64,000 bases of DNA. Origin: Verrucomicrobiota bacterium (lineage in GTDB: Bacteria; Verrucomicrobiota; Verrucomicrobiia; Limisphaerales; Palsa-1400). Under the pieces are notes generated by a model. It did not search any database, was not told the origin of the DNA, and saw only the letters and a list, made by a program, of their open reading frames with translations. The stretch spans positions 1 to 64,000 of the forward strand of contig JBEKYR010000008.1 of NCBI GenBank assembly GCA_049510745.1, given 5' to 3'. Positions 1-64,000 of this stretch are shown piece by piece (position 1 is the first letter of the stretch; the number at the start of each line of letters is the position of its first letter). Position numbers and translations under genes: made by a program.

Positions 1-1022
1 ATGCAGCGTTCCGCGCGTTTTGCTTCAAGTGCATCGGTTTCCACTATGCGCTGATAACGTTTGATCGCAAGATTCACGGCGGCTTCACTCCGCATCCCAG
101 CCATTTCCGCCAGCTCCCGTAGTGTCATACGCCCCTGGCTTCGCGCCAAACTCAACGCCAAGTCCCGCCCCCTGTCCCGATGCCTGTCGCGGAATTGCTC
201 CCACTTTTGGCCGCACGACTCTTCCACGACCCGCACCGTCTGATCCCATGTTGGCCGCGACCAATGCTTTTCCGCAATCCCTTTGACCCGGTCACCAACC
301 GCGTCCACTCCTTGAACTCGCGCCAACAATCTCTGGCTTCCAAGCACAAGGCCCTCCTTGAGGCTTTCCCATGGGGTCTTCTCCAAGCCTTGCACAATCG
401 CCTGCTCGACAAATCTGCGGTATCGCGCCCGCGCCTGCCCCTGAGGGCTCCGCCCCATTGACAGCACGCGCCCCGCCGTCAGCCAGGGCGCCGCCTTCGA
501 TGTGCCAATGTAAGCGCGATAGGAACTCCACCGGTAGCCTCGCAGCACCTCCAGACGCTCCTGAACCTGGCTCCGCAGAGGTTTTTCTCCAACCCCCAAG
601 CGGTCCGCTTGACGCTGGTCCTTGCCCAAGCCCAGCCGCGCCGTGCGCACCGGATTGAGGTGAATGTAGCGCGTCAACTCCCATCCCCAGCCTTCCGGTT
701 CGACAACAATCGATTTAAATCGACCTTGAAACAGATGGCCGACTCGTTGATGCCTTCGATTGAACCACGCTGCGTAACTGACGTTGAGCCACTGCAAGGC
801 CTCGCTCAAGTTCAGTTCCTGCAATTCCAGCAAAAGATGGTAATGATTACCCATCAGCACATACGCGTGAACGGCGACATGGAATTGTTCAACCATCCGC
901 CCGACCGTCTCACACCAATGGAGGCGGTCACGATCATCGCGGAAGATCGCCCGCCGCTCGTTGCCCCGGCTGGTGATGTGATACCAGCCGCCCGCCTGCT
1001 CGGATCGCAAAGGCCTGGCCAT
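1..1022 (-). CDS. REP-associated tyrosine transposase (RAYT, Y1 HUH) with C-terminal HTH; 3' end runs off the window
   Basis: Manual minus-strand translation from ATG 1022: MARPLRSEQAGGWYHITSRGN...HAYVLMGNHYHLLL (HUH)...GHLFQGRFKS...RYIHLNPVR (catalytic Tyr)...YRWSSY...MTLRELAEMAGMRSEAAVNLAIKR. Open to position 1, so absent from the ORF track. Confidence 0.93.
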   Translation of the reverse strand, partial: MARPLRSEQAGGWYHITSRGNERRAIFRDDRDRLHWCETVGRMVEQFHVAVHAYVLMGNHYHLLLELQELNLSEALQWLNVSYAAWFNRRHQRVGHLFQGRFKSIVVEPEGWGWELTRYIHLNPVRTARLGLGKDQRQADRLGVGEKPLRSQVQERLEVLRGYRWSSYRAYIGTSKAAPWLTAGRVLSMGRSPQGQARARYRRFVEQAIVQGLEKTPWESLKEGLVLGSQRLLARVQGVDAVGDRVKGIAEKHWSRPTWDQTVRVVEESCGQKWEQFRDRHRDRGRDLALSLARSQGRMTLRELAEMAGMRSEAAVNLAIKRYQRIVETDALEAKRAERC

Positions 1023-1029
1023 GATCCAA

Positions 1030-1058
1030 ATCCTATCCGGCACCCTGCCGCACGTCAA
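1030..1058 (-). promoter_or_regulatory. Sigma70-like promoter for a probably leaderless RAYT mRNA
   Basis: TTGACG-17 nt-TAGGAT, then 7 nt to ATG 1022. A second full copy lies inside the duplicated end at 1204-1305. Confidence 0.65.
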
Positions 1059-1063
1059 CTCAT

Positions 1064-1385
1064 TTGTTGAATGTATGAAGTTGACCCCAATGCTCGTCAC
1101 TTGAACAGACGCGCCAGTTTCGCCCAGGCTTGTTGGAACTGGCGCAGACCGCCGTCGCTCAATTGTTGAATGTATGAAGTTGACCCCAATGCTTTCAAGA
1201 ATGCGCCTGCTCGGATCGCAAAGGCCTGGCCATGATCCAAATCCTATCCGGCACCCTGCCGCACGTCAACTCATTTGTTGAATGTATGAAGTTGACCCCA
1301 ATGCTTTGATTGTTGACCCCAATGCTTTGCCCCAACTGCCGCACGTCAACTCAATTGTTGAATGTATGAAGTTGACCCCAATGCT
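1064..1385. repeat. Array of four copies of the 31-bp RAYT left-end motif TTGTTGAATGTATGAAGTTGACCCCAATGCT
   Basis: Exact copies at 1064-1094, 1163-1193, 1275-1305 and 1355-1385, plus a partial at ~1310-1326. Segment 1204-1305 duplicates 993-1094. Confidence 0.95.
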
Positions 1386-1583
1386 TTCCAATGCTTTCAA
1401 ATGCTCGTAAAAACTCGTAAAAACTAATGCTCGTAAAAAAAAAGTTCTGGACAGGGTTGGAGAATTCCAATATACTTCGTACCGAAAACAAAATGCCCAT
1501 GATGGAAATGGCGTTGCCGGCGCTTGGCTTTGCGCGGTGTTCTCGCCGCCAGAAGCCGATCAGGGGAGCTTGGAATACTGACT

Positions 1584-2450
1584 ATGCAAACGCTGAATTT
1601 AAATGACCTGAGGACCTCGGCAAAGGCCGATGAAAAAGCCTTTACCCTCATTGAACTGTTGGTGGTCATCGCCATCATCGCCATCCTGGCGGCTCTTTTG
1701 CTGCCGGCGTTGGCCAACGCCAAGAGGCAGACCCAAGGAATTGACTGCATGAGCAACCTCAAACAGTTATCCTTTGCCGCCATGAGTTTGTACACCGCTG
1801 ACAACAGGGGCTTTATGGCGCCCAACGGCAGTGAAAGCTTTCAACCGACGCTGGCCGAAGTCCTTGCCTATTTAAGTGGAACCGCAGGGAACACAGATCC
1901 GCAGTGGTGTCCGGGCCGGGAAGATGAAACGCAAATGTCCAGCAATGTGTTTATCATGGTGGGCCTCATTTACCCGTACGTCAAAACGGACAAGGTCTAT
2001 CTATGTCCGGCTGATAAAAGCACGGTCCCTGGCAGCAAACTGCCCAAGACCCGCAGCATGTCCATGAACGCTTTTATGTCCACCGCTCCGGAGAGCTTAG
2101 GCAACGTGGACACGTCAAAATGCCACATATATTACAAAGAAACGGATTTAACCATCGGCGGCGCCGCCAATCTCTGGCTCTTGATGGATGAGAATCCTTA
2201 CAGCATTAACGACGCATTCATGATCATCGACCCGACCAAGGGCGGTTGGATTGATTGGCCCGCGACTTACCACCTCAAAGCCAATGGCATCGCTTATGCC
2301 GATGGACACTGTTTGATCCACAAGTGGACCGACCCCCTCGTGTTGAACGACGACAAGGAGACCTCGAGTACTGGCGCTGTCAGCCCGCCCACTCCAGGCT
2401 ACCCGGACTTTCAGTGGATCAGCTCGCGCAGCACGGTGATGAGTCACTAA
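1584..2450 (+). CDS. Prepilin-type N-terminal cleavage/methylation protein (DUF1559 / H-X9-DG type)
   Basis: [29 protein letters not shown]...CMSNLKQL; C-terminal [13 protein letters not shown]. Confidence 0.92.
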
Positions 2451-2471
2451 CGAATTGGGGTCACTAACGAA

Positions 2472-2571
2472 TTGGGGTCAACCTCATACATTCAACATTT
2501 CGCCGATTTTGTTCAGCCGAGCGATGCAGCGTTCCGCGCGTTTTGCTTCAAGAGCGTCGGTTTCCACTATG
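2472..2571 (-). mobile_element. Isolated RAYT right-end fragment (terminal inverted repeat plus last ~29 codons)
   Basis: 2472-2497 is the reverse complement of the left-end motif (1 mismatch in 26). 2524-2571 matches window 1-48 with 2 synonymous differences. Encodes IVETDALEAKRAERCIARLNKIGEMLNV*. Confidence 0.9.
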
Positions 2572-2602
2572 GGAATCAAAATTGGGGTCAAATCTAAGAA
2601 TT

Positions 2603-2818
2603 CTACTGTTTGCTGGTCGTCATCCGCGTCGCGCCGCTTTGCTGGAAGACAATCTGCCCCACCAGCGGCGAATTGGCAAGATACGTGTAGGCCGCCGAAT
2701 TGGTGCCGTCCGAAACCGACGCCAGCCGCGAGGCGTTGTCGTAACCGTAAATGGCCTGGCAAAGCGCTGCCGAAGCGTTCCACAGCGCCAGATTGGTCCG
2801 GCGCAAATCGGAGTCGAA
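2603..2818 (-). pseudogene. Internal fragment of an RHS/YD-repeat protein
   Basis: FDSDLRRTNL...IYGYDNASRLASVSDGTNSAAYTYLANSPLVGQI resembles YD-repeat core sequence. No credible start; ends at a TGACCCC end motif. Confidence 0.7.
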
Positions 2819-2832
2819 CTTATCCTAAAGGA

Positions 2833-4215
2833 TCAGTCCTGCTTCCGCGAGCCGCCCGGCGCGCGGGGCAGCGGGGACGGCGCGTCCGCTGCTTCGTAAG
2901 CCATGACCGCCATGGCGGCGGCGCAGAGGCTCAGTTGGCGCGGGTCCAACTTGTCCATTGTGTCGGCGTCGGTGTGATGATACCAGAAATACTTCGTCTC
3001 ATCGTCCACCAAAGCCATCGTCGGAACGCCATCCTGCTCCAGTTGGGCCACGTCCGCTTCGCTGCCTTGGTCGAAGAATTTGTCCGTTCCAATCCCCGCC
3101 AGCGGCGCGGCCAGTTTTTGCGCGGCCCGACGGGCGGCAGCGGTCCCGACAAAGGAAAAGCCTTTCGGCTGGAAGGTGCCGCTGTCGGATTCGATGGCCA
3201 GGACGTGCCGGGATAATTCGCTTTTGTGCGCGCGCTCGTAGCCGCGCGCTCCCGCCAACCCATTCTCCTCGTTGGTCCAAAGGACGACGCGCACCGTGCG
3301 GCGGGGGCGCAATCCGAGTTGGTGCAGGAGGCGGACGGTTTCCCAGGCGCAGATGGCGCCGCCCCCGTCATCCATCGCGCCCTGGCCCACGTCCCAGGAA
3401 TCAATATGGCCGCTGACGATGACGATCTCGTCGGGCTTTTCGCGGCCGGCGATTTCGGCGACGACGTTGCGCGAGGGCGCATCCGGCAGCGTGGCCGCGC
3501 TCATGAGCAGCCGGACGACAATTCTCTCCCCGCGATCCTGCATGCGCTGCATCATTTCCGCGTCTTCGACGGTGATGGCGGCGTGGGGGATTTTGGGGAT
3601 GGAATTGCTGTAAGACATCCCGCCGGTGTGCGGCAATTGCAGGGAAAAGGGCGTCACCGAACGGATCAGGCTGGCGACCGCTCCGGCGCGGGCGGCCTCG
3701 ACCGCGCCCCGCACGCGAATGGCGACCGTTTCGTGGTACGTTGTAAACGGCGTGTTGAACACAACAATTTTGCCGGCGGCCTCGGAGGCGCGCCCCTTCA
3801 AATCGGCGAAGCTCTTGACGACCAACACCTCCGCTTCGATGCCTTCGGGCGGCGTGCCGATGCTGCCGCCCAAACCGAGCATCGGGAGCCGGCGCGGGCG
3901 CGGCAGAAGCATCCGGGCCGACTCCTCGCCCCGCACCCAATGCGGCACGGAAACCTCCTCGCCGTGGACGTTTTCCAGGCCGTCCATCTTCATTTCGGCG
4001 AGAATCCAATCAATGGCCGCTTCCAGGTTGGTCGTGCCGCTGAAGCGCGGCCCAAAAGTGTCGCACAGCCGGGCCAGCCGCTGCCAGGCGAAATCGGAGT
4101 TTGTGGCGGCGGCGATCAGCCGGGCCGGCGCGTCGTCCGCCACCGCCGGCCTGTCAAAGGTGGCGCAACTGGCCGCCAGGAGACAGGCGCAGCCGGGCAA
4201 AAAAAACCGCTTCAT
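2833..4215 (-). CDS. M28 family peptidase (carboxypeptidase Q-like), probable lipoprotein
   Basis: SGHIDSWDVGQGAMDDGGG, WTNEENG, IESD and YHHTDAD zinc-site motifs; PA domain; lipobox-like LAASC. Confidence 0.9.
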   Translation of the reverse strand: MKRFFLPGCACLLAASCATFDRPAVADDAPARLIAAATNSDFAWQRLARLCDTFGPRFSGTTNLEAAIDWILAEMKMDGLENVHGEEVSVPHWVRGEESARMLLPRPRRLPMLGLGGSIGTPPEGIEAEVLVVKSFADLKGRASEAAGKIVVFNTPFTTYHETVAIRVRGAVEAARAGAVASLIRSVTPFSLQLPHTGGMSYSNSIPKIPHAAITVEDAEMMQRMQDRGERIVVRLLMSAATLPDAPSRNVVAEIAGREKPDEIVIVSGHIDSWDVGQGAMDDGGGAICAWETVRLLHQLGLRPRRTVRVVLWTNEENGLAGARGYERAHKSELSRHVLAIESDSGTFQPKGFSFVGTAAARRAAQKLAAPLAGIGTDKFFDQGSEADVAQLEQDGVPTMALVDDETKYFWYHHTDADTMDKLDPRQLSLCAAAMAVMAYEAADAPSPLPRAPGGSRKQD

Positions 4216-4282
4216 CAGGCGTGTGCTTGCTGTTTGCACTGGATTATGCGCGTATAATTGCCGCAATGAGCAATTTCCTCAA

Positions 4283-5401
4283 ATGAAAAAGCGCCTGGTT
4301 CTCGGCATCATGTCGGGCACGAGCATTGACAGCGTCGATTACGCCCTCTGCCGGATTGACGGCCGGAGCGTCGTGCTGCGCGCGTTCTGGTCGGCCGATT
4401 TTCCGCCGGCGTTGCGCGAGACGTTGCGAGCCGCCGCGCGAGGCGAGTTGAAAAGCCATTTTCTGGCCCAGGCGCACCACGATTTGGGCCGGTTTTACGC
4501 CCGGCACGCCGTCCCGCCCCGGGGCCGCCGCCGCGAACGGCCGGAAGGGGCGGGCCTGCACGGCCAGACGGTCTTCCATCACCCTTCCCGCCGGGACCCC
4601 GCCACGCTGCAACTGGGCGAGGCGGCGTATCTGGCGGAGCGGTTGCGCGTGCCGGTGGTCAGCAATTTTCGCGCGGCGGACATGGCCGCCGGCGGACAGG
4701 GCGCGCCTTTGGCCACGATCTTCCATCAACTGGTTTTCGCCCGGCGCGGCGAGCACGTCTGTGTCAATAATTTGGGCGGCATCAGCAATGTCACCTCGCT
4801 CGATTGGCGGCGGGGCGCGCGCCCGCGCATCCTGGCCTTCGACACCGGCCCGGCCAACGTGCTGATCGACCTGGCCGCGCAACACGGGACGGGCGGGAAG
4901 CTGGCGATGGACAAGAACGGCCGCCGGGCCGCGCGCGGCACGCCGGACGAGAGCCTGCTGCGGCGCTGGCTGGAGCACGATTACTTCCGGCAAATGCCGC
5001 CGAAGAGCACGGGGCGGGAAATGTTTGGCGAGCCGTTTTTCGAAATGGCCCTGCGGCAAATGCGGCGGCTGGGGCCGTTTGACCAGGCGGCCACGCTGAC
5101 GGAGTTCACGGCCCGTTCCCTGGCGTTGAACTACCGGCTCCATCTGCCGTCCCTGCCGCGGCGGGTGATTCTGGCCGGGGGAGGAGCGTCCAATCCAGTT
5201 CTCGTGCGGGCGATTGCCCGTCAATTCCCGGAGCAGGAAGTGGACATTCGGACCAGCGAAAGCTTCGGCTGGCCGGTGCAAGCCATCGAACCGGCGGCGT
5301 TTGCGTTGCTGGCGTATTTGCGGATGGAGAACAAGCCGGGGAACCTGCCGCAAACGACCGGCGCGCGACGCCGCGTGCGGCTCGGGCAAGTGAGCCAGTG
5401 A
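4283..5401 (+). CDS. anmK: Anhydro-N-acetylmuramic acid kinase
   Basis: LGIMSGTSID, HGQTVFH, GGQGAPLA, NLGGISN, FDTGPAN, PPKSTGRE, GGGASN. Confidence 0.95.
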   Translation: MKKRLVLGIMSGTSIDSVDYALCRIDGRSVVLRAFWSADFPPALRETLRAAARGELKSHFLAQAHHDLGRFYARHAVPPRGRRRERPEGAGLHGQTVFHHPSRRDPATLQLGEAAYLAERLRVPVVSNFRAADMAAGGQGAPLATIFHQLVFARRGEHVCVNNLGGISNVTSLDWRRGARPRILAFDTGPANVLIDLAAQHGTGGKLAMDKNGRRAARGTPDESLLRRWLEHDYFRQMPPKSTGREMFGEPFFEMALRQMRRLGPFDQAATLTEFTARSLALNYRLHLPSLPRRVILAGGGASNPVLVRAIARQFPEQEVDIRTSESFGWPVQAIEPAAFALLAYLRMENKPGNLPQTTGARRRVRLGQVSQ

Positions 5402-5433
5402 AAACGAGGCGCCCGGCGGCGGTGGAAAAGATC

Positions 5434-5462
5434 TTGAAAAGGGGACGCGGCTCCGCCACAAT
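5434..5462 (+). promoter_or_regulatory. Putative promoter of tRNA-Pro
   Basis: TTGAAA-17 nt-CACAAT ending 16 nt upstream of the tRNA. Confidence 0.5.
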
Positions 5463-5478
5463 GCGGGTGGCCTCCGGT

Positions 5479-5555
5479 CGGGGCGTAGCGTAGCTTGGTA
5501 GCGCGTCTGAATGGGGTTCAGAAGGTCGTGAGTTCAAATCTCACCGCCCCGACCA
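5479..5555 (+). tRNA. tRNA-Pro(GGG)
   Basis: Acceptor stem CGGGGCG/CGCCCCG, D-arm AGCTTGGTAG, anticodon stem TCTGA/TCAGA with loop ATGGGGT, T-loop GTTCAAAT, encoded CCA; 77 nt. Confidence 0.97.
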
Positions 5556-5735
5556 TCTTTCCAGTTATTTCCTCTTTTTCGGAGCAATGCCATTCGCAGC
5601 GTTTCCGACCGGACAACCGCCAATGGCGCTTTGACGTTTCACCAACAACAGTCCCACCCCGAGGACATGGATGTCCACGTTCACAACCAACTGTGCTACT
5701 CCTCAATCTCGTCCTGGCTCAGACTCATTGACCAA

Positions 5736-6587
5736 CTACGGCAGGGGCCGCACGACTCGCACCGTGTAGAAGCATTGCGGCGCGGACACGTCCTCGAAGG
5801 TGCGTGTGGTGCGCGCGCCGTCGGGGGAGATCATTCCCAAGCCGCTGTCCGTCCACGGCCAAGCAAGGTTCGTGCTCTTCATGATGTAGTAACGGCGTGT
5901 CATGACACTGGTCCACGTCAGTTGCGTATTTGTTCCGCCACTAACAAAACTCCCGGCGGTGATGCAAAAGACGCTGTTGGAATCAGTGGGAGTGAGGCCG
6001 GCTTCGTAGTCGGCGCCAACGGACATCCCGCTGCCGGCCGGATCGGAGTTGGGATCAATGTTGGTCGTGCCGAAGTAGGTAAAGAGCCAGGGAATAGGCA
6101 GGCCGTTGGTGGACAGGGGGCCGGACAGAATATGGTCGGTCTGGACACTGGCCGAGGTGTTGCTCAGGCTGATCCAGCCGCAGTTTGCGCTCCAGACATA
6201 CCCGCTAAACTCGCCGGTGTCCAGGTTGATCGAGGGGGCCCCGTTGGTTTCGAAGGCGACCCAGCCGATGTTCGCGCCCCAGGCGTAACCGCCCAGGTTG
6301 CCGAAGCTATCGTTGTTGACGCCGAAGTCGCTGGCGGCCTGATTCTGGTGACGAATGCAGTTGGTCGGAGAACCGCTGCCAAGACAGATCCAGCCAATGT
6401 TGGCGGCGTAGATGTAACCGGAGCAGCAGTAATCATTGACCACGGCGCCGTTGGTGGTGTCACCGCTGCAGTCCATCCATCCGATGTTCGCGCCCCAGGC
6501 GTGGCAGTTGGTGGAATTAATGGTCGTGTCCGGCCACGCCGAGAAAAGGGAAGCTGTCAATATGAACAATGTAAGAAGACTTTTCAT
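5736..6587 (-). CDS. Secreted protein with four (A/Y)W(G/S)ANxGW repeats and a C-terminal beta domain
   Basis: Signal peptide; repeats HAWGANIGW, YIYAANIGW, YAWGANIGW, YVWSANCGW; tail LTW...Y...STNL..W...FYTVRV. Confidence 0.8.
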   Translation of the reverse strand: MKSLLTLFILTASLFSAWPDTTINSTNCHAWGANIGWMDCSGDTTNGAVVNDYCCSGYIYAANIGWICLGSGSPTNCIRHQNQAASDFGVNNDSFGNLGGYAWGANIGWVAFETNGAPSINLDTGEFSGYVWSANCGWISLSNTSASVQTDHILSGPLSTNGLPIPWLFTYFGTTNIDPNSDPAGSGMSVGADYEAGLTPTDSNSVFCITAGSFVSGGTNTQLTWTSVMTRRYYIMKSTNLAWPWTDSGLGMISPDGARTTRTFEDVSAPQCFYTVRVVRPLP

Positions 6588-6606
6588 AATTCAAAATCGC
6601 GGCTCC

Positions 6607-7869
6607 TTAATGTGCCGGGCCTGATCCGAGCTCGAAATTCGCCCACGGGTCGTTGACAATGAAGTTTATACCCGGCTGCAGGATCTCCGCGCATTGGCTG
6701 TAGGGAATCCCTGAATTGTTCATGTTCCAATCGTTTGCGTGTCCGTTGAGGGCCGCGTTGTTGCGAACCACCAAGTCGTAGCTGGACGCGGAGCAGTCAA
6801 CGGCCGACCAGTGGTTGCTGGTGAAGGAATTGCCGTCAATGCGGTTGTAACCGGTGTAGGCCATGAGGCCGTTGTGAAGGTTGGCGTCGCAGGTGTTGCC
6901 TACAGCCTGGCAACGCAACGTGACGCCAATCCCGTCGCGGCCATTGGCGCAGGCGGTGCAGTCCTTGACCATGCTGCCGTATTGCACAAGAATCCCGTCG
7001 GTCTGATTCGACCACACGGTGCAGCCAAGCACGGACCCGCCGTTGATCGTTTCAATCCCATCGTGGGCATTGCCGCAAGCGACACAGCCGCTGACACTGC
7101 TGCCATAGCCGACGAAGATGCCATCCCCCGGATTGGCTCCTGTGTTCACTGAAGCTTCGCAAGCACTTGCCAGTGAGTTGTCGCCGGTGAAAATACCCTT
7201 GTCCGTATTATTGTTGGCGACACAACCGGTGACCAAGGCGTTCTGGCCGGTCTTGATGCCTGGGCCGGAGTTGCCTTGCGCCACGCACGACCTGATCGCA
7301 CAGTGGTTGCCCGCCTGGATGCCATAGCTGGCGCCTACGGCGTAGCTGCAGTTGGACTGCACGACGCTATCGCGAATCTCCGAACCGTCGCCAATGTCCA
7401 AGCCGGTGCGGCCAACGGTGCTCACACGCAGGTCTTCCAGTTTGCTGTTGACCGCAAGCGGAGCAAAGACGCCTTCCCCAGACCATAATGTGATGGAGCC
7501 GTTGAGCACCTTCAGGTCCACCTGCGGCCCTGGCACGGCGATGGCGTGAGCCGTCCCCCCAACCTGCCCGGCCCCGATAATGGCGAATCCGCTAAGGTCG
7601 ATCGTAACGTGATCGGCCAAAACGGTAATCCCAGTCGCGAGCGCCGCGCCCGTGAGGTTTGTAGTGAGGTAATAGGAGCCGGGGCCGGTGATATTGGTTG
7701 GCAGCGCCGAGATCGGTGTCCGAGGTTCGACCTGCGCCAGGGTTTTCATGGTTGGCGCAGGCGCACCGGGCGGAGTCAAAGAGCCTTGGCCAAAGGCACC
7801 AGGCCCAAGCGCGATGATGAACAAAAGGCCACCCCTCAGAAGGGGGCGTCGGATTTGTTGTCTTCTCAT
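6607..7869 (-). CDS. Secreted right-handed parallel beta-helix protein
   Basis: Signal peptide, GSLTPPGAPAPTMKTLAQVEPRTPI N-terminus, many GI-x6-8-C-x3-N beta-helix turns. Confidence 0.85.
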   Translation of the reverse strand: MRRQQIRRPLLRGGLLFIIALGPGAFGQGSLTPPGAPAPTMKTLAQVEPRTPISALPTNITGPGSYYLTTNLTGAALATGITVLADHVTIDLSGFAIIGAGQVGGTAHAIAVPGPQVDLKVLNGSITLWSGEGVFAPLAVNSKLEDLRVSTVGRTGLDIGDGSEIRDSVVQSNCSYAVGASYGIQAGNHCAIRSCVAQGNSGPGIKTGQNALVTGCVANNNTDKGIFTGDNSLASACEASVNTGANPGDGIFVGYGSSVSGCVACGNAHDGIETINGGSVLGCTVWSNQTDGILVQYGSMVKDCTACANGRDGIGVTLRCQAVGNTCDANLHNGLMAYTGYNRIDGNSFTSNHWSAVDCSASSYDLVVRNNAALNGHANDWNMNNSGIPYSQCAEILQPGINFIVNDPWANFELGSGPAH

Positions 7870-7962
7870 GATATGCTCTCTCTTTCTTCTTGTAATTTAA
7901 TCCGATCTTGTCCTGGTTGAGCGGAAGAACGGACTTTTCCAGTTCACGTTTGATTCAGCACC

Positions 7963-7992
7963 AAAAGGCCCGGGGGTTCCTGCCCCCTGGCC
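7963..7992 (-). terminator. Terminator-like hairpin inside the 5' leader of the beta-helix gene
   Basis: Minus strand GGCC-A-GGGGG-CAGGAA-CCCCC-G-GGCC-TTTT, about 93 nt upstream of ATG 7869. Confidence 0.5.
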
Positions 7993-8299
7993 CCAGGTTT
8001 TTGAGGCATGGGCAGGCTCTGAAAATAGAGGTCTCCGGAAGGCCTTTTCGGGAAGGTGTTCGGCCCGCCCAAAAAGGGGGAGACGCTTCTTTTTCATCGC
8101 CCCATCCCGCTATCCCTCGGCGGATTGCCCTCCGGCAGCCCGCTTCTGTTTCACGGGATACCTGACTTTATCAGACCGCGCCCAATCTGGCAACGTTTAT
8201 TCGGCTGTCTCGGAACAGCGCGGGTTGCCTAAACTGTAGCGGAGCACGGCGATTTTTGGCGATGTGTCAAGATGATGAATTGTTCACTCTCGCAGGCTC

Positions 8300-8350
8300 T
8301 CTGAATGGGGGTTCAGAAGGTCCTCAGTTCAAATCTCACCGCCCCGACCA
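8300..8350 (+). repeat. Degenerate direct repeat of the 3' two-thirds of tRNA-Pro (attR-like)
   Basis: Matches 5506-5555 with one extra G in the anticodon loop and two substitutions; ends in CGCCCCGACCA. Confidence 0.9.
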
Positions 8351-8492
8351 GTTAATGCCGAAGCATCCTCACGGCTGGAGAATTCCGACTGCATGGTTAC
8401 GCACAGGTTGGCTAAGAAGGGCTGATTCGCATTCGTAGCGATTCTACAATCGTCTCGTTTCACAAGTTCTGGCTTGATCCGAAGCTTCGCGC

Positions 8493-9995
8493 GTGCTAAA
8501 TCTTGATTTGATGGTGACTCAAGGCAAAAACCGCCACTGCGGACAGTTTTTGAGACCCAGCTTGTTGGCCCTGTTGGGGTGCCTTCTTCTGTTCAGGCCC
8601 ATGTCTGGATCAGCTCAACTTCAATCCCTCGTCGCCAGCAATACGGCCTTTGCCCTGAACCTTTACGGCCAGCTCGCGACCAACCAGGGCAACCTTTTCT
8701 TCTCCCCTTACAGCATCTCGACCTGCCTGGCGATGACCTACGCTGGAGCGCGCGGCGAGACTGCGGCCCAAATGGCCCAAGTCATGGGGTTTGGCACCAA
8801 TCAGCCACAATTCGCTTCCCTCTTCGGACAACTCCTGTCCGAGATCGAAGCCGACCAACAAACCAACGCGCTCGAGCTAAACACCGCCGATGCGCTCTGG
8901 ATCCAGGAAGGCTATCCTTTCCTGCCCTCGTTTCTGGAAACGGCCACGAACCAATACCAGGCCAATCTCAACCAGGTTGACTTCGGCACCGAGGCGGCTG
9001 CGGCCACGCAGGATATCAACAACTGGGTGGCGCAGGAAACCCAGAACAAAATCCAAAATATTCTGCCGGCTGGCAGCATCAACGCCAGCACCCGGCTGGT
9101 TCTGGTTAACGCCATATACTTCCTGGGCGTCTGGACCGAGGCCTTTGCCGTAAGCAATACATTGACCCAGCCGTTCTACCTCTCCACCAACAGTCAAGTC
9201 CAGGTGCCCCTGATGCACCAGTTCGTCCCAACAATCATGGGCGGCAGCGGCCTGGCGTTCCCTTACATGGAATCCAGCAATTTCCAGGCGATAGAGCTGC
9301 CCTATGCCAGCAATCAGGTTTCGATGGTGATCCTGCTGCCCTCGCAAGTCGATGGCTGGCGGCAACTGGAGCAGCAGCTCTCTCCCGCGTTTCTTTCCGC
9401 CGTGCTCGCCCAAATGAGTCCGCGGTACATCGATATCTTTCTGCCAAGGTTTACATTGGAGTCTTCCTTCGACCTTTCGGAAACGCTGGAGAATATGGGT
9501 ATGCCGGATGCCTTCGCGCCGGGCGCAGCCGACTTTTCCGGGATCGACGGGGCGCAGGATCTCGTCATTTCCGACGTCTTGCACAAAGCGTGGGTGGCGG
9601 TTAACGAAGCAGGCACGGAAGCCGCTGCGACAACCGTCACGATCGTAACGCCTACAGTGGGGTTGATGTCGCCCGTCTTCCGGGCCGATCATCCGTTCCT
9701 TTTTTTCATCCGCGACACCCAATCGGGCAGCCTGCTCTTCTTGGGTCGGGTTGCGAACCCAAGCCCATCTGTCGCCAATGCCGCACCGGCGCTCCATTTG
9801 AGCCTCACCCCTTCAGGTCAGAGTCTGAACATTTCCTGGCCGTATCCTTCGACCGGCTGGACATTGCGGCAAAATCCGGATTTAAGCACGACCAATTGGA
9901 CGCCCAGCGGCGGTATCACCAATGACGGGACGAATAATTTCCTCAGCATCTCAACGCAGGCCGGAGCTTTGTTTTTCCGCTTGAGCCAACCCTGA
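8493..9995 (+). CDS. Serpin family protein with a C-terminal extra domain (start may be ATG 8511)
   Basis: NLFFSPYSI, LVLVNAIYF, hinge VNEAGTEAAA, FRADHPFLFFIRD...LFLGRV; extra ~70 aa tail ending FFRLSQP. Confidence 0.93.
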   Translation: MLNLDLMVTQGKNRHCGQFLRPSLLALLGCLLLFRPMSGSAQLQSLVASNTAFALNLYGQLATNQGNLFFSPYSISTCLAMTYAGARGETAAQMAQVMGFGTNQPQFASLFGQLLSEIEADQQTNALELNTADALWIQEGYPFLPSFLETATNQYQANLNQVDFGTEAAAATQDINNWVAQETQNKIQNILPAGSINASTRLVLVNAIYFLGVWTEAFAVSNTLTQPFYLSTNSQVQVPLMHQFVPTIMGGSGLAFPYMESSNFQAIELPYASNQVSMVILLPSQVDGWRQLEQQLSPAFLSAVLAQMSPRYIDIFLPRFTLESSFDLSETLENMGMPDAFAPGAADFSGIDGAQDLVISDVLHKAWVAVNEAGTEAAATTVTIVTPTVGLMSPVFRADHPFLFFIRDTQSGSLLFLGRVANPSPSVANAAPALHLSLTPSGQSLNISWPYPSTGWTLRQNPDLSTTNWTPSGGITNDGTNNFLSISTQAGALFFRLSQP

Positions 9996-10160
9996 TTCAC
10001 CTCTGCTGCTTAAACTCAATTGATCTATCAGCAATCTGAGTGCGCTCGCATCGCTCGGTGACGGTGTGTACCGGAGCCCCGACGCCACCGCAACCCGCCA
10101 TATCCGGCGCTTTTGCCAAGGCGCATGAGGCCTTCAACATGATCAAAGCGGGAGGGGGGA

Positions 10161-10189
10161 TTGACCAGGGCGGGTGTGTCGGCTAGGCT
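10161..10189 (+). promoter_or_regulatory. Putative sigma70 promoter
   Basis: TTGACC-17 nt-TAGGCT upstream of the beta-helix gene. Confidence 0.5.
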
Positions 10190-10219
10190 GCGGGGGTTCC
10201 AGTGAATCCTGAGACGCAT

Positions 10220-12052
10220 ATGAGAAAAAACATGGTCCATTTCTGTCTTCCCCGTCGGCTCCAGGCAGCCGTAATCCTTTTGCCGCTGATTTGGGGAGGC
10301 ATTTCATGTCTGGCGCAGCCGTCGGGCGGTCCTTATGGCCCTGTGCAACAAAGTTATGCGGTTCCGGCGGATGCCGCGCACATTTATTTTGTGGCGCCGG
10401 ACGGCAAGGCGGATGCCACGGGCGCGCGGCCGGATGCCCCGACAACGCTGGAGTCGGCGATCGAGAGGGTGACGACGGGGGATGCAATTGTGATGCGAGG
10501 CGGGACGTATCGGACGGGGAATTTGAAACTGAACCAGGGGATAACGATGCAGCCTTACGCAGACGAGCATCCGGTACTGAAAGGGACGAAGGTGGCGACG
10601 AATTGGGAGGGGCTTCGGGACGGTGTGTGGCGGACGAGCTGGCCGACGTTGTTTCCGCAGAAGCCGGCGGATTGGTGGCGACGGGAACGGGAAGGGATGC
10701 GGACGCCGCTGCACCGTTTCAACAATGATATGGTGTTTGTGGATGGACGGCGGTTGATGTCGGCGGGTTGGGAAGGCGAGTTGACGACGAACAATTTCCA
10801 CATTGATTACGAGCACGGGCAGGTATTCATCGGATTCAATCCGGCGGGACATTTGATGGAGATTACGGCGTTCGACAGCGGGCTGATCCGGACGACAGGC
10901 GATGTGCATGGGAAGAAGTCGGACGGCCGCGGGCTGGTGATGCGGGGGGTGACGCTGACACAGTACGCATTTCGCGCGATCGAGGTCGAAGGGCGCGAGC
11001 CGGAAGGCGTGGCGGACGAGTCCACGTTCGGGAAGGACGTGGTGGGGTCAGTGTTCGAGAACGTGACCATTTCGCATTGTTCGCGCGTGGCGGGATATTT
11101 TCACGGGGACCGGACGGTGTTCCGGAATTGCCGGATCAGCGACACGAGCACGGAGGGGATTTACCTGATTGCGTCGTCGGACTGTCTGCTGGAGCGGAAC
11201 ATTTTTGCGCGGAACAACGTGCAGCGGATCACGGGGTATTTTCCGGCGGCGGTGAAGATTTTCAACCAGACGCACCGGGTGGTGTGCCGGGACAACGTGG
11301 TGATGGACCAGCCGGACTCGAACGGGATCTGGTACGACGTGGGGAACCAGGACGGGGTATTTGTCAACAATTTGGTGGAAGGCTGTGTGGACGGGTTTTT
11401 CTTTGAGATCTCCAAGCGGGTGATCTGCGCGGGGAATGTGTTTGTCAATTGCGACAAAGGCGTGCGGGTTTTGAACAGCACCAACGCGCAGGTTTATCAC
11501 AACACGTTTGTCAACACAGTGGCGTCGTTCGAGCGCACCGAGCGCAGCGCGGTGAACGATCACTTCGGGTGGCATCCGAGCACGGGACCGGCGGTGGAGG
11601 AGCGGGACGGCCACAGTTTCGTGGGAAACCTGCTGACAGGGGACGAGAATTTTCACAAGCCGCTGCTGCGATTCGAGCAAACCAAGGCGCTGTGCGGCAA
11701 GCTGACGAAGCCGCAGGTGGCGCGGCTGGACGACAATGTGTATGTGCGGCGCGGCGGCTCGGGCGGGCAGGCATTGATGGTGTGGAGTCCGGTCGAGGGG
11801 GAGAATTGCGTGACGGAATTGAACAATTTGGAGGAGCTGCGGCGGGTGCGTCCGGAGTATGAGGCGCACGGGATTTTCGTCACGGATTGGTATGGCTCGG
11901 TCTTCAAGGGACCGGAATTGGGAAACTACGCGCTGAACGGGAGCCTGAGGCATGCCGTGGCCGGACAGATGCCGGCGGAGGTCCAGAAGGTGCTCGGTTG
12001 GGCGACGGAGGGATCGTGCGAGCCCGGCGCATACCAGACACCGGGCCAATGA
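10220..12052 (+). CDS. Secreted right-handed beta-helix protein (possible carbohydrate-active enzyme)
   Basis: Signal peptide, YFVAPDG...GDAIVMRGGTY, GIWYD/GFFFE parallel beta-helix motifs; start uncertain (10202, 10220 or 10232). Confidence 0.8.
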   Translation: MRKNMVHFCLPRRLQAAVILLPLIWGGISCLAQPSGGPYGPVQQSYAVPADAAHIYFVAPDGKADATGARPDAPTTLESAIERVTTGDAIVMRGGTYRTGNLKLNQGITMQPYADEHPVLKGTKVATNWEGLRDGVWRTSWPTLFPQKPADWWRREREGMRTPLHRFNNDMVFVDGRRLMSAGWEGELTTNNFHIDYEHGQVFIGFNPAGHLMEITAFDSGLIRTTGDVHGKKSDGRGLVMRGVTLTQYAFRAIEVEGREPEGVADESTFGKDVVGSVFENVTISHCSRVAGYFHGDRTVFRNCRISDTSTEGIYLIASSDCLLERNIFARNNVQRITGYFPAAVKIFNQTHRVVCRDNVVMDQPDSNGIWYDVGNQDGVFVNNLVEGCVDGFFFEISKRVICAGNVFVNCDKGVRVLNSTNAQVYHNTFVNTVASFERTERSAVNDHFGWHPSTGPAVEERDGHSFVGNLLTGDENFHKPLLRFEQTKALCGKLTKPQVARLDDNVYVRRGGSGGQALMVWSPVEGENCVTELNNLEELRRVRPEYEAHGIFVTDWYGSVFKGPELGNYALNGSLRHAVAGQMPAEVQKVLGWATEGSCEPGAYQTPGQ

Positions 12053-12235
12053 GCACCACGCCTTTCGCCGCCTTGTCAGCACCGCCAATTCTCCGCCCCG
12101 GGTGGCGCCCGTGTACACCAGCTTGCGCTGCAACAGCATGCACTGCTATTTGGCCAGAGATATGGCCGAGTCGCCTGGCGGGCGGGGTGACAATTTGCAT
12201 GACCGACGAGGAAAGCTTGCCCTGGAGGAGTTCAA

Positions 12236-12438
12236 TCAGGGAATTGGTTTTGCCGGCGCATTGCCGCGCCCAATTCTCCGAAGCCATGTGCGGTCGTCCG
12301 GGGACAGGTCTGGAAACAGCCTCAAACCGCAGGCGTGAGCAACGGCCCGGCAGCCGCTTGCGGAGTCGAAACTGAGGTTTGGTAATAGAGGGAGAAAAGC
12401 CAATTGGTATCGGCAAAGGCTATTCGGGTCTGAGGCAT
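12236..12438 (-). pseudogene. Internally deleted, frameshifted PIN-domain (VapC-like) toxin
   Basis: ATG 12438 gives MPQTRIAFADTNWLFSLYYQT (PIN N-terminus). Another frame, 12376-12236, gives LSFDSASGCRAVAHACGLRLFPDL (PIN C-terminus). Confidence 0.65.
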
Positions 12439-12620
12439 AGCTCGTAAGCCTTCGGGTCGGCTGCCGGAGCGGGCCGCTTTAACACTTCCCGCCAATCCGG
12501 GGGCGGGGCGAGCGACAATTCGCGCTCGACCAATTCGTTGAGCTTTTCACTCACGTTCCCAAAGGCCTCCTGCAGTTGCCTCTTGGACCGTCTGGGGCGG
12601 AAAGTAATGGTCTCACGCAT
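12420..12620 (-). CDS. Small putative antitoxin (ribbon-helix-helix-like)
   Basis: MRETITFRP...NVSEKLNELVEREL; overlaps the start of the PIN remnant; TTGACA-16 nt-TACCAT ends 6 nt upstream of the ATG. Confidence 0.6.
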   Translation of the reverse strand: MRETITFRPRRSKRQLQEAFGNVSEKLNELVERELSLAPPPDWREVLKRPAPAADPKAYELCLRPE

Positions 12621-12828
12621 ACCAAAATGGTAAGACAACCCTCCCTATTGTCAAGGGCGGAGATTTGCCTGAACGCTCTCGAACAGGTCCGTCGCCGATT
12701 CAACTTCGCCGGCCCGCCCGTTGGCTGAGTCCACAAGCACATCGAATGATCCGTGAAAAACCCCCAAAAAAGTCTGTGCGAGTCCGCTTGCATCCCGGCG
12801 GCCATCGGCCTTAATCTCCCGCCGTACA

Positions 12829-13911
12829 ATGGCGTCGCGACATAAAATACTGCTTTTGGACGACGACGAGCAGATGCTGGAGTTATATCAGGAACTGCTC
12901 CGCAACCTGCCCAGCCAGCCGGAGGTCACCACCTCCAGTTCGGGGGCGCGCGCCATCGCGCTGCTGGAATCCGAGCCGTTCACGTTGCTCATCACGGATT
13001 TGCGCATGCCGAAAATGGACGGGTTGCAAGTGCTGGCCATTGTGCGGCGCAAATACCCCCAGTTGCGCATCATCGTTTTGACCGGTGTTCTGGATGAAGA
13101 ATATCGCTCGCGCGCCTACGCCCTGGGGGTGGACTTGTTCTGGCAAAAACCGAGCAGCTCCGAGGAATTTCAATTCTTCAAGGACTGCATCGAATCGCTC
13201 CTGGGCCGCGAAGTGGCCACCGAAGGCGGCTTCCGCGGCATGCAAAGCAAGAGCCTGGTGGACTTGATCCAACTGGAGTGCCTCTCGCAAAGCTCTTCGG
13301 TCCTCCGCATCACCCAGGGGAGCGTCGAGGGCAAAATCTGGGTGCAGGAAGGGGAAATCATCGACGCCGCCGCCGGCGAGTTCAAAGGGGAAGCGGCCTT
13401 CAAGGAGATTCTGTCCTGGAAAAGCGGCAATTTTGAAATCCAGCCGGCCGAGGCCAACCACCCGCGCACGATCACCGGCTCCTCCCAGGGGCTTCTGCTG
13501 GACTCGGCCCAGGCGCTGGACGAATGGCGCGGCCAGCAGTCGGGCAAGCCGGGCGAAGGCGCAACGGCCGCCCCGGCCAGTTCCGCCCTGGCCCCGCTGG
13601 CGAAATTCGAGGGCGTTGAATTCGTCTTGACCATGGGGCCGGAGGAAAAGTCGCCCTGCGAATCCTGGGGCCTGGAGAACTCCAAGGAAATCTCCGCCTG
13701 GGCGTGGGACGCCCAAAAACACCTGCGCGAATTGGGCGACAAATTGGGGGCGGGCGCTCTGGCCCAGGTTTCGGGCTTCGGCTTGCATCGCCACTGGGCC
13801 TTGGCCCACTCCGACCAAAAGGGCCTCCTCTGCACCGGCTTCCGCCGCTCCATGCCCAAGGAGAAAGTCGATCAAACCATGAAACACATCTTCACCAAAT
13901 GGGTCTCCTGA
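12829..13911 (+). CDS. Response regulator: receiver + DUF4388/PATAN-like domain + C-terminal domain
   Basis: ILLLDDD...ITDLRMPKMDG...KP receiver; GFRGMQSKSLVDLIQLECL...GKIWVQEGEIIDA...LLLDSAQALDE. Confidence 0.88.
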   Translation: MASRHKILLLDDDEQMLELYQELLRNLPSQPEVTTSSSGARAIALLESEPFTLLITDLRMPKMDGLQVLAIVRRKYPQLRIIVLTGVLDEEYRSRAYALGVDLFWQKPSSSEEFQFFKDCIESLLGREVATEGGFRGMQSKSLVDLIQLECLSQSSSVLRITQGSVEGKIWVQEGEIIDAAAGEFKGEAAFKEILSWKSGNFEIQPAEANHPRTITGSSQGLLLDSAQALDEWRGQQSGKPGEGATAAPASSALAPLAKFEGVEFVLTMGPEEKSPCESWGLENSKEISAWAWDAQKHLRELGDKLGAGALAQVSGFGLHRHWALAHSDQKGLLCTGFRRSMPKEKVDQTMKHIFTKWVS

Positions 13912-14204
13912 ACAAAGACAAAGCTCCCAAACCGGAGTTGAAGCGCCTGCCCACCGGCAGCTTCACCGTCGATGCCCACGGCCAGGTCGTCAGCTCGACC
14001 GTCCCCCAAACCATCCCGCCCGCCCTGGTGCGCGACATCGGCCAGCGCATCGTCGCCGTCTTCGCGGGGGCCCGCAAGGCGCAGTTGCCCTTCTCCGAGT
14101 TGGTGGTGCAGTTCGCCTCCTTTAAAATCACCGCGCGCGAAATGCGCGGCGGCGCCATTATTTTCCTCTCCCCCAAGGCCCTGCAATGGGTCTCACGTTC
14201 CTAA
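13899..14204 (+). CDS. Hypothetical protein, roadblock-like
   Basis: Overlaps upstream stop; SFTVDAHGQVVSS...ELVVQFASFKITAREMRGGAIIFL. Confidence 0.65.
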   Translation: MGLLNKDKAPKPELKRLPTGSFTVDAHGQVVSSTVPQTIPPALVRDIGQRIVAVFAGARKAQLPFSELVVQFASFKITAREMRGGAIIFLSPKALQWVSRS

Positions 14205-14211
14205 CCGGCTT

Positions 14212-14616
14212 ATGCGCAACAAGAAACTGGACAACCTGATCGTTCAACTGGAAAACTATTTGGAGTGCCTCAAGCAGTTCAATTACTTCGTCACCCTGGC
14301 CCGCGGCAAAAAATTCGCCGAAGAGGACGAGAACCAGTTCCTGGAGGTCAAATCCCTCATCGTGCAGGAACTCGAACTCATCACCGCCGCCGTCGAATGC
14401 GTCTCGCCCTCGCGCGAGGACGTTCATGGCTTGATCAGCTCCGCCCCTTCCCTGCGCTATCTGAGCGACAGCAACGAAGGCAACTTGCGCGGCCTGGAGA
14501 ATCATTGGCACAAGGTCTATGTCGGTTTCCAGGCCATTCTCGGCCAGCTCAAAGTCCAGCAGCGCCAGATCGAAGCCCAATCCGTCTTCGGCTCCATGTT
14601 CAGCAGAAAGAAATGA
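14212..14616 (+). CDS. Hypothetical helical protein
   Basis: ATG 7 nt after upstream stop; coding-like codon usage. Confidence 0.75.
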   Translation: MRNKKLDNLIVQLENYLECLKQFNYFVTLARGKKFAEEDENQFLEVKSLIVQELELITAAVECVSPSREDVHGLISSAPSLRYLSDSNEGNLRGLENHWHKVYVGFQAILGQLKVQQRQIEAQSVFGSMFSRKK

Positions 14617-14643
14617 CGCCCCGCACTCAGCCGTTGCCAGCCC

Positions 14644-15459
14644 ATGACTGATCCGCTTACCGCGCTCATTCTCGGTGTCGTCGAAGGCATCACCGAATTT
14701 CTTCCCGTCTCCTCCACCGGCCACCTCCTCATCGCCCAGCAATGGCTGCCCCGGCAGAGCGACCTCTTCAACGTCGTCATCCAGGCCGGCGCCGTCCTGG
14801 CGGTCATCCCGCTCTTTCACCACCGCTTCCATCAATTCATCTTCAACTGGCGCGAAAAGGCCGTGCGCGATTATTTCCTGAAAATTGTCGCCGCCTTTGT
14901 CATCACCGGCGCCGGCGGCTACATGCTGGAAAAGCACGGATTCAAACTGCCCGAAAAACTTTTGCCGGTTGCCATCGCCCTCTTCACCGGCGGCGTGCTC
15001 TTCCTGGTCGTGGAACGCTGGCTGGCCAAAACCGGCCGCAGCCAGGGCCGCGGCGAACTGGCCGACGTGACCTGGACCTTGGCGGTGGCTGTCGGGCTTG
15101 GGCAACTCATTGCGGCGGCGTTTCCGGGCGCATCGCGCTCAGGAACGACGATTATACTTGCTTTGATCCTGGGCCTGGGCCGGCCCCTGGCGACGGAATA
15201 CTCCTTTCTGGTCAGCATTCCGACGATGCTGGCCGCCAGCGGTTACAAGATTTTCGAAACCTTCCATCATCCCATAGCCGGCGCGGCGCCCGAGAACTGG
15301 CGGATGGTGATACTGGCCTCGGTGATTGCCGCCGTCGTATCATTCATCGCGGTCAAATGGCTGTTGCGCTACGTGCAGACCCACACCTTTGTAGCCTTTG
15401 GCTGGTATCGCATCGCCGTCGGGGCGGCCGCCTTCGCCCTCCTGGCCCTCGGTCACTAG
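14644..15459 (+). CDS. uppP: Undecaprenyl-diphosphate phosphatase
   Basis: GVVEGITEFLPVSSTGHL, PGASRSGTTI. Confidence 0.96.
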   Translation: MTDPLTALILGVVEGITEFLPVSSTGHLLIAQQWLPRQSDLFNVVIQAGAVLAVIPLFHHRFHQFIFNWREKAVRDYFLKIVAAFVITGAGGYMLEKHGFKLPEKLLPVAIALFTGGVLFLVVERWLAKTGRSQGRGELADVTWTLAVAVGLGQLIAAAFPGASRSGTTIILALILGLGRPLATEYSFLVSIPTMLAASGYKIFETFHHPIAGAAPENWRMVILASVIAAVVSFIAVKWLLRYVQTHTFVAFGWYRIAVGAAAFALLALGH

Positions 15460-15540
15460 CCTGGAGGCGACGCGCAAATATCGAGTCTAAGGTAGGGGTG
15501 ACTTTGGCGAAAAACGCGGCGCGGAAGCCCTTGCTTTGAA

Positions 15541-15643
15541 AATAGCCCAGCCATTTATGGCTGGGTAAAGCGTCAAACAAACCAATCAAGTCCCGTCAGG
15601 GACGGAAGAAATGTTCGTACGCCCGTGGATTTCTTTCGTCCCT
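15541..15643. repeat. Truncated REP/REPIN-like palindromic element
   Basis: AATAG + palindrome CCCAGCCAT-TT-ATGGCTGGG; hairpin GTCCC-GTCA-GGGAC; AGGGACGGAAGAA (15598-15610) pairs with TTCTTTCGTCCCT (15631-15643). Confidence 0.65.
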
Positions 15644-16023
15644 TTTGTCCCTTCCGTCCCATCCGATTCTTTCATAATGAGCCTCCCTTTCAGGAGGTGT
15701 GGGCTAATCCTAATCGTTGCTCCGACCCGTCCGACCCGTCCGATCCCCTCTTTCAATCATTCCGTAATCGCCCGTCGTTATTTTGATGGAGCTCGGGGAT
15801 TTTGATGCGGCTTCTGTTGTGCGTCGCGCGACGCCGCCGAGAGCGGAGGAGTACAATTTCAATCAGGGTATCGTAGAGTGATTGGGCCGCGTAACCAGCG
15901 CGCTGCACGCGAACCGCCGCTATGCGATAGCGGCATTGCCTTATCTGATACTGGTATTCCCCGGCGCCGCCGCTCGCCTAATGGGGAGACGGCCCAATTC
16001 ATTCCAGTTTTCGCTCATTGAAA

Positions 16024-17547
16024 TCAGTAAATCCTCACGGTCAAATGGTGCTTGTCCAGGATGGTGCCCTCGAACTGGGCCAGTTGGGCCAGGGCTTCGT
16101 TGTAATCGGCCAGCGCGCGGATTTCCGCGGAGCGGGCGGTGGTCAAATTGCTTTGCAATTGGAGCACGACGAAGGGGGTGCTGGTGCCGACCTGGAGCTT
16201 CTTTTCTTCGGCGGCCAGGGCTTGCTCGGCATAGACGCGGGCTTCGCGCGTGGCATCGACCTGCGCCAGATCGCTTCGGGCGCTTTCGATGGTGTTCTGG
16301 ACCTGAATGAGCATGGTTTGTTCGGCAAGTTGGTATTCCAGTTGGGCCTGTTGAATGGCGGCTTTGGCGGCTTTGTAGTTGTTGCGCGCCCCTTTGTTGC
16401 TCAACGGAAAACTCAGGATCATGCCGTAAGAATAGGAGGGATAATCGTTGCGCGGGATCTGGTCATAGGCCCCGCCGAGAGCCGAACTCAGCCCGCTGCG
16501 CCCGTAACTGCCTGTCAAGTCTAATTGCGGGAAAAGCTGGTTCTTCTGCAAGCGCCGGTTGATGTCCGCCCTCTCCTGGTTGACCCGCGCCGCCAGAACG
16601 TCCGGCCGTTTGGCCAGCCCGGTCTGCCAGCTTTCCTGCAAGTCGAAGACCTGCGGCACGGCGACCAGTTTGTCGGCCGGTTGCAGTTGGATGTCGTGCA
16701 TTTGCCGGTACCGGTCGGTGATGAGCGCCTTGAGATTATTCTCGTCGGTCATGACCAATTGCCGCGCGGCCAGGAGCGCGGCCCGGGCCGAGGCGAGTTG
16801 GGAGAGGGATTGGGAGACATCCAGCACGGTCAGGACCCCGGCCTGCACCTTGCGCTTGTTTTCGGACACCAGTTGATCGGCCAGGGCGACGGCCTCTTCC
16901 TGCACCTTGACGTTCTCAAAGGCGTAGTTCAGTTCGTCGTAAGCCTGCTCGACGGCGCTGATGTTGGTGTTGACCAACTGCCGGAAAGCCAATTCGTCAT
17001 ACTGCAACGTCTTTTTGGCGATGAGGATCGTCGCCCGCGTGGTGTCGATCCAAAAATTCTTCAGCAACGGCTGGTCGAGCGTCAGGCCGGCGAAGGTTTT
17101 GTTCTGGGTGAACGGGGCCAAAGGGACGCCGTTGCTATCGAAGCGCGTGTAGGCGCTCCGGTCCAGAGAAACCCCCAGGTTGTACTGCAAACCCCACGGA
17201 GTCAAGGCGTTACTGCCGTTGATGCCTCCGATGCCCATCGTGTAATTGTGGTCGTTGACATCCTGAGACGGGGACTGGAGGCCATTGAAAATCTGGCCGG
17301 GCTGGGCGGTGTAGGTGTCTTTGGCGCTGGAATTGAAGCTGGCGTCGTAAGCGCCGTAGTTGGCCTCCAGCGCGAAGCGGTCGAGCAGCGGGTTGAACCG
17401 CTGGATTTGGACGCTCAGGTTGTGTTCCAAGGCCATCCGCACGGCCTCCTCCAGGGAAATGGACTGGACCTTGTTGGTTTGGGCTGCGACATGGACCGCA
17501 AGACCGAGGATGCAACCTGCCAGGCAGGCAAAACCAAAGCGTTTCAT
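16024..17547 (-). CDS. TolC family outer-membrane protein
   Basis: Signal peptide, ISLEEAVRMALEHNL, QPLLKN, two OEP-like helical repeats. Confidence 0.9.
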   Translation of the reverse strand: MKRFGFACLAGCILGLAVHVAAQTNKVQSISLEEAVRMALEHNLSVQIQRFNPLLDRFALEANYGAYDASFNSSAKDTYTAQPGQIFNGLQSPSQDVNDHNYTMGIGGINGSNALTPWGLQYNLGVSLDRSAYTRFDSNGVPLAPFTQNKTFAGLTLDQPLLKNFWIDTTRATILIAKKTLQYDELAFRQLVNTNISAVEQAYDELNYAFENVKVQEEAVALADQLVSENKRKVQAGVLTVLDVSQSLSQLASARAALLAARQLVMTDENNLKALITDRYRQMHDIQLQPADKLVAVPQVFDLQESWQTGLAKRPDVLAARVNQERADINRRLQKNQLFPQLDLTGSYGRSGLSSALGGAYDQIPRNDYPSYSYGMILSFPLSNKGARNNYKAAKAAIQQAQLEYQLAEQTMLIQVQNTIESARSDLAQVDATREARVYAEQALAAEEKKLQVGTSTPFVVLQLQSNLTTARSAEIRALADYNEALAQLAQFEGTILDKHHLTVRIY

Positions 17548-17677
17548 TTTGAGCTTTTTGACGGGGCGGAGTGTGCCCGGCTTCAATTGGTTCGTCAAAT
17601 ACGCAGTTGGTTGACGGAGCCGCCAGTTTCGTCTTGCGAGGGGCGGGCTGGATTTGTTAATAATGCATCACAATTTT

Positions 17678-18433
17678 ATGGCAGCGATTGGCCGCTTTCA
17701 AAAAGGCGACGAGATTTTTTACGCGAAGGTCGTGGACGGAGAGCTTTTCCGCCTGCGCGGCGATGTCTTTGGCTCGCCGTCGTTCGATAAAAAGCGCATG
17801 TCTTTCAAGGGCTTGAAAACGTTGACGCCGGTGGCGCCGTCGAAGGTCATCGCCATCGGCCTCAATTACGCCGATCACGCCCGCGAGACCGGCAAAACGC
17901 TCCCGAAAGAGCCGCTCTTCTGGCTCAAAGCGCCCACGTCGCTCATTCCCGATGGGGCGAAGATCGAGATTCCCTTTCCGCAGCACCGCACCGATTTCGA
18001 GGCGGAGCTGGCCATCGTCATCGGGCGTCGGGTGCGCAACGTCACGGCCACGGCGGCGGCGCGGTATATTTTTGGATTCACGGCGGCGCAGGACATCAGC
18101 GACCGGACAATCCAGCATGCGGAGAGCCAATGGGCGCGGGCGAAATCGTTCGACACCTTTACGCCGCTGGGGCCGTATGTGGAAACCAAGGCGGACCCGT
18201 CGGATTTGACCCTCCAGTTGTTCCAAAACGGGCAGCTTCGCCAGAATTCCAACACCAGCCAGCTCATTTTCAATTGTTTCCAAGTGGTCAGTTTCGTCTC
18301 CACCAACATGACGCTGCTGCCGGGGGACGTCATCCTCACCGGCACGCCGAGCGGGATTGGGCCGATCCAATCGGGCGACCGGCTGGAGGTGCGAATCCAG
18401 GGGCTGGCGCCCTTGGTCAACACGGTCAAGTAA
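17678..18433 (+). CDS. Fumarylacetoacetate hydrolase family protein
   Basis: IGLNYADH, DFEAELAIVIG, AKSFDTFTPLGP, PGDVILTGTP. Confidence 0.95.
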   Translation: MAAIGRFQKGDEIFYAKVVDGELFRLRGDVFGSPSFDKKRMSFKGLKTLTPVAPSKVIAIGLNYADHARETGKTLPKEPLFWLKAPTSLIPDGAKIEIPFPQHRTDFEAELAIVIGRRVRNVTATAAARYIFGFTAAQDISDRTIQHAESQWARAKSFDTFTPLGPYVETKADPSDLTLQLFQNGQLRQNSNTSQLIFNCFQVVSFVSTNMTLLPGDVILTGTPSGIGPIQSGDRLEVRIQGLAPLVNTVK

Positions 18434-18467
18434 AGCGGCCGCCGCCACTCGGAATCATTCTTATATT

Positions 18468-20195
18468 ATGCGCTGGAGCCAGGCTTTTATCCCGACCCTT
18501 AAAGAAACCCCCGCGGAAGCGGAAATCATTTCGCACAAGCTGCTCTTGCGGGCCGGCTTGATCCGCAAGCTCACCGGCGGGCTTTACACGTTCCTGCCCC
18601 TGGGCTTGCGCGCCTTGCGCAAGGTGGAACAAATCGTCCGCGAAGAAATGGACCGGGCCGGCGCGCTGGAAGTGCTCATGCCCGCCTTGCAGCCGCCGGA
18701 AATCTGGCAGCAAAGCGGCCGCTACGAAACGGCCCAGGGCGTTTTCTTCAAGGCGCGCGACCGGGCGAAAAAGGAATGGATTCTCGGCCCCACCCACGAA
18801 GAGGTCATCACCACCCTGGTGGCGGGCGAATTGAGTTCCTACCGCCAGTTGCCCAAGAACTTTTACCAAATCCAGACCAAGTTCCGCGACGAAATCCGGC
18901 CCCGCTTCGGCCTGATGCGGGCCAAGGAATTCGTGATGAAGGACGCTTACAGCTTCGACATCTCCGACGAAGCCGCGCAGGTCAGCTACAAAAAAATGTA
19001 TGACGCCTACACGCGCATCTTTCAGCGGTGCGGTTTGAAGGCGATGGCGGTCGAGGCGGACACCGGCGTGATGGGCGGGAAGTTCTCGCACGAGTTCATG
19101 GCGCCGGCGGAAACGGGCGAAAACGAGGTGGTCTATTGCGAAAGCTGCCACTACGCCGCCAACATCGACAAGGCCGCCAGCCGCGCCAGCCGGGCCGACT
19201 CCGCCGCAACAGGAATGACGGCGGAGAAATTCGCCACGCCGGGGGTTGCGACCATCGAGGACTTGACCCGGCCGCCTTTTGGCGTGCCGGCCCAACGCCA
19301 GATCAAGACGCTGGTTTATCTGGTGGAAAACAAACCGGTGCTGGTGTTGTTGCGCGGCGACGATCAACTGAACGAGGCGAAATTGACCGGCGCCCTCGGC
19401 ACGGGGACTTTTCGCCCGGCCGAGGCGGAGGAGATTTTCGCCGCGTTGCGGGCGCATCCCGGCAGCCTGGGCGCGGTGAACGTCAAGGACCTGCCGATCC
19501 ATGCGGATGAAACGCTGCGCGGCGCCGTCGCCATGGCCACCGGGGCCAACGAGGACGGCTTCCACTGGCGCGGGGTCGAGATCGGGCGCGACATCGCTGT
19601 CAACAAATGGAGCGACCTGCGGCTCGTCCGGGCGGGGGAACCGTGCGCGCATTGCGGCCAGGCGCTGAAAATCCGCCGCGCCATCGAAGTGGGCCACGTT
19701 TTCAAGCTCGGCACAAAATACAGCGAGGCCTTCAACGCCTGTTTCCTGGATGAATCGGGCAAAAAGCAGCCGGCCATCATGGGCTGCTACGGCATCGGCG
19801 TCACCCGCACGTTGCAGGCCGTCATCGAGCAAGGCAACGACAAGGACGGCATCATCTGGCCGGTCAGCGTCGCGCCCTACACGGTTTGCGTGACGCCCTT
19901 GACCGTCGCGCCCGACAGCGCGGTGATGAAGCTGGCGGAGCAGATTTACGCCGGCCTGGGCACGCGCGGCGTCGAAGTCATCCTGGACGACCGGGACGAA
20001 CGCCCCGGAGTCAAGTTCAAGGATTCCGAACTGATCGGCTTCCCCGTCCGGGTTGGCATCGGCGAAAAATCGCTGGCCCGGGGCGAAGTCGAACTGAAGA
20101 CGCGGGGCGGCCCGCTGGTGCCGGTCAAAGCCGGGGAGGTGGTGGAAAGAGTTTTGGAAAAGCTGGCGCAACCGCCGCCGGGCGGGGGCAACTGA
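18468..20195 (+). CDS. proS: Proline--tRNA ligase
   Basis: GPTHEE, KFRDEIRPRFGLMR, editing insert, IEVGHVFKLG, MGCYGIGVTR. Confidence 0.98.
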   Translation: MRWSQAFIPTLKETPAEAEIISHKLLLRAGLIRKLTGGLYTFLPLGLRALRKVEQIVREEMDRAGALEVLMPALQPPEIWQQSGRYETAQGVFFKARDRAKKEWILGPTHEEVITTLVAGELSSYRQLPKNFYQIQTKFRDEIRPRFGLMRAKEFVMKDAYSFDISDEAAQVSYKKMYDAYTRIFQRCGLKAMAVEADTGVMGGKFSHEFMAPAETGENEVVYCESCHYAANIDKAASRASRADSAATGMTAEKFATPGVATIEDLTRPPFGVPAQRQIKTLVYLVENKPVLVLLRGDDQLNEAKLTGALGTGTFRPAEAEEIFAALRAHPGSLGAVNVKDLPIHADETLRGAVAMATGANEDGFHWRGVEIGRDIAVNKWSDLRLVRAGEPCAHCGQALKIRRAIEVGHVFKLGTKYSEAFNACFLDESGKKQPAIMGCYGIGVTRTLQAVIEQGNDKDGIIWPVSVAPYTVCVTPLTVAPDSAVMKLAEQIYAGLGTRGVEVILDDRDERPGVKFKDSELIGFPVRVGIGEKSLARGEVELKTRGGPLVPVKAGEVVERVLEKLAQPPPGGGN

Positions 20196-20200
20196 GCGTT

Positions 20201-20458
20201 TCACGCCGCCACCAGGCGGGTTTCCATGCGAAAGCCAAGCTCGCGCAACAAGGCTTGATAATCTTCGACCTGGGAGAGAACGCCGGGAGTCCGGCTGGCC
20301 GTCAATTGTGACAACACGCTCAGGAGCGCGCTGCCGTCCTCAGCGGGAAAATCCTCCTCCACCAGGGCGGCGTCCGCCCACTTGACCAATTCGTCGTGAG
20401 AAACTTCACTGGCCAAATAGGCCGCGATCTTCGTTGCGCAGTCCACTTTTGTTGTCAT
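20201..20458 (-). CDS. Small hypothetical protein
   Basis: 85-aa ORF filling the gap between proS and the rplB promoter, with globular helical composition. Confidence 0.7.
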   Translation of the reverse strand: MTTKVDCATKIAAYLASEVSHDELVKWADAALVEEDFPAEDGSALLSVLSQLTASRTPGVLSQVEDYQALLRELGFRMETRLVAA

Positions 20459-20539
20459 AACTTCTGAATCGCTTTTGCGCCTCGCTGAAAGACCACAGGA
20501 AACGGCTGAATCGGCCCAAAAGATTTTTCAAGAAAACAC

Positions 20540-20567
20540 TTGCGGCGAAAATGGCTTCTGCTATCTT
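20540..20567 (+). promoter_or_regulatory. Putative promoter of the rplB-led ribosomal operon
   Basis: TTGCGG-16 nt-TATCTT with extended -10 TG, about 120 nt before rplB. Confidence 0.5.
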
Positions 20568-20689
20568 TTCGCTCCATTTTCGCCGAAAGCGACAGATGGC
20601 GGCTTTTTGGCGCGACCGATAACTGATCGCCCCGCTGGGCGCAGGATTGATGGCCGACGCCGCTTGCAGCCGTGACGCATTTGATTTTT

Positions 20690-21544
20690 ATGCCAGTTAA
20701 AACGTTCAGGCCCTTAACGCCTTCGACGCGCTACGTGACGGTGGCGTCGTTCGACGAGATTACTAAGGACACTCCGGAGCGGAGTCTCATCAGTATTCGC
20801 AAGAAATCTGGTGGGCGCAATTGTTATGGCCGCGTCACGGCTCGCGGCATCGGGCGGGGTCATAAACAATTCCACCGCAACGTCGATTTCAAACGCAATA
20901 AGCACGGAATCGAGGCGGATGTGACGGCCATCGAATATGACCCGATTCGCACCGCCCGGCTGGCGCTTTTGCAATATAAGGATGGGGAAAAGCGTTACAT
21001 CCTGGCCCCCAACGGGTTGCAGGTGGGGGCCAAGCTCGTCAGCGGGCCGGCCGCGCCGGCGGAACTGGGCAACTGCCTGCCGCTCAAGACGATACCGGTC
21101 GGTTTGCCCATTCATAACATTGAAATCACCCCCGGTCGGGGCGGCCAGATGGTCCGCACGGCGGGCGGGTCGGCGATGGTGATGTCGCGCGATGAGGCTT
21201 ACGCCCTGATCCGGCTGCCATCGGGGGAAGTGCGCCGGGTGCATGAGACCTGTTACGCCACCATCGGCCAGGTTGGGAACCTGGAGCATGAGAATATGGT
21301 TTTGGGCAAGGCCGGCCGCTCGAGGCATCGGGGCATCCGGCCGATTAACCGCGGGGTTTCGCGCAACCCGGTGGACCACCCCAACGGGGGCGGGGCGGGC
21401 AAATCCAAGAGCGGCGGCGGCTGGCAACAACTGACTTCGCCGTGGGGCCTGCTGGCCAAAGGCTACCGGACACGCCACAAGCGGAAGTACTCCAACCGGT
21501 TCATCCTGGTTCGCCGCGATGGCCGGCCGATGAAACGCAAGTAA
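20690..21544 (+). CDS. rplB: 50S ribosomal protein L2
   Basis: [24 protein letters not shown]. Confidence 0.98.
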
Positions 21545-21564
21545 TTGATGAAACACTAACTAAT

Positions 21565-21846
21565 ATGGGACGATCCATCAAAAAAGGTCCATTCGTGGAC
21601 GGTCATCTGGTCGAGAAGATCGAGGAGGCCAAGGCGTCCAAGTCGAAGACGCCGATCAAGACGTGGTCGCGCCGCTCGATGATTACGCCGGACTTTGTGG
21701 GCTTGACCTTCAACGTCCACAACGGCAAAATTTTCAATCCGGTCTTCGTCACGGAGAACATGGTGGGCCACCGGCTGGGCGAATTCTCGCTCACGCGCAC
21801 GTTCAAGAAACACGGCGCGCACACCGCGAAAGCCGAAGCGAAATAG
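21565..21846 (+). CDS. rpsS: 30S ribosomal protein S19
   Basis: [26 protein letters not shown]. Confidence 0.98.
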
Positions 21847-21852
21847 GCGCGT

Positions 21853-22206
21853 ATGGAAGTTCAAGCCATTACACACAACGTCCGCATGTCCGCGCAGAAG
21901 ATGCGCGAGGTGGTGCGGCAGATTCAGGGACTGCCCGCCGCGCACGCGCAAGCCGTCCTGGCGGTGGTGCCGCGCAAGGGAGCGCGGGCGGTGGCCAAGA
22001 CGCTCCAGTCCGCCCTGGCCAACGCCGAGGACTTGAAAATCCACAAGGCCGAATATCAGGACCTGAAGACGGAAAACCTGCGCGTCAAGCTGGCCGTGGC
22101 GGGCACGGCCGGCAGCATCAAGCGGTTCACCCCCAAGGCGCGCGGCTCGGCCGGGCCGATCCTCAAGCGCAATTGCCACGTCAAAATAGTTTTGTCAGAC
22201 GAATAA
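21853..22206 (+). CDS. rplV: 50S ribosomal protein L22
   Basis: [24 protein letters not shown]. Confidence 0.97.
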
Positions 22207-22210
22207 CACT

Positions 22211-22906
22211 ATGGGCCAAAAAACAAATCCAATCGGTCTGCGCGTCGCCCTCAACAAAGACTGGGGCTCCAAGTGGTTTGCGGAGAAGAAGGAATTCGGC
22301 AAACTGCTGGCGGAAGACAGGAAGATTCGGGACCTGCTCAAGACCAAGCTGGAAGGGGCGTCGGTTTCCAAGATTCAACTCGAACGGGCCGCCTCCCGTT
22401 GCCGCATCACCATTTTCACCGCCCGCCCCGGCGTGGTCATCGGACGGAAAGGGGCCGAAATCGACAAGCTCAAGGAAGAAATCAGCAAGATGACCGGCAA
22501 GGAAGTCTATGTGGATATTCAGGAAATCAAGCAACCCGAGGTTGATGCCCAATTGGTGGCTGAAAACGTGGCCGTCCAGCTTGAACGCCGCGTTTCCTTC
22601 CGCCGGGCGATGAAGAAAGCGGTGCAAGTGGCGATGGATTTCGGGGCCGAAGGCATCAAAGTGCGGGTGGGAGGCCGTTTGGGGGGCGCGGAGATCGCCC
22701 GGGTCGAGAAATACCATCAAGGCCGCGTGCCGCTGCACACCTTGCGGGCCAATATCGAGTATGGATTTGCCGAAGCCAATACGGTCTATGGCAAGCTGGG
22801 GATCAAATGCTGGATTTGCAAAGGCGACATGCCGGCGGCCAAAAAACAACAGAAAGAACAGCCGCAGCCGCAGCCAGCGCCGGCGCCGGCGCCGGCAGCG
22901 GTTTGA
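22211..22906 (+). CDS. rpsC: 30S ribosomal protein S3
   Basis: [31 protein letters not shown]. Confidence 0.98.
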
Positions 22907-22950
22907 GAATTTGAACCGAACGGAAACCCGTTAGAAAAGAGAAATTATTT

Positions 22951-23370
22951 ATGGCAATGAGTCCCGCCAGAGTAAAGTACCGCAAGATGCACCGGGGCAG
23001 CCGCACCGGTCTGGCCCAGCGCGGCTCAACGGTCGCCTTTGGTGAATACGGATTGCAGTCCCTGGAACGGTGCTGGCTGGATACCAAGCAAATTGAAGCG
23101 GCCCGCGTGGCCGTGACCCGCTTTATGAAGCGCCGCGGAAAGGTCTGGATTCGCATCTTCCCGCATAAATCCTTTACCAAGAAGCCGCTGGAAACGCGCA
23201 TGGGCAAGGGCAAAGGGCCGTTGGAATCCTGGGTGGCGGTGATCCGTCCGGCCAGTGTCTTGTTTGAAGTCGATGGCGTGGCTGAAGTGGTGGCGCGGGA
23301 ATCCATGCGGCTGGCCGCGACGAAGCTGCCCATCAGGACCAAATTCATTTCCCGTCATCGCATGGGCTGA
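22951..23370 (+). CDS. rplP: 50S ribosomal protein L16
   Basis: [17 protein letters not shown]. Confidence 0.98.
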
Positions 23371-23377
23371 ACCGACT

Positions 23378-23575
23378 ATGAAAATGTCCGAAATCAAAGA
23401 TTTGACCGCGCACGAACTCTCCGCCAAGAGCCGGGACCTGCGCCACGAGATTTTCAACCTGCGCTTGCAGCAGGCCAGCAGCCAATTGGAGAAGCCGGCC
23501 CGCCTGCGCGATTTGCGCCGGGATGTCGCCCGGCTGGAAACGCGCCTTTCCCAACTGCGGAACAAGGCGGCTTGA
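23378..23575 (+). CDS. rpmC: 50S ribosomal protein L29
   Basis: EIFNLRLQ...RRDVARLET; operon position. Confidence 0.96.
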
Positions 23576-23585
23576 TTTTATTTTT

Positions 23586-23882
23586 ATGGCAGAAGCAAAA
23601 CAATTGGAGGAACGCGGCCACCGCAAGGAACGGCTGGGCAAGGTCATTGCCAACAAGATGGCCAAGACCATCGTCGTGCGGGTCGAGCGCCGCTTCCCGC
23701 ACCCTGAATACAAAAAGGTCGTGACGGCCTTTTCCAAATTCTACGCCCACGATGAAAAAGGCGAAGCCAAGGTGGGCGACCTGGTGTTGATCCGGGAAAC
23801 GCGGCCCTTGTCCAAATTGAAACGCTGGCGGCTGACCCAGGTGGTGGAACGATCCGCCGACGTGCCGCTGGCCGCCGTCTAG
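23586..23882 (+). CDS. rpsQ: 30S ribosomal protein S17
   Basis: [19 protein letters not shown]. Confidence 0.97.
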
Positions 23883-23891
23883 CCAGGATTT

Positions 23892-24257
23892 ATGTTACAG
23901 GTTCGCTCCATTTTAGACGTGGCCGACAACACCGGCGCCAAACGCGCCGCCGCCATCGGCGTCATCGGCCGCAACCAGCGCTACGCCGGGATTGGCGACG
24001 TAATCAAGGCCCACATCAAGGAGGCCGCGCCGGATGGCACGGTCAAAAAGGGCGAGGTGGTCGATGCCGTCGTCGTGCGCACGCGCCAGCGCATCCGGCG
24101 GGCGGACGGCTCCTACCTGCGTTTTGACAGCAACGCCATTGTGATAATTGACAAGGAAAACAACCCGCGCGGCACGCGCATTTTCGGGCCGGTCGCCCGC
24201 GAATTGCGGGAGAAGAAGTTCATGAAGATCATATCCCTGGCCCCGGAGGTTCTCTAG
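23892..24257 (+). CDS. rplN: 50S ribosomal protein L14
   Basis: [27 protein letters not shown]. Confidence 0.98.
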
Positions 24258-24259
24258 TT

Positions 24260-24547
24260 ATGCCAAAAGCTCATGTGAAAAAAGGGGATGAGGTCGTGGT
24301 CATTGCCGGGTCCGAACTGGGCGGGCGCGGGAAGATATTGATGGTCAAGACCAAGAAGCAACGCGTGCTGATCGAGGGCCTCAAAATGATCAAGCGCCAC
24401 ACCCGCAAGAGCCAGCAGCATCCCAAGGGCGCCATCGTCGAGCGCGAGGGCACCATCCATATTTCCAACGTGATGCTGGCCTCCCGGTATGACGAGCGCA
24501 CCGGCGCCAAACACGAAACGGCTCCCACCGAAGCCGCCCCGCAATGA
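24260..24547 (+). CDS. rplX: 50S ribosomal protein L24
   Basis: KKGDEVVVIAG (KOW), IHISNV. Confidence 0.97.
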   Translation: MPKAHVKKGDEVVVIAGSELGGRGKILMVKTKKQRVLIEGLKMIKRHTRKSQQHPKGAIVEREGTIHISNVMLASRYDERTGAKHETAPTEAAPQ

Positions 24548-25113
24548 AACCGAGACTTTACGAAAAGTACATCCAGGAAGTGCGGCCCGCCCTGCGCGAG
24601 AAGCGCCAGTACAAAAACATCCATCAAATCCCGCGCCTGGAAAAGATCGTGGTCAACATGGGCGTGAGCGCCTCGCTGGAAAAGGGGGCGATCGATGACG
24701 CCGCGCGCGACATCACGCTGATCACCGGGCGCAAGCCGGTGGTGAGCAAATCGCGCCACAGCATCGCCAATTTCAAGCTGCGCGAGGGCCAGCCCATCGG
24801 CTGCCGCGTCACGCTGCGCCGCGAAATCATGTACGAGTTCTTTGACCGCCTGGTGGCCGCCGCCCTGCCGCGCATCCGCGACTTTCGCGGGCTGTCGCCC
24901 CGCTCTTTCGACGGGCGCGGCAATTACACTTTTGGCGTGAACGACCAGACCATTTTCCCGGAAATCGAACTGGACAAGATCAAACGCACCCAAGGCATGG
25001 ACATCACGATCGTGACCACGGCGCCGACCAACGAGGAGGCGCTGGACCTGCTCAAAATGATGGGCATGCCCTTCGCCGAGGCGAAGGAAACACCGCAGCG
25101 ACCCACACCCTGA
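24544..25113 (+). CDS. rplE: 50S ribosomal protein L5
   Basis: [24 protein letters not shown]. Confidence 0.98.
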
Positions 25114-25117
25114 ATTT

Positions 25118-25387
25118 ATGGCAAAAATCGCCTGGATAGAACGCAACAAGAAAAAGCGCGAAACCGTCAAGAAGTACGCCGCCCAGCGGGCCGAGTTGAA
25201 GGCGCGGCGCGACTACGCCGGGTTGAGCAAACTGCCCCGCAACGCCAGCCCCAGCCGCGTGGTCAACCGCTGCTCGATGTCCGGCCGGCGCCACGGGTAT
25301 TTGCGCAAATTCGGCTGCTCGCGCCTGACCTTTCGCGAGGCGGCCTTGAACGGCTTGATTCCCGGCGTGACCAAGGCCAGTTGGTAA
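25118..25387 (+). CDS. rpsN: 30S ribosomal protein S14 (89 aa, incomplete Zn-ribbon cysteines)
   Basis: [24 protein letters not shown]. Confidence 0.97.
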
Positions 25388-25391
25388 CACT

Positions 25392-25778
25392 ATGAGCGAC
25401 CCGATTTCAGACATGCTGACCCGCATACGCAACGCCAGCCGGGCGTTGCTGCCGGAGGTCCACGTCCCCCACTCCAAACTAAAGGAGAGCATTGCCCACC
25501 TCCTCAAGCGCGAAGGCTACATCGCGGAGGTCGCCGTGGAGGGCAAACTGCCCAAGACGATCAAGCTCAAGCTCAAGTACTCCGGGCGCAAATGCGTCAT
25601 CGAGGGCTTGCGCCGGGCCAGTTCCCCGGGGTTGCGCCGCTACGTCGGGGCGCAGAAGGTCCCGGCCGTGCGGGCCGGAATGGGCACCTCGATCCTTTCC
25701 ACCTCCGAGGGCATCCTCACCGGCACGCAGGCGCGCAAGAAAAATCTCGGCGGCGAACTGCTCTGTGAAATTTGGTAA
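25392..25778 (+). CDS. rpsH: 30S ribosomal protein S8
   Basis: DPISDMLTRIRNA, SPGLRRY, GGELLC. Confidence 0.98.
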   Translation: MSDPISDMLTRIRNASRALLPEVHVPHSKLKESIAHLLKREGYIAEVAVEGKLPKTIKLKLKYSGRKCVIEGLRRASSPGLRRYVGAQKVPAVRAGMGTSILSTSEGILTGTQARKKNLGGELLCEIW

Positions 25779-25783
25779 CATTT

Positions 25784-26320
25784 ATGTCTCGCATTGGAAA
25801 ATTACCCGTCGCCGTCCCGCCCAAAGTCAAGGTCGAGATCCGGGGTCAGAAAGTCCTGGTCGAAGGCCCCAAGGGCAAGCTGGATTTTGAACTGCCCCGC
25901 CGCACCTCGGCCAACCTCAACGGCGCCAGCCTCGTTGTCAGCCGCCAGGGCGACGACGCCGAGGCCCGGGCCTTGCACGGCTTGAGCCGGGCCATCGTCA
26001 ACAACATGGTCAAGGGCGTCAGCGAAGGGTTCGTCAAAAAACTCGAAATCCAGGGCGTCGGTTTCAAGGCCGCTGTCCAGGGCAAAAATGTCAATCTGGT
26101 TTTGGGCTATTCGCATCCGGTCAATTATCCCATTCCCGACCAGATCACAGTGACCGTGGCGGACAACACCAAGTTGACCATCGAAGGGCCGAGCAAACAG
26201 TTGGTGGGGCAGGTCGCCGCGGAAATCCGCAGCTTCTACCCGCCGGAGCCTTACAAGGGCAAAGGCGTGCGCTACAGCACCGAGAAAGTGCGGCGCAAGG
26301 AAGGCAAGACTGTGCAATAA
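25784..26320 (+). CDS. rplF: 50S ribosomal protein L6
   Basis: MSRIGKLPV, PEPYKGKGVRY. Confidence 0.98.
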   Translation: MSRIGKLPVAVPPKVKVEIRGQKVLVEGPKGKLDFELPRRTSANLNGASLVVSRQGDDAEARALHGLSRAIVNNMVKGVSEGFVKKLEIQGVGFKAAVQGKNVNLVLGYSHPVNYPIPDQITVTVADNTKLTIEGPSKQLVGQVAAEIRSFYPPEPYKGKGVRYSTEKVRRKEGKTVQ

Positions 26321-26357
26321 TGAATTTGGCCGCGGCCAGCTCCGCGGCCCCGAAAAC

Positions 26358-26723
26358 ATGAGAACCGACAAGAAAATCCAACTCGCGACCCTGCGGCACT
26401 GGCGCATTCGCAAGATTGTCACCGGCACCAAGGAGCGCCCGCGCATGAGCGTCCGGTTCTCCAACCAACACATCCGCGTGCAGTTTATTGATGACGTCGC
26501 CCGCGTCACCCTGGCCTCGGCCTCGACGCTGGGCAAAGCGGCGGCCGCGGGCGGCAAACTGGCGGCCAACGCCGCCGGCGCGAAGAAGCTCGGCGCCATC
26601 GCCGCCGAAGTGGCCAAGAGCAAAGGCATTACCAGCGTTGTTTTTGACCGGAGCGGCGCCCGTTACCACGGGAAAGTCAAAGCGCTGGCCGACGCGGCGC
26701 GCGAGGGCGGTTTGAAATTTTAA
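26358..26723 (+). CDS. rplR: 50S ribosomal protein L18
   Basis: VVFDRSGARYHGKVKALADAAREGGLKF. Confidence 0.98.
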   Translation: MRTDKKIQLATLRHWRIRKIVTGTKERPRMSVRFSNQHIRVQFIDDVARVTLASASTLGKAAAAGGKLAANAAGAKKLGAIAAEVAKSKGITSVVFDRSGARYHGKVKALADAAREGGLKF

Positions 26724-26741
26724 CCTGTAAGAAAGAATACT

Positions 26742-27554
26742 GTGGCTGAGATCAACAAAAATTCCGGCGGCAACGCCAAACCAGGCGGACGCGGCCCCGG
26801 CCGCGGCCCGCGCCGTGCCCGACCCGCCTCCGGCGAAGGCTCCGAAGCGTCCCTCGAAGGCGGGGGCGACTCCGAGTTGAGCGAGAAGGTGGTCTTCATC
26901 AACCGATCGGCCAAAGTGGTCAAGGGCGGACGCCGCTTCAGTTTCAGCGCCCTGGTGGTCGCCGGGGACAAACGGGGCCGCGTCGGCGTTGGTTTGGGCA
27001 AGGCCGTCGAAGTGTCCGAGGCCATTCGCAAAGGGGGCGACATGGCCAAACGGCGGATGATCAGCATGTCGCTGAAAGAGGCGACCATTCCGCACGAGAT
27101 ACTCTGCCGCCACGGCGGCGCCAAGGTGTTGCTTCGCCCGGCCTCGCCGGGCACCGGCCTCATCGCCGGCAAGACGGTGCGCGCGGTTTTGGAATTGGTC
27201 GGGGTCAAGGATGTGTTAAGCAAATCGCTCGGCTCCAACAACCCCTCCAACGTCGTCAAGGCGACGATGGCCGGCCTGCAACAACTGCGTCTGCGCGAAG
27301 CCATTTACACCGCGCGCGGGTTGGAGGTAAAGCCGCGTCCCGCCCCCATTTCCGCCACGCCGGCGGCCCCGGCGCCGCCAACCGCCGCGCCCGCGCCCGC
27401 AGTGCCGACTCCGCCGCCCACGTCCGCAGAGACCACGCCGCCGCCTGCGCCCGCAGCGCCAACTCCGCCGCCCGTAGCGCCAACTCCTCCGCCTGCGCCC
27501 GCAGAAACCACTCCGCCGCCCGCGGAGGCCGGCCCGGCCCCAGCCACTGCTTGA
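26742..27554 (+). CDS. rpsE: 30S ribosomal protein S5 with N-terminal extension and Pro/Ala/Thr-rich C-terminal tail
   Basis: [38 protein letters not shown] start. Confidence 0.97.
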
Positions 27555-27559
27555 TTTTT

Positions 27560-28090
27560 ATGCGCTTACACGATCTTAAACCCCGACCCGGTTCCAAGCA
27601 CCGCCGCAAGCGGCTCGGCCAGGGTGAATCCAGCGGCCACGGCAAGACCAGCGGCCGGGGCGGCAAGGGCCAGACGGCCCGTTCCGGCAGTTCCATTCGC
27701 ATCGGATTTGAAGGCGGCCAGATGCCGTTGATCCGCCGCCTGCCAAAGCGCGGCTTCAACAACGCCCGCTTCGCCATCCGTTACATCCCCGTCAATCTGG
27801 AAGCGCTCAATCGATTCGACGATGGCGCGACGGTGGATGCGGCGGCGTTGCGCGCGCTGGGCCTGGCCCAGGGCCGCGAAAAACGGATCAAAATCCTCGG
27901 CGACGGCGAATTGACGCGCAAACTGGCTGTGCAGGCGCACGCCTTCAGCGCGTCGGCCCGCGCCAAGATCGAAAAGCTCGGCGGCACCTGTCAATTGATC
28001 GAGACCAAGCCGGCGGCCAAACCCGCCGCGAAACCGGCCGAGAAAGCCGCCGCTAAACCCGCCGACAAAGCACCCGAAAAGAGCGCCTAG
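27560..28090 (+). CDS. rplO: 50S ribosomal protein L15
   Basis: GKTSGRGGKGQTARSG, GFEGGQMPLIRRLPKRGF. Confidence 0.98.
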   Translation: MRLHDLKPRPGSKHRRKRLGQGESSGHGKTSGRGGKGQTARSGSSIRIGFEGGQMPLIRRLPKRGFNNARFAIRYIPVNLEALNRFDDGATVDAAALRALGLAQGREKRIKILGDGELTRKLAVQAHAFSASARAKIEKLGGTCQLIETKPAAKPAAKPAEKAAAKPADKAPEKSA

Positions 28091-28101
28091 TTCTCCCCTA
28101 A

Positions 28102-29490
28102 ATGTTCACATCCATCCTCAACACCTTAAGCAACTGCTTCAAGATTCCGGAGCTGAAATCGCGCATTCTCTTTACAATGCTGGTGCTGGGGATTTGCCGG
28201 GTAGCGTCGCTGGTGCCGACGCCGGGACTGGACAGCCATCTGTTGACGGCGTATTTCGAGCAGGGGGCCGGAAAAAATACGGGCAACGGTCTGCTGGGCA
28301 TGTACAGCCTGTTCACCGGGGGCGGCTTTGAACGGTGCGCGGTGGGCGCGCTGGGCATCATGCCCTATATCAGCGCCACGATTATCCTTCAGCTTTTGCA
28401 GGCGGTCATCCCGTGGCTGAGCAAATTGGCGCGCGAAGAAGGGGGCCGCAGCAAGCTCATTCAGTACGGGCGTGTGCTGACCTTGTTTCTGTGCCTGGGC
28501 CAGGGATTCGTCATGGCCATCGGGTGGGAACGGGCGGGGGACGTGTTCCCGAACTTCGCCGGCAACCTGGTGCTTCTCAGGGACCATATCTGGTGGTACC
28601 GCATCCAGACGTCCATCATTCTCACCACCGGCACGATGTTGCTGATGTGGCTGGGCGAGCAGATCACCGACCGCGGCATCGGCAATGGCATTTCCCTCAT
28701 CATTACCATCGGCATTGTGGCCCGTTTGCCGGCGGCGGGCCAGGGGTTGATCGATATGTTCCGCGCCCAGGGAGCGGCGACCAGCACCGGTCACAACCCG
28801 TTCATATTCATCGCGCTCATCCTGATGCTCTGCGCGGTCGTCGCGGGAGTGGTGGCGGTCACGCAGGCCGAGCGGAAGATTCCCGTCCAGTACGCCCAGC
28901 GGGTGGTGGGGCGCAAAATGTATTCCGGCGGCAGTTCGTTCATGCCGTTGCGGGTCAATTATTCGGGGGTGATGCCCGTGATCTTCGCCTCCGCGATCCT
29001 CATGTTTCCGGCCATGATCCTGAATTTTCTCGGCAGCCGTTTTGGCATCAAGGCCTTCATCGAACTGGCCACCATCCTGCAACGAGGCTCGACGGTCTAT
29101 CTGACCTTCTACGGCCTGATGATCCTGTTCTTCTCCTATTTCTGGGTCGCCACCCAATTCAACGAGCTGCAAATTGCCGATGACATGAAAAAGTCCGGCG
29201 GCTACATCCCCGGCGTGCGGCCGGGCCAGGCGACCAGCAATTTTCTCCACCGCACCATGAGCCGCATCACCCTGGCCGGCGCCATCTTTTTGACCGTGAT
29301 CGCCATTATTCCGATTGTTTTGGGCAACACGATGAGGATTCCGCAGACAGTGGCGCAGTTCTTCGGCGGCACCAGTTTGCTGATTATTGTCGGTGTCATG
29401 CTCGACACCATGCGGCAGATGGAGTCGCACCTGCTGATGCGCCACTACGACGGGTTCTTGAAGAAAGGGCGCCTCAAGGGGCGGTTCTAG
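28102..29490 (+). CDS. secY: Preprotein translocase subunit SecY
   Basis: ALGIMPYISA, WLGEQITDRGIGNGIS, IPGVRPG, GGTSLLI. Confidence 0.98.
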   Translation: MFTSILNTLSNCFKIPELKSRILFTMLVLGICRVASLVPTPGLDSHLLTAYFEQGAGKNTGNGLLGMYSLFTGGGFERCAVGALGIMPYISATIILQLLQAVIPWLSKLAREEGGRSKLIQYGRVLTLFLCLGQGFVMAIGWERAGDVFPNFAGNLVLLRDHIWWYRIQTSIILTTGTMLLMWLGEQITDRGIGNGISLIITIGIVARLPAAGQGLIDMFRAQGAATSTGHNPFIFIALILMLCAVVAGVVAVTQAERKIPVQYAQRVVGRKMYSGGSSFMPLRVNYSGVMPVIFASAILMFPAMILNFLGSRFGIKAFIELATILQRGSTVYLTFYGLMILFFSYFWVATQFNELQIADDMKKSGGYIPGVRPGQATSNFLHRTMSRITLAGAIFLTVIAIIPIVLGNTMRIPQTVAQFFGGTSLLIIVGVMLDTMRQMESHLLMRHYDGFLKKGRLKGRF

Positions 29491-29532
29491 GCGGGTTCCG
29501 GTGTCCTGGAGCACCATCGCGTGGCGGCAAAA

Positions 29533-30312
29533 ATGATCATTTTGAAGACAGAGCGTGACCTGGAAACAATGCGCCCGGCTTGCGAGGTGGCCAGCACGGT
29601 GCTCGAAGAGGTCGGCGCGTTTATCCAGCCGGGCGTGACCACGCGCGAGGTGGATGATTTTGCGGCGGCGCGGATGAAGTATTACGACGCCAAAAGCGCG
29701 TTTTTTGGTTATCGCAAGTTTCCGCGCCAGATTTGCATTTCGGTCAACGAGGAAGTGGTGCATGGGCTGGCCGGGCCGCGCCGGCTGGAATTCGGCGATA
29801 TTGTCAGCCTGGACATTGGGGTGTCCTATCGCGGTTACATCGGCGACACGGCCAAAACGGTCGCCGTCGGGGGCTGCGACGTGCGCGCGCAGCGGTTGAT
29901 GGATGTGACCGAACAGGCTTTGTACGAAGGGATTGCCCAGGCGCTGCCGGGCCACCGGGTGGTGGACATTTCGCGCGCCGTGCAGGACTATGTCCAGGCC
30001 AACGGCTTCAGCATCGTGCGGGAGTTTGTCGGCCACGGCGTCGGCCGCACCGTGCATGAAGAGCCGCAGGTGCCAAATTTCGTTGAAAAAAACGTGGCAT
30101 CGCCTAAATTAAGGCCTGGCATGACCCTGGCGATCGAGCCGATGGTCAATGCCGGCTCACCCCAGGTCGTCGTTTTGAGCGACGGCTGGACAGTGGTGAC
30201 AAAAGATGGTCAACTATCCGCTCATTTTGAGCATACGGTTTTGGTGACGGAAACGGAACCGGAAATTTTAACGTGGCCCGCAAAGATGCCATCGAGGTTG
30301 AGGGCAGGATAG
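29533..30312 (+). CDS. map: Methionine aminopeptidase type I
   Basis: CISVNEEVVHG, GHGVGRTVHEEP, AIEPMVN, SAHFEHT. Confidence 0.97.
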   Translation: MIILKTERDLETMRPACEVASTVLEEVGAFIQPGVTTREVDDFAAARMKYYDAKSAFFGYRKFPRQICISVNEEVVHGLAGPRRLEFGDIVSLDIGVSYRGYIGDTAKTVAVGGCDVRAQRLMDVTEQALYEGIAQALPGHRVVDISRAVQDYVQANGFSIVREFVGHGVGRTVHEEPQVPNFVEKNVASPKLRPGMTLAIEPMVNAGSPQVVVLSDGWTVVTKDGQLSAHFEHTVLVTETEPEILTWPAKMPSRLRAG

Positions 30313-30491
30313 TGGAAATCCTGGCGGCCACATTATTTCGCGTGCAGTTGTCCAACGGGCATCGGCTGCTGGCCCATGTGTCGGGCAAGCGGCGCCTGGC
30401 CTTTGAACGGATGACCGTCGGAGACAGCGTCACGGTGCGGATGTCGCCTTACGATTTGTCCCATGGCCGGATTACGGCCGGCGGCGAATAA
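30273..30491 (+). CDS. infA: Translation initiation factor IF-1, divergent
   Basis: DAIEVEG, FRVQLSNGHRLLAHVSGK, SPYDLSHGRI; canonical position; GTG start overlapping map by 40 nt. Confidence 0.85.
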   Translation: MARKDAIEVEGRIVEILAATLFRVQLSNGHRLLAHVSGKRRLAFERMTVGDSVTVRMSPYDLSHGRITAGGE

Positions 30492-30502
30492 TTTATTGAT
30501 TT

Positions 30503-30616
30503 ATGAAAGTTCGAGCATCAGTCAAAAAACTTTGCGAAAACTGCAAAGTGGTTAAACGCAAAGGCGTCGTTCGTGTCATTTGCACGAACCCGCGCCACAA
30601 ACAAAAACAAGGCTAA
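30503..30616 (+). CDS. rpmJ: 50S ribosomal protein L36 (below the ORF track size cutoff)
   Basis: [37 protein letters not shown]. Confidence 0.98.
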
Positions 30617-30625
30617 TTTAAACTT

Positions 30626-31021
30626 ATGGCACGTCTAGTTGGTGTTGAAGTACCCGGTGAAAAGCGCATCGGTATCGCGTTGCGCTACATCTTCGGCATT
30701 GGCCCGTCCAATGCGACCGTCATCCTTTCCAAGGCGCAGATCGACCCCGGCATCCGCGCCAAGGACCTCAATGAACAGCAATTGTCCCAGATTGTCCATG
30801 CCATCCAGGACGGCAAATATGTCATTGAAGGCGACCTCCGGCGCGAGTTGGGCATGAATCTCAAGCGCCTCCAAGGCATCAAATGCTACCGCGGCATCCG
30901 CCACCTGCGCGGTTTGCCCGTCCGCGGCCAGCGCACCTCCACCAATGCCCGCACCCGCAAAGGACCCCGCAAGACCGTCGGCGTGCAGCGCAATCCCAAC
31001 GCCAAGACCGGCATCCACTGA
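30626..31021 (+). CDS. rpsM: 30S ribosomal protein S13
   Basis: [26 protein letters not shown]. Confidence 0.98.
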
Positions 31022-31029
31022 TTTGAACT

Positions 31030-31680
31030 ATGGCTGACGACACCAAGACCAAAAAACCCGCCCACGAAAAAAAGGCCAAACCCGAAGCCGCCCCGGCCGG
31101 AGCCGACGACGCGGCCAAACACGCCAAAAAACCGTCCGCCGCCGCGCCCGAAGGGGCCGCTGACGCCGCCAAGAAACCCGCCCCTGCCGCTGCCGGGGCC
31201 GCCGGAGCCGCGCCTGCCGCCACCGCGCCCGCCGCGCCCGCCGCGCCCGTGGCCGGGACCGCGCCCACCGCCGCGGAATTGCTGGGGGATGACGCCGCGT
31301 CGCGCAAGATCATCAAGGCCAAAGGCGCCAAGAACATCGCCGTGGGCATCGCCAACATATTGGCCACTTTCAACAACACCAACGTCACCATCACCGACAT
31401 GCACGGGAACGTCCTCGGCTGGTCCAGCGCCGGGCGGGTCGGGTTCAAAGGATCGCGCAAAAGCACGGCTTTCGCCGCCCAGCAAGTCGCCCAGGACGCC
31501 GCCCGCCAGGCCATGTCCCACGGCATGCGCGAGGTGGAAATCCGCGTCAAGGGACCCGGCTCGGGCCGGGAGTCCGCCATCCGCGCTTTGCAGGCCATCG
31601 GCCTGGAAATCACGGCCATCAAGGATGTCACACCCGTGCCGCACAACGGCTGCCGTCCGCGCAAAAAGCGCCGCGTCTAA
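31030..31680 (+). CDS. rpsK: 30S ribosomal protein S11 with ~90-aa Ala/Pro/Lys-rich N-terminal extension
   Basis: [40 protein letters not shown]. Confidence 0.97.
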
Positions 31681-31699
31681 CCGAAAGGAATTTACCGCC

Positions 31700-32308
31700 A
31701 TGGCTCGCTATACTGGCCCCCGCACCCGCCTCAGCCGCCGCTTCGGCATCCCGCTGTTCGGCCCCGACAAATATCTGGAACGCCGCAACTACGGTCCGGG
31801 CGTTCACGGCCCCAAGTCCCGCCGCAAGCACACCGACTACGGCCTGGCGCTGATCGAAAAGCAAAAACTGCGCTACTTTTACGGGCTGATGGAGCGCCAA
31901 TTCCGGGGCGTCTATGAGCGCGCGCTCAAACGCCGCGGCGTCACCGGCGAACAAATGCTCCAAATCCTGGAGACCCGCCTGGACAACGTGGTCTATCACC
32001 TCGGGTTCGGCACCACTCGCGCCGCCGCCCGGCAAATGGTCAATCACGGCCACGTCAAGGTCAATGGGCGCAAGGTCAACATCCCCTCCTATGGCCTGAA
32101 GGTCAACGACGTGGTCGAAGTGCGCGACACCAATGTCTCCCGGCAGTTGGCCACCAAGAATCTGGAAATGTCCACCAGCAAGGTCGTCCCGGATTGGCTG
32201 CTGCTCAACAAGGACGCCTTTAAAGGCACCGTCATGCGCATCCCGACCCGCGATGAAATCCAGCCCATCGCCAATGAACAGGCCGTGGTAGAATTTTATT
32301 CCCGCTAA
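31700..32308 (+). CDS. rpsD: 30S ribosomal protein S4
   Basis: MARYTGP, EKQKLR, LETRLDNVVY, VVEFYSR. Confidence 0.98.
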   Translation: MARYTGPRTRLSRRFGIPLFGPDKYLERRNYGPGVHGPKSRRKHTDYGLALIEKQKLRYFYGLMERQFRGVYERALKRRGVTGEQMLQILETRLDNVVYHLGFGTTRAAARQMVNHGHVKVNGRKVNIPSYGLKVNDVVEVRDTNVSRQLATKNLEMSTSKVVPDWLLLNKDAFKGTVMRIPTRDEIQPIANEQAVVEFYSR

Positions 32309-32421
32309 CCCAATGAACAGCGTCCCGCCCCGCGGGACAAAACAATTACAGGGGCCTCTCCGGCCGCGGGAATAAATCCCCGGGGAGGCCAGATTAAAAT
32401 TGTTGAAAGGAACTGAAGTCT

Positions 32422-33435
32422 ATGCCAATGCGTCTCGGACGTTTTGAAATGCCCAAGCGGCTGTCCAAAGAGGACACCACCGCCACCGAAACCTACGCCA
32501 AGTTCACGGCCGAACCGTTTGAAACCGGTTACGGCCACACGATCGGCAACTCCCTCCGCCGCGTCCTCCTCTCCTCCCTGGAAGGCGCCGCCATCACCTC
32601 CATCAAAGTCGATGGCGCCATGCACGAATTCACCAGCATCGACGGCGTCGCCGAGGACGTGACCGACATCGTCCTGAACCTCAAGAAAATCCTCTTCCTC
32701 GCCCATTCGCGCGACCCGCAGACCTTGCTCCTGTCTGTCAACAAGGAGGGACCCGTCGTCGCCGGCGACATTCAATTGGTTCAGAACCTGGAAATCGTCA
32801 ACCCCAAGCAGCATATCTGCACCCTGGACAAAAAGAAAAAGTTCGAGATGGAACTCGAAGTCAAGGTCGGCCGCGGCTTCTGCCCCGGCGATGAAAACAA
32901 AAAACCCGACCAGGCCATCGGGGTCATCGCCATCGACTCCCTCTTTTCGCCCGTGACCCGCGTGCGCTACGCGGTGGAAAACGCCCGCGTCGGCCAGCGC
33001 ACCGATTACGACCGGCTCCTGCTGGAAATCTGGACCGACGGGCGCATCTCGCCGGATGACGCGCTGACCCAGGCCTCCGCCATTCTCCAGCATCACCTGG
33101 ACGTGTTCGTCGGCTACGACAAGAACGCGGTGGAATTCGAGGAGACGGAGGCCAAGCAGGACGACGAAAAGGCCAAGATGAAGAAGCTGCTCAACATGAG
33201 CGTCAACGAAATCGAGTTGAGCGTGCGCGCCGCCAACTGCCTCAACAACGCCAACATCACCACCGTCGGGCAGTTGGCGATGAAGACGGAGGCGGAGATG
33301 CTCAAGTACCGCAATTTCGGCAAGAAATCCCTCAACGAAATCAAGGAGAAACTGGCCAGCCTGGGCCTTTCCCTGGGCATGAACCTCGATCCGACCCTGT
33401 TGGACACGCCCAAGGAAGAGAACAAAGTCGAATAA
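32422..33435 (+). CDS. rpoA: RNA polymerase subunit alpha
   Basis: GYGHTIGNSLRRVLLSS, ELSVRAANCL, RNFGKKSL. Confidence 0.98.
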   Translation: MPMRLGRFEMPKRLSKEDTTATETYAKFTAEPFETGYGHTIGNSLRRVLLSSLEGAAITSIKVDGAMHEFTSIDGVAEDVTDIVLNLKKILFLAHSRDPQTLLLSVNKEGPVVAGDIQLVQNLEIVNPKQHICTLDKKKKFEMELEVKVGRGFCPGDENKKPDQAIGVIAIDSLFSPVTRVRYAVENARVGQRTDYDRLLLEIWTDGRISPDDALTQASAILQHHLDVFVGYDKNAVEFEETEAKQDDEKAKMKKLLNMSVNEIELSVRAANCLNNANITTVGQLAMKTEAEMLKYRNFGKKSLNEIKEKLASLGLSLGMNLDPTLLDTPKEENKVE

Positions 33436-33445
33436 CCGGACTCCT

Positions 33446-33916
33446 ATGCGCCATCTCAAACGCACCGCCAAACTGGGCCGCACCGGCCAGCACCGCAACC
33501 GCATGCTGGCCAGCCTGGTTTGCAGCCTGATCAAACACCGCCGCGTCAAGACCACTTTGGCCAAGGCCAAGGCCGCCCGCTCCGTCGCGGAAAAAATCAT
33601 GACCCTGGGCAAGGGCGGCACCCTGCACAAACGCCGCCTGGCCTCCGCCCGCCTGCACCAGGACGAGGACGCCGTCAAAATCCTTTTCAACGAAATCGCG
33701 CCGACCCAAAAGGAGCGTCGCGGCGGCTACACCCGCATCGTCCGCCTGGGCCAGCGCCAAGGCGACGCCGCCGAGCTGGCCATCCTCGAATTTGTCGATG
33801 TGCCGGTGCCCCAAGCCCCTGCCGAACCCGCCAAAGCGGGCGAGAGCGAGGCCAAGACAACGGAGGCGCCGGCGGAAAAGAAGGAAGAACAGAAAGAGGC
33901 CGCCGCTCCGGCTTGA
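33446..33916 (+). CDS. rplQ: 50S ribosomal protein L17
   Basis: MRHLK...KLGRT, TTLAKAK, GGYTRI, GDAAE. Confidence 0.98.
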   Translation: MRHLKRTAKLGRTGQHRNRMLASLVCSLIKHRRVKTTLAKAKAARSVAEKIMTLGKGGTLHKRRLASARLHQDEDAVKILFNEIAPTQKERRGGYTRIVRLGQRQGDAAELAILEFVDVPVPQAPAEPAKAGESEAKTTEAPAEKKEEQKEAAAPA

Positions 33917-33947
33917 TTTTCGTCCGGATTGGCGAGAATCTTCCGCC

Positions 33948-34418
33948 ATGCGCCGGCTTTTTATCCTGGCTCTTCTGACGCTCGCGCCCGTCGTCCACGC
34001 GGGCGAGGGGAAAGTTGTCAAAGTCTTGCCCCAGTTCCTGGACAAAAAGGGCGAGCACGCCCTCTCGCCCAGCCTCTACGAACGGGACGCCTATCAATTG
34101 TATCTGCGCACTCATCCCGCGCAACGCGCCGGCTTGCGCCTGGCCGTGCAGTGGAAGGCCAAAGGGGTGGATTGGACGCAGCTCAAATTGCGCGCCGAAC
34201 TGCGCGGTTTGACAGGCAACTCCCTCCACACCATCACCCTGGAGGAACCCGTCAAAAAAAACGGCCGCTTCAGCAGTTGGTCCGAGGTGAGAATCGAGGG
34301 CGCCGATTTTATCAACTTTGGCCAGTTGGCGGCCTGGCGCGTGACTCTTTGGGAGGGCGCCCGCCAATTGGGCCAACAGCAATCCTTCCTCTGGTCGGGA
34401 GTCGCCCCCGCCCGGTGA
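33948..34418 (+). CDS. Exported hypothetical protein
   Basis: Signal peptide [32 protein letters not shown]; ends QSFLW. Confidence 0.75.
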
Positions 34419-34476
34419 CGCGGGATTGACGGCTTGCGCAACCTTTACAATTGCGCCACATTTAACTCCAGTTGCC

Positions 34477-36486
34477 ATGGCTACCACGATAACCGCCGCC
34501 ACCAATATAACGTCCATGCTCCGCGAAGACCGGGTGTTTCCACCCGCCAAGGCCTTCGCCCAGCGCGCTCACGTCAAATCGCTCGACCAATACCGCAAAA
34601 TTTACCGCGAATCGGTCCGCCAGCCGGAAAAATTCTGGGGCCGCCAGGCCAAGGACGAGTTGGTCTGGTTCAAGCCGTGGAAAAAGGTCCTGCACTGGAA
34701 GCTGCCCAACGCCCAATGGTTTGTCGGCGGGCGGTTGAACGTGAGTTTCAATTGCCTGGACCGCCACCTGGGCACCGCGACGGCCAACAAAGCCGCGCTC
34801 ATCTGGGAAGGCGAACCGGCCGGGCCGGGCATCCCGGGGGAAGAGCGCACCTACACCTACAAACAACTTCATCACGAGGTTTGCCTCTTCGCCAACGTCC
34901 TCAAGCGCCACGGCATAAAAAAGGGCGACCGTGTCATCATTTATTTGCCCATGGTCCCGGAAGCCGCCATCGCCATGCTCGCCTGCGCCCGCGTGGGCGC
35001 GATCCATTCCGTCGTCTTCGGCGGCTTCAGCGCCCAGTCCGTGGCCGACCGCATTTTTGATTGCCAGGCCAAACTGGTCATCACCGCCGACGGCGGCTTC
35101 CGGCGCGGCGCGGTGGTGCCGTTGAAGAAAAGCGTGGACGAGGCCTTGACGCTCAAGGACGCCGCCGGCCGCCTGCTGGCCGGGTCGGTGGAAAAGGTCA
35201 TCGTCCTGCGCCGGACCAACCAGGAGATTCAAATCCAGGAAGGGCGCGACCTTTGGTGGCACCGGGAGCTGCAGCATGTCAACGCCGATTGCCCGGCCGA
35301 AAAACTGGAGAGCGAGACGCCGCTTTTTATACTTTACACCAGCGGCTCGACCGGCAAGCCCAAGGGCATCCTCCACACCACCGCCGGTTACCTGCTCCAG
35401 GCCAAGCTGACGGCCAAATACGTCTTCGACCTCCGGCCCGATGATGTCTATTGGTGTACCGCGGACATCGGCTGGGTGACGGGCCACAGTTATGTCGTCT
35501 ATGGCCCGCTGGCCAACGGCGCGACCAGTTTCATGTTCGAAGGCGCTCCCAATTACCCGGAGCCGGACCGGTTCTGGCGGATTGTGGCCAAGTACGGCGT
35601 GACGATCTTTTACACCGCGCCGACCGCCATCCGCGCGTTTATGAAATGGGGCAGGGAATGGCCGGCCAAACACGACCTCAGTTCCCTGCGCCTGTTGGGC
35701 ACGGTGGGCGAGCCGATCAACCCGGAGGCCTGGATGTGGTATCGGGAGGTCATCGGACACAACCGCTGCCCGATTGTCGATACCTGGTGGCAGACCGAAA
35801 CGGGCGGCATTATGATTACTCCCCTGCCCGGCGCGACCCCCACCAAACCCGGCACCGCCACGCTCCCGTTTTTCGGCATCGTGCCCGAAGTGGTCGATCA
35901 TCAGGGCCAGCCCGTCCCAAAAGGCGCCGGCGGCAAGCTGGTCATTCGCCAGCCCTGGCCCGGCATATTGCGGGGCGTCTGGGGCGACCCGCGACGGTTC
36001 GTCCAAACCTATTGGAGCGAAGTGGTGGGCAGCTATTTCACCGGCGACGGCGCCCGCCGGGACGAGGATGGCTATTTCTGGATCGTCGGGCGGATTGATG
36101 ATGTCCTCAACGTGGCCGGGCACCGCATCGGCACCGCCGAAGTGGAAAGCGCGCTGGTCAGCAACGCGAACGTGGCGGAAGCCGCCGTGGTGGGCCGGCC
36201 GGACGATATGAAAGGCCAGGCGCTGGTCGCGTTCGTCACGTTGAAAAGCGGCATTCTCGCCAGCCCCGCCATCCGGGAGGAATTGCGCGGGCACGTGGCG
36301 CGGGAAATCGGCCCGGTGGCCAAGCCGGATGACATTCGCTTTGCCGAGGCGCTGCCCAAGACCCGGTCCGGCAAAATCATGCGCCGCCTCCTCAAACAAA
36401 TTGCCGTCGGCGGCGACATCAAAGGGGATACCACCACGCTGGAAGATTTCGGCGTGCTGGCCAGGTTGGCCGCGGTGGAGGAATGA
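34477..36486 (+). CDS. acs: Acetyl-CoA synthetase
   Basis: [40 protein letters not shown]. Confidence 0.98.
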
Positions 36487-36495
36487 GTTTATTCC

Positions 36496-37746
36496 ATGTC
36501 GCGCCTTGCCCGAAACCTCGTCCTGGCCCTTGCGGTTTCGGGAACCCTGACCATGCGAGCACAGAGTTCGACCAATTTGTCGGCCACCGATCTGGCCCGC
36601 TTGAAATCCGTCCGCCAGATTCTTCGCCAGGTCCCGCTCATCGACGGACACAACGATTTGCCCTGGGAATACCGCAAGCTGGCTCACGATCAACTCGACG
36701 CCATCGATCTGGCGGGTGACACGAGCAAAATGGGGTTGGTGACCGATTTGCCGCGCCTCAAAGCCGGCGGGCTGGGCGGCCAATTCTGGTCCGTTTATGT
36801 CCCGTCAACGCTGGACAACGCGGACGCTGTCGTTGCCACCCTCGAACAAATCGACCTGGTCCACCGCCTCATCGCCCGCTATCCCGAAAGCCTGGAGCTG
36901 GCCCTGACCGCCGACGACATTGTCCGCGTCCATCGGAAAGGGAAAATCGCGTCGCTCATCGGGATGGAAGGCGGGCATTCGATTGGCAATTCGCTGGCGG
37001 TGTTGCGGATGATGTACGCGCTGGGGGCCCGCTACATGACCCTGACCCATACCAGCACCATCGCCTGGGCCGATTCCGCCACGGACCGGCCGTTGCACCA
37101 CGGATTGACTTCTTTTGGCGAGGAGGTGGTTCGGGAAATGAACCGCCTGGGCATGCTCGTGGACCTGTCGCACGTTTCCGACGAGACGATGACCTGCGCC
37201 CTGAACGTCTCCAAGGCCCCGGTCATCTTCTCGCATTCCGCCACCCGCGCCTTGTGCCATCACGCGCGGGATGTGCCGGACGATATTTTGAAAAGGGTGG
37301 CGGCCAATGGCGGCCTGGTCATGGTCACGTTTGTCCCCGAGTACGTGACGGAAATCGACCGGCATGACGAAGAAGCGGTCACGGCCGAAAGAGAGCGGCT
37401 GGCCAGGCTTTATCCGGGCGACGAAAGCCGTGTCAAGGCGGGCGTGTCCGAATGGCGCAAGACCCATCCCGACCCGCGCCATGCCACGCTGCTGGACGTG
37501 GCCGATCACATCGACCACATCCGCGCCGCCGTCGGCATCGATTATGCCGGCATCGGGTCCGACTACGAGGGATTCAGAAACCCGCCGGCGGGATTGGAAG
37601 ACGTCTCGTGCTACCCGGCCCTGCTGGCTGAGCTTCTCAAACGCGGCTACGGCAAGAGCGAAGTGAAAAAGGTGGCGGGAGAAAACCTCCTGCGCGTGCT
37701 GCGCGCCGCCGAAACGACCGCCGCGCGATTGCAGGGCAAGGAGTAA
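36496..37746 (+). CDS. Membrane dipeptidase (M19), exported
   Basis: [33 protein letters not shown]. Confidence 0.95.
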
Positions 37747-37991
37747 ACTTTTTGAAACTTTTGTGCAACTTTTTGCTTCCCAACGGTAATGGAATCCCTT
37801 ACACTCTTCGGAAAAGTGAGGAATATCACTTAACGATCTTAAGGATAACGAGACAATGCCAGCGCCAATTCATGAGCGGGGGTTTCAGGGAGCGGTCGTC
37901 ACGCGTGAGATTTCCGATGCTTGGGCTTGCCGTTTCTGCGCTGCGGTTGCAACGCAGGGTGATGAAAAAACTCCAACTGGATTTTTAGATT

Positions 37992-38204
37992 ATGCATATT
38001 CTGGCGTATGTTGACCCCGGAACGGGAGCGCTCATTTGGCAGTCCATTGTCGCCGCTTTCGTCGGCACGTTGTTCTACTTGAAGAGAACGCGCAAATGGA
38101 TTGGCGGGTTGTTCGGGAAAGTTTCCGGGCGCAGGCCTAAACCCGGTAATGGCGTGGCGGACGTGGGCGTCCCACAAAGCGCGGTTGAAGAGGATCGTCG
38201 GTAA
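37992..38204 (+). CDS. Small membrane protein with AYVDPGTG motif
   Basis: AYVDPGTGALIWQ followed by one TM helix and a basic tail; stop overlaps the next ATG. Confidence 0.75.
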   Translation: MHILAYVDPGTGALIWQSIVAAFVGTLFYLKRTRKWIGGLFGKVSGRRPKPGNGVADVGVPQSAVEEDRR

Positions 38205-39643
38205 TGCCCCGGCCCGCGCTATCCTTTCGCGACCCGGCGGGATGTTGTTGCGTTTTTGGCGGTGCGGTCTTGCGGTTCGTCGGAGCTGGGAACGTCGCTG
38301 AATTTGAGGGCTTCCTGAAAATACGCGCGGCGCGCGATTACGGCCGGCACCTTGTTTCCACTCGCCGGCTTACTGAAACGGAAATCGCCGCCCTTTCCGC
38401 GTCACCCGCCCTGAAATCCATTTTGGCGGCGCGGCCCGAGAGCGCGATCTTCGAGCATGAGCGCATTCCGTTTCCGAGTTATCCGCACGAATGGCCGCCG
38501 GAAATGCTCTGGGCCGCCGGGCGCCTGACCCTCGACCTGGCCACCGCCGCGCTGGCCGACGATTACGGACTGAAAGATGCGACGCCGCACAATGTTTTGT
38601 TTCGCGGCAGCGAGCCGGTTTTCATCGACGTGTCGTCCTTCGAGCGCCGCAATCCGGGCGATCCGATTTGGAAACCTCTCGCGCAGTTTATCCGCACGTT
38701 TCTTTTGCCCCTGCTGGCCAACCAGCGGTGGGGTGTGCGCCTGGCGGATGTGTTTATCACGCACCGCGACGGGCTTGAGCCGGAGGAGGTTTACCGCTTC
38801 TGCCGGCCGCTGGAGCGACTGCATCCAAGAATTCTGTCGCTCGTCTCAATGCCAACCTGGCTGTCGCGAAGAGCCAGTCCGGACGACCAGAAAATTTATC
38901 AGCACCGCATCCTGGCGGACACGGAAAAGGCGCGCTACATCATCGAGTCGGCCTTCAAGCGGCTGAGCCGCGTGCTGGACTCGCTCCGCCCGGCAACGCA
39001 AGAGAAATCAGCCTGGTCGGATTACATGGCCACGCACAGCTACACTGACCCGGCGTTTGCGGCGAAGGAAAAATTCGTGGATGAGGCGCTGGCCCAGTTC
39101 AAACCCAGGCGCGTGTTGGACGCGGGCGCGAATACGGGGCATTTCAGCACGCGGGCGGCGCAAGCCGGGGCGGAAGTTGTGGCGATTGACCTTGACCCGG
39201 TTTGCGTGGGCGAAATCTGGCGGAAAGCGCGCGAAAAGAAACTGGGCATTCTGCCCCTGGTGGTCGATTTGGCCCGTCCCAGCCCGTCGGTTGGCTGGCG
39301 AAACGACGAATGTCCATCGTTTCTTGACCGCGTCATGGGCGCCTTCGATGGCGTGTTGATGCTGGCGTTTGTGCATCATTTGCTGGTGGCGGAGCGCATT
39401 CCCCTGGAGGAGGTCTTGGGGCTTGCCGCGCAATTGACCACCTCGTTGCTGGTCATCGAATTCGTCGCGCCGCAGGATGCCATGTTCCGGCGGCTCACGC
39501 GCGGACGCGAGGAGTTGCACGCGGCGCTGGATGAAAAATGCTTCGAGCGAGCGTGCCTGGTCCATTTTGAAATCGTCAAGTCACTTGCGCTGCCGGGGAC
39601 CAAACGGACGATGTATTGTCTCAAAAAGAAAGGCATTGGTTGA
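38204..39643 (+). CDS. NoeA-like protein: kinase-like N-terminus + class I SAM methyltransferase
   Basis: SFRDPAG, SYPHEW, LKDATPHNV, FIDVSSF; VLDAGANTGHFS; LAFVHHL. Confidence 0.85.
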   Translation: MPRPALSFRDPAGCCCVFGGAVLRFVGAGNVAEFEGFLKIRAARDYGRHLVSTRRLTETEIAALSASPALKSILAARPESAIFEHERIPFPSYPHEWPPEMLWAAGRLTLDLATAALADDYGLKDATPHNVLFRGSEPVFIDVSSFERRNPGDPIWKPLAQFIRTFLLPLLANQRWGVRLADVFITHRDGLEPEEVYRFCRPLERLHPRILSLVSMPTWLSRRASPDDQKIYQHRILADTEKARYIIESAFKRLSRVLDSLRPATQEKSAWSDYMATHSYTDPAFAAKEKFVDEALAQFKPRRVLDAGANTGHFSTRAAQAGAEVVAIDLDPVCVGEIWRKAREKKLGILPLVVDLARPSPSVGWRNDECPSFLDRVMGAFDGVLMLAFVHHLLVAERIPLEEVLGLAAQLTTSLLVIEFVAPQDAMFRRLTRGREELHAALDEKCFERACLVHFEIVKSLALPGTKRTMYCLKKKGIG

Positions 39644-41241
39644 ACCAGCCGCCCAATAATGCGCCCGCCCCGGGAGATTCCGAGGTTCCGGCTCTGCTTT
39701 CGTTCTCGCGCAAGCGGAGAATCAAGGAGGGGATCGTGGCTCTCTCGGTGGCCAACTGCTGTTTTGTCCGGGCGTGGTTCGACCTGCTTTTTGATGCCAA
39801 CCGTTACTTCAACAAGCTGCCCGTGCTGCGGGTGGAACTTTTGGCTTTGGCCGTGAATCTTTCTGGATTCGCGTTGTTGGTGTGGTTGGGCATGGCGGTG
39901 CGCAGACGTTTCCCAAGGGGGTTGCCGCGTCTGGTGTTGGATCTGTCATTCTTGAGTTTGCTGATCTTTCCGGCGGATTTTATCCGGGTGCAATACCTCA
40001 ATTGGACCGACAGCGAGCTGGTAGGTTTTTTGAAACAGCCGGCGGTGATGCTTTGCCTTCTGGCCCTTGCGGCCTTGCTCATATGGAAACACCGTCCGGC
40101 CGCGCTCGCCGTGGCCGTCGTCACGGGCATAACGTTTCCGCTGGCGCTTTTCATCGCCGCCAAAATCATTCTCCTCTGCCTCAACGTGATTCCTGTGAAG
40201 GAATGCATTTCTTCCCCCCCGCCAACGCCGCTTCTCCCCGTCCGGCAGGGACAGCCGCGGGTGGTGTGGATTATATTTGACGAAACGGATTACCGTCTGA
40301 CTTTCGATCAGCGGCCCGCCGGCCTGGAGTTGCCCGAATTCGACCGCTTCCGAAAAGAGTCATTGTGCGCCGACAAGGCCTATCCGCCCGGCGACAATAC
40401 ACTCTTATCCATGCCCGCCTTGATTTCAGGGCGGCGTCTTTCCGCCGTGGCCCAGGACGGCTGCGATCTCTCGCTCACCCGGAGCGACACGGGCGCGAGC
40501 GCGGAGTGGAGCGCGTTGCCGTCGGTCTTTTCGCAGGCGCGTGAACTGGGCCTTAATACGGCGCTCGTGGGGTGGTATCATCCCTATTCGCGCCTGCTCG
40601 GCGGGAGCCTCAATTATTGCTCCTGGTATGCCTTCCCGGCCTTCGAACCCGCGCGGGCGACGACTTTTGGCGGGGCAATCCGGCAACAGATCGCTTCCCT
40701 GGCGGGGCCTTTTCACGTGCGGCAACTCTTCATCGACATCTGCAAGGATAGTTTGAAAGAGGCTGTCTCCCTGGTGGCTGATCCGACTTACGGCTTGATT
40801 CTTCTTCACTTGCCGCCACCGCATGGGCCGGGTGTTTATTTGCCGGACAAGAACGAGTTCACACGGAGGGGCCTTCCCCAGCCCGCCAGCTATTTAAATA
40901 ATCTCGTGCTGGCGGATCACGAACTGGGCGCATTGCGACGGGCCATTGCAACGTCCGGCCAACAGGCCGACACCTGGGTCATCCTCAGCGCCGACCATTC
41001 ATGGCGGAACTCGAAAGTCTATGATGGGCGGCGGGACTATCGAGTGCCTTTCCTGGTCAAAGGCCCGGGTGATGGCGCGCCCCTGACCTACTCACGCCAG
41101 TTCAACACCGTCCTGACATCTGACTTGATTCTTGCCATTCTCCGCGGTGAGATTACCAATGAATCAAAGACCGCAACCTGGCTGGACGCTCACGGCAAAC
41201 CGGAGTTGCCTGTGGGCAACACCGGTGAAAGGTCTGACTGA
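39640..41241 (+). CDS. Membrane-anchored sulfatase/alkaline-phosphatase superfamily protein
   Basis: About 5 N-terminal TM helices; VVWIIFDE, NTLLSMP, HLPPPH, SADHSW, VPFLVK; start uncertain. Confidence 0.8.
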   Translation: MNQPPNNAPAPGDSEVPALLSFSRKRRIKEGIVALSVANCCFVRAWFDLLFDANRYFNKLPVLRVELLALAVNLSGFALLVWLGMAVRRRFPRGLPRLVLDLSFLSLLIFPADFIRVQYLNWTDSELVGFLKQPAVMLCLLALAALLIWKHRPAALAVAVVTGITFPLALFIAAKIILLCLNVIPVKECISSPPPTPLLPVRQGQPRVVWIIFDETDYRLTFDQRPAGLELPEFDRFRKESLCADKAYPPGDNTLLSMPALISGRRLSAVAQDGCDLSLTRSDTGASAEWSALPSVFSQARELGLNTALVGWYHPYSRLLGGSLNYCSWYAFPAFEPARATTFGGAIRQQIASLAGPFHVRQLFIDICKDSLKEAVSLVADPTYGLILLHLPPPHGPGVYLPDKNEFTRRGLPQPASYLNNLVLADHELGALRRAIATSGQQADTWVILSADHSWRNSKVYDGRRDYRVPFLVKGPGDGAPLTYSRQFNTVLTSDLILAILRGEITNESKTATWLDAHGKPELPVGNTGERSD

Positions 41242-41263
41242 TGCTTTGCGTCTAACTTTCTCT

Positions 41264-43957
41264 ATGAGACTCATCGTCCCGGCCTCCCGAATTTCAGTCC
41301 CGGCCCTCTTCGTCCTTGCGATCCTGACGGCGGCGTGTCCGCTGGCAGCGTCGCCCGACGAGGATTTTGCCGGCTCCTCCGACAAGGTGGGGCTCAACGG
41401 CGCGGGTCGGTTTGAGACACCGGTCAATCAAATGCTTGCGCCGGCCGGCCTCCAGGTTGAGCTGCCCGGCATGAGGCCGCAGGCCCTGGCGCTCAGCCCC
41501 GACAAACGGCTCCTCATCACGGCGGGCCAAACGCACGAACTGGTTGTTCTTGATCCCGCGTCCGGCCAAATCCTCCAGCGTGTCCCGTTCCCGGATACGG
41601 AAAAGAATCAACCGCAAGGACCCGTTTCCGCAGCCGAGCTGGGGCCGGATTTGAAAGCCCAAATCAGCTTCACCGGACTGGCCTTTTCGCCGGACGGCTC
41701 CCGCGTGTATATGGCGAACGTCAACGGAGACGTCAAAGTCTTCGCCGTGCAACAGGACCATAGGGTGCAGGGACTCTTTTCCATCGCGCTCCCGACGGAC
41801 AAAGGGCACGCGCGCGCGGCTGAAATCCCGTCGGGCCTCGCCGTTTCGGCGGACGGCAAACGGCTTTACGTTGTGCTCAATCTCTCAAATCGGCTGGCCG
41901 AATTGGACGCCGAGACGGGCCGCGTCCTGCGGCTTTGGGACGTGGGCGTCGAACCTTACGACGTTGTGCTGTCTCCGTCCAAGGCGTATGTGAGCAACTG
42001 GGGCGGACGCAGACCGGATGCGAACAGCATCACCGGTCCCGCCGGGCTGGGGCAACGGGTGCGGGTCGATCCGATCCGCCGCGTCCCCAGCGAAGGGTCC
42101 GTTTCAATCATCAAGCTCCATTCGGACGCGCCTCCGGCGGAGATTCTCACCGGGCTGCACGCTTCGGCCCTGGCGCTCTCTCCCAACGGACGATTCCTGG
42201 TCGTGGCCAACGCGGGCAGCGACACTCTGAGTTTCATCGACACCCGCACGGATGAAATCGCGGAGACCATTTCCGCCCGGCAGAACCCCGGCGATTTGCT
42301 CGGCGCCCAGCCCGACGCGGCGGCCTTCGACGAGACGGGGAAAACGCTTTTCGTGTGCAACGGAACGCAGAACGCGGTGGCGCTCTTCCATTTTGAGCCT
42401 GGAAAATCCAAGCTGCTCGGGTTGGCGCCGGTGGGCTGGTTCCCCGGCGCGATTGTTTACGACGCCAGACAGAAATCCATTGACGTGGCGAACCTCAAGG
42501 GTGTCAAGGAATACCCCGCCAATAACGGCGACCGGGCGCAATTCAATTCGACGCGCTGGCACGGGTCGCTCTCGCTGGTGCCCGTGCCGGACGCGCCCTC
42601 GCTGGAGACGCTGACCCGAACGGCCCTGGCCGCCATCCGTTTCCCCCTGCTGACCCAGGCCAGGCTGCCGGCGCGGCCCGATCAAGCGCCGCGCCCCGTC
42701 CCCGCGCGGGCCGGCGAGCCGAGCCTCATCCAGCATGTCATATATATCATCAAGGAAAACCGGACTTACGATCAGGTGCTGGGCGACGTGAAAGAGGGCA
42801 ACGGCGATCCTTCTCTTTGCTCGTTCGGCGGGCAGATCACCCCCAACCAACACAAACTCGTCCATGAGTTCGTCCTGCTCGACAACACTTATTGCTGCGG
42901 CAGCCGCAGTCCCGACGGCCATCAATGGGCCGACAGTGCCATCGCGACGGATTACATGGAGAGAATTTATGCCGGCTTTCCCCGCAGTTACCCCTTCGGC
43001 GGCGAGGCGGGCGGCGAGGACGCCATGGCCTATTCGCCCGCCGGTTTTATTTGGGACGACGCCATTGCGCACGGCAAATCATTGCGCGACTACGGCGAGT
43101 ACACCGACGCCCACAAACAGTGGAACGATCCGGCGCGCAAAGGCAGTCCGTCATTCCTCGATCTTTACCGGGAATGGACGGAGGGGACCAAGACCATCTC
43201 GCTCTGGAGCACGCCGAACATCGAATCCTTGCGCGATTACGTCGCCACGAACACGATCGGCTGGGATTTGGACGTGCCCGATGTCTTCCGGGCCGCTCAA
43301 TTCATCAACGACCTCAAGGAATTCGAGACCACGGGCCATTTCCCGGCCCTGGTCATCATCTCGCTGCCCAACGATCACACCAGCGGCGCCAGGCCCAATT
43401 CGCCGACGCCGGCTGCGCAGGTGGCGGACAACGATCTCGCCTTGGGCAGGATTGTCCAAGCTGTCAGCCACAGCCCGTTTTGGAAGGACACCTGCCTCTT
43501 TGCCATCGAAGACGATCCGCAATCCGGATGGGACCACGTCAGCGGGTATCGCACCACGGCGTACGTGGCGAGCGCCTTCGCCAAACGAGGGCAGGTGGTC
43601 AGCACGCAATACAACCAGACCAGCATCCTGCGCACGATCGAACTGATGCTGGGGCTGCCGCCGATGAATCAAATGGACGCCACCGCGACCCCAATGTTTG
43701 ACTGTTTCATGGACACCCCCGATCTGACGCCATTCGAGGCGGTGCCGAACACCGTGCCGCTGGACCAGATGAATCCGGCGCCCAAGAGGATTTCCGACCG
43801 TCTCCTGCGCAAGGACGCCTATGTCTCGGCGCGGCTGCCGCTGGGCAAGCCGGACCAGTGCCCGGACGATTTGCTCAACCGCATTCTCTGGCGCGCGACC
43901 AAAGGCCCGCGAACCCCGTATCCGGATTGGGCGGTCAAAGCGGGCGATGATGATTGA
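41264..43957 (+). CDS. YVTN/YncE beta-propeller + phosphoesterase domain protein
   Basis: Signal peptide; propeller blades (SPDG..., YVSNWGG, VGWFP); IKENRTYDQVLGD, LPNDHT, EDDPQSGWDHV. Confidence 0.9.
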   Translation: MRLIVPASRISVPALFVLAILTAACPLAASPDEDFAGSSDKVGLNGAGRFETPVNQMLAPAGLQVELPGMRPQALALSPDKRLLITAGQTHELVVLDPASGQILQRVPFPDTEKNQPQGPVSAAELGPDLKAQISFTGLAFSPDGSRVYMANVNGDVKVFAVQQDHRVQGLFSIALPTDKGHARAAEIPSGLAVSADGKRLYVVLNLSNRLAELDAETGRVLRLWDVGVEPYDVVLSPSKAYVSNWGGRRPDANSITGPAGLGQRVRVDPIRRVPSEGSVSIIKLHSDAPPAEILTGLHASALALSPNGRFLVVANAGSDTLSFIDTRTDEIAETISARQNPGDLLGAQPDAAAFDETGKTLFVCNGTQNAVALFHFEPGKSKLLGLAPVGWFPGAIVYDARQKSIDVANLKGVKEYPANNGDRAQFNSTRWHGSLSLVPVPDAPSLETLTRTALAAIRFPLLTQARLPARPDQAPRPVPARAGEPSLIQHVIYIIKENRTYDQVLGDVKEGNGDPSLCSFGGQITPNQHKLVHEFVLLDNTYCCGSRSPDGHQWADSAIATDYMERIYAGFPRSYPFGGEAGGEDAMAYSPAGFIWDDAIAHGKSLRDYGEYTDAHKQWNDPARKGSPSFLDLYREWTEGTKTISLWSTPNIESLRDYVATNTIGWDLDVPDVFRAAQFINDLKEFETTGHFPALVIISLPNDHTSGARPNSPTPAAQVADNDLALGRIVQAVSHSPFWKDTCLFAIEDDPQSGWDHVSGYRTTAYVASAFAKRGQVVSTQYNQTSILRTIELMLGLPPMNQMDATATPMFDCFMDTPDLTPFEAVPNTVPLDQMNPAPKRISDRLLRKDAYVSARLPLGKPDQCPDDLLNRILWRATKGPRTPYPDWAVKAGDDD

Positions 43958-44069
43958 GAACCAGGCTTCCGCGCCGCCGGTGTCCTGTTTTGAAATCAAG
44001 GCGGCAAGACGACCGTGAGTTTATGCTTGGTCAGGGCTGCATACCCCTTGCTTTTCAAACTTCGAAGTT

Positions 44070-44225
44070 CCGCGATTTACCGCGATTCACCGCGATTTAG
44101 CACGATTTGGCGGGGGAAAGGATCAAGCATGGTTCATCAATCGTGGCCGAGATTTTCTTTTTTTGGCACGATTCGGCACGATTTGGCACGATTTACCGCG
44201 ATTCACCGCGAATTCCCGCGATTCG
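44070..44225. repeat. Two blocks of degenerate 10-bp tandem repeats (consensus SCRCGATTYR)
   Basis: 4 units at 44070-44109 and 6 units at 44166-44225. Confidence 0.85.
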
Positions 44226-44672
44226 CCATGCGGCGGTCGTAAATGACGGCATTGCCGGCGGCATCGGGTTCCGTCCTGCGGCGAGTGAACAGGACCGCTG
44301 CCCGGCGACCGCGCTTTATGTCAAAGAGCGAGCACTCGCACGTCGCGAATATGACACAGAATTGTGCCTTTGCAAGTCTTTTTGTTTAGTAATTCAGGGC
44401 CGGGAGTGATGGCCGGGAAAGGCCGCTTCCGCCGCGGCAAGGCTTCCGCCTTCGTTAAAACTGTGGTGGGCAAGTTGGCGGACAAGACGGCGGGCAAAGC
44501 AGGCGGCATCGCCGGACAAGCTCGCGCCAGAGACACCCGATAACCTGGTGAAGGACGCGCCTCATAATCCGGCGCAGGCGGATGGGCTGGCGTATTCATT
44601 TGAATGGCGCCGCCGCACTCGGTATAAGAGAACGTATGGCAGAGACCAACTACACCAAGCCGTCGGGTGTCC

Positions 44673-44780
44673 GCGCTGCTGCCGAAGCAGCTGTCGGGCG
44701 AGTTGCGCGTGGCGGCGCAAATGCTACGGCAGGCAGGCGTGCCAGCCGCTTTACAAAAATTTGAGGAGGGAAAAACATGA
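44673..44780 (+). pseudogene. hsdS: C-terminal remnant of type I R-M specificity subunit
   Basis: ALLPKQLSGELRV resembles the HsdS terminal motif LLPKLLSGELRV; TGA overlaps the rhuM ATG. Confidence 0.65.
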
Positions 44781-45802
44781 ACCAATCCTCCTCCCCTCTT
44801 CCCGCGCGCGCCGGGGGCAAGTTCGTGCTCTACACCGCGCCGGACGGGGCGGTGAAGGTGGAGGTGTTTTTCCGGGACGAAACGGTCTGGCTGACCCAAA
44901 AGGCGCTGGGGGAACTGTTCGGCGTTAAGCGCCCGGCCATCACAAAGCACTTGCTGAACATCTTCTCCACCGGGGAACTGGCCGAGGAATCAGTATGTTC
45001 CATTTTGGAACATACTGCCGGGGATGGAAAAACTTACTCCGCCAAATATTACAATCTCGATGCCATCATCGCCGTAGGCTACCGGGTGAACAGCTATCAG
45101 GCCACGCAGTTTCGCATCTGGGCCACGAAGACGCTGCGTGAGTTCATCGTCAAGGGTTTCGTGCTGGACGACGAACGGTTGAAACAAGGCAAGCAGGTTT
45201 TCGGCAAAGATTATTTCGATGAGTTGCTGGAGCGCATCCGGGAAATCCGGGCCAGCGAGCGGCGGTTTTACCAGAAGATCACGGACCTCTATGCGCTGGC
45301 GGTGGACTACGATCCGAACGCGCCGGTGACCCAGGGGTTTTTCGCCACGGTGCAAAACAAGCTGCATTGGGCCATCACCGGGCAGACGGCGGCGGAATTG
45401 ATTTACGCCACCGCCGACGCGACGGAGATTTACATGGGGCTGACGACTTGGAAGCACGCGCCGCGCGGAAAGATTTTGAAGTCCGACGTGACGGTGGCGA
45501 AAAATTACTTGAGCGAGGCGCACGTCAAGGAGTTGAACCGGATTGTTTCGGCGTATCTGGACCTGGCGGAAAACCGCGCCCAGCGGGGCATCGTCACACG
45601 GATGGCGGAATGGGTCACGTTTTTGAACCGCTTCCTGGAGTTGTCGAACTATCCGATTTTGCGGGACAAAGGCAAGGTCAGCACGCTGGAGGCGAAGCTC
45701 AAAGCGGAAGGCGAATACGAGGTCTATCGCCAGCGGCAGGACGCGGAATACATCTCGGACTTCGACCGGGAGATCAAACGCATCGAGGGAAAAAAACCGT
45801 GA
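44777..45802 (+). CDS. rhuM: Virulence RhuM family protein
   Basis: ETVWLTQK, YYNLDAIIAVGYRVNS, ATQFRIWAT, DYFDELLERIREIRASERRFYQK. Confidence 0.93.
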   Translation: MNQSSSPLPARAGGKFVLYTAPDGAVKVEVFFRDETVWLTQKALGELFGVKRPAITKHLLNIFSTGELAEESVCSILEHTAGDGKTYSAKYYNLDAIIAVGYRVNSYQATQFRIWATKTLREFIVKGFVLDDERLKQGKQVFGKDYFDELLERIREIRASERRFYQKITDLYALAVDYDPNAPVTQGFFATVQNKLHWAITGQTAAELIYATADATEIYMGLTTWKHAPRGKILKSDVTVAKNYLSEAHVKELNRIVSAYLDLAENRAQRGIVTRMAEWVTFLNRFLELSNYPILRDKGKVSTLEAKLKAEGEYEVYRQRQDAEYISDFDREIKRIEGKKP

Positions 45803-46023
45803 GCAACATCAACGAATCCGTCGTCGAAGAAGTTGCGCTCGGCTGGCTGAGAGGTTTCGGCTACGAAGTTTTGTCCGGGTTGGTGATTGCGCCGGGGGAG
45901 CCGGCGGCGGAACGTTCAGATTACAAGCAGGTTCTTCTTTTCGACCGGTTGCAAACGAAGCTGGAGGATTTGAATCCCGAATTAATATGCGCGGATGTGG
46001 CTGACATGGATAGTGCCGCGTGA
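45799..46023 (+). pseudogene. hsdR: Truncated N-terminus of type I restriction subunit R
   Basis: INESVVEEVALGWLRGFGYE...APGEPAAERSDYKQVLLFDRL...LNP, then unrelated tail and stop. Confidence 0.8.
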
Positions 46024-46057
46024 CGGAACACTGACATGATTCGTTCTTTTAAGCGGC

Positions 46058-48109
46058 TCAATTTGCGGCGGGCTTGGCGGCGGCGGGCGGCGCGGTCTGT
46101 TCCAAGGGCAGGGAAATGCGCACCAGGCCGGGGAAACCGACGCGCGGGGGCGGGATTTCCATTTTGCCCGAGTGGGTCTGGATGATCTTGCTGGTCACGG
46201 CCAACCCCAGCCCCAGGCCGACTTTGCGCGTGGTGAAAAACGGCTCGGAGGCCTTGCCCGCCGCCTCGGCGCTGAAGCCGGTGCCGCTGTCCTGCACTTC
46301 GATCTGCGCCCAGCGCGAGCCGCTCGAATCGGTTTCCGACCGGGTCCGCACCTGGACCTGGCAGGAAGAGGTGTTGGCCTGGAGGGCGTTGAGGATGATT
46401 TCGGCAAAGGCATGTTGCAGACCCAGGCGGTCGCAGGAAATGCTCAACGGTTCGCCCAAGGACTCGTACTGCAAGAGGACGGTGGCCGAGGAATGATAGG
46501 CCCGCGCCTCGCGGAAGGCCTCCTCAATTAATTGTTTGACAGGAACGGATTCCATCTGGCTGACGTGGTCGCGGGCCAGAAACCGCATCTGATCGACCAG
46601 CCGGCTGACCCGTTTGACGCTGTCTTCCATGGCCGCCGCCAGCGACTGCTGGAATTCCGGGTCCGCCCCGCGTTCGGGCAACAGTTGGTGGTGGGTGGAG
46701 AGCGGGACGACGGCGTTGCCAATCTCGTGCGCGAGCCGTTCGGCCATTTGTTGCACCAGGCGCAGATTGGCCGTCTCGATTTCCAAGTGGCGCAGGCGGT
46801 CTGTCGCCGTGCAATCTTCCACCACCATCAGCACCGCCGTGGGCGTGGGCGACTTTTCCTGGCGGAAGGGCGTGATGGCGATTTGGTAGGAGCGCTCGGC
46901 CTGCTCCGGCGGATGAAACTTGAACTCGGAGATGGGCTTGCCGGTTTTGAGCACTTCAAAAACCTTGCTGCCGACGACCTGGGGCAGGTCGTTGAAATCG
47001 AACGCCCCGGCCGGGCGGTCGGTTCGCGGGAAACAAGCCCGCGCCATCTCGTTGGCATGCAGCACGTTCAACTCGCGTCCGATGACCACGCACCCCGTTT
47101 TGATGTGGCGCAAGATGTCGAACATCATTTCGTGCCGGGCGGCCACCTGGTCGTGCCACCAGATGTTCTTGATGGCCAGACCCAACTGTTCGAGCAAATG
47201 AAAGATCAGCGCCAGTTCGTTATTGCCCATCGGCTCTCCCGTCACCCGTTCGTCGAACACCGCCACCCCGACGAGCGATTCGCGGTCCAGCACCGGGATG
47301 GCGATGCGCGCCCCCAGCAAATCAAATTCCCGCTGCATCAACGGGTCCCGTTCCACCTCTTCGCTCTCCCGCCGCAGCACGCGTCCGGTGCGAAAGACGT
47401 GGCCGCCCAGGCCCGTGTCCAGCGACAATTCCAGGTGTTCCAGCACGCCGCTGGAAAGGCCAATGGCGCACCCCGGATACAACCGCTCCGAGCGGCCCGC
47501 CTTCCCCGCATCCCCCGGCGCGCGCGGCGCCTGCCGGAGAAAAATCGCCGCGCGGTTGACCCCCAGGATTTCGCGCAACAGCAGCAGAAACTCCCTGAGC
47601 AGCGCCTCCGCGCAGAGGCTGTGGCAAAGGATGGACGAATAATTGCGCAGCAACTCCAGCATGCGGCCGGCCAGCAAATCCCCTTCCGGCGCCCGCGGCT
47701 TCTCCATCCGGGGCCGCGCCGGCGCGGCCGGGGCCGCTTCCGCCGGGAGCCGGGCGGCGAAGAGACGGTCGAGGAGGGAATTGAGCAGGCGGCCCCGCAC
47801 CGGCTTGCTTAAAATGTAATTGACTCCAAGCAGATAGGCCTCTTCCTCCCAGTTCCACTGCGCCTCCGACGCATAGAGGATCATCGGGCACAGCGGCAGC
47901 ACCCGCCGCAAACGCTCGATGCCGCGGATCGGTTCCACCGTCGTCAGGTCCGCGTCGAACACGCACGCGTCGATCGACGCGGCCGTCAGGCGCAATTCAT
48001 CCTCGCGCAGCTCGCTGTGCTCGATGACGCGATAGCGGGTGGTGTCGAGCGCCGCGCGGACGGCGGCGGCCAGGGCGGGATTGGGGGCGATGACCAGCAA
48101 GGTTTTCAT
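46058..48109 (-). CDS. Histidine kinase: degenerate receiver + GAF + PAS-like + HisKA/HATPase
   Basis: VFD...SKP receiver lacking the first acidic pair; LAHEIGN, NALQA, DSGTGF, FFTT, GLGLGL. Confidence 0.9.
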   Translation of the reverse strand: MKTLLVIAPNPALAAAVRAALDTTRYRVIEHSELREDELRLTAASIDACVFDADLTTVEPIRGIERLRRVLPLCPMILYASEAQWNWEEEAYLLGVNYILSKPVRGRLLNSLLDRLFAARLPAEAAPAAPARPRMEKPRAPEGDLLAGRMLELLRNYSSILCHSLCAEALLREFLLLLREILGVNRAAIFLRQAPRAPGDAGKAGRSERLYPGCAIGLSSGVLEHLELSLDTGLGGHVFRTGRVLRRESEEVERDPLMQREFDLLGARIAIPVLDRESLVGVAVFDERVTGEPMGNNELALIFHLLEQLGLAIKNIWWHDQVAARHEMMFDILRHIKTGCVVIGRELNVLHANEMARACFPRTDRPAGAFDFNDLPQVVGSKVFEVLKTGKPISEFKFHPPEQAERSYQIAITPFRQEKSPTPTAVLMVVEDCTATDRLRHLEIETANLRLVQQMAERLAHEIGNAVVPLSTHHQLLPERGADPEFQQSLAAAMEDSVKRVSRLVDQMRFLARDHVSQMESVPVKQLIEEAFREARAYHSSATVLLQYESLGEPLSISCDRLGLQHAFAEIILNALQANTSSCQVQVRTRSETDSSGSRWAQIEVQDSGTGFSAEAAGKASEPFFTTRKVGLGLGLAVTSKIIQTHSGKMEIPPPRVGFPGLVRISLPLEQTAPPAAAKPAAN

Positions 48110-50295
48110 GCCGGGATCATGTTCAGCCGCGGGTTGGAGGAGGGCGGCGCCGGGGTGTGGTTGACGCTCAACTTGCTGGGCAAATCGACCTGGACGGTGG
48201 TGCCGGCTTTCTCCTTGCTGGCGATGCTCAGGCTGCCGCCGTGAAGGTGGGCAATGTTGCGCGCGATGGCCAAACCGAGACCGAAACCGCGCTTGCCGTC
48301 GCCCGTGTTCTTGGTCGTGAAGTAGGGCGTGAAGACGCGCTGCAAATTCTCGGCATTGATGCCTTCCCCATGATCAATCACCTTGAGCCGATGCCAGTCG
48401 CGGCTCAATTCGGTTTTGGGCAGGGGGGACAGTTCCACTTCAATTTGCGCGCCGGGGGGCGAGGCGTCGATGGCGTTGGAGAGGAGGTTGCAGATGAGCC
48501 GTTTGATCAAGACGGCGTCCATCTCAATGGCCACTCCGGTTTCGCCCCGGTAAATGATCTGGGCGCCCTTTCTTTCCGCGGCGGGCTGCACCAGCGACAT
48601 GGCGTCGCGCACCGTGGCATCCAGCAGGCCGGACTTGCCGTGCAACTTGGACGAGCGGGAGAAAAAGAGGGCTTCGTTGACGTAGCTGCGGACGGTTTCC
48701 AGGTTGCGCAGGCACATCGGCAGCAACTCGTCGATCGTCTCCTGGTTCAAGCGCGATTCCCGGAACAACTGCAGCAACGTCTGCATCGGGGTGAGCAAAT
48801 TGTTCAGGTCATGCGCCAGGCCGCGGGACATGCGCCCCAGCAGGTCCTGTTCGTGGACGACCTGCAATTGCTGGCGCAGGCGGATTTGGTTCAACAACAG
48901 GCCCAGGTTCGAGGCCAATTCGGCCAGCAAACGCAGGTCATGCGGGGTAAAGAGTTCCCCGCTGGCTTTGGGCCCCAGCAACATCATCCCGATCAGATCG
49001 TCACCGACAAAAAATGGAAAACAGAACTCCGGCTCGAATGAGCGCAATTGCTGGCGGGCCGCCCGCTGCAAGAGCGATTCGCTGTCCGTCTCATAAATGA
49101 GGTTGCAGGACAAAAACTTCGCCCGGGTTTGTTGGAAATAGCGAAAGACCGGCGAGTCCACCCGCAGGTCCGGCAGCGCGCTCTCCGCCTGCTGGGGACG
49201 CGAGTGGAAGAGCTTGAACCCCCGCGTCGTGTCGTCCAGGAGGATGATTTGGTAGCTGCGCATCTTCATCGTGCTGGCCAGCAATTCCTCCAGCTCCTGC
49301 AACAGATACTGCGGTTCGGGATACGAGCGCATCGTCTGGATCAACGCCTGCACGCGGGCGTGGTATTCAAACCGGTCGCCCAGTATCTGCCGCTCCAGTT
49401 TGTCGCTCCCGCGGCCAAAGAATTGGGGAAAGAAAAGCCCCGCCAGCAGCGCGCTGGCCAGCAGCACCACCATGTCCGCCCCGAACGAAAAGGTGGTGAA
49501 CTTGTCCGGCGCCAGGCGCGACACCAGCAACAACAGCAGGAAGCCCACCAGCATCATAAAGAGCAACCGCACCATTTGCGCCGCGAACCGGCTCAGGGTG
49601 ACATGGATGTCCAAAAGCCGGTGCTGCAGCACGCTGTAACCAATGATGACCACGTAAAACACCGCCGCCAAACTGCCCAGCGGATAAAACCGGATGTGCG
49701 TGAGCGGATAGGTGTCGTGACCCAAAATCGGCATCAAATCATTGGTCCCGAACACCCACAGCCCGACAATGGCCAGCAAGAGCGCCCGCAAGCGCGTGCG
49801 CTGCATCGGCGGCACCGCTTTTTGCTTGCGATACAACAGCAGCACCAGGGACGCCGTGATGAACACGTAAGTGTAACCGAAGAGGGGGAAGACCGGTCCG
49901 GGCACCGACCAATACCCGACGTTGAGCATCCGCACGCCGATGATGAATTTGTTGAAAAACAGGCTGATCGCAAATCCGATATGGATCAGATACAACGCCG
50001 GAATGACCCACTTCAGCCGCGCCTTCGCGATGACCGCGCACAAATGAAAGAGGGTCACCGGCATGAAAATCACGCCCAACTGCAGCACCTTGGCCCAGGC
50101 AAAGGCCTCCTCCTGGCTGATGTTCTGGCTCAAATGGAACACTCCCAGGTTCCAGAGCGTCACCGAGACGCCCCAGGCCAGATAAACCCGGTGCAACGTC
50201 GAACGATAATCCCGGGACAAGACCAGAACCGTCAATACGACGTTGAAGAGCGTCGCCGCCAGCGCCGTGATTCGGATGACATCGAGCGTGTTCAT
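48106..50295 (-). CDS. Membrane histidine kinase with multi-TM (7TM-type) N-terminus and GAF domain
   Basis: About 9 hydrophobic helices; LAHDLNNLL, NAIDA, DHGEGI, YFTTK, GFGLGL. Confidence 0.92.
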   Translation of the reverse strand: MNTLDVIRITALAATLFNVVLTVLVLSRDYRSTLHRVYLAWGVSVTLWNLGVFHLSQNISQEEAFAWAKVLQLGVIFMPVTLFHLCAVIAKARLKWVIPALYLIHIGFAISLFFNKFIIGVRMLNVGYWSVPGPVFPLFGYTYVFITASLVLLLYRKQKAVPPMQRTRLRALLLAIVGLWVFGTNDLMPILGHDTYPLTHIRFYPLGSLAAVFYVVIIGYSVLQHRLLDIHVTLSRFAAQMVRLLFMMLVGFLLLLLVSRLAPDKFTTFSFGADMVVLLASALLAGLFFPQFFGRGSDKLERQILGDRFEYHARVQALIQTMRSYPEPQYLLQELEELLASTMKMRSYQIILLDDTTRGFKLFHSRPQQAESALPDLRVDSPVFRYFQQTRAKFLSCNLIYETDSESLLQRAARQQLRSFEPEFCFPFFVGDDLIGMMLLGPKASGELFTPHDLRLLAELASNLGLLLNQIRLRQQLQVVHEQDLLGRMSRGLAHDLNNLLTPMQTLLQLFRESRLNQETIDELLPMCLRNLETVRSYVNEALFFSRSSKLHGKSGLLDATVRDAMSLVQPAAERKGAQIIYRGETGVAIEMDAVLIKRLICNLLSNAIDASPPGAQIEVELSPLPKTELSRDWHRLKVIDHGEGINAENLQRVFTPYFTTKNTGDGKRGFGLGLAIARNIAHLHGGSLSIASKEKAGTTVQVDLPSKLSVNHTPAPPSSNPRLNMIPA

Positions 50296-50301
50296 CGCCT
50301 T

Positions 50302-51555
50302 TCAATACTTCTTCAACACCAGGCACGCGTAACGCCCCCCAAATCCCGCGTTGAGGTTGACCGCGACCCGCACCGGGTAGGAGCGCGCCCCGCCGGCGAC
50401 GTAGTCCAGGTCGCAGCCCGGATCGGGTTTGTGCAAATTGATCGTCGGCGGTATCTCCTGGCGCGCGATGGCCAGCGCGCAAATCATCGTTTCAATCGCC
50501 CCGGAGGCGCCCATCAAGTGGCCGGTCACCGGCTTGGTCGCGCTCACCGCCAGCCGCCGGGCGTGCTCGCGGAAGACCTTTTTGATGGCGCGCGTCTCGA
50601 TCGGATCGTTCAGCGGCGTGGCCGAGCCGTGGGCGTTGATGTAGTCCACCTCGCTTGGATGGACCCGCGCGTCGCGCAGCGCCTTCTCCAGCGCCCGCGC
50701 GTAACCGATCCCGTCCGGATGCGGGTCGGTCGCGTGATACGCTTCGCAACTGCGCCCGTGGCCGGCGACTTCCGCGTAGATGCGCGCCCCGCGCCCCAGC
50801 GCGTGCGACAACTCCTCCAACACAAAAAACGCCGCCCCTTCTCCGAGCAGAAATCCGTCCCGTGTCCGGTCGAAGGGCCGCATCGCCTGGGCCGGTTCGC
50901 AGCTTTGCTCGGTCATGGCGCGGACGCGGCAAAAGCCGACGTGCAACATCTCCATCGTTTCTTCCGAGCCGCCCGCCACCGCGACATCGACGTCGTCGCT
51001 TTGGATCATGCGGAAGGCGTAGCCGATGGCATCGTTGCCGGAGGCGCAGCCCGAACAATAGGTGACGGCGTGGCCGTGGATGCCCAGGTGCAGGCTGATG
51101 GTGCTGCTGCCTTCCCCGCAATAGCCGGCCACCACATTGTAAGGATGCAAGGCGCGGAAATTGCCGTCGTTGGCCGTGTAACTGTCGCGCGCTTTGATGA
51201 TGCTTTCGGCGCCGCTGATGGTCGTGCCCTCCACCACACCGACGCGGTCAGGCTCCACGCCCTGAATGTCCAGGCCCGAGTCCCTGACCGCGAGCGTGGC
51301 CGCCGCCACCCCGTATTGGATTGTCAGGTCAAACCGGCCGGGCTTGCGGCTGGTGATGTAATCGGAGACATCGAAATCCTTGACCTCGGCCGCGATCTTG
51401 ACCGGCAGCTTGCTGGCGTCAAACCGGCTGACCGGCCCGGCGGCGCTGATCCCGTCGCGGACGTTACGCCAGAAGGTGTCCAAGTCTTTGCCGCTTGGGG
51501 CAATGACTCCCATCCCAGTAATCACGACGCGTCGCTCGGGCAGGTCGATGTTCAT
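50302..51555 (-). CDS. fabF: Beta-ketoacyl-ACP synthase II-like ketosynthase
   Basis: RRVVITGMG, GCASG (catalytic Cys), RDGFLLGEG, NAHGSAT, KPVTGHLMGASG; may be a paralog. Confidence 0.88.
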   Translation of the reverse strand: MNIDLPERRVVITGMGVIAPSGKDLDTFWRNVRDGISAAGPVSRFDASKLPVKIAAEVKDFDVSDYITSRKPGRFDLTIQYGVAAATLAVRDSGLDIQGVEPDRVGVVEGTTISGAESIIKARDSYTANDGNFRALHPYNVVAGYCGEGSSTISLHLGIHGHAVTYCSGCASGNDAIGYAFRMIQSDDVDVAVAGGSEETMEMLHVGFCRVRAMTEQSCEPAQAMRPFDRTRDGFLLGEGAAFFVLEELSHALGRGARIYAEVAGHGRSCEAYHATDPHPDGIGYARALEKALRDARVHPSEVDYINAHGSATPLNDPIETRAIKKVFREHARRLAVSATKPVTGHLMGASGAIETMICALAIARQEIPPTINLHKPDPGCDLDYVAGGARSYPVRVAVNLNAGFGGRYACLVLKKY

Positions 51556-51846
51556 GGAATTGGAATTTGTCTCAATTGCAGCGTGTCGAAAGTTCCAAGG
51601 ATTGTCCCGGGAGGTGAAATGTCGCGGGCACGGTTTGTCTCCCCGAGATGTTGATCGCACCTTGTCTGCGCCGCCCCAATCTCCATCTCGACACCATATA
51701 CGCCCCTTTTTCGGACTATTGGCAACGTGCCAACCGGAGTCATTGACTAATATCTAATTCATTGCGGGCAAACGTTCAACAGCTAATTGAGCGCCGCCGT
51801 CTTGCATTTTTTGCGGTGCCGGCCACAATAATTGGCCTCCCCGTTT

Positions 51847-52785
51847 TTACAAGGCGAAAATCTCGTCCAATTTCCGCGAGACTTGCCCCAGGCGCGCCGC
51901 CAAATCCACCTCCTTGGGCCAGTAGGCCGGCTCGGCCGTGCCCCATCCTTTGTAACCCGTTTCGTCCAGCGCTTTCATCACCGCCGGCCAATTGTTGTCC
52001 CCTTCCAGGTACTCGACCTCGAACCCCTTCCACAACCCCTGGGCGTCCCGTTTCGCGCGGCTGAACTCCTTGATGTGCAACTTGTGAATCCGCCGCCCCA
52101 GAATTCGAATCCACTGCTCCGGCCAGCCGGAATTGATCACATTGCCCACGTCGAAATGCCAGCACAGCGCCGCGCTCCGCATCTCGTCGATATACGCCGC
52201 CGCCTCCAGCGGGCTGAGCAGGAATTGGTTCCAGACATTTTCAATCGCGATCTTCACCCCCAATTCTTCCGCCAATCCCACCGCCTTCCTCATCTCTGTC
52301 TGCGACCGGCTGTAGGCTTGATCGTAAGAAACCTGTTCATTGACAACCGCCGGCACCAGCAAAACCGAAGACGCCCCATAGACCTTGGCATCGTGCAAGG
52401 CCGTTCTCAATCCCTCCAGCCCCGCCGCGCGCGCCTCTGGATTCGGGTCCGCCAGCGTCTTTTGCCAATGCACCGAATCCACCACGCTGGCAATGGCCAG
52501 ACCGGTTTCCTCCCGCCCCTTCAAGACTTCGTCCCGGTCCATGCCGCTGTTGATTTCCACCCCCTCGAAACCCGCCCCCGCAATCAGCTTGAACCTCTCC
52601 ATCACACTCATTTGGCCGGGGATGGCCCCCCACATCATGCCCTTCTTGATCGCCCGCTTCTTGGTGCCGGCGGGCGCGCCCGATTCGGCGCGCAGCGGCA
52701 CCGCCGCCAGGGCGCCGAGCGCGCCGCCCGCCAAAGCCGACGTTTTGAGAAATTCCCGGCGAGTCGTCAAAGCAGATTTCATCAT
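51847..52785 (-). CDS. Tat-exported sugar phosphate isomerase/epimerase (TIM barrel)
   Basis: TRREFLK Tat motif; IENVWNQFL, HFDVGN, LHIKEF. Confidence 0.9.
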   Translation of the reverse strand: MMKSALTTRREFLKTSALAGGALGALAAVPLRAESGAPAGTKKRAIKKGMMWGAIPGQMSVMERFKLIAGAGFEGVEINSGMDRDEVLKGREETGLAIASVVDSVHWQKTLADPNPEARAAGLEGLRTALHDAKVYGASSVLLVPAVVNEQVSYDQAYSRSQTEMRKAVGLAEELGVKIAIENVWNQFLLSPLEAAAYIDEMRSAALCWHFDVGNVINSGWPEQWIRILGRRIHKLHIKEFSRAKRDAQGLWKGFEVEYLEGDNNWPAVMKALDETGYKGWGTAEPAYWPKEVDLAARLGQVSRKLDEIFAL

Positions 52786-52811
52786 AAGCGGCAGCAAATA
52801 CTTCTATTCTT

Positions 52812-54110
52812 TTAAACAAACTTCGTTTCGCCCGGCCTGGCCAGCGGCGGCACCGGGATGGGGGTGTCCCAGGCGATTTTCGCGGGCACCAGGCTTTCCT
52901 GCGAGTTCAAGGCCATTTCCCAGGTGATCTCCTGGCCGGTGTAAGCCGCCATGCGTCCCATGATGGCCGCCAGCGTGCTGTGCGCCATCCGCACCCCGTC
53001 GTTGATCGGCTGGCCGGCCCGGATCGACGCGAACATCTCGTTGTGTTCAATCTGATACATGTTCGGACGCGGGCCTTGATAGCGCCATTTGTTGTCGCCC
53101 TTGATAAACGGCATCCCGGCGAACGCCAGTTCCCGCCCCTCGCCCTTGGTCCCAAAAATGGTCGCGCTGTTGTCGTTGGCGCACCCGGCTTGCTGGCGGC
53201 TGCCCAAAAAACCGCGCGCCCCGTTCTCATATTCATAGTTGACTTCAAAATGGTCAAAGATGTTGCCGCCCTCCGCCGGGATTTGCCGCCCGCCCACCGC
53301 CACCGCTTTGAGCGGCGGGACATCCTTCATCGCCCAGCACATCCAGTCCACCGCATGAACGGCCTGCTCCACCAGGCCGTCCCCGCACAGCCAGCCAAAG
53401 TTATACCAGTGCCGCAACTGCCATTCCAGGTCGCCCATCCCCGCCGGGCGTTCGCTGGCGGGCGGCATGGGCCGGATCGAACCCGTGTAATAAGTCCCAT
53501 AAACCACCCGCACCTCGCCGATGTCCCCGCCGTGAATCCGTTCGAAGAGCGCCCGCTCCGCCAAGTTGTAGCGCCAGCAAAAGCCCGCCACCAGGGCCAG
53601 CTTCTTCTGTCTGGCCTGCTCGGCCGATTCCAGCACCGAACGCACTCCCGGCGCGTCCATGGCCATCGGCTTCTCGCAAAAAACATGTTTGCCCGCCGCG
53701 ACCGCCGCTTTCAGGTGCGCGGGCCGGAATCCCGGCGGCGTCGCCAGCAGCACCACGTCCACCCCGCTGTCAATCACTTTCTGATAGGCGTCCAGCCCGA
53801 CAAAACAATGGTCGGGATCGGCCTTGACCTTGTCGGGCGCTTCGTGTTGCAGGGCCTCCAGGCTGGCCTTCAATTTCTCCTCGAAAACGTCCCCCAATGC
53901 AGTCAATACTACATTGCCGTCCGCCTTCAGCGCCTCTCCGGCGGCCCCGGTGCCGCGCCCGCCGCAGCCGACCAGGCCGATCTTGAGGGTGGGAACCTCC
54001 TCCGCGGCGGAGGCGCGCCGGGGCAGGAGGGCCGGCGCCATGAGCGCGCCGCCGGCCAGGGCCGATGTTTTCAGAAATTGCCGGCGCGTCGTCGAAGCAG
54101 TGTTCATCAT
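52812..54110 (-). CDS. Tat-exported Gfo/Idh/MocA oxidoreductase
   Basis: TRRQFLK; GLVGCGGRG; GKHVFCEKP; EQAVH. Confidence 0.93.
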   Translation of the reverse strand: MMNTASTTRRQFLKTSALAGGALMAPALLPRRASAAEEVPTLKIGLVGCGGRGTGAAGEALKADGNVVLTALGDVFEEKLKASLEALQHEAPDKVKADPDHCFVGLDAYQKVIDSGVDVVLLATPPGFRPAHLKAAVAAGKHVFCEKPMAMDAPGVRSVLESAEQARQKKLALVAGFCWRYNLAERALFERIHGGDIGEVRVVYGTYYTGSIRPMPPASERPAGMGDLEWQLRHWYNFGWLCGDGLVEQAVHAVDWMCWAMKDVPPLKAVAVGGRQIPAEGGNIFDHFEVNYEYENGARGFLGSRQQAGCANDNSATIFGTKGEGRELAFAGMPFIKGDNKWRYQGPRPNMYQIEHNEMFASIRAGQPINDGVRMAHSTLAAIMGRMAAYTGQEITWEMALNSQESLVPAKIAWDTPIPVPPLARPGETKFV

Positions 54111-54170
54111 AACTCAAGGAAATAGCCTTTTGCGTCGGGAAGCAATGCGCACTTTTCAGGAACGGCTCCC

Positions 54171-54262
54171 AATCTTAATCGTAATCTTAATCCTCATCCT
54201 AATCCCCCGTCTTGGCCTCGGAGAAAAGGATTAAGATTACGAGCAGGATTAAGATTACGAGC
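54171..54262. repeat. Hexamer-based inverted repeat
   Basis: TCGTAATCTTAATCCT (54179-54194) is inverted to AGGATTAAGATTACGA, which occurs twice as an 18-bp tandem repeat (54227-54262). Confidence 0.85.
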
Positions 54263-54376
54263 CGGAAACCGCTGCCCAAAAAAAACGCGCCCCCGAGGCC
54301 GCGCGGCCCTCCCGTCAATCGCAAATCGCAAATCGGACGTTGAATCGCCGCCGGACGCCGCCTAACATCGCCCGCC

Positions 54377-55492
54377 ATGACGCTGGATATCGCCTGGGCG
54401 CAAGCCGCCAACTTGTCGGAAGTCCCGTCTCCGGCTCTGTTGCTGGGCCTGGAACCGATCCAGCGGAATCTCCGCGCCATGATCCGGGTCGCTGGCGACC
54501 CGGCCCGGCTGCGGCCTCACGTCAAAACCCATAAAATGGGATGGCTGGTGGCGCGCCAGATGGCCCTGGGCATCACGCGCTTCAAGTGCGCCACCATTGC
54601 CGAAGCCGAGATGTGCGCCCTGGCCGGCGCGCCGGATGTTCTGCTCGCTTTTCAGCCCGTCGGCCCCAATGTCCGCCGCCTTCTGGCGTTGCGCGACACG
54701 TTTTCCGGGACGAAGTTCTCGACCATCGTGGACGATGCGGGGGCGCTGCGGGCGCTGTCCCGCGCCGCGGCGGCGGCGGGCGGGCGGCTGGAAGTTTTGG
54801 TTGACATGGATGTTGGACAGCACCGCACCGGCATTGCGCCCGGCCCCGGGGCCGTGGCTCTTTACCGGGAACTGGCCGGCGCGCCCGGCTTAATCGCGGG
54901 CGGCCTTCATGCCTACGACGGCCATTTGAGCCAAAGCGACCCAGCCGCGCGGGCGGCCGCTTGCGAAGAGGCCTTTGCGCCCGTGCGGTCCCTGCGCCAG
55001 GAATTGCTGGCCCTGGGGCTGGCGGTGGCGCGCGTCGTGGCGGGCGGAAGCCCGACCTTTCCCATGCATGCCGCGCGCCGGGATGTCGAGTGCAGCCCCG
55101 GCACCACCGTGTTTTGGGACGCTTCCTACGCCGGCAAACTGCCCGACCTGGATTTTCAAACCGCTGCCGTATTATTGACACGAGTGGTCAGCAAGCCGGG
55201 CCCGGAACGGCTCTGCCTCGATCTCGGCCACAAGGCGGTCGCTTCGGAAATGCCGCCGCCGCGCGTTGTTTTTCCGAGTCTGCCGGACGCCCGGTTCGTC
55301 ACCCACAGCGAAGAGCATCTGGTGCTGGAAAGCGCCGCCGCGCCGGGGTTCGCCCTCGGCGCCGAATTGCTCGGCGTGCCGTGGCACGTCTGTCCGACCG
55401 TGGCCCTGCACGCCCAGGCCACGCTGCTGGAGCGCGGCCTGGTGGCCGGCTCATGCCCGATTGAGGCCCGCGCCCGGATGATCACCCTATGA
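54377..55492 (+). CDS. D-threonine aldolase / DSD1 family PLP enzyme
   Basis: RPHVKTHK, HRTGI, HAYDGH, DLGHKA, SEEHL, HVCPTV. Confidence 0.92.
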   Translation: MTLDIAWAQAANLSEVPSPALLLGLEPIQRNLRAMIRVAGDPARLRPHVKTHKMGWLVARQMALGITRFKCATIAEAEMCALAGAPDVLLAFQPVGPNVRRLLALRDTFSGTKFSTIVDDAGALRALSRAAAAAGGRLEVLVDMDVGQHRTGIAPGPGAVALYRELAGAPGLIAGGLHAYDGHLSQSDPAARAAACEEAFAPVRSLRQELLALGLAVARVVAGGSPTFPMHAARRDVECSPGTTVFWDASYAGKLPDLDFQTAAVLLTRVVSKPGPERLCLDLGHKAVASEMPPPRVVFPSLPDARFVTHSEEHLVLESAAAPGFALGAELLGVPWHVCPTVALHAQATLLERGLVAGSCPIEARARMITL

Positions 55493-56823
55493 CAGCCTCA
55501 GATTGGTTCCTCATCGCGGTCGCGCTGGCGGGGATTGGCGTTTTGGTGGCGCTGGTGACGGCGGCCCGCCTGAACGCGTTCCTGGCGTTGCTGGCCGCGG
55601 CCCTGCTCGTCGGGGCGGGCGCGGGCAAACCGATGCTGGAGATGGCGAAGGCTTTTCAGGACGGGCTGGGTTCGACCCTGGGCGGCGTTGCCGCCGTGAT
55701 CGGGCTTGGAACCATGCTGGGCAAACTGCTGGCCGAATCGCGCGGGGCGGAAGTGCTGGCCAAAGGATTCGTCGCCTTCTTTGGTCCGCGCCGCGTTGGC
55801 TGGTGTATCATGGCGCTGGCCGTGGTGGTTGGGTTGACCACTTGGTTCGCGGTAGGCTTGATTCTTCTCACGCCCATTCTCAACACCCTCACGCGCGAAA
55901 CCAACCGCCCTTTTCTGCAACTGGCGCTGCCGCTTTTGGCTTTCCTTTCCGTCATGCACGGGCTGATGCCGCCTCATCCCGGCCCCGTCGTGGCCATCAA
56001 CGTCCTCCACGCCAACCTCGGCATGGTGCTGGTCTGGGGCTTCGTCGTCGGCATTCCAACGGCAGCCGTCGCCGGCCCGCTCTTTGCCCGCCTGGCTTGC
56101 CGGCGGCTCAATATCACCTGCGCGGCGGCCGAACCCAGTCCGCTGCATCCCGGCGCGCGCTGGCCCGGATTTGGGCTGACGCTTTTCTCGATGGTGTTGC
56201 CGGTGGGACTGATGCTCGTGGCCACCGTGGCCGACCTGACGCTCGCCAAGGGCGGGGGGCGGGAGGTCGCTGACTTTGTGGGGAATCCTACGGTGGCTCT
56301 GTTCATTGCGGTTCTCTTTGCGCATTGGTCGCTCGGCATCAACTGCGGCCTCGCTCCGCTGCAATTGTTGAAATTCTCCGAGTCCGCCATCGCCGGCGTC
56401 GGCATGACCATTCTCATTGTCGGCGGCGGCGGCGGCTTCGCGCGCGTCTTGCAGGCCGCCGGGGTGGCCGACGCCTTGGGCGCGATGGCCGGCGCCGCCC
56501 ATCTCTCGCCGTTGCTTTACGGCTGGATGGTGTCCGCTTTCATTCGTGTCGCCACCGGGTCCGCCACCGTCGCGATCACCGCCGCTTCGGCCCTCCTGGC
56601 GCCCGTGCTGGCCCGCAATCCGGGCACCAATGTCGAGTTGGCCGTCATGGCCATCGGCTGCGGGTCGCTTTTCCTCTCCCACCTGAACGACGGCGGTTTT
56701 TGGATTGTCAAAGACTGCCTCAACCTGACCGTCGCGCAAACCTGGCGCACCTGGACCTTGTGCGAAACCATCGTCGGCCTGGTCGGGCTGATGCTGACGC
56801 TGCTGGCGGCCGCGCTGCTATGA
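55489..56823 (+). CDS. GntP family permease
   Basis: PPHPGP, RVATGSATVA, SHLNDGGFW. Confidence 0.93.
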   Translation: MTASDWFLIAVALAGIGVLVALVTAARLNAFLALLAAALLVGAGAGKPMLEMAKAFQDGLGSTLGGVAAVIGLGTMLGKLLAESRGAEVLAKGFVAFFGPRRVGWCIMALAVVVGLTTWFAVGLILLTPILNTLTRETNRPFLQLALPLLAFLSVMHGLMPPHPGPVVAINVLHANLGMVLVWGFVVGIPTAAVAGPLFARLACRRLNITCAAAEPSPLHPGARWPGFGLTLFSMVLPVGLMLVATVADLTLAKGGGREVADFVGNPTVALFIAVLFAHWSLGINCGLAPLQLLKFSESAIAGVGMTILIVGGGGGFARVLQAAGVADALGAMAGAAHLSPLLYGWMVSAFIRVATGSATVAITAASALLAPVLARNPGTNVELAVMAIGCGSLFLSHLNDGGFWIVKDCLNLTVAQTWRTWTLCETIVGLVGLMLTLLAAALL

Positions 56824-56839
56824 CCGCAAAAGAAGCGGA

Positions 56840-56868
56840 TTGACACGCCTGCCTTTGCAGCGCAAAGT
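56840..56868 (+). promoter_or_regulatory. Promoter with overlapping palindromic operator
   Basis: TTGACA-17 nt-CAAAGT; palindrome CTTTGC-AGC-GCAAAG at 56853-56867; ATG 6 nt after the -10. Confidence 0.6.
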
Positions 56869-56874
56869 CAACCC

Positions 56875-57501
56875 ATGCAAACGGATTGGGCGGCGGAAAA
56901 TTTGCGGGTCATTCGCACCTTGATGGAGCGCGGCGCGGTTTACCGCCGCGCGCTCGCCCCGCTGGTGGGGGCGGTCGGGCTGGCCGGGGTCGCCGCCGCG
57001 GTCCTGGCGCCCTTCTTGGGGATGCAGTCCGCGCGCGCCTTTGCCGGTTATTGGATGGCGGTGGGGGCGATTTGCCTGGCGGGGGCTTTTTTGCTGATTC
57101 GACGCCAGGCCCTCAAAGACAGCGAACCGTTTTGGTCGCCGCCCACCCGCCGCGCGGCGCAGGCGATGTCGCCCGCGTTTTTCGCGGGGTTTGTGGCGGG
57201 ATTGATTTTTTTGGGCGAGGGACCGCCCGGCCCGCTGGCCGTCTGGCTGTTGGTGCCGGGCTGGATGGTGCTCTACGGCTGCGGCCTGCACGCCGCCGGG
57301 TTCTTCATGCCGCGCGGCTTCAAGCTCTTTGGCTGGGGCTTCATCGTGGGCGGCTGTCTGCTGGGGGCCGCCGTGCTCGGCCTCGGGCCGGCGCCCCCCG
57401 TTTCCGGGGCGCACTGGGCCATGGGCGCGCTTTTCGGCGGACCGCATCTGGCCTACGGCATCTACCTCTATTTCACCGAGCAGCGCGGGAATGCGACGTG
57501 A
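56875..57501 (+). CDS. Integral membrane protein
   Basis: AAENLRVIRTLMER N-terminus followed by ~6 TM helices; coupled to the wHTH gene. Confidence 0.8.
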   Translation: MQTDWAAENLRVIRTLMERGAVYRRALAPLVGAVGLAGVAAAVLAPFLGMQSARAFAGYWMAVGAICLAGAFLLIRRQALKDSEPFWSPPTRRAAQAMSPAFFAGFVAGLIFLGEGPPGPLAVWLLVPGWMVLYGCGLHAAGFFMPRGFKLFGWGFIVGGCLLGAAVLGLGPAPPVSGAHWAMGALFGGPHLAYGIYLYFTEQRGNAT

Positions 57502-57809
57502 ACCCAAAACCGTTCCTCCAGCTCGACCGCGTCATTCACGAGAAAGGCCGGCTGCCGATCATGTCGTTGCTGGCGGCCACGACCGGGATGTCCTTCACCG
57601 AATTGCGCGACGCCCTCCAAATGACTGACGGCAATTTGAGCATGCACATTAAAACCTTACAGGAGGCGGGCTTTGTCTCCGTGACCAAGTCCTTCCACAA
57701 ACAACGGCCCCTGACCACCTGCGCCCTGACGCCGGCCGGGCGCCGCGCCTTTGGCCATTACATTGATTTGCTCGAGCAAATCGTGCGGCAGGCGAAGGCC
57801 GCGCAATAA
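57498..57809 (+). CDS. Winged-helix transcriptional regulator (HTH_34/ArsR-like)
   Basis: LDRVIHEKGRLPIMSLL...TDGNLSMHIKTL...LTPAGRRAF; GTG overlaps upstream TGA. Confidence 0.9.
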   Translation: MNPKPFLQLDRVIHEKGRLPIMSLLAATTGMSFTELRDALQMTDGNLSMHIKTLQEAGFVSVTKSFHKQRPLTTCALTPAGRRAFGHYIDLLEQIVRQAKAAQ

Positions 57810-57822
57810 TTCTCATCAAAAA

Positions 57823-58734
57823 ATGAACACTTTTCCGCCCGCCGCTTCTAACTTTGTAATGCAAAGTGAATCCGCCACCCTCGCCCCGCCCCGCTCCGCC
57901 GTCACCATCCGCCGCGCCGCCCACCTCGGCCTCTGCTTTGGCGTGCGCGATGCCATCGCCCTGGCGCTGGAGGAATCCCGCCGCCAGCCCCTGACCGTCC
58001 TCGGCCAACTGGCCCACAACGAATCGATCGTGAGCGATCTGCGCTCCCGCGGCATCGGCCTGGAAGACCACGCCGCCGCCGTCAAAACGCCTGCCGTCAT
58101 GATCACCGCCCACGGCGCTTCGGAAAAAACCCTGCAACAGGCCCGCGCCCGCGGCTTGCGCGTGTTGGAGGCGACCTGCCCGCTCGTCCACTACGCCCAT
58201 CGCGCCGTGCAACAGCTCGCCCGCGAACAGTTTTATCCCGTCATCATTGGCCAGCGCGGCCACGTCGAAGTCCGCGGCCTGACGGAGGATTTGGACGCCT
58301 TCGACATCGTGTTGACCGACGAGGACGTGGAGCAATTGGCCGAGCGCCCCCGCTTCGGCATCGCCGCGCAGACCACGCAGCCGATCCAGAACGTGCGCCG
58401 CCTGGTGGAACTGATCCGGCGCCGCTTTCCGCGCGCCGAAGTGCGATTCGTCGATACCGTCTGCCAGCCGACAAAACTGCGCCAGACGGCGGCGGTGGAA
58501 CTGGCGGAGCAATCCGACGTGGTGGTGGTGGTGGGCGGTTTGCACAGCAACAACACCCGTCAGCTTGCCGCCACTTGCGCGCGCCATTGCCCGCGCGTCC
58601 ATCACGTTCGGGACGCCGGCGATCTGCGCCCCGAATGGTTCGCCGACGCCCGCGCCGTCGGCCTCACCGCCGGAACCTCGACCCCCGACGAGATCATCGA
58701 CGCCGTGGAGGACTGGCTGCAAACCAACCTGTGA
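57823..58734 (+). CDS. ispH: 4-hydroxy-3-methylbut-2-enyl diphosphate reductase (start may be ATG 57859)
   Basis: GLCFGV, AHN, TAHG, ATCPLV, GHVEV, QTT, TVCQPT, SNNT, GTSTP. Confidence 0.93.
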   Translation: MNTFPPAASNFVMQSESATLAPPRSAVTIRRAAHLGLCFGVRDAIALALEESRRQPLTVLGQLAHNESIVSDLRSRGIGLEDHAAAVKTPAVMITAHGASEKTLQQARARGLRVLEATCPLVHYAHRAVQQLAREQFYPVIIGQRGHVEVRGLTEDLDAFDIVLTDEDVEQLAERPRFGIAAQTTQPIQNVRRLVELIRRRFPRAEVRFVDTVCQPTKLRQTAAVELAEQSDVVVVVGGLHSNNTRQLAATCARHCPRVHHVRDAGDLRPEWFADARAVGLTAGTSTPDEIIDAVEDWLQTNL

Positions 58735-58830
58735 ATTAAAGTTTTCGTTGACTCCTTTTTCCCGGGCAACCCGCGGACCCCCAACCGTAATCGCCCACTT
58801 CTTCCTTCTTCCTTCATCCTTCTCACTTCA

Positions 58831-58859
58831 TTGACAGGGGGCGCGGCAGGGGGCATTCT
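58831..58859 (+). promoter_or_regulatory. Promoter of the mini-RAYT, reading into the GH2 gene
   Basis: TTGACA-17 nt-CATTCT, 6 nt before ATG 58866; same leaderless layout as the RAYT at 1022. Confidence 0.6.
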
Positions 58860-58865
58860 CCGAGC

Positions 58866-59016
58866 ATGGCGCGAAAGCTTCGCCTGCAATATCCGGGCGC
58901 GATTTATCACCTGATGCGCCGCGGCGACCACCGTGTGGAGATGGGATCCTGGAAATCCGTCAATCGAAGACTCTATGAACACCGACAGCAGAATCGACAT
59001 GCTAATGGGTGACCCC
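58866..59016 (+). mobile_element. Internally deleted mini-RAYT ending in TGACCCC
   Basis: 48-aa ORF MARKLRLQYPGAIYHLMRRGDHR fused to VEMGSWKSVNRRLYEHRQQNRHANG*; the stop is the TGA of TGACCCC (59010-59016). Confidence 0.8.
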
Positions 59017-61941
59017 TTTATCGTTGCCCTTGCCTCGATTTCGCTGTGGCTGGCTGCCACCGGCGCGATCACCGCCGGCGCCGCGGAGCCCCCGTGGGAG
59101 GCACGCACCTACGACGTGCTGCCCGTCAGCGCGCGCGCCGAAACCGGCGATGAGGCGTCCAGCCGGCAGATGACGCTCGGCGGCCAGTGGGATCTGGCTG
59201 AGACCCAGGCGGAATCCGGGTCCGCCCTAGGAGACTTGGACAAGCTGAGTTGGACCCGCGTCGAAATGCCGGACGCCATCCAGCACGCCCTGTTTCTGGC
59301 CGGAAAGACGGACAACCCTTGGTATGGCGATAACTACAAAAAGCTCCAGTGGATCGCCGAGCGAAACTGGTACCTGCGCCGTCGCTTCCGCATCCCCGAT
59401 GCCTGGCAAGGCCGTCACATCCGGCTGCGTTTCGACGGGCTGAACTATGCCGGTGCCGTCTGGCTGGACGGCCGATTCCTCGGCGTTCACGAGGGCATGT
59501 TCGGCGGACCGACCCTGGATGTCACAGCCCTGTTGGGGCCGGGCCGAGAGCATGAGCTCGTTGTCCGCCTGATTGCCGAAAAGGACCCGAGCCGGTCCAT
59601 GAAGTCCAAGGCGATGGAAGGCGTGCCGTTTTTGTGGGGCAACAAGTTCCGCACAATCGGTCTCTATCAGCCCATTAGGCTGGTCAGTTCCGGAGCGGCC
59701 TATATGGAAGCGCCCTGCGTGCGCACCGACGCGATCGGAGAGAGGACGGCCCGCTTGTGGGCCCAGGCCACGATCATCCATAGCGGCGCCGCCCGGTTGG
59801 AGGGCACGATCCGGGCCCAAATCGTGGACCTCACGACCGGTCGAATCATTTGGAAGGAGGATGCCAGGCAATCCGTGCCTGCGGGCACGTCCTACTGGGA
59901 GCGGTCCATCGAAATCGGCGACCCGAAGCTCTGGTGGCCCGTCGGCCTGGGCGCTCAACCGCTCTACCGCTTGGAACTGGCGCTGGCCGTCGGAAACCAG
60001 GAATTGGACCGCATCGCTTCGCGATTCGGGATCCGGACCGTGGAGCTCCTGCGCAACCCCTATCTGGCGGACAAGCCGCGGGCCAATCCCGGCAAGCCGG
60101 ACTTCATGTCGGCCACGCCGAAGATTGGCGATCCGGCCAGCGCAAAGCTCTGGAACCGGCCGGACCTCTGGTGCGGCGATCACCCTGTGGAAGACGACGC
60201 CTTGCACAACGCCGATGAGTCGTACCGCTTCCTCTTCGCGGTGAACGGCCGGCCGTTTTTCATCAAAGGGGCGAGCTGGATGACCTCGGATGATCTGTTG
60301 GTGCTCTCGCCCCAGCGCGAGGACTGGCTGGTGCGCGCCGCGCGCTTCGCGGGGTTGAACCTCTTCCGCCTCAACGGGGGCAACAACATCTTCGAGACCG
60401 AGCGGTTCTACGATCTCTGCGATGAGAACGGCATCCTGGTGTGGCAGGAATTGCAGTTCAGCTTTGATCGGGGAAGCAAGGTCCCGCTGCGAACCTGGCG
60501 CGAACAGTTGAAGCAGTCCGTGCTGCGCCTCCGACAGCATCCGTCGCTGGCGCTCTATGTGGGCGGCAACGAGTACGCCCCCTACGTCGAGGCCTTGGCG
60601 CCCTACCTGGGAATCGCTCGCGAGATCATTGCCGCTTACGACAACCGGCCCTTCCGCATGTCCTCGCCGGGCGGCGGCGACTATCACGCCTACTACACGC
60701 CGGAGGGCGATTTCGGTGACTTGTGGATCGGCGATCCCAACTGGTATGCCCGCTACTTCGACGAGTCGGTCAACTTTGTCTCGGAATGGTCCCTCATGGG
60801 CTACGGCAATATGTCCATGATGAAACGCGTGTTCCCGCGCGAGGAGCTGGCAGGCGGGCCCGTCGGCAACGATTGTGCGAAGTTCGCACAGGCCCACCCT
60901 ATCCTGCACAGCAGCTTTCCGGAAGTGGAGCGGGCGCTGCCGCTGCTGTATTGCAAGGCCTCCATCTATGGGAACCTGGCCCGGGCGGACATGCCGGACT
61001 TCGTCGAATACAGCCAGATGGCTCTGGCCGACGTGTATGAATGCGTCTTCGAACAATGGCGCGCACAGTTCCCCTACAAGGGCGGGCAAATTGTCTGGAC
61101 CTACAACAGTCACGGCCCCATTTCTTCGTGGAATATCATTGACTGGTTCGGCCAGCCGCTGATTGCGTTCTATTCCACCAAGCGCGCGGATGAACCGGTC
61201 CACGTCATGGCGGACGCCGGCTTCTTTACCTGGGGTCCCGGTGATACGTTCAAGCCCTCGGTCTTCGCCCTGAACGACGCCCCGGAGCCGCTCAAAGGGG
61301 CGCGGGTCACGGCCCGCATCCTCGACCGCCGCATGCAGCCCGTCCTCACGGAATCATGGAGGCTGACCGTGCCTGCGGGCGGTCGCCACAGCGAGGCGCG
61401 CCAACTGCAATGGCCCATTCCCGCGGATACTCCGGATGGCTGCTTCTTCTTGGAGCTGACCTTGAAGGACGCGGCAGGACACCAACTTTCACGCCGAGCC
61501 TACTGGCTGAGGGTCGTCCAGTCGCTGGCCAACGCCCAAGCGCGGATGCGCTGGCAGGCCGGGGCCGTGAAGGAACCGCTGGCCACGCAGGGGCCTTGGC
61601 TGAAGCCCCAGTTGGAAGGCGTCCCCACAACCCTCTCGGCGGAAGTGACGTCTCTCGAAGCGTTCGCAACGGAGGCCCGTTTGACCTTGGTCGTGAAGAA
61701 CGCGGGGACGGCACCGGCTTATCCGGTGCGGATTGCGCTGCTTCCTGACTCCTGTTCCGCCGTGTGGAGCGACAACTACTTCTGGCTCGCGCCGGACGAG
61801 ACCAGGACGGTTACAGGCATTGTGCGGCTGGACATGCGCGGCTTGGATCCCCTCAGCCCTGCACTGGTCGCCAAGGTTTCGGACCTAAAAGTCGAGGTGT
61901 CCGCGTGGAACTCGAAACGCTTCGTCCTGACGCCGAAATGA
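58975..61941 (+). CDS. Glycoside hydrolase family 2 protein (beta-mannosidase-like)
   Basis: RLRFDGLNY, LWWPVGLGAQPLY, VNGRPFFIKG, CDENGILVWQE, HPSLALYVGGNE (acid/base), FVSEW (nucleophile); start uncertain. Confidence 0.9.
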   Translation: MNTDSRIDMLMGDPFIVALASISLWLAATGAITAGAAEPPWEARTYDVLPVSARAETGDEASSRQMTLGGQWDLAETQAESGSALGDLDKLSWTRVEMPDAIQHALFLAGKTDNPWYGDNYKKLQWIAERNWYLRRRFRIPDAWQGRHIRLRFDGLNYAGAVWLDGRFLGVHEGMFGGPTLDVTALLGPGREHELVVRLIAEKDPSRSMKSKAMEGVPFLWGNKFRTIGLYQPIRLVSSGAAYMEAPCVRTDAIGERTARLWAQATIIHSGAARLEGTIRAQIVDLTTGRIIWKEDARQSVPAGTSYWERSIEIGDPKLWWPVGLGAQPLYRLELALAVGNQELDRIASRFGIRTVELLRNPYLADKPRANPGKPDFMSATPKIGDPASAKLWNRPDLWCGDHPVEDDALHNADESYRFLFAVNGRPFFIKGASWMTSDDLLVLSPQREDWLVRAARFAGLNLFRLNGGNNIFETERFYDLCDENGILVWQELQFSFDRGSKVPLRTWREQLKQSVLRLRQHPSLALYVGGNEYAPYVEALAPYLGIAREIIAAYDNRPFRMSSPGGGDYHAYYTPEGDFGDLWIGDPNWYARYFDESVNFVSEWSLMGYGNMSMMKRVFPREELAGGPVGNDCAKFAQAHPILHSSFPEVERALPLLYCKASIYGNLARADMPDFVEYSQMALADVYECVFEQWRAQFPYKGGQIVWTYNSHGPISSWNIIDWFGQPLIAFYSTKRADEPVHVMADAGFFTWGPGDTFKPSVFALNDAPEPLKGARVTARILDRRMQPVLTESWRLTVPAGGRHSEARQLQWPIPADTPDGCFFLELTLKDAAGHQLSRRAYWLRVVQSLANAQARMRWQAGAVKEPLATQGPWLKPQLEGVPTTLSAEVTSLEAFATEARLTLVVKNAGTAPAYPVRIALLPDSCSAVWSDNYFWLAPDETRTVTGIVRLDMRGLDPLSPALVAKVSDLKVEVSAWNSKRFVLTPK

Positions 61942-61947
61942 ACACGA

Positions 61948-62142
61948 GCCCGAAAGCTTTGCCTGCGATATCCGGGCGCGGTTTATCACCCGATGAGCCG
62001 CGGCGACCACCGGGAGCCGGTCTTCCTGGAGGAGTCCGACCGGCCAATGTTTCTCTCCACCCTGGGCGAGGCCTGCGCCAAGACCGACTGGCAGGTCCAC
62101 GCCTGCTGCCTGATGAACAACCACTTTCATCTGGTCGTCGAA
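61948..62142 (+). pseudogene. RAYT N-terminal fragment without start codon, truncated after the HUH motif
   Basis: ARKLCLRYPGAVYHPMSRGDHREPVF...WQVHACCLMNNHFHLVVE. Confidence 0.88.
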
Positions 62143-62517
62143 AAGTGGTGGAAAGTGGCGTCACATCCAAACATTCTGCATTTCAAGTTCTTTTTGACGC
62201 CGCTTGAGCGCCGCGGATAACGCCGGGCTTTTTCGCACTCGCGCCGTCTCCCCGAAATCGCTAAACACTTGCCCCAACTGCGCACCCTTGGCCATTGGTC
62301 CATCCCCTTTCCTTCCCCACTCACTGACTCACTAATTCTTCCACTCACTGATTCGCTTGCAGCTCCGCACCCCTGGCCCTCGGTCCATCCACCTCCTTCG
62401 TTCCCCATCTGTGAAAATCTGTGTCCATCTGTGGCCCGCACCCTTGGCCAATTTTTCTCTTTTTTTTCACCTGAAAATACCAAAAGCGGCCAAAAGCATT
62501 GTTTGACCTCTTTGAAC

Positions 62518-64000
62518 TCATTCTTTTGTCCCATGAAGCGCGGCTTCCACTTTTTCCTCAATGGGCAGGGCGGCGGGATGTCCGGCCACGACGATCTTGC
62601 CTTGAGCGTCAATAAGGTAGGTCGTCGGCACGCCCGATACGCGGAAAGCCTTCGCGGGCGCGCTGCCCCAGCCGCCGTCGCCGGCCCAGACGTTGAAGGT
62701 GTTGGTCCAGCCCCGCTTGTTCACGTGGTGGCGCACGATGTCCAGCGTGTCGTCAATGCTCAATGGAACAACCGCGACCTTGTCCCCCCAGTCCGAATGA
62801 GCCTGCCGCAGTTTTTGCAGATCCGCCATCGGACCTTGGCAAGGACCGCACCAGGTGGCCCAAAAGTCCAGCACGACCACTTTGCCGCGCAGATCGGAGA
62901 GCTTCATTTTCTTTTCGCCGTCCAGCGTGGTGAATTCGATTTCCGGCACGGCGGCTCCGGGAGGCAAGGTATCATGTTCGGCGATATAATTCTCAACCTC
63001 CATCGCCGCGGCAGCCTTCTCGTCAAGGACACCGGCGGGAACTTGATTCCAACTCACATTTCCCACTGCCTTCCAGTCGTCTGTGAACCTCATCACCTGT
63101 TTGACGGCCAGAATGTAATCGCCCGACAATGAAGTTCCCGTCCTGGACTTTGCGCCCGTTTTCACCGCCAGCTTCAATTTAAACTGTTCACCTATCAGTC
63201 CTTCCACCGAGCCGGAAGCGCCTGTCAACTGAAGCCGGCCAATTGAGGCTTCCTGGATCTGGATTTGCGCGTCCTTAAAATCAATTCCCGCCGCCTCGCT
63301 TTGATTGAGCATGGCCCGGGCTATTTCGGTTTGTTCCTGCGTCCGTCGGTTGATCTCCTCGTCCAATTCCTTCCGGGAAGGTCCTTTCTCGCCGCGCTTC
63401 TGCATCATGGCCCAATACAGGTCGCTGTTCGCCAGAGCTTCCTTGGCGTAAATGTTCGTGTCCCGCTCTCGAATAAATCGAACCAGCGTCTGGCCCAGCC
63501 GCAACAGCGCCGGGTCATCCTTATCGGTCAGGCGGCTAAGACCTGGACTGGCGGCCTTTTCCAGGATCGCCATTTCGCGCGCTGTTTTTTCGTCGCCCAC
63601 GTTGGACGGAAACGATACCCACTGAATGCCGCCCGCGCAACGCCAGCCCTTCGGAAATTTATTCAGCCGGCGGAGCACGATCTTGTATTCACCGCCGGCC
63701 TGATTGTTCGTGCCCGCGTCGGGATTCAAAATGATTTCCACCTTTTGCGCATGGGGCAGGCTTTCGCCCTCGGCTTGGAGATTGGGATAATGGGCGGTTC
63801 CAAGAAATCTCGGATTGACCACACGCTCATGCAAATCGCCCTTCGAAAAATCCAGATGCAGCGAATCCGCCCGGGCCAGGAACGCCTTGGCCGCCGCCTC
63901 CGTCTCCGCGCGTTGACTGTCTGCCCCGTTGGCAAAACCCTTCAGATTCTCGGCGATCTCGGGCAAATTGGTGGAGGCAATCGCCTCCCAATCCTCCGCA
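62518..64000 (-). CDS. Protein with C-terminal TlpA/redoxin domain; 5' end outside the window
   Basis: LSDLRGKVVVLDFWATWCGPC, GVPTTYLID; frame is open to the window edge. Confidence 0.88.
   Translation of the reverse strand, partial: AEDWEAIASTNLPEIAENLKGFANGADSQRAETEAAAKAFLARADSLHLDFSKGDLHERVVNPRFLGTAHYPNLQAEGESLPHAQKVEIILNPDAGTNNQAGGEYKIVLRRLNKFPKGWRCAGGIQWVSFPSNVGDEKTAREMAILEKAASPGLSRLTDKDDPALLRLGQTLVRFIRERDTNIYAKEALANSDLYWAMMQKRGEKGPSRKELDEEINRRTQEQTEIARAMLNQSEAAGIDFKDAQIQIQEASIGRLQLTGASGSVEGLIGEQFKLKLAVKTGAKSRTGTSLSGDYILAVKQVMRFTDDWKAVGNVSWNQVPAGVLDEKAAAAMEVENYIAEHDTLPPGAAVPEIEFTTLDGEKKMKLSDLRGKVVVLDFWATWCGPCQGPMADLQKLRQAHSDWGDKVAVVPLSIDDTLDIVRHHVNKRGWTNTFNVWAGDGGWGSAPAKAFRVSGVPTTYLIDAQGKIVVAGHPAALPIEEKVEAALHGTKE

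Follow-up and report, generated by a model that had tools for sequence, protein, structure and literature searches.

How did a complete pilin-like gene come to lie between the ends of a RAYT-like transposase, and could the enzyme itself have joined it there? The window analyzed here is a 64,000-nt stretch (positions 1-64,000, forward strand) of contig JBEKYR010000008.1 (C8) of Verrucomicrobiota bacterium GCA_049510745.1 (GTDB lineage Bacteria; Verrucomicrobiota; Verrucomicrobiia; Limisphaerales; Palsa-1400). With an intact enzyme, a precisely defined end, a predicted site of cleavage and joints formed in nature, this locus bears on what RAYT-like enzymes do for their hosts. Our comparative analysis suggests that the transposase likely cuts single-stranded DNA 6-9 nt outside its end and links the cut end, singly rather than in pairs, to DNA of unrelated sequence, and that two such one-ended joints probably fixed the pilin-like gene.

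Organization of the pilin locus

The predicted layout of four left ends, a complete pilin-like gene and a right-end fragment next to a Y1 transposase was reproduced (Table 1). Left-end copies lie at 1067, 1166, 1278 and 1358, with a partial copy at 1312, and the module that carries the second of them recurs as a 94% copy on contig C31, about 1.9 kb away. A 27-nt arm of the right-end fragment (2471-2497) is complementary to the left end at 96%, in agreement with the claim that this Y1 HUH enzyme has inverted repeats of non-palindromic type as its ends. The conserved end extends 6 nt beyond TGACCCC, as AATGCT on the left and AA(A/T)TCG on the right. The right-end motif was indeed found after the pilin stop, where a distance of 21 nt had been given, but owing to a 17-nt stutter the right extension occurs more than once, and its first copy abuts the stop codon, which places the joint at the stop itself. 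The breakpoint, originally put at TGACCCC, lies 6-9 nt outside it. Compared with the end that belongs to the transposase itself, the right-end fragment has 4 differences in 106 nt (two had been noted earlier), and a 239-nt module (2466-2703) is common to the window and contig C6 at 94.6% identity; together these observations argue for the proposed origin of the fragment from a sibling copy. The Rhs label of the adjoining fragment reflects its likeness to neighboring YD-repeat fragments rather than a profile hit on the fragment itself.

Table 1. Features of the pilin locus and the GH2 locus in the window.
Feature	Position	Strand	Remark
TIRYT (RAYT-like Y1 HUH transposase, subclass 2.1), codons 1-340 of 353	3..1022	-	Pfam Y1_Tnp
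Predicted transposase promoter inside left end, TTGACG-17-TAGGAT	1030..1058	-	consensus match only
Left-end copy 1, the transposase's own	1062..1094	+	terminal repeat to TGACCCC plus AATGCT extension
Module: inner fragment of other-family end fused to left-end copy 2	1106..1193	+	
Exact 102-nt duplicate of transposase 5' part and left end (copy 3)	1204..1305	+	family D1
Duplicate of predicted transposase promoter	1241-1269		consensus match only
Partial end, left-end copy 4 (1358-1379) and stuttered short extension repeats	1311..1439	+	
Predicted sigma-70 promoter of pilin-like gene, TGGACA-17-TATACT	1448..1476	+	10/12; consensus match only
Complete prepilin-motif gene, 288 aa	1584..2450	+	one of 60 in genome
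17-nt stutter of right-end tip	2443..2476	-	family D12; extension abuts pilin stop codon
Right-end fragment: last codons of sibling TIRYT, terminal repeat and AATTCG extension	2468..2571	-	pilin-facing
End of second TIRtron family (at 2584)	2578..2606	-	same orientation as right-end fragment
Rhs (YD-repeat-type) gene fragment	2606..2806	-	inner side of ends
M28 peptidase	2836..4209	-	resident flank
GH2 gene flanked by two 5' fragments from a different TIRYT family	58831..62142	+	

The transposase is a TIRYT

The window starts at a contig edge, where contig C31 overlaps it by 66 nt and carries the transposase's own right end. Once the two are joined the enzyme is full length (353 aa), so the description of it as intact stands, except that the last 13 codons lie on C31, outside the window. 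Residues H60, H62 and Y119, which form the HUH motif and the catalytic tyrosine, are invariant in 7/7 aligned relatives. The C-terminus matches the DnaA C-terminal domain (domain-IV-like; profile E 3e-4), and Pfam Bac_DnaA_C matches weakly in two of the seven family members. At both transposase ends stands GGGGTCAA, which fits the TIRtron terminal-repeat head GGGGWSAS at 7/8 positions, and most of 30 related loci are bounded by similar repeats. Judged by these sequence features, the element is a complete TIRtron/TIRYT (TnpA-Y1 subclass 2.1), an already named type. A single-sequence structure prediction reached a pLDDT of 34 and was left out of the conclusions. A search of a plasmid collection returned 14 distant records and no close one.

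The REPtron, IS200/IS605, composite-transposon and IS91/ISCR classes were considered and rejected. The REPtron class (RAYT groups 2 and 3) does not fit, as the GTAG tag is absent from the ends, single ends fold at z -1.7 to +0.2, and NCBIfam REP_Tyr_transpos scores 58.9 bits against a cut-off of 80. The IS200/IS605 class was dismissed because the protein has 353 aa with a C-terminal extension and the element has terminal inverted repeats instead of subterminal hairpins, and a composite transposon because the right partner is a 104-nt fragment fused to an other-family end and an Rhs piece. No IS91-type transposase was found: Pfam gives Y1_Tnp only, and both ends are inverted copies rather than dissimilar ori and ter. 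The Y1 HUH protein is the only such enzyme at the locus, where no integron-type tyrosine-recombinase integrase was found.

The pilin-like gene and its neighbors

If the ends had inserted around a resident gene, the pilin-like gene might be expected beside M28 in relatives; it adjoins M28 in 0/29 other loci. The gene that does so in 9 of these 29 is, as we presume from its sequence, anmK-like. Relatives other than G001 have different genes behind M28, and in G001 the C31-side gene adjoins tRNA-Pro, the whole block including M28 being absent. For the pilin-like gene itself no donor was found, no exact empty site was found in the relatives searched, and its GC3 is ordinary (0.69 vs a genome median of 0.72), which leaves a foreign origin by composition unsupported. 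Its closest relative, P0002 (81%), lies on an unplaced metagenome contig and is equal in length; since it stops at the identical residue, truncation of the gene at the joint, hinted at by paralogue C10, was rejected. Neither do pilins appear to be preferred cargo, as an end is present at 400 nt or less from only 2/60 prepilin genes; ends were found at 0/23 pilin-homologue loci of relatives.

Ends lie at breakpoints of accessory DNA

The 22-mer end forms a dispersed family of 32 copies on 10 contigs, and the genome holds 89 ends of six families, whereas the reversed genome gave 2 hits. Of 18 pairs of adjacent end clusters, 11 have a facing arrangement (p 0.001 against 25%). GC content is lower on the outer than on the inner side in 39/47 one-way clusters (median 0.53 vs 0.59; background 0.61), a difference that vanishes by 2 kb, and the same holds for solo ends (19/23). 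Low GC on the outer side was replicated in G017 (29/41) and in a mostly-G022 set (16/21), and weakly in G061 (17/22) and a mixed set (16/22); ends within one cluster, and related genomes, are non-independent counts. Among control repeats, two REP-like repeats had no clear asymmetry, and the TGTCACC family was likewise asymmetric (11/13). The ends had no strand bias relative to GC skew (22 vs 17). Conservation falls after 6-7 nt beyond the end in 21 left and 10 right distinct flanks of this genome, and about 9 nt beyond it in 41 G017 flanks. On their inner side the TIRYT repeats often carry a fused IS-like end, which could account for some truncations without TIRYT.

Past its right end the transposase is followed by a gene with 91% identity to an immunity-position gene that in G006, a member of another genus, lies directly behind an Rhs C-terminal domain; the flanking genes there are about 75% identical. 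Homology begins 9 nt past TGACCCC, at a point of the toxin gene no more than 80 nt from its end, and ceases 3 nt after the stop codon. This alignment shows the second bracketed gene to be cargo cut from an Rhs toxin-immunity context at an end. Elsewhere, comparison of L063 with C43 revealed an end joined within a 98.4% copy of the 3' part of a resident gene. The 3.4-kb facing unit on C59 is absent in 3/3 relatives with both flanks on one contig, and the unit on C52 is absent in 3/3 relatives, where a shorter stretch occupies its place. In G002 and G006 the flanks of the C6 unit are on one contig, but 5.6 kb of other DNA fills the gap, and those of the C1, C2, C9 and C24 units lie on separate contigs in the five relatives searched. 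No donors for the C6 and C24 cargo were found in 250 genomes of the order.

The GH2 locus (58.8-62.2 kb), which had been thought similarly arranged, proved different. Two TIRYT 5' fragments that share 65 nt at 91% stand beside the gene, with no terminal repeats; none of the genome's six end families occurs there. The GH2 gene was not found in 5/5 relatives searched.

Ends start Rhs toxin-immunity cassettes in relatives

In the loci examined, 17/24 truncated Rhs cassettes, spread over six genomes, had a TIRYT end within 500 nt upstream, compared with 3/400 control windows; the 17 hold about nine independent fusion points, the G017 cassettes descending from one fusion. This fixed end-to-core fusion is common to seven G017 cassettes, and their outer joints vary: where the preceding gene could be called, its stop lies 4-74 nt before the joint, and one joint falls 22 nt inside that gene. 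For a single toxin-immunity module in G017, two different joints to the following end were seen, 40 nt from each other. Because ends border foreign genes genome-wide and start Rhs units in relatives, it is likely that the enzyme attaches DNA from elsewhere to its ends.

By analogy with the chemistry of TnpA-REP, which cuts close to its repeat and links the product to an oligonucleotide that attacks with its 3'-OH (accessible text of PMC8266576), the strand reading GGGGTCA would remain bound to the catalytic tyrosine after the cut and could be resolved by any free 3'-OH, whether of incoming DNA, another end or a nascent strand. Repeated rounds would produce stutters, stacked ends and modules common to several loci. 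The other side of the newcomer may be fixed by a second end, giving a facing pair, or by homology, and selection would retain joints that preserve an entire gene and its promoter.

Alternative explanations

A possible but rather doubtful alternative is ordinary transposition litter. Whole TIRtrons and mini-elements would hop into tolerant, variable regions, and later deletions and IS insertions would leave single ends; the genes would have come by other routes, with a facing layout representing two same-direction insertions around a gene. Rhs arrays would grow by homology-facilitated illegitimate recombination, carrying one old end-to-core fusion. Such litter suits the patchy, multi-copy distribution of TIRYTs (matches in 47/61 genomes, up to 19 matches), the common whole mini-elements with both ends in G008, the other neighbors found beside the same TIRYT in G061, and the lack of pilin enrichment near ends. 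It also agrees with the published array model of displacement by homology-facilitated illegitimate recombination, as far as the accessible part of that paper goes (PMC5361080). Litter predicts no side preference, however, and low-GC DNA was observed on the outer side. It leaves unexplained why the joints of different cassettes coincide at one place, 9-11 nt beyond the end, without outer homology, and why the rest of the cut Rhs toxin gene is absent beyond the transposase's other end.

It is less likely still that TIRYT shuffles arrays as a reversible integron-like cassette system, releasing the gene between two ends as a circle and putting it back at ends elsewhere. In its favor, direct-repeat ends separate successive Rhs toxin-immunity cassettes at four G017 loci, 75-nt end-to-end minis with a strong predicted hairpin (z -9) separate genes on C2, and facing intervals mostly hold one or two whole genes. 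Yet 4/14 of the intervals examined hold a gene cut in its 3' part, paired ends come from different families, and the 3' joints of one module differ between two loci. No identical cassette was seen at two sites, and the contigs of eight peat runs held no end-bounded circle, no cargo-free facing junction and no strain without the cargo. The original prediction had looked to strain-variable cargo and to LE-RE junction or circle reads, and neither appeared in those contigs, in which the population was clonal and the joints mapped to other known loci. Its central proposal, that the ends act as cassette-like recombination sites, survives in part: the ends do lie at accessory-DNA breakpoints genome-wide and in relatives, but in a pattern that fits one-ended joining better than two-site excision and re-insertion.

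Artefactual assembly at a repeat-rich contig edge is highly improbable, although the contig breaks at the window start and left-end copy number varies by assembly (2 in L045 vs 4 in the window). Independent JGI contigs match the C31-C8 join (spanned by L045) and other loci at 99-100%, and each end copy has its own flanks. Logan contigs of even depth (X3 pieces 1360-1678 and 1896-2513) link the left end to the pilin start and the pilin to the right end.

Taking one-ended joining as the preferred reading, we tentatively suggest that TIRYTs may be gene-acquisition enzymes whose scattered ends serve as standing capture sites, onto which incoming DNA would be ligated by HUH chemistry. Capture of this kind might build accessory-gene units and Rhs arrays without a tyrosine recombinase. 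If true, it would provide an additional route of gene acquisition and a possible ssDNA joining tool, and TIRYTs would be to HUH enzymes what the integron is to tyrosine recombinases, as well as dedicated helpers in the growth of polymorphic-toxin arrays.

Comparison with known systems

IS91 and ISCR elements perform one-ended rolling-circle capture, in which an HUH enzyme moves the DNA adjoining one end. They use a Y2-type transposase and ori and ter ends unlike each other, whereas the repeats here are symmetric, belong to several families and are mostly solo ends. Integrons and recombinase-associated immunity arrays are known systems comparable to strings of toxin-immunity genes; the latter are mentioned in the accessible part of 10.64898/2026.07.13.738213.

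The closest match in type is the TIRtron/TIRYT (Di Nocera et al. 2013, PMC3733652), which equals TnpA-Y1 subclass 2.1 (Quentin et al., 10.1101/279083). Like the present element, TIRtrons have a Y1 HUH enzyme with a C-terminal helix-turn-helix and terminal inverted repeats headed GGGG(A/T)(C/G)A, and their repeats are dispersed as singles, dimers and clusters (PMC3733652; 10.1101/279083). In their accessible portions both papers describe the repeats and call for assays, and contain no account of the 6-9 nt extension, the stutters, the foreign-gene outer joints or the Rhs arrays that are present here. The literature searched, with most subscription journals and supplements outside it, yielded no biochemical assay of subclass 2.1 and no link of TIRYT ends to capture or Rhs.

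REPtrons (RAYT groups 2 and 3; Corneloup et al. 2021, PMC8266576, accessible text) share HUH cleavage near the repeat, a 5'-phosphotyrosine and transfer to a 3'-OH. They differ in having GTAG-tagged hairpin REPs in hundreds of copies without gene-sized cargo, whereas single ends here fold poorly. The picocyanobacterial TnpA-REP beside prochlorosin genes belongs to the same subclass 2.1, and there too variable accessory genes are faced, at a constant spacing, by full enzymes or fragments of their C-terminus (Laurenceau et al., 10.1101/2020.03.09.984088). That study proposes mobilization by the enzyme, and an added note leaves causality unsettled; its system has a single cargo family and no inverted repeats were found in it, whereas here repeats and breakpoints are defined and the cargo is varied.

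Orphan Rhs/T6SS immunity arrays formed by C-terminal displacement likewise repeat, one unit after another, a core fragment, a toxin tip and an immunity gene, and the accessible text states that no integrase-like helper is known for them (Kirchberger et al. 2017, PMC5361080). The arrays described here differ in carrying a transposase end at the cassette boundary. If true, end-joining by TIRYT would explain cassette gain in the orphan Rhs toxin-immunity arrays of these bacteria, which is now ascribed to rare illegitimate recombination.

The transposase belongs to the TIRYT family

Contig C8, which starts with the window, belongs to a 5.6-Mb genome of 85 contigs; metagenome runs containing the stretch come from peat and wetland, and its homologues carry the label Verrucomicrobia. 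The transposase reading frame passes the contig edge, and its last 13 codons and right end are supplied by contig C31 of the same genome, which shares 66 nt with the start of the window; the join is spanned by a JGI contig (L045). The 353-aa protein matches Pfam Y1_Tnp, H60, H62 and Y119 are invariant in all seven relatives aligned, and its tail matches DnaA domain IV. PMC3733652 defines the TIRtron and its enzyme, TIRYT, by a Y1 protein whose tail forms a helix-turn-helix and by inverted repeats headed GGGG(A/T)(C/G)A, and 10.1101/279083 equates them with subclass 2.1. The window element is a TIRtron encoding a TIRYT. Of 61 genomes searched, 47 carry relatives of the enzyme, and repeats of their own, 25-30 nt long and often stuttered at the tip, bound most of the 30 loci inspected. 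A REPtron identity was rejected because the GTAG tag is absent, single ends fold weakly and the score falls under the NCBIfam cut-off. Other TIRYT loci and further features are collected in the table.

Coordinates and sites of the features
Feature	Location	Remark
Transposase ORF	window, 1022 to past contig edge
Pilin-like gene	window 1584-2450
tRNA-Pro(GGG)	window 5479-5555	in same-genus G001, directly after the gene left of the whole block
Accessory GH2 gene	window 58831-62142	between two TIRYT 5' fragments (65-nt overlap, 91%)
Similar TIRYT 5' fragments	C8:66400; C8:68580
Third full-length TIRYT	G000:C10:26951-27868 (source genome)	terminal repeats not recognisable in flanks inspected
72% orthologous TIRYT	L140:4976-6871 (relative, G061:C29)	adjoins parA/parB-like genes; Abi_2 family gene beyond left end
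Rhs arrays of relative G017	L265:9105-13760; L266; L267; L268
Repeat family ending GCGTCAAG.CTGTCACC	G000 C1:105874 and 12 other sites	faces low-GC DNA (11/13)
GGGGTTTTTCAGCAGAATC fusions	G000:C41:29224; many ends in relatives G061, G022, G006, G024 (L156, L166, L194, L210, L216, L219, L228)	IS-like terminal sequence, inner side of TIR ends, same position
Right ends, often 3-30 nt ahead of next ATG	L071 (relative, G008:C1), L080, L082, L088, L091	includes a sugar-nucleotide gene 7 nt past the end

Ends mostly face low-GC DNA at a fixed joint

The genome holds 89 ends of six families in 59 clusters, against 2 matches in a reversed-genome control. Beyond TGACCCC, conservation continues through AATGCT at left ends (21 distinct flanks) and AA(A/T)TCG at right ends (10 distinct flanks) before it drops; in G017 the drop comes about 9 nt past TGACCCC (41 flanks). 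With 7 mixed-orientation clusters and 5 near contig edges left out, GC was lower in the outer than in the inner 500 nt in 39 of the 47 clusters kept, and 29 outer versus 8 inner windows fell in the lowest background GC decile. The effect extends about 1.5 kb and is also seen at solo ends (19/23). It recurs in G017 (29/41) and in a set mostly from the relative G022 (16/21) and is weak in G061 (17/22) and a mixed set (16/22). All these counts include same-cluster ends and related genomes, so that the p-values overstate the significance. Among control repeats, two REP-like families were without clear asymmetry and one family was also asymmetric (11/13); the family ending GCGTCAAG.CTGTCACC may represent the terminus of yet another kind of element.

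Eighteen adjacent cluster pairs lay within 6 kb of each other, 11 facing, 4 back to back and 3 tandem. The 14 intervals inspected hold mostly one or two genes, and in four the end cuts the 3' part of a gene. That such clustering is the ordinary litter of a repeat family is a less likely reading, although it accounts for the clustering itself; it leaves the side preference and the fixed joint without explanation.

The relative G008 carries at least ten mini-elements of 60-70 nt, each bounded by the two ends of a single TIR family; this MITE-like spread contrasts with G000 and G017, where solo ends are seen. The recurring GGGGTTTTTCAGCAGAATC fusions suggest that an IS targets TIR repeats.

Breakpoints whose other side is known

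A 100-codon membrane-protein gene on C31 has the transposase's right end on one side and further left ends on the other. Its identity with a gene of G006 is 91%; G006 belongs to a different genus, and the neighbouring genes there match at about 75%. There the homologue sits after the variable tip of an Rhs gene, overlapping its stop, and a neighbouring cassette carries an NCBIfam Rhs core match; from this usual position after the tip we infer that it is an immunity gene. Homology begins 9 nt past TGACCCC, inside the final 80 nt of the toxin gene, and runs to 3 nt beyond the stop codon. The remainder of the toxin gene, cut at the C31 right end, does not lie beyond the left end, so that simple insertion into the toxin does not explain the arrangement.

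In L063, a right end is joined within a copy (98.4%) of a resident gene's 3' part, so that host DNA is enclosed by a facing pair. On C59, a facing unit of 3.4 kb, bordered by an 88-nt duplication (93%), is missing in all three relatives in which a single contig holds both flanks, and a unit on C52 is missing in 3/3 relatives, where a shorter stretch takes its place (one resident gene in G006).

TIRYT ends accompany truncated Rhs cassettes

We used an Rhs core fragment as query in the family and inspected the 39 matches that included the fragment start. A TIRYT end lay within 500 nt upstream of 17 of 24 truncated cassettes in six genomes, the 17 including the query locus itself and one weak 5-mismatch match. 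Rhs matches in long open frames had an end in 0 of 15 cases, and control windows upstream of ordinary ORFs in 3 of 400. In four arrays of G017 a core fragment is followed by the tip, the immunity gene, an end and then the core fragment of the next unit. One fixed end-to-core fusion is common to seven orphan cassettes of this genome, and its end provides an in-frame ATG start codon. Outer joints vary: they lie 4 to 74 nt past the preceding stop at sites with a called gene, in one case inside that gene, and a module present in two arrays has joints at two points 40 nt apart. Whole TIRYTs with the same terminal repeat are located elsewhere in G017.

The pilin-like and GH2 loci

The original prediction held that RAYT ends bracket a pilin-like gene, and the four left ends, the gene and the inverted right-end fragment lie where it placed them. 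At a 17-nt stutter the right-end extension abuts the stop codon directly; the gene is full length, judged against an 81% relative, and has a predicted promoter-like site of its own. The right-end fragment belongs to a 239-nt module that also comprises a second-family end and an Rhs fragment and recurs on C6; short modules therefore move between loci. A pilin gene resident beside the M28 peptidase, which would have spoken against capture, was not seen: within the stretch read, 1.5 kb at most, the pilin adjoins M28 in none of the 29 loci from relatives. The whole block, M28 included, is missing from G001 at the tRNA-Pro(GGG) site. The best homologues in the family, also placed in a tree, are closer to a C10 paralogue than to the window copy. 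Against capture at the window locus stand the pilin's ordinary GC3 and the lack of enrichment of pilins at ends; neither a donor nor an empty site was found, and in contigs of eight peat runs the population looks clonal, with no variant joint seen. The GH2 locus, proposed as a similar arrangement, has no ends. Its gene, missing from 5/5 relatives, lies downstream of what looks like a TIRYT promoter.

Proposed mechanism and relation to known systems

TnpA-REP cuts near its repeat, forms a 5'-phosphotyrosine and fuses the cut end to an attacking 3'-OH, according to PMC8266576. We think it probable that TIRYT cuts 6-9 nt outside an end and joins it to a nearby 3'-OH. The enzyme would bind the repeat, probably by its helix-turn-helix, and any nearby 3'-OH could resolve the bound end. 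One event would place foreign DNA outside a solo end, a second would make a facing pair, and repeated events would give stutters and stacks. A reversible cassette system is improbable, as neither circles nor empty junctions were seen in contigs of eight peat runs and identical cassettes are lacking.

Orphan immunity-gene arrays have been put down to homology-facilitated illegitimate recombination, for which no enzyme is known to assist (PMC5361080). The available portions of PMC3150448 and 10.64898/2026.07.13.738213 contain no transposase link to such arrays, and that of 10.1101/2024.07.17.603846 handles RAYT and Rhs separately. Our literature search found no account of gene capture by TIRtrons or of Rhs cassettes bounded by them; the element is a member of a known family with a behaviour not found in the published literature searched. 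The nearest published idea is the association of subclass 2.1 with prochlorosins (10.1101/2020.03.09.984088), which there occurs without repeats and for which its authors left causality open.
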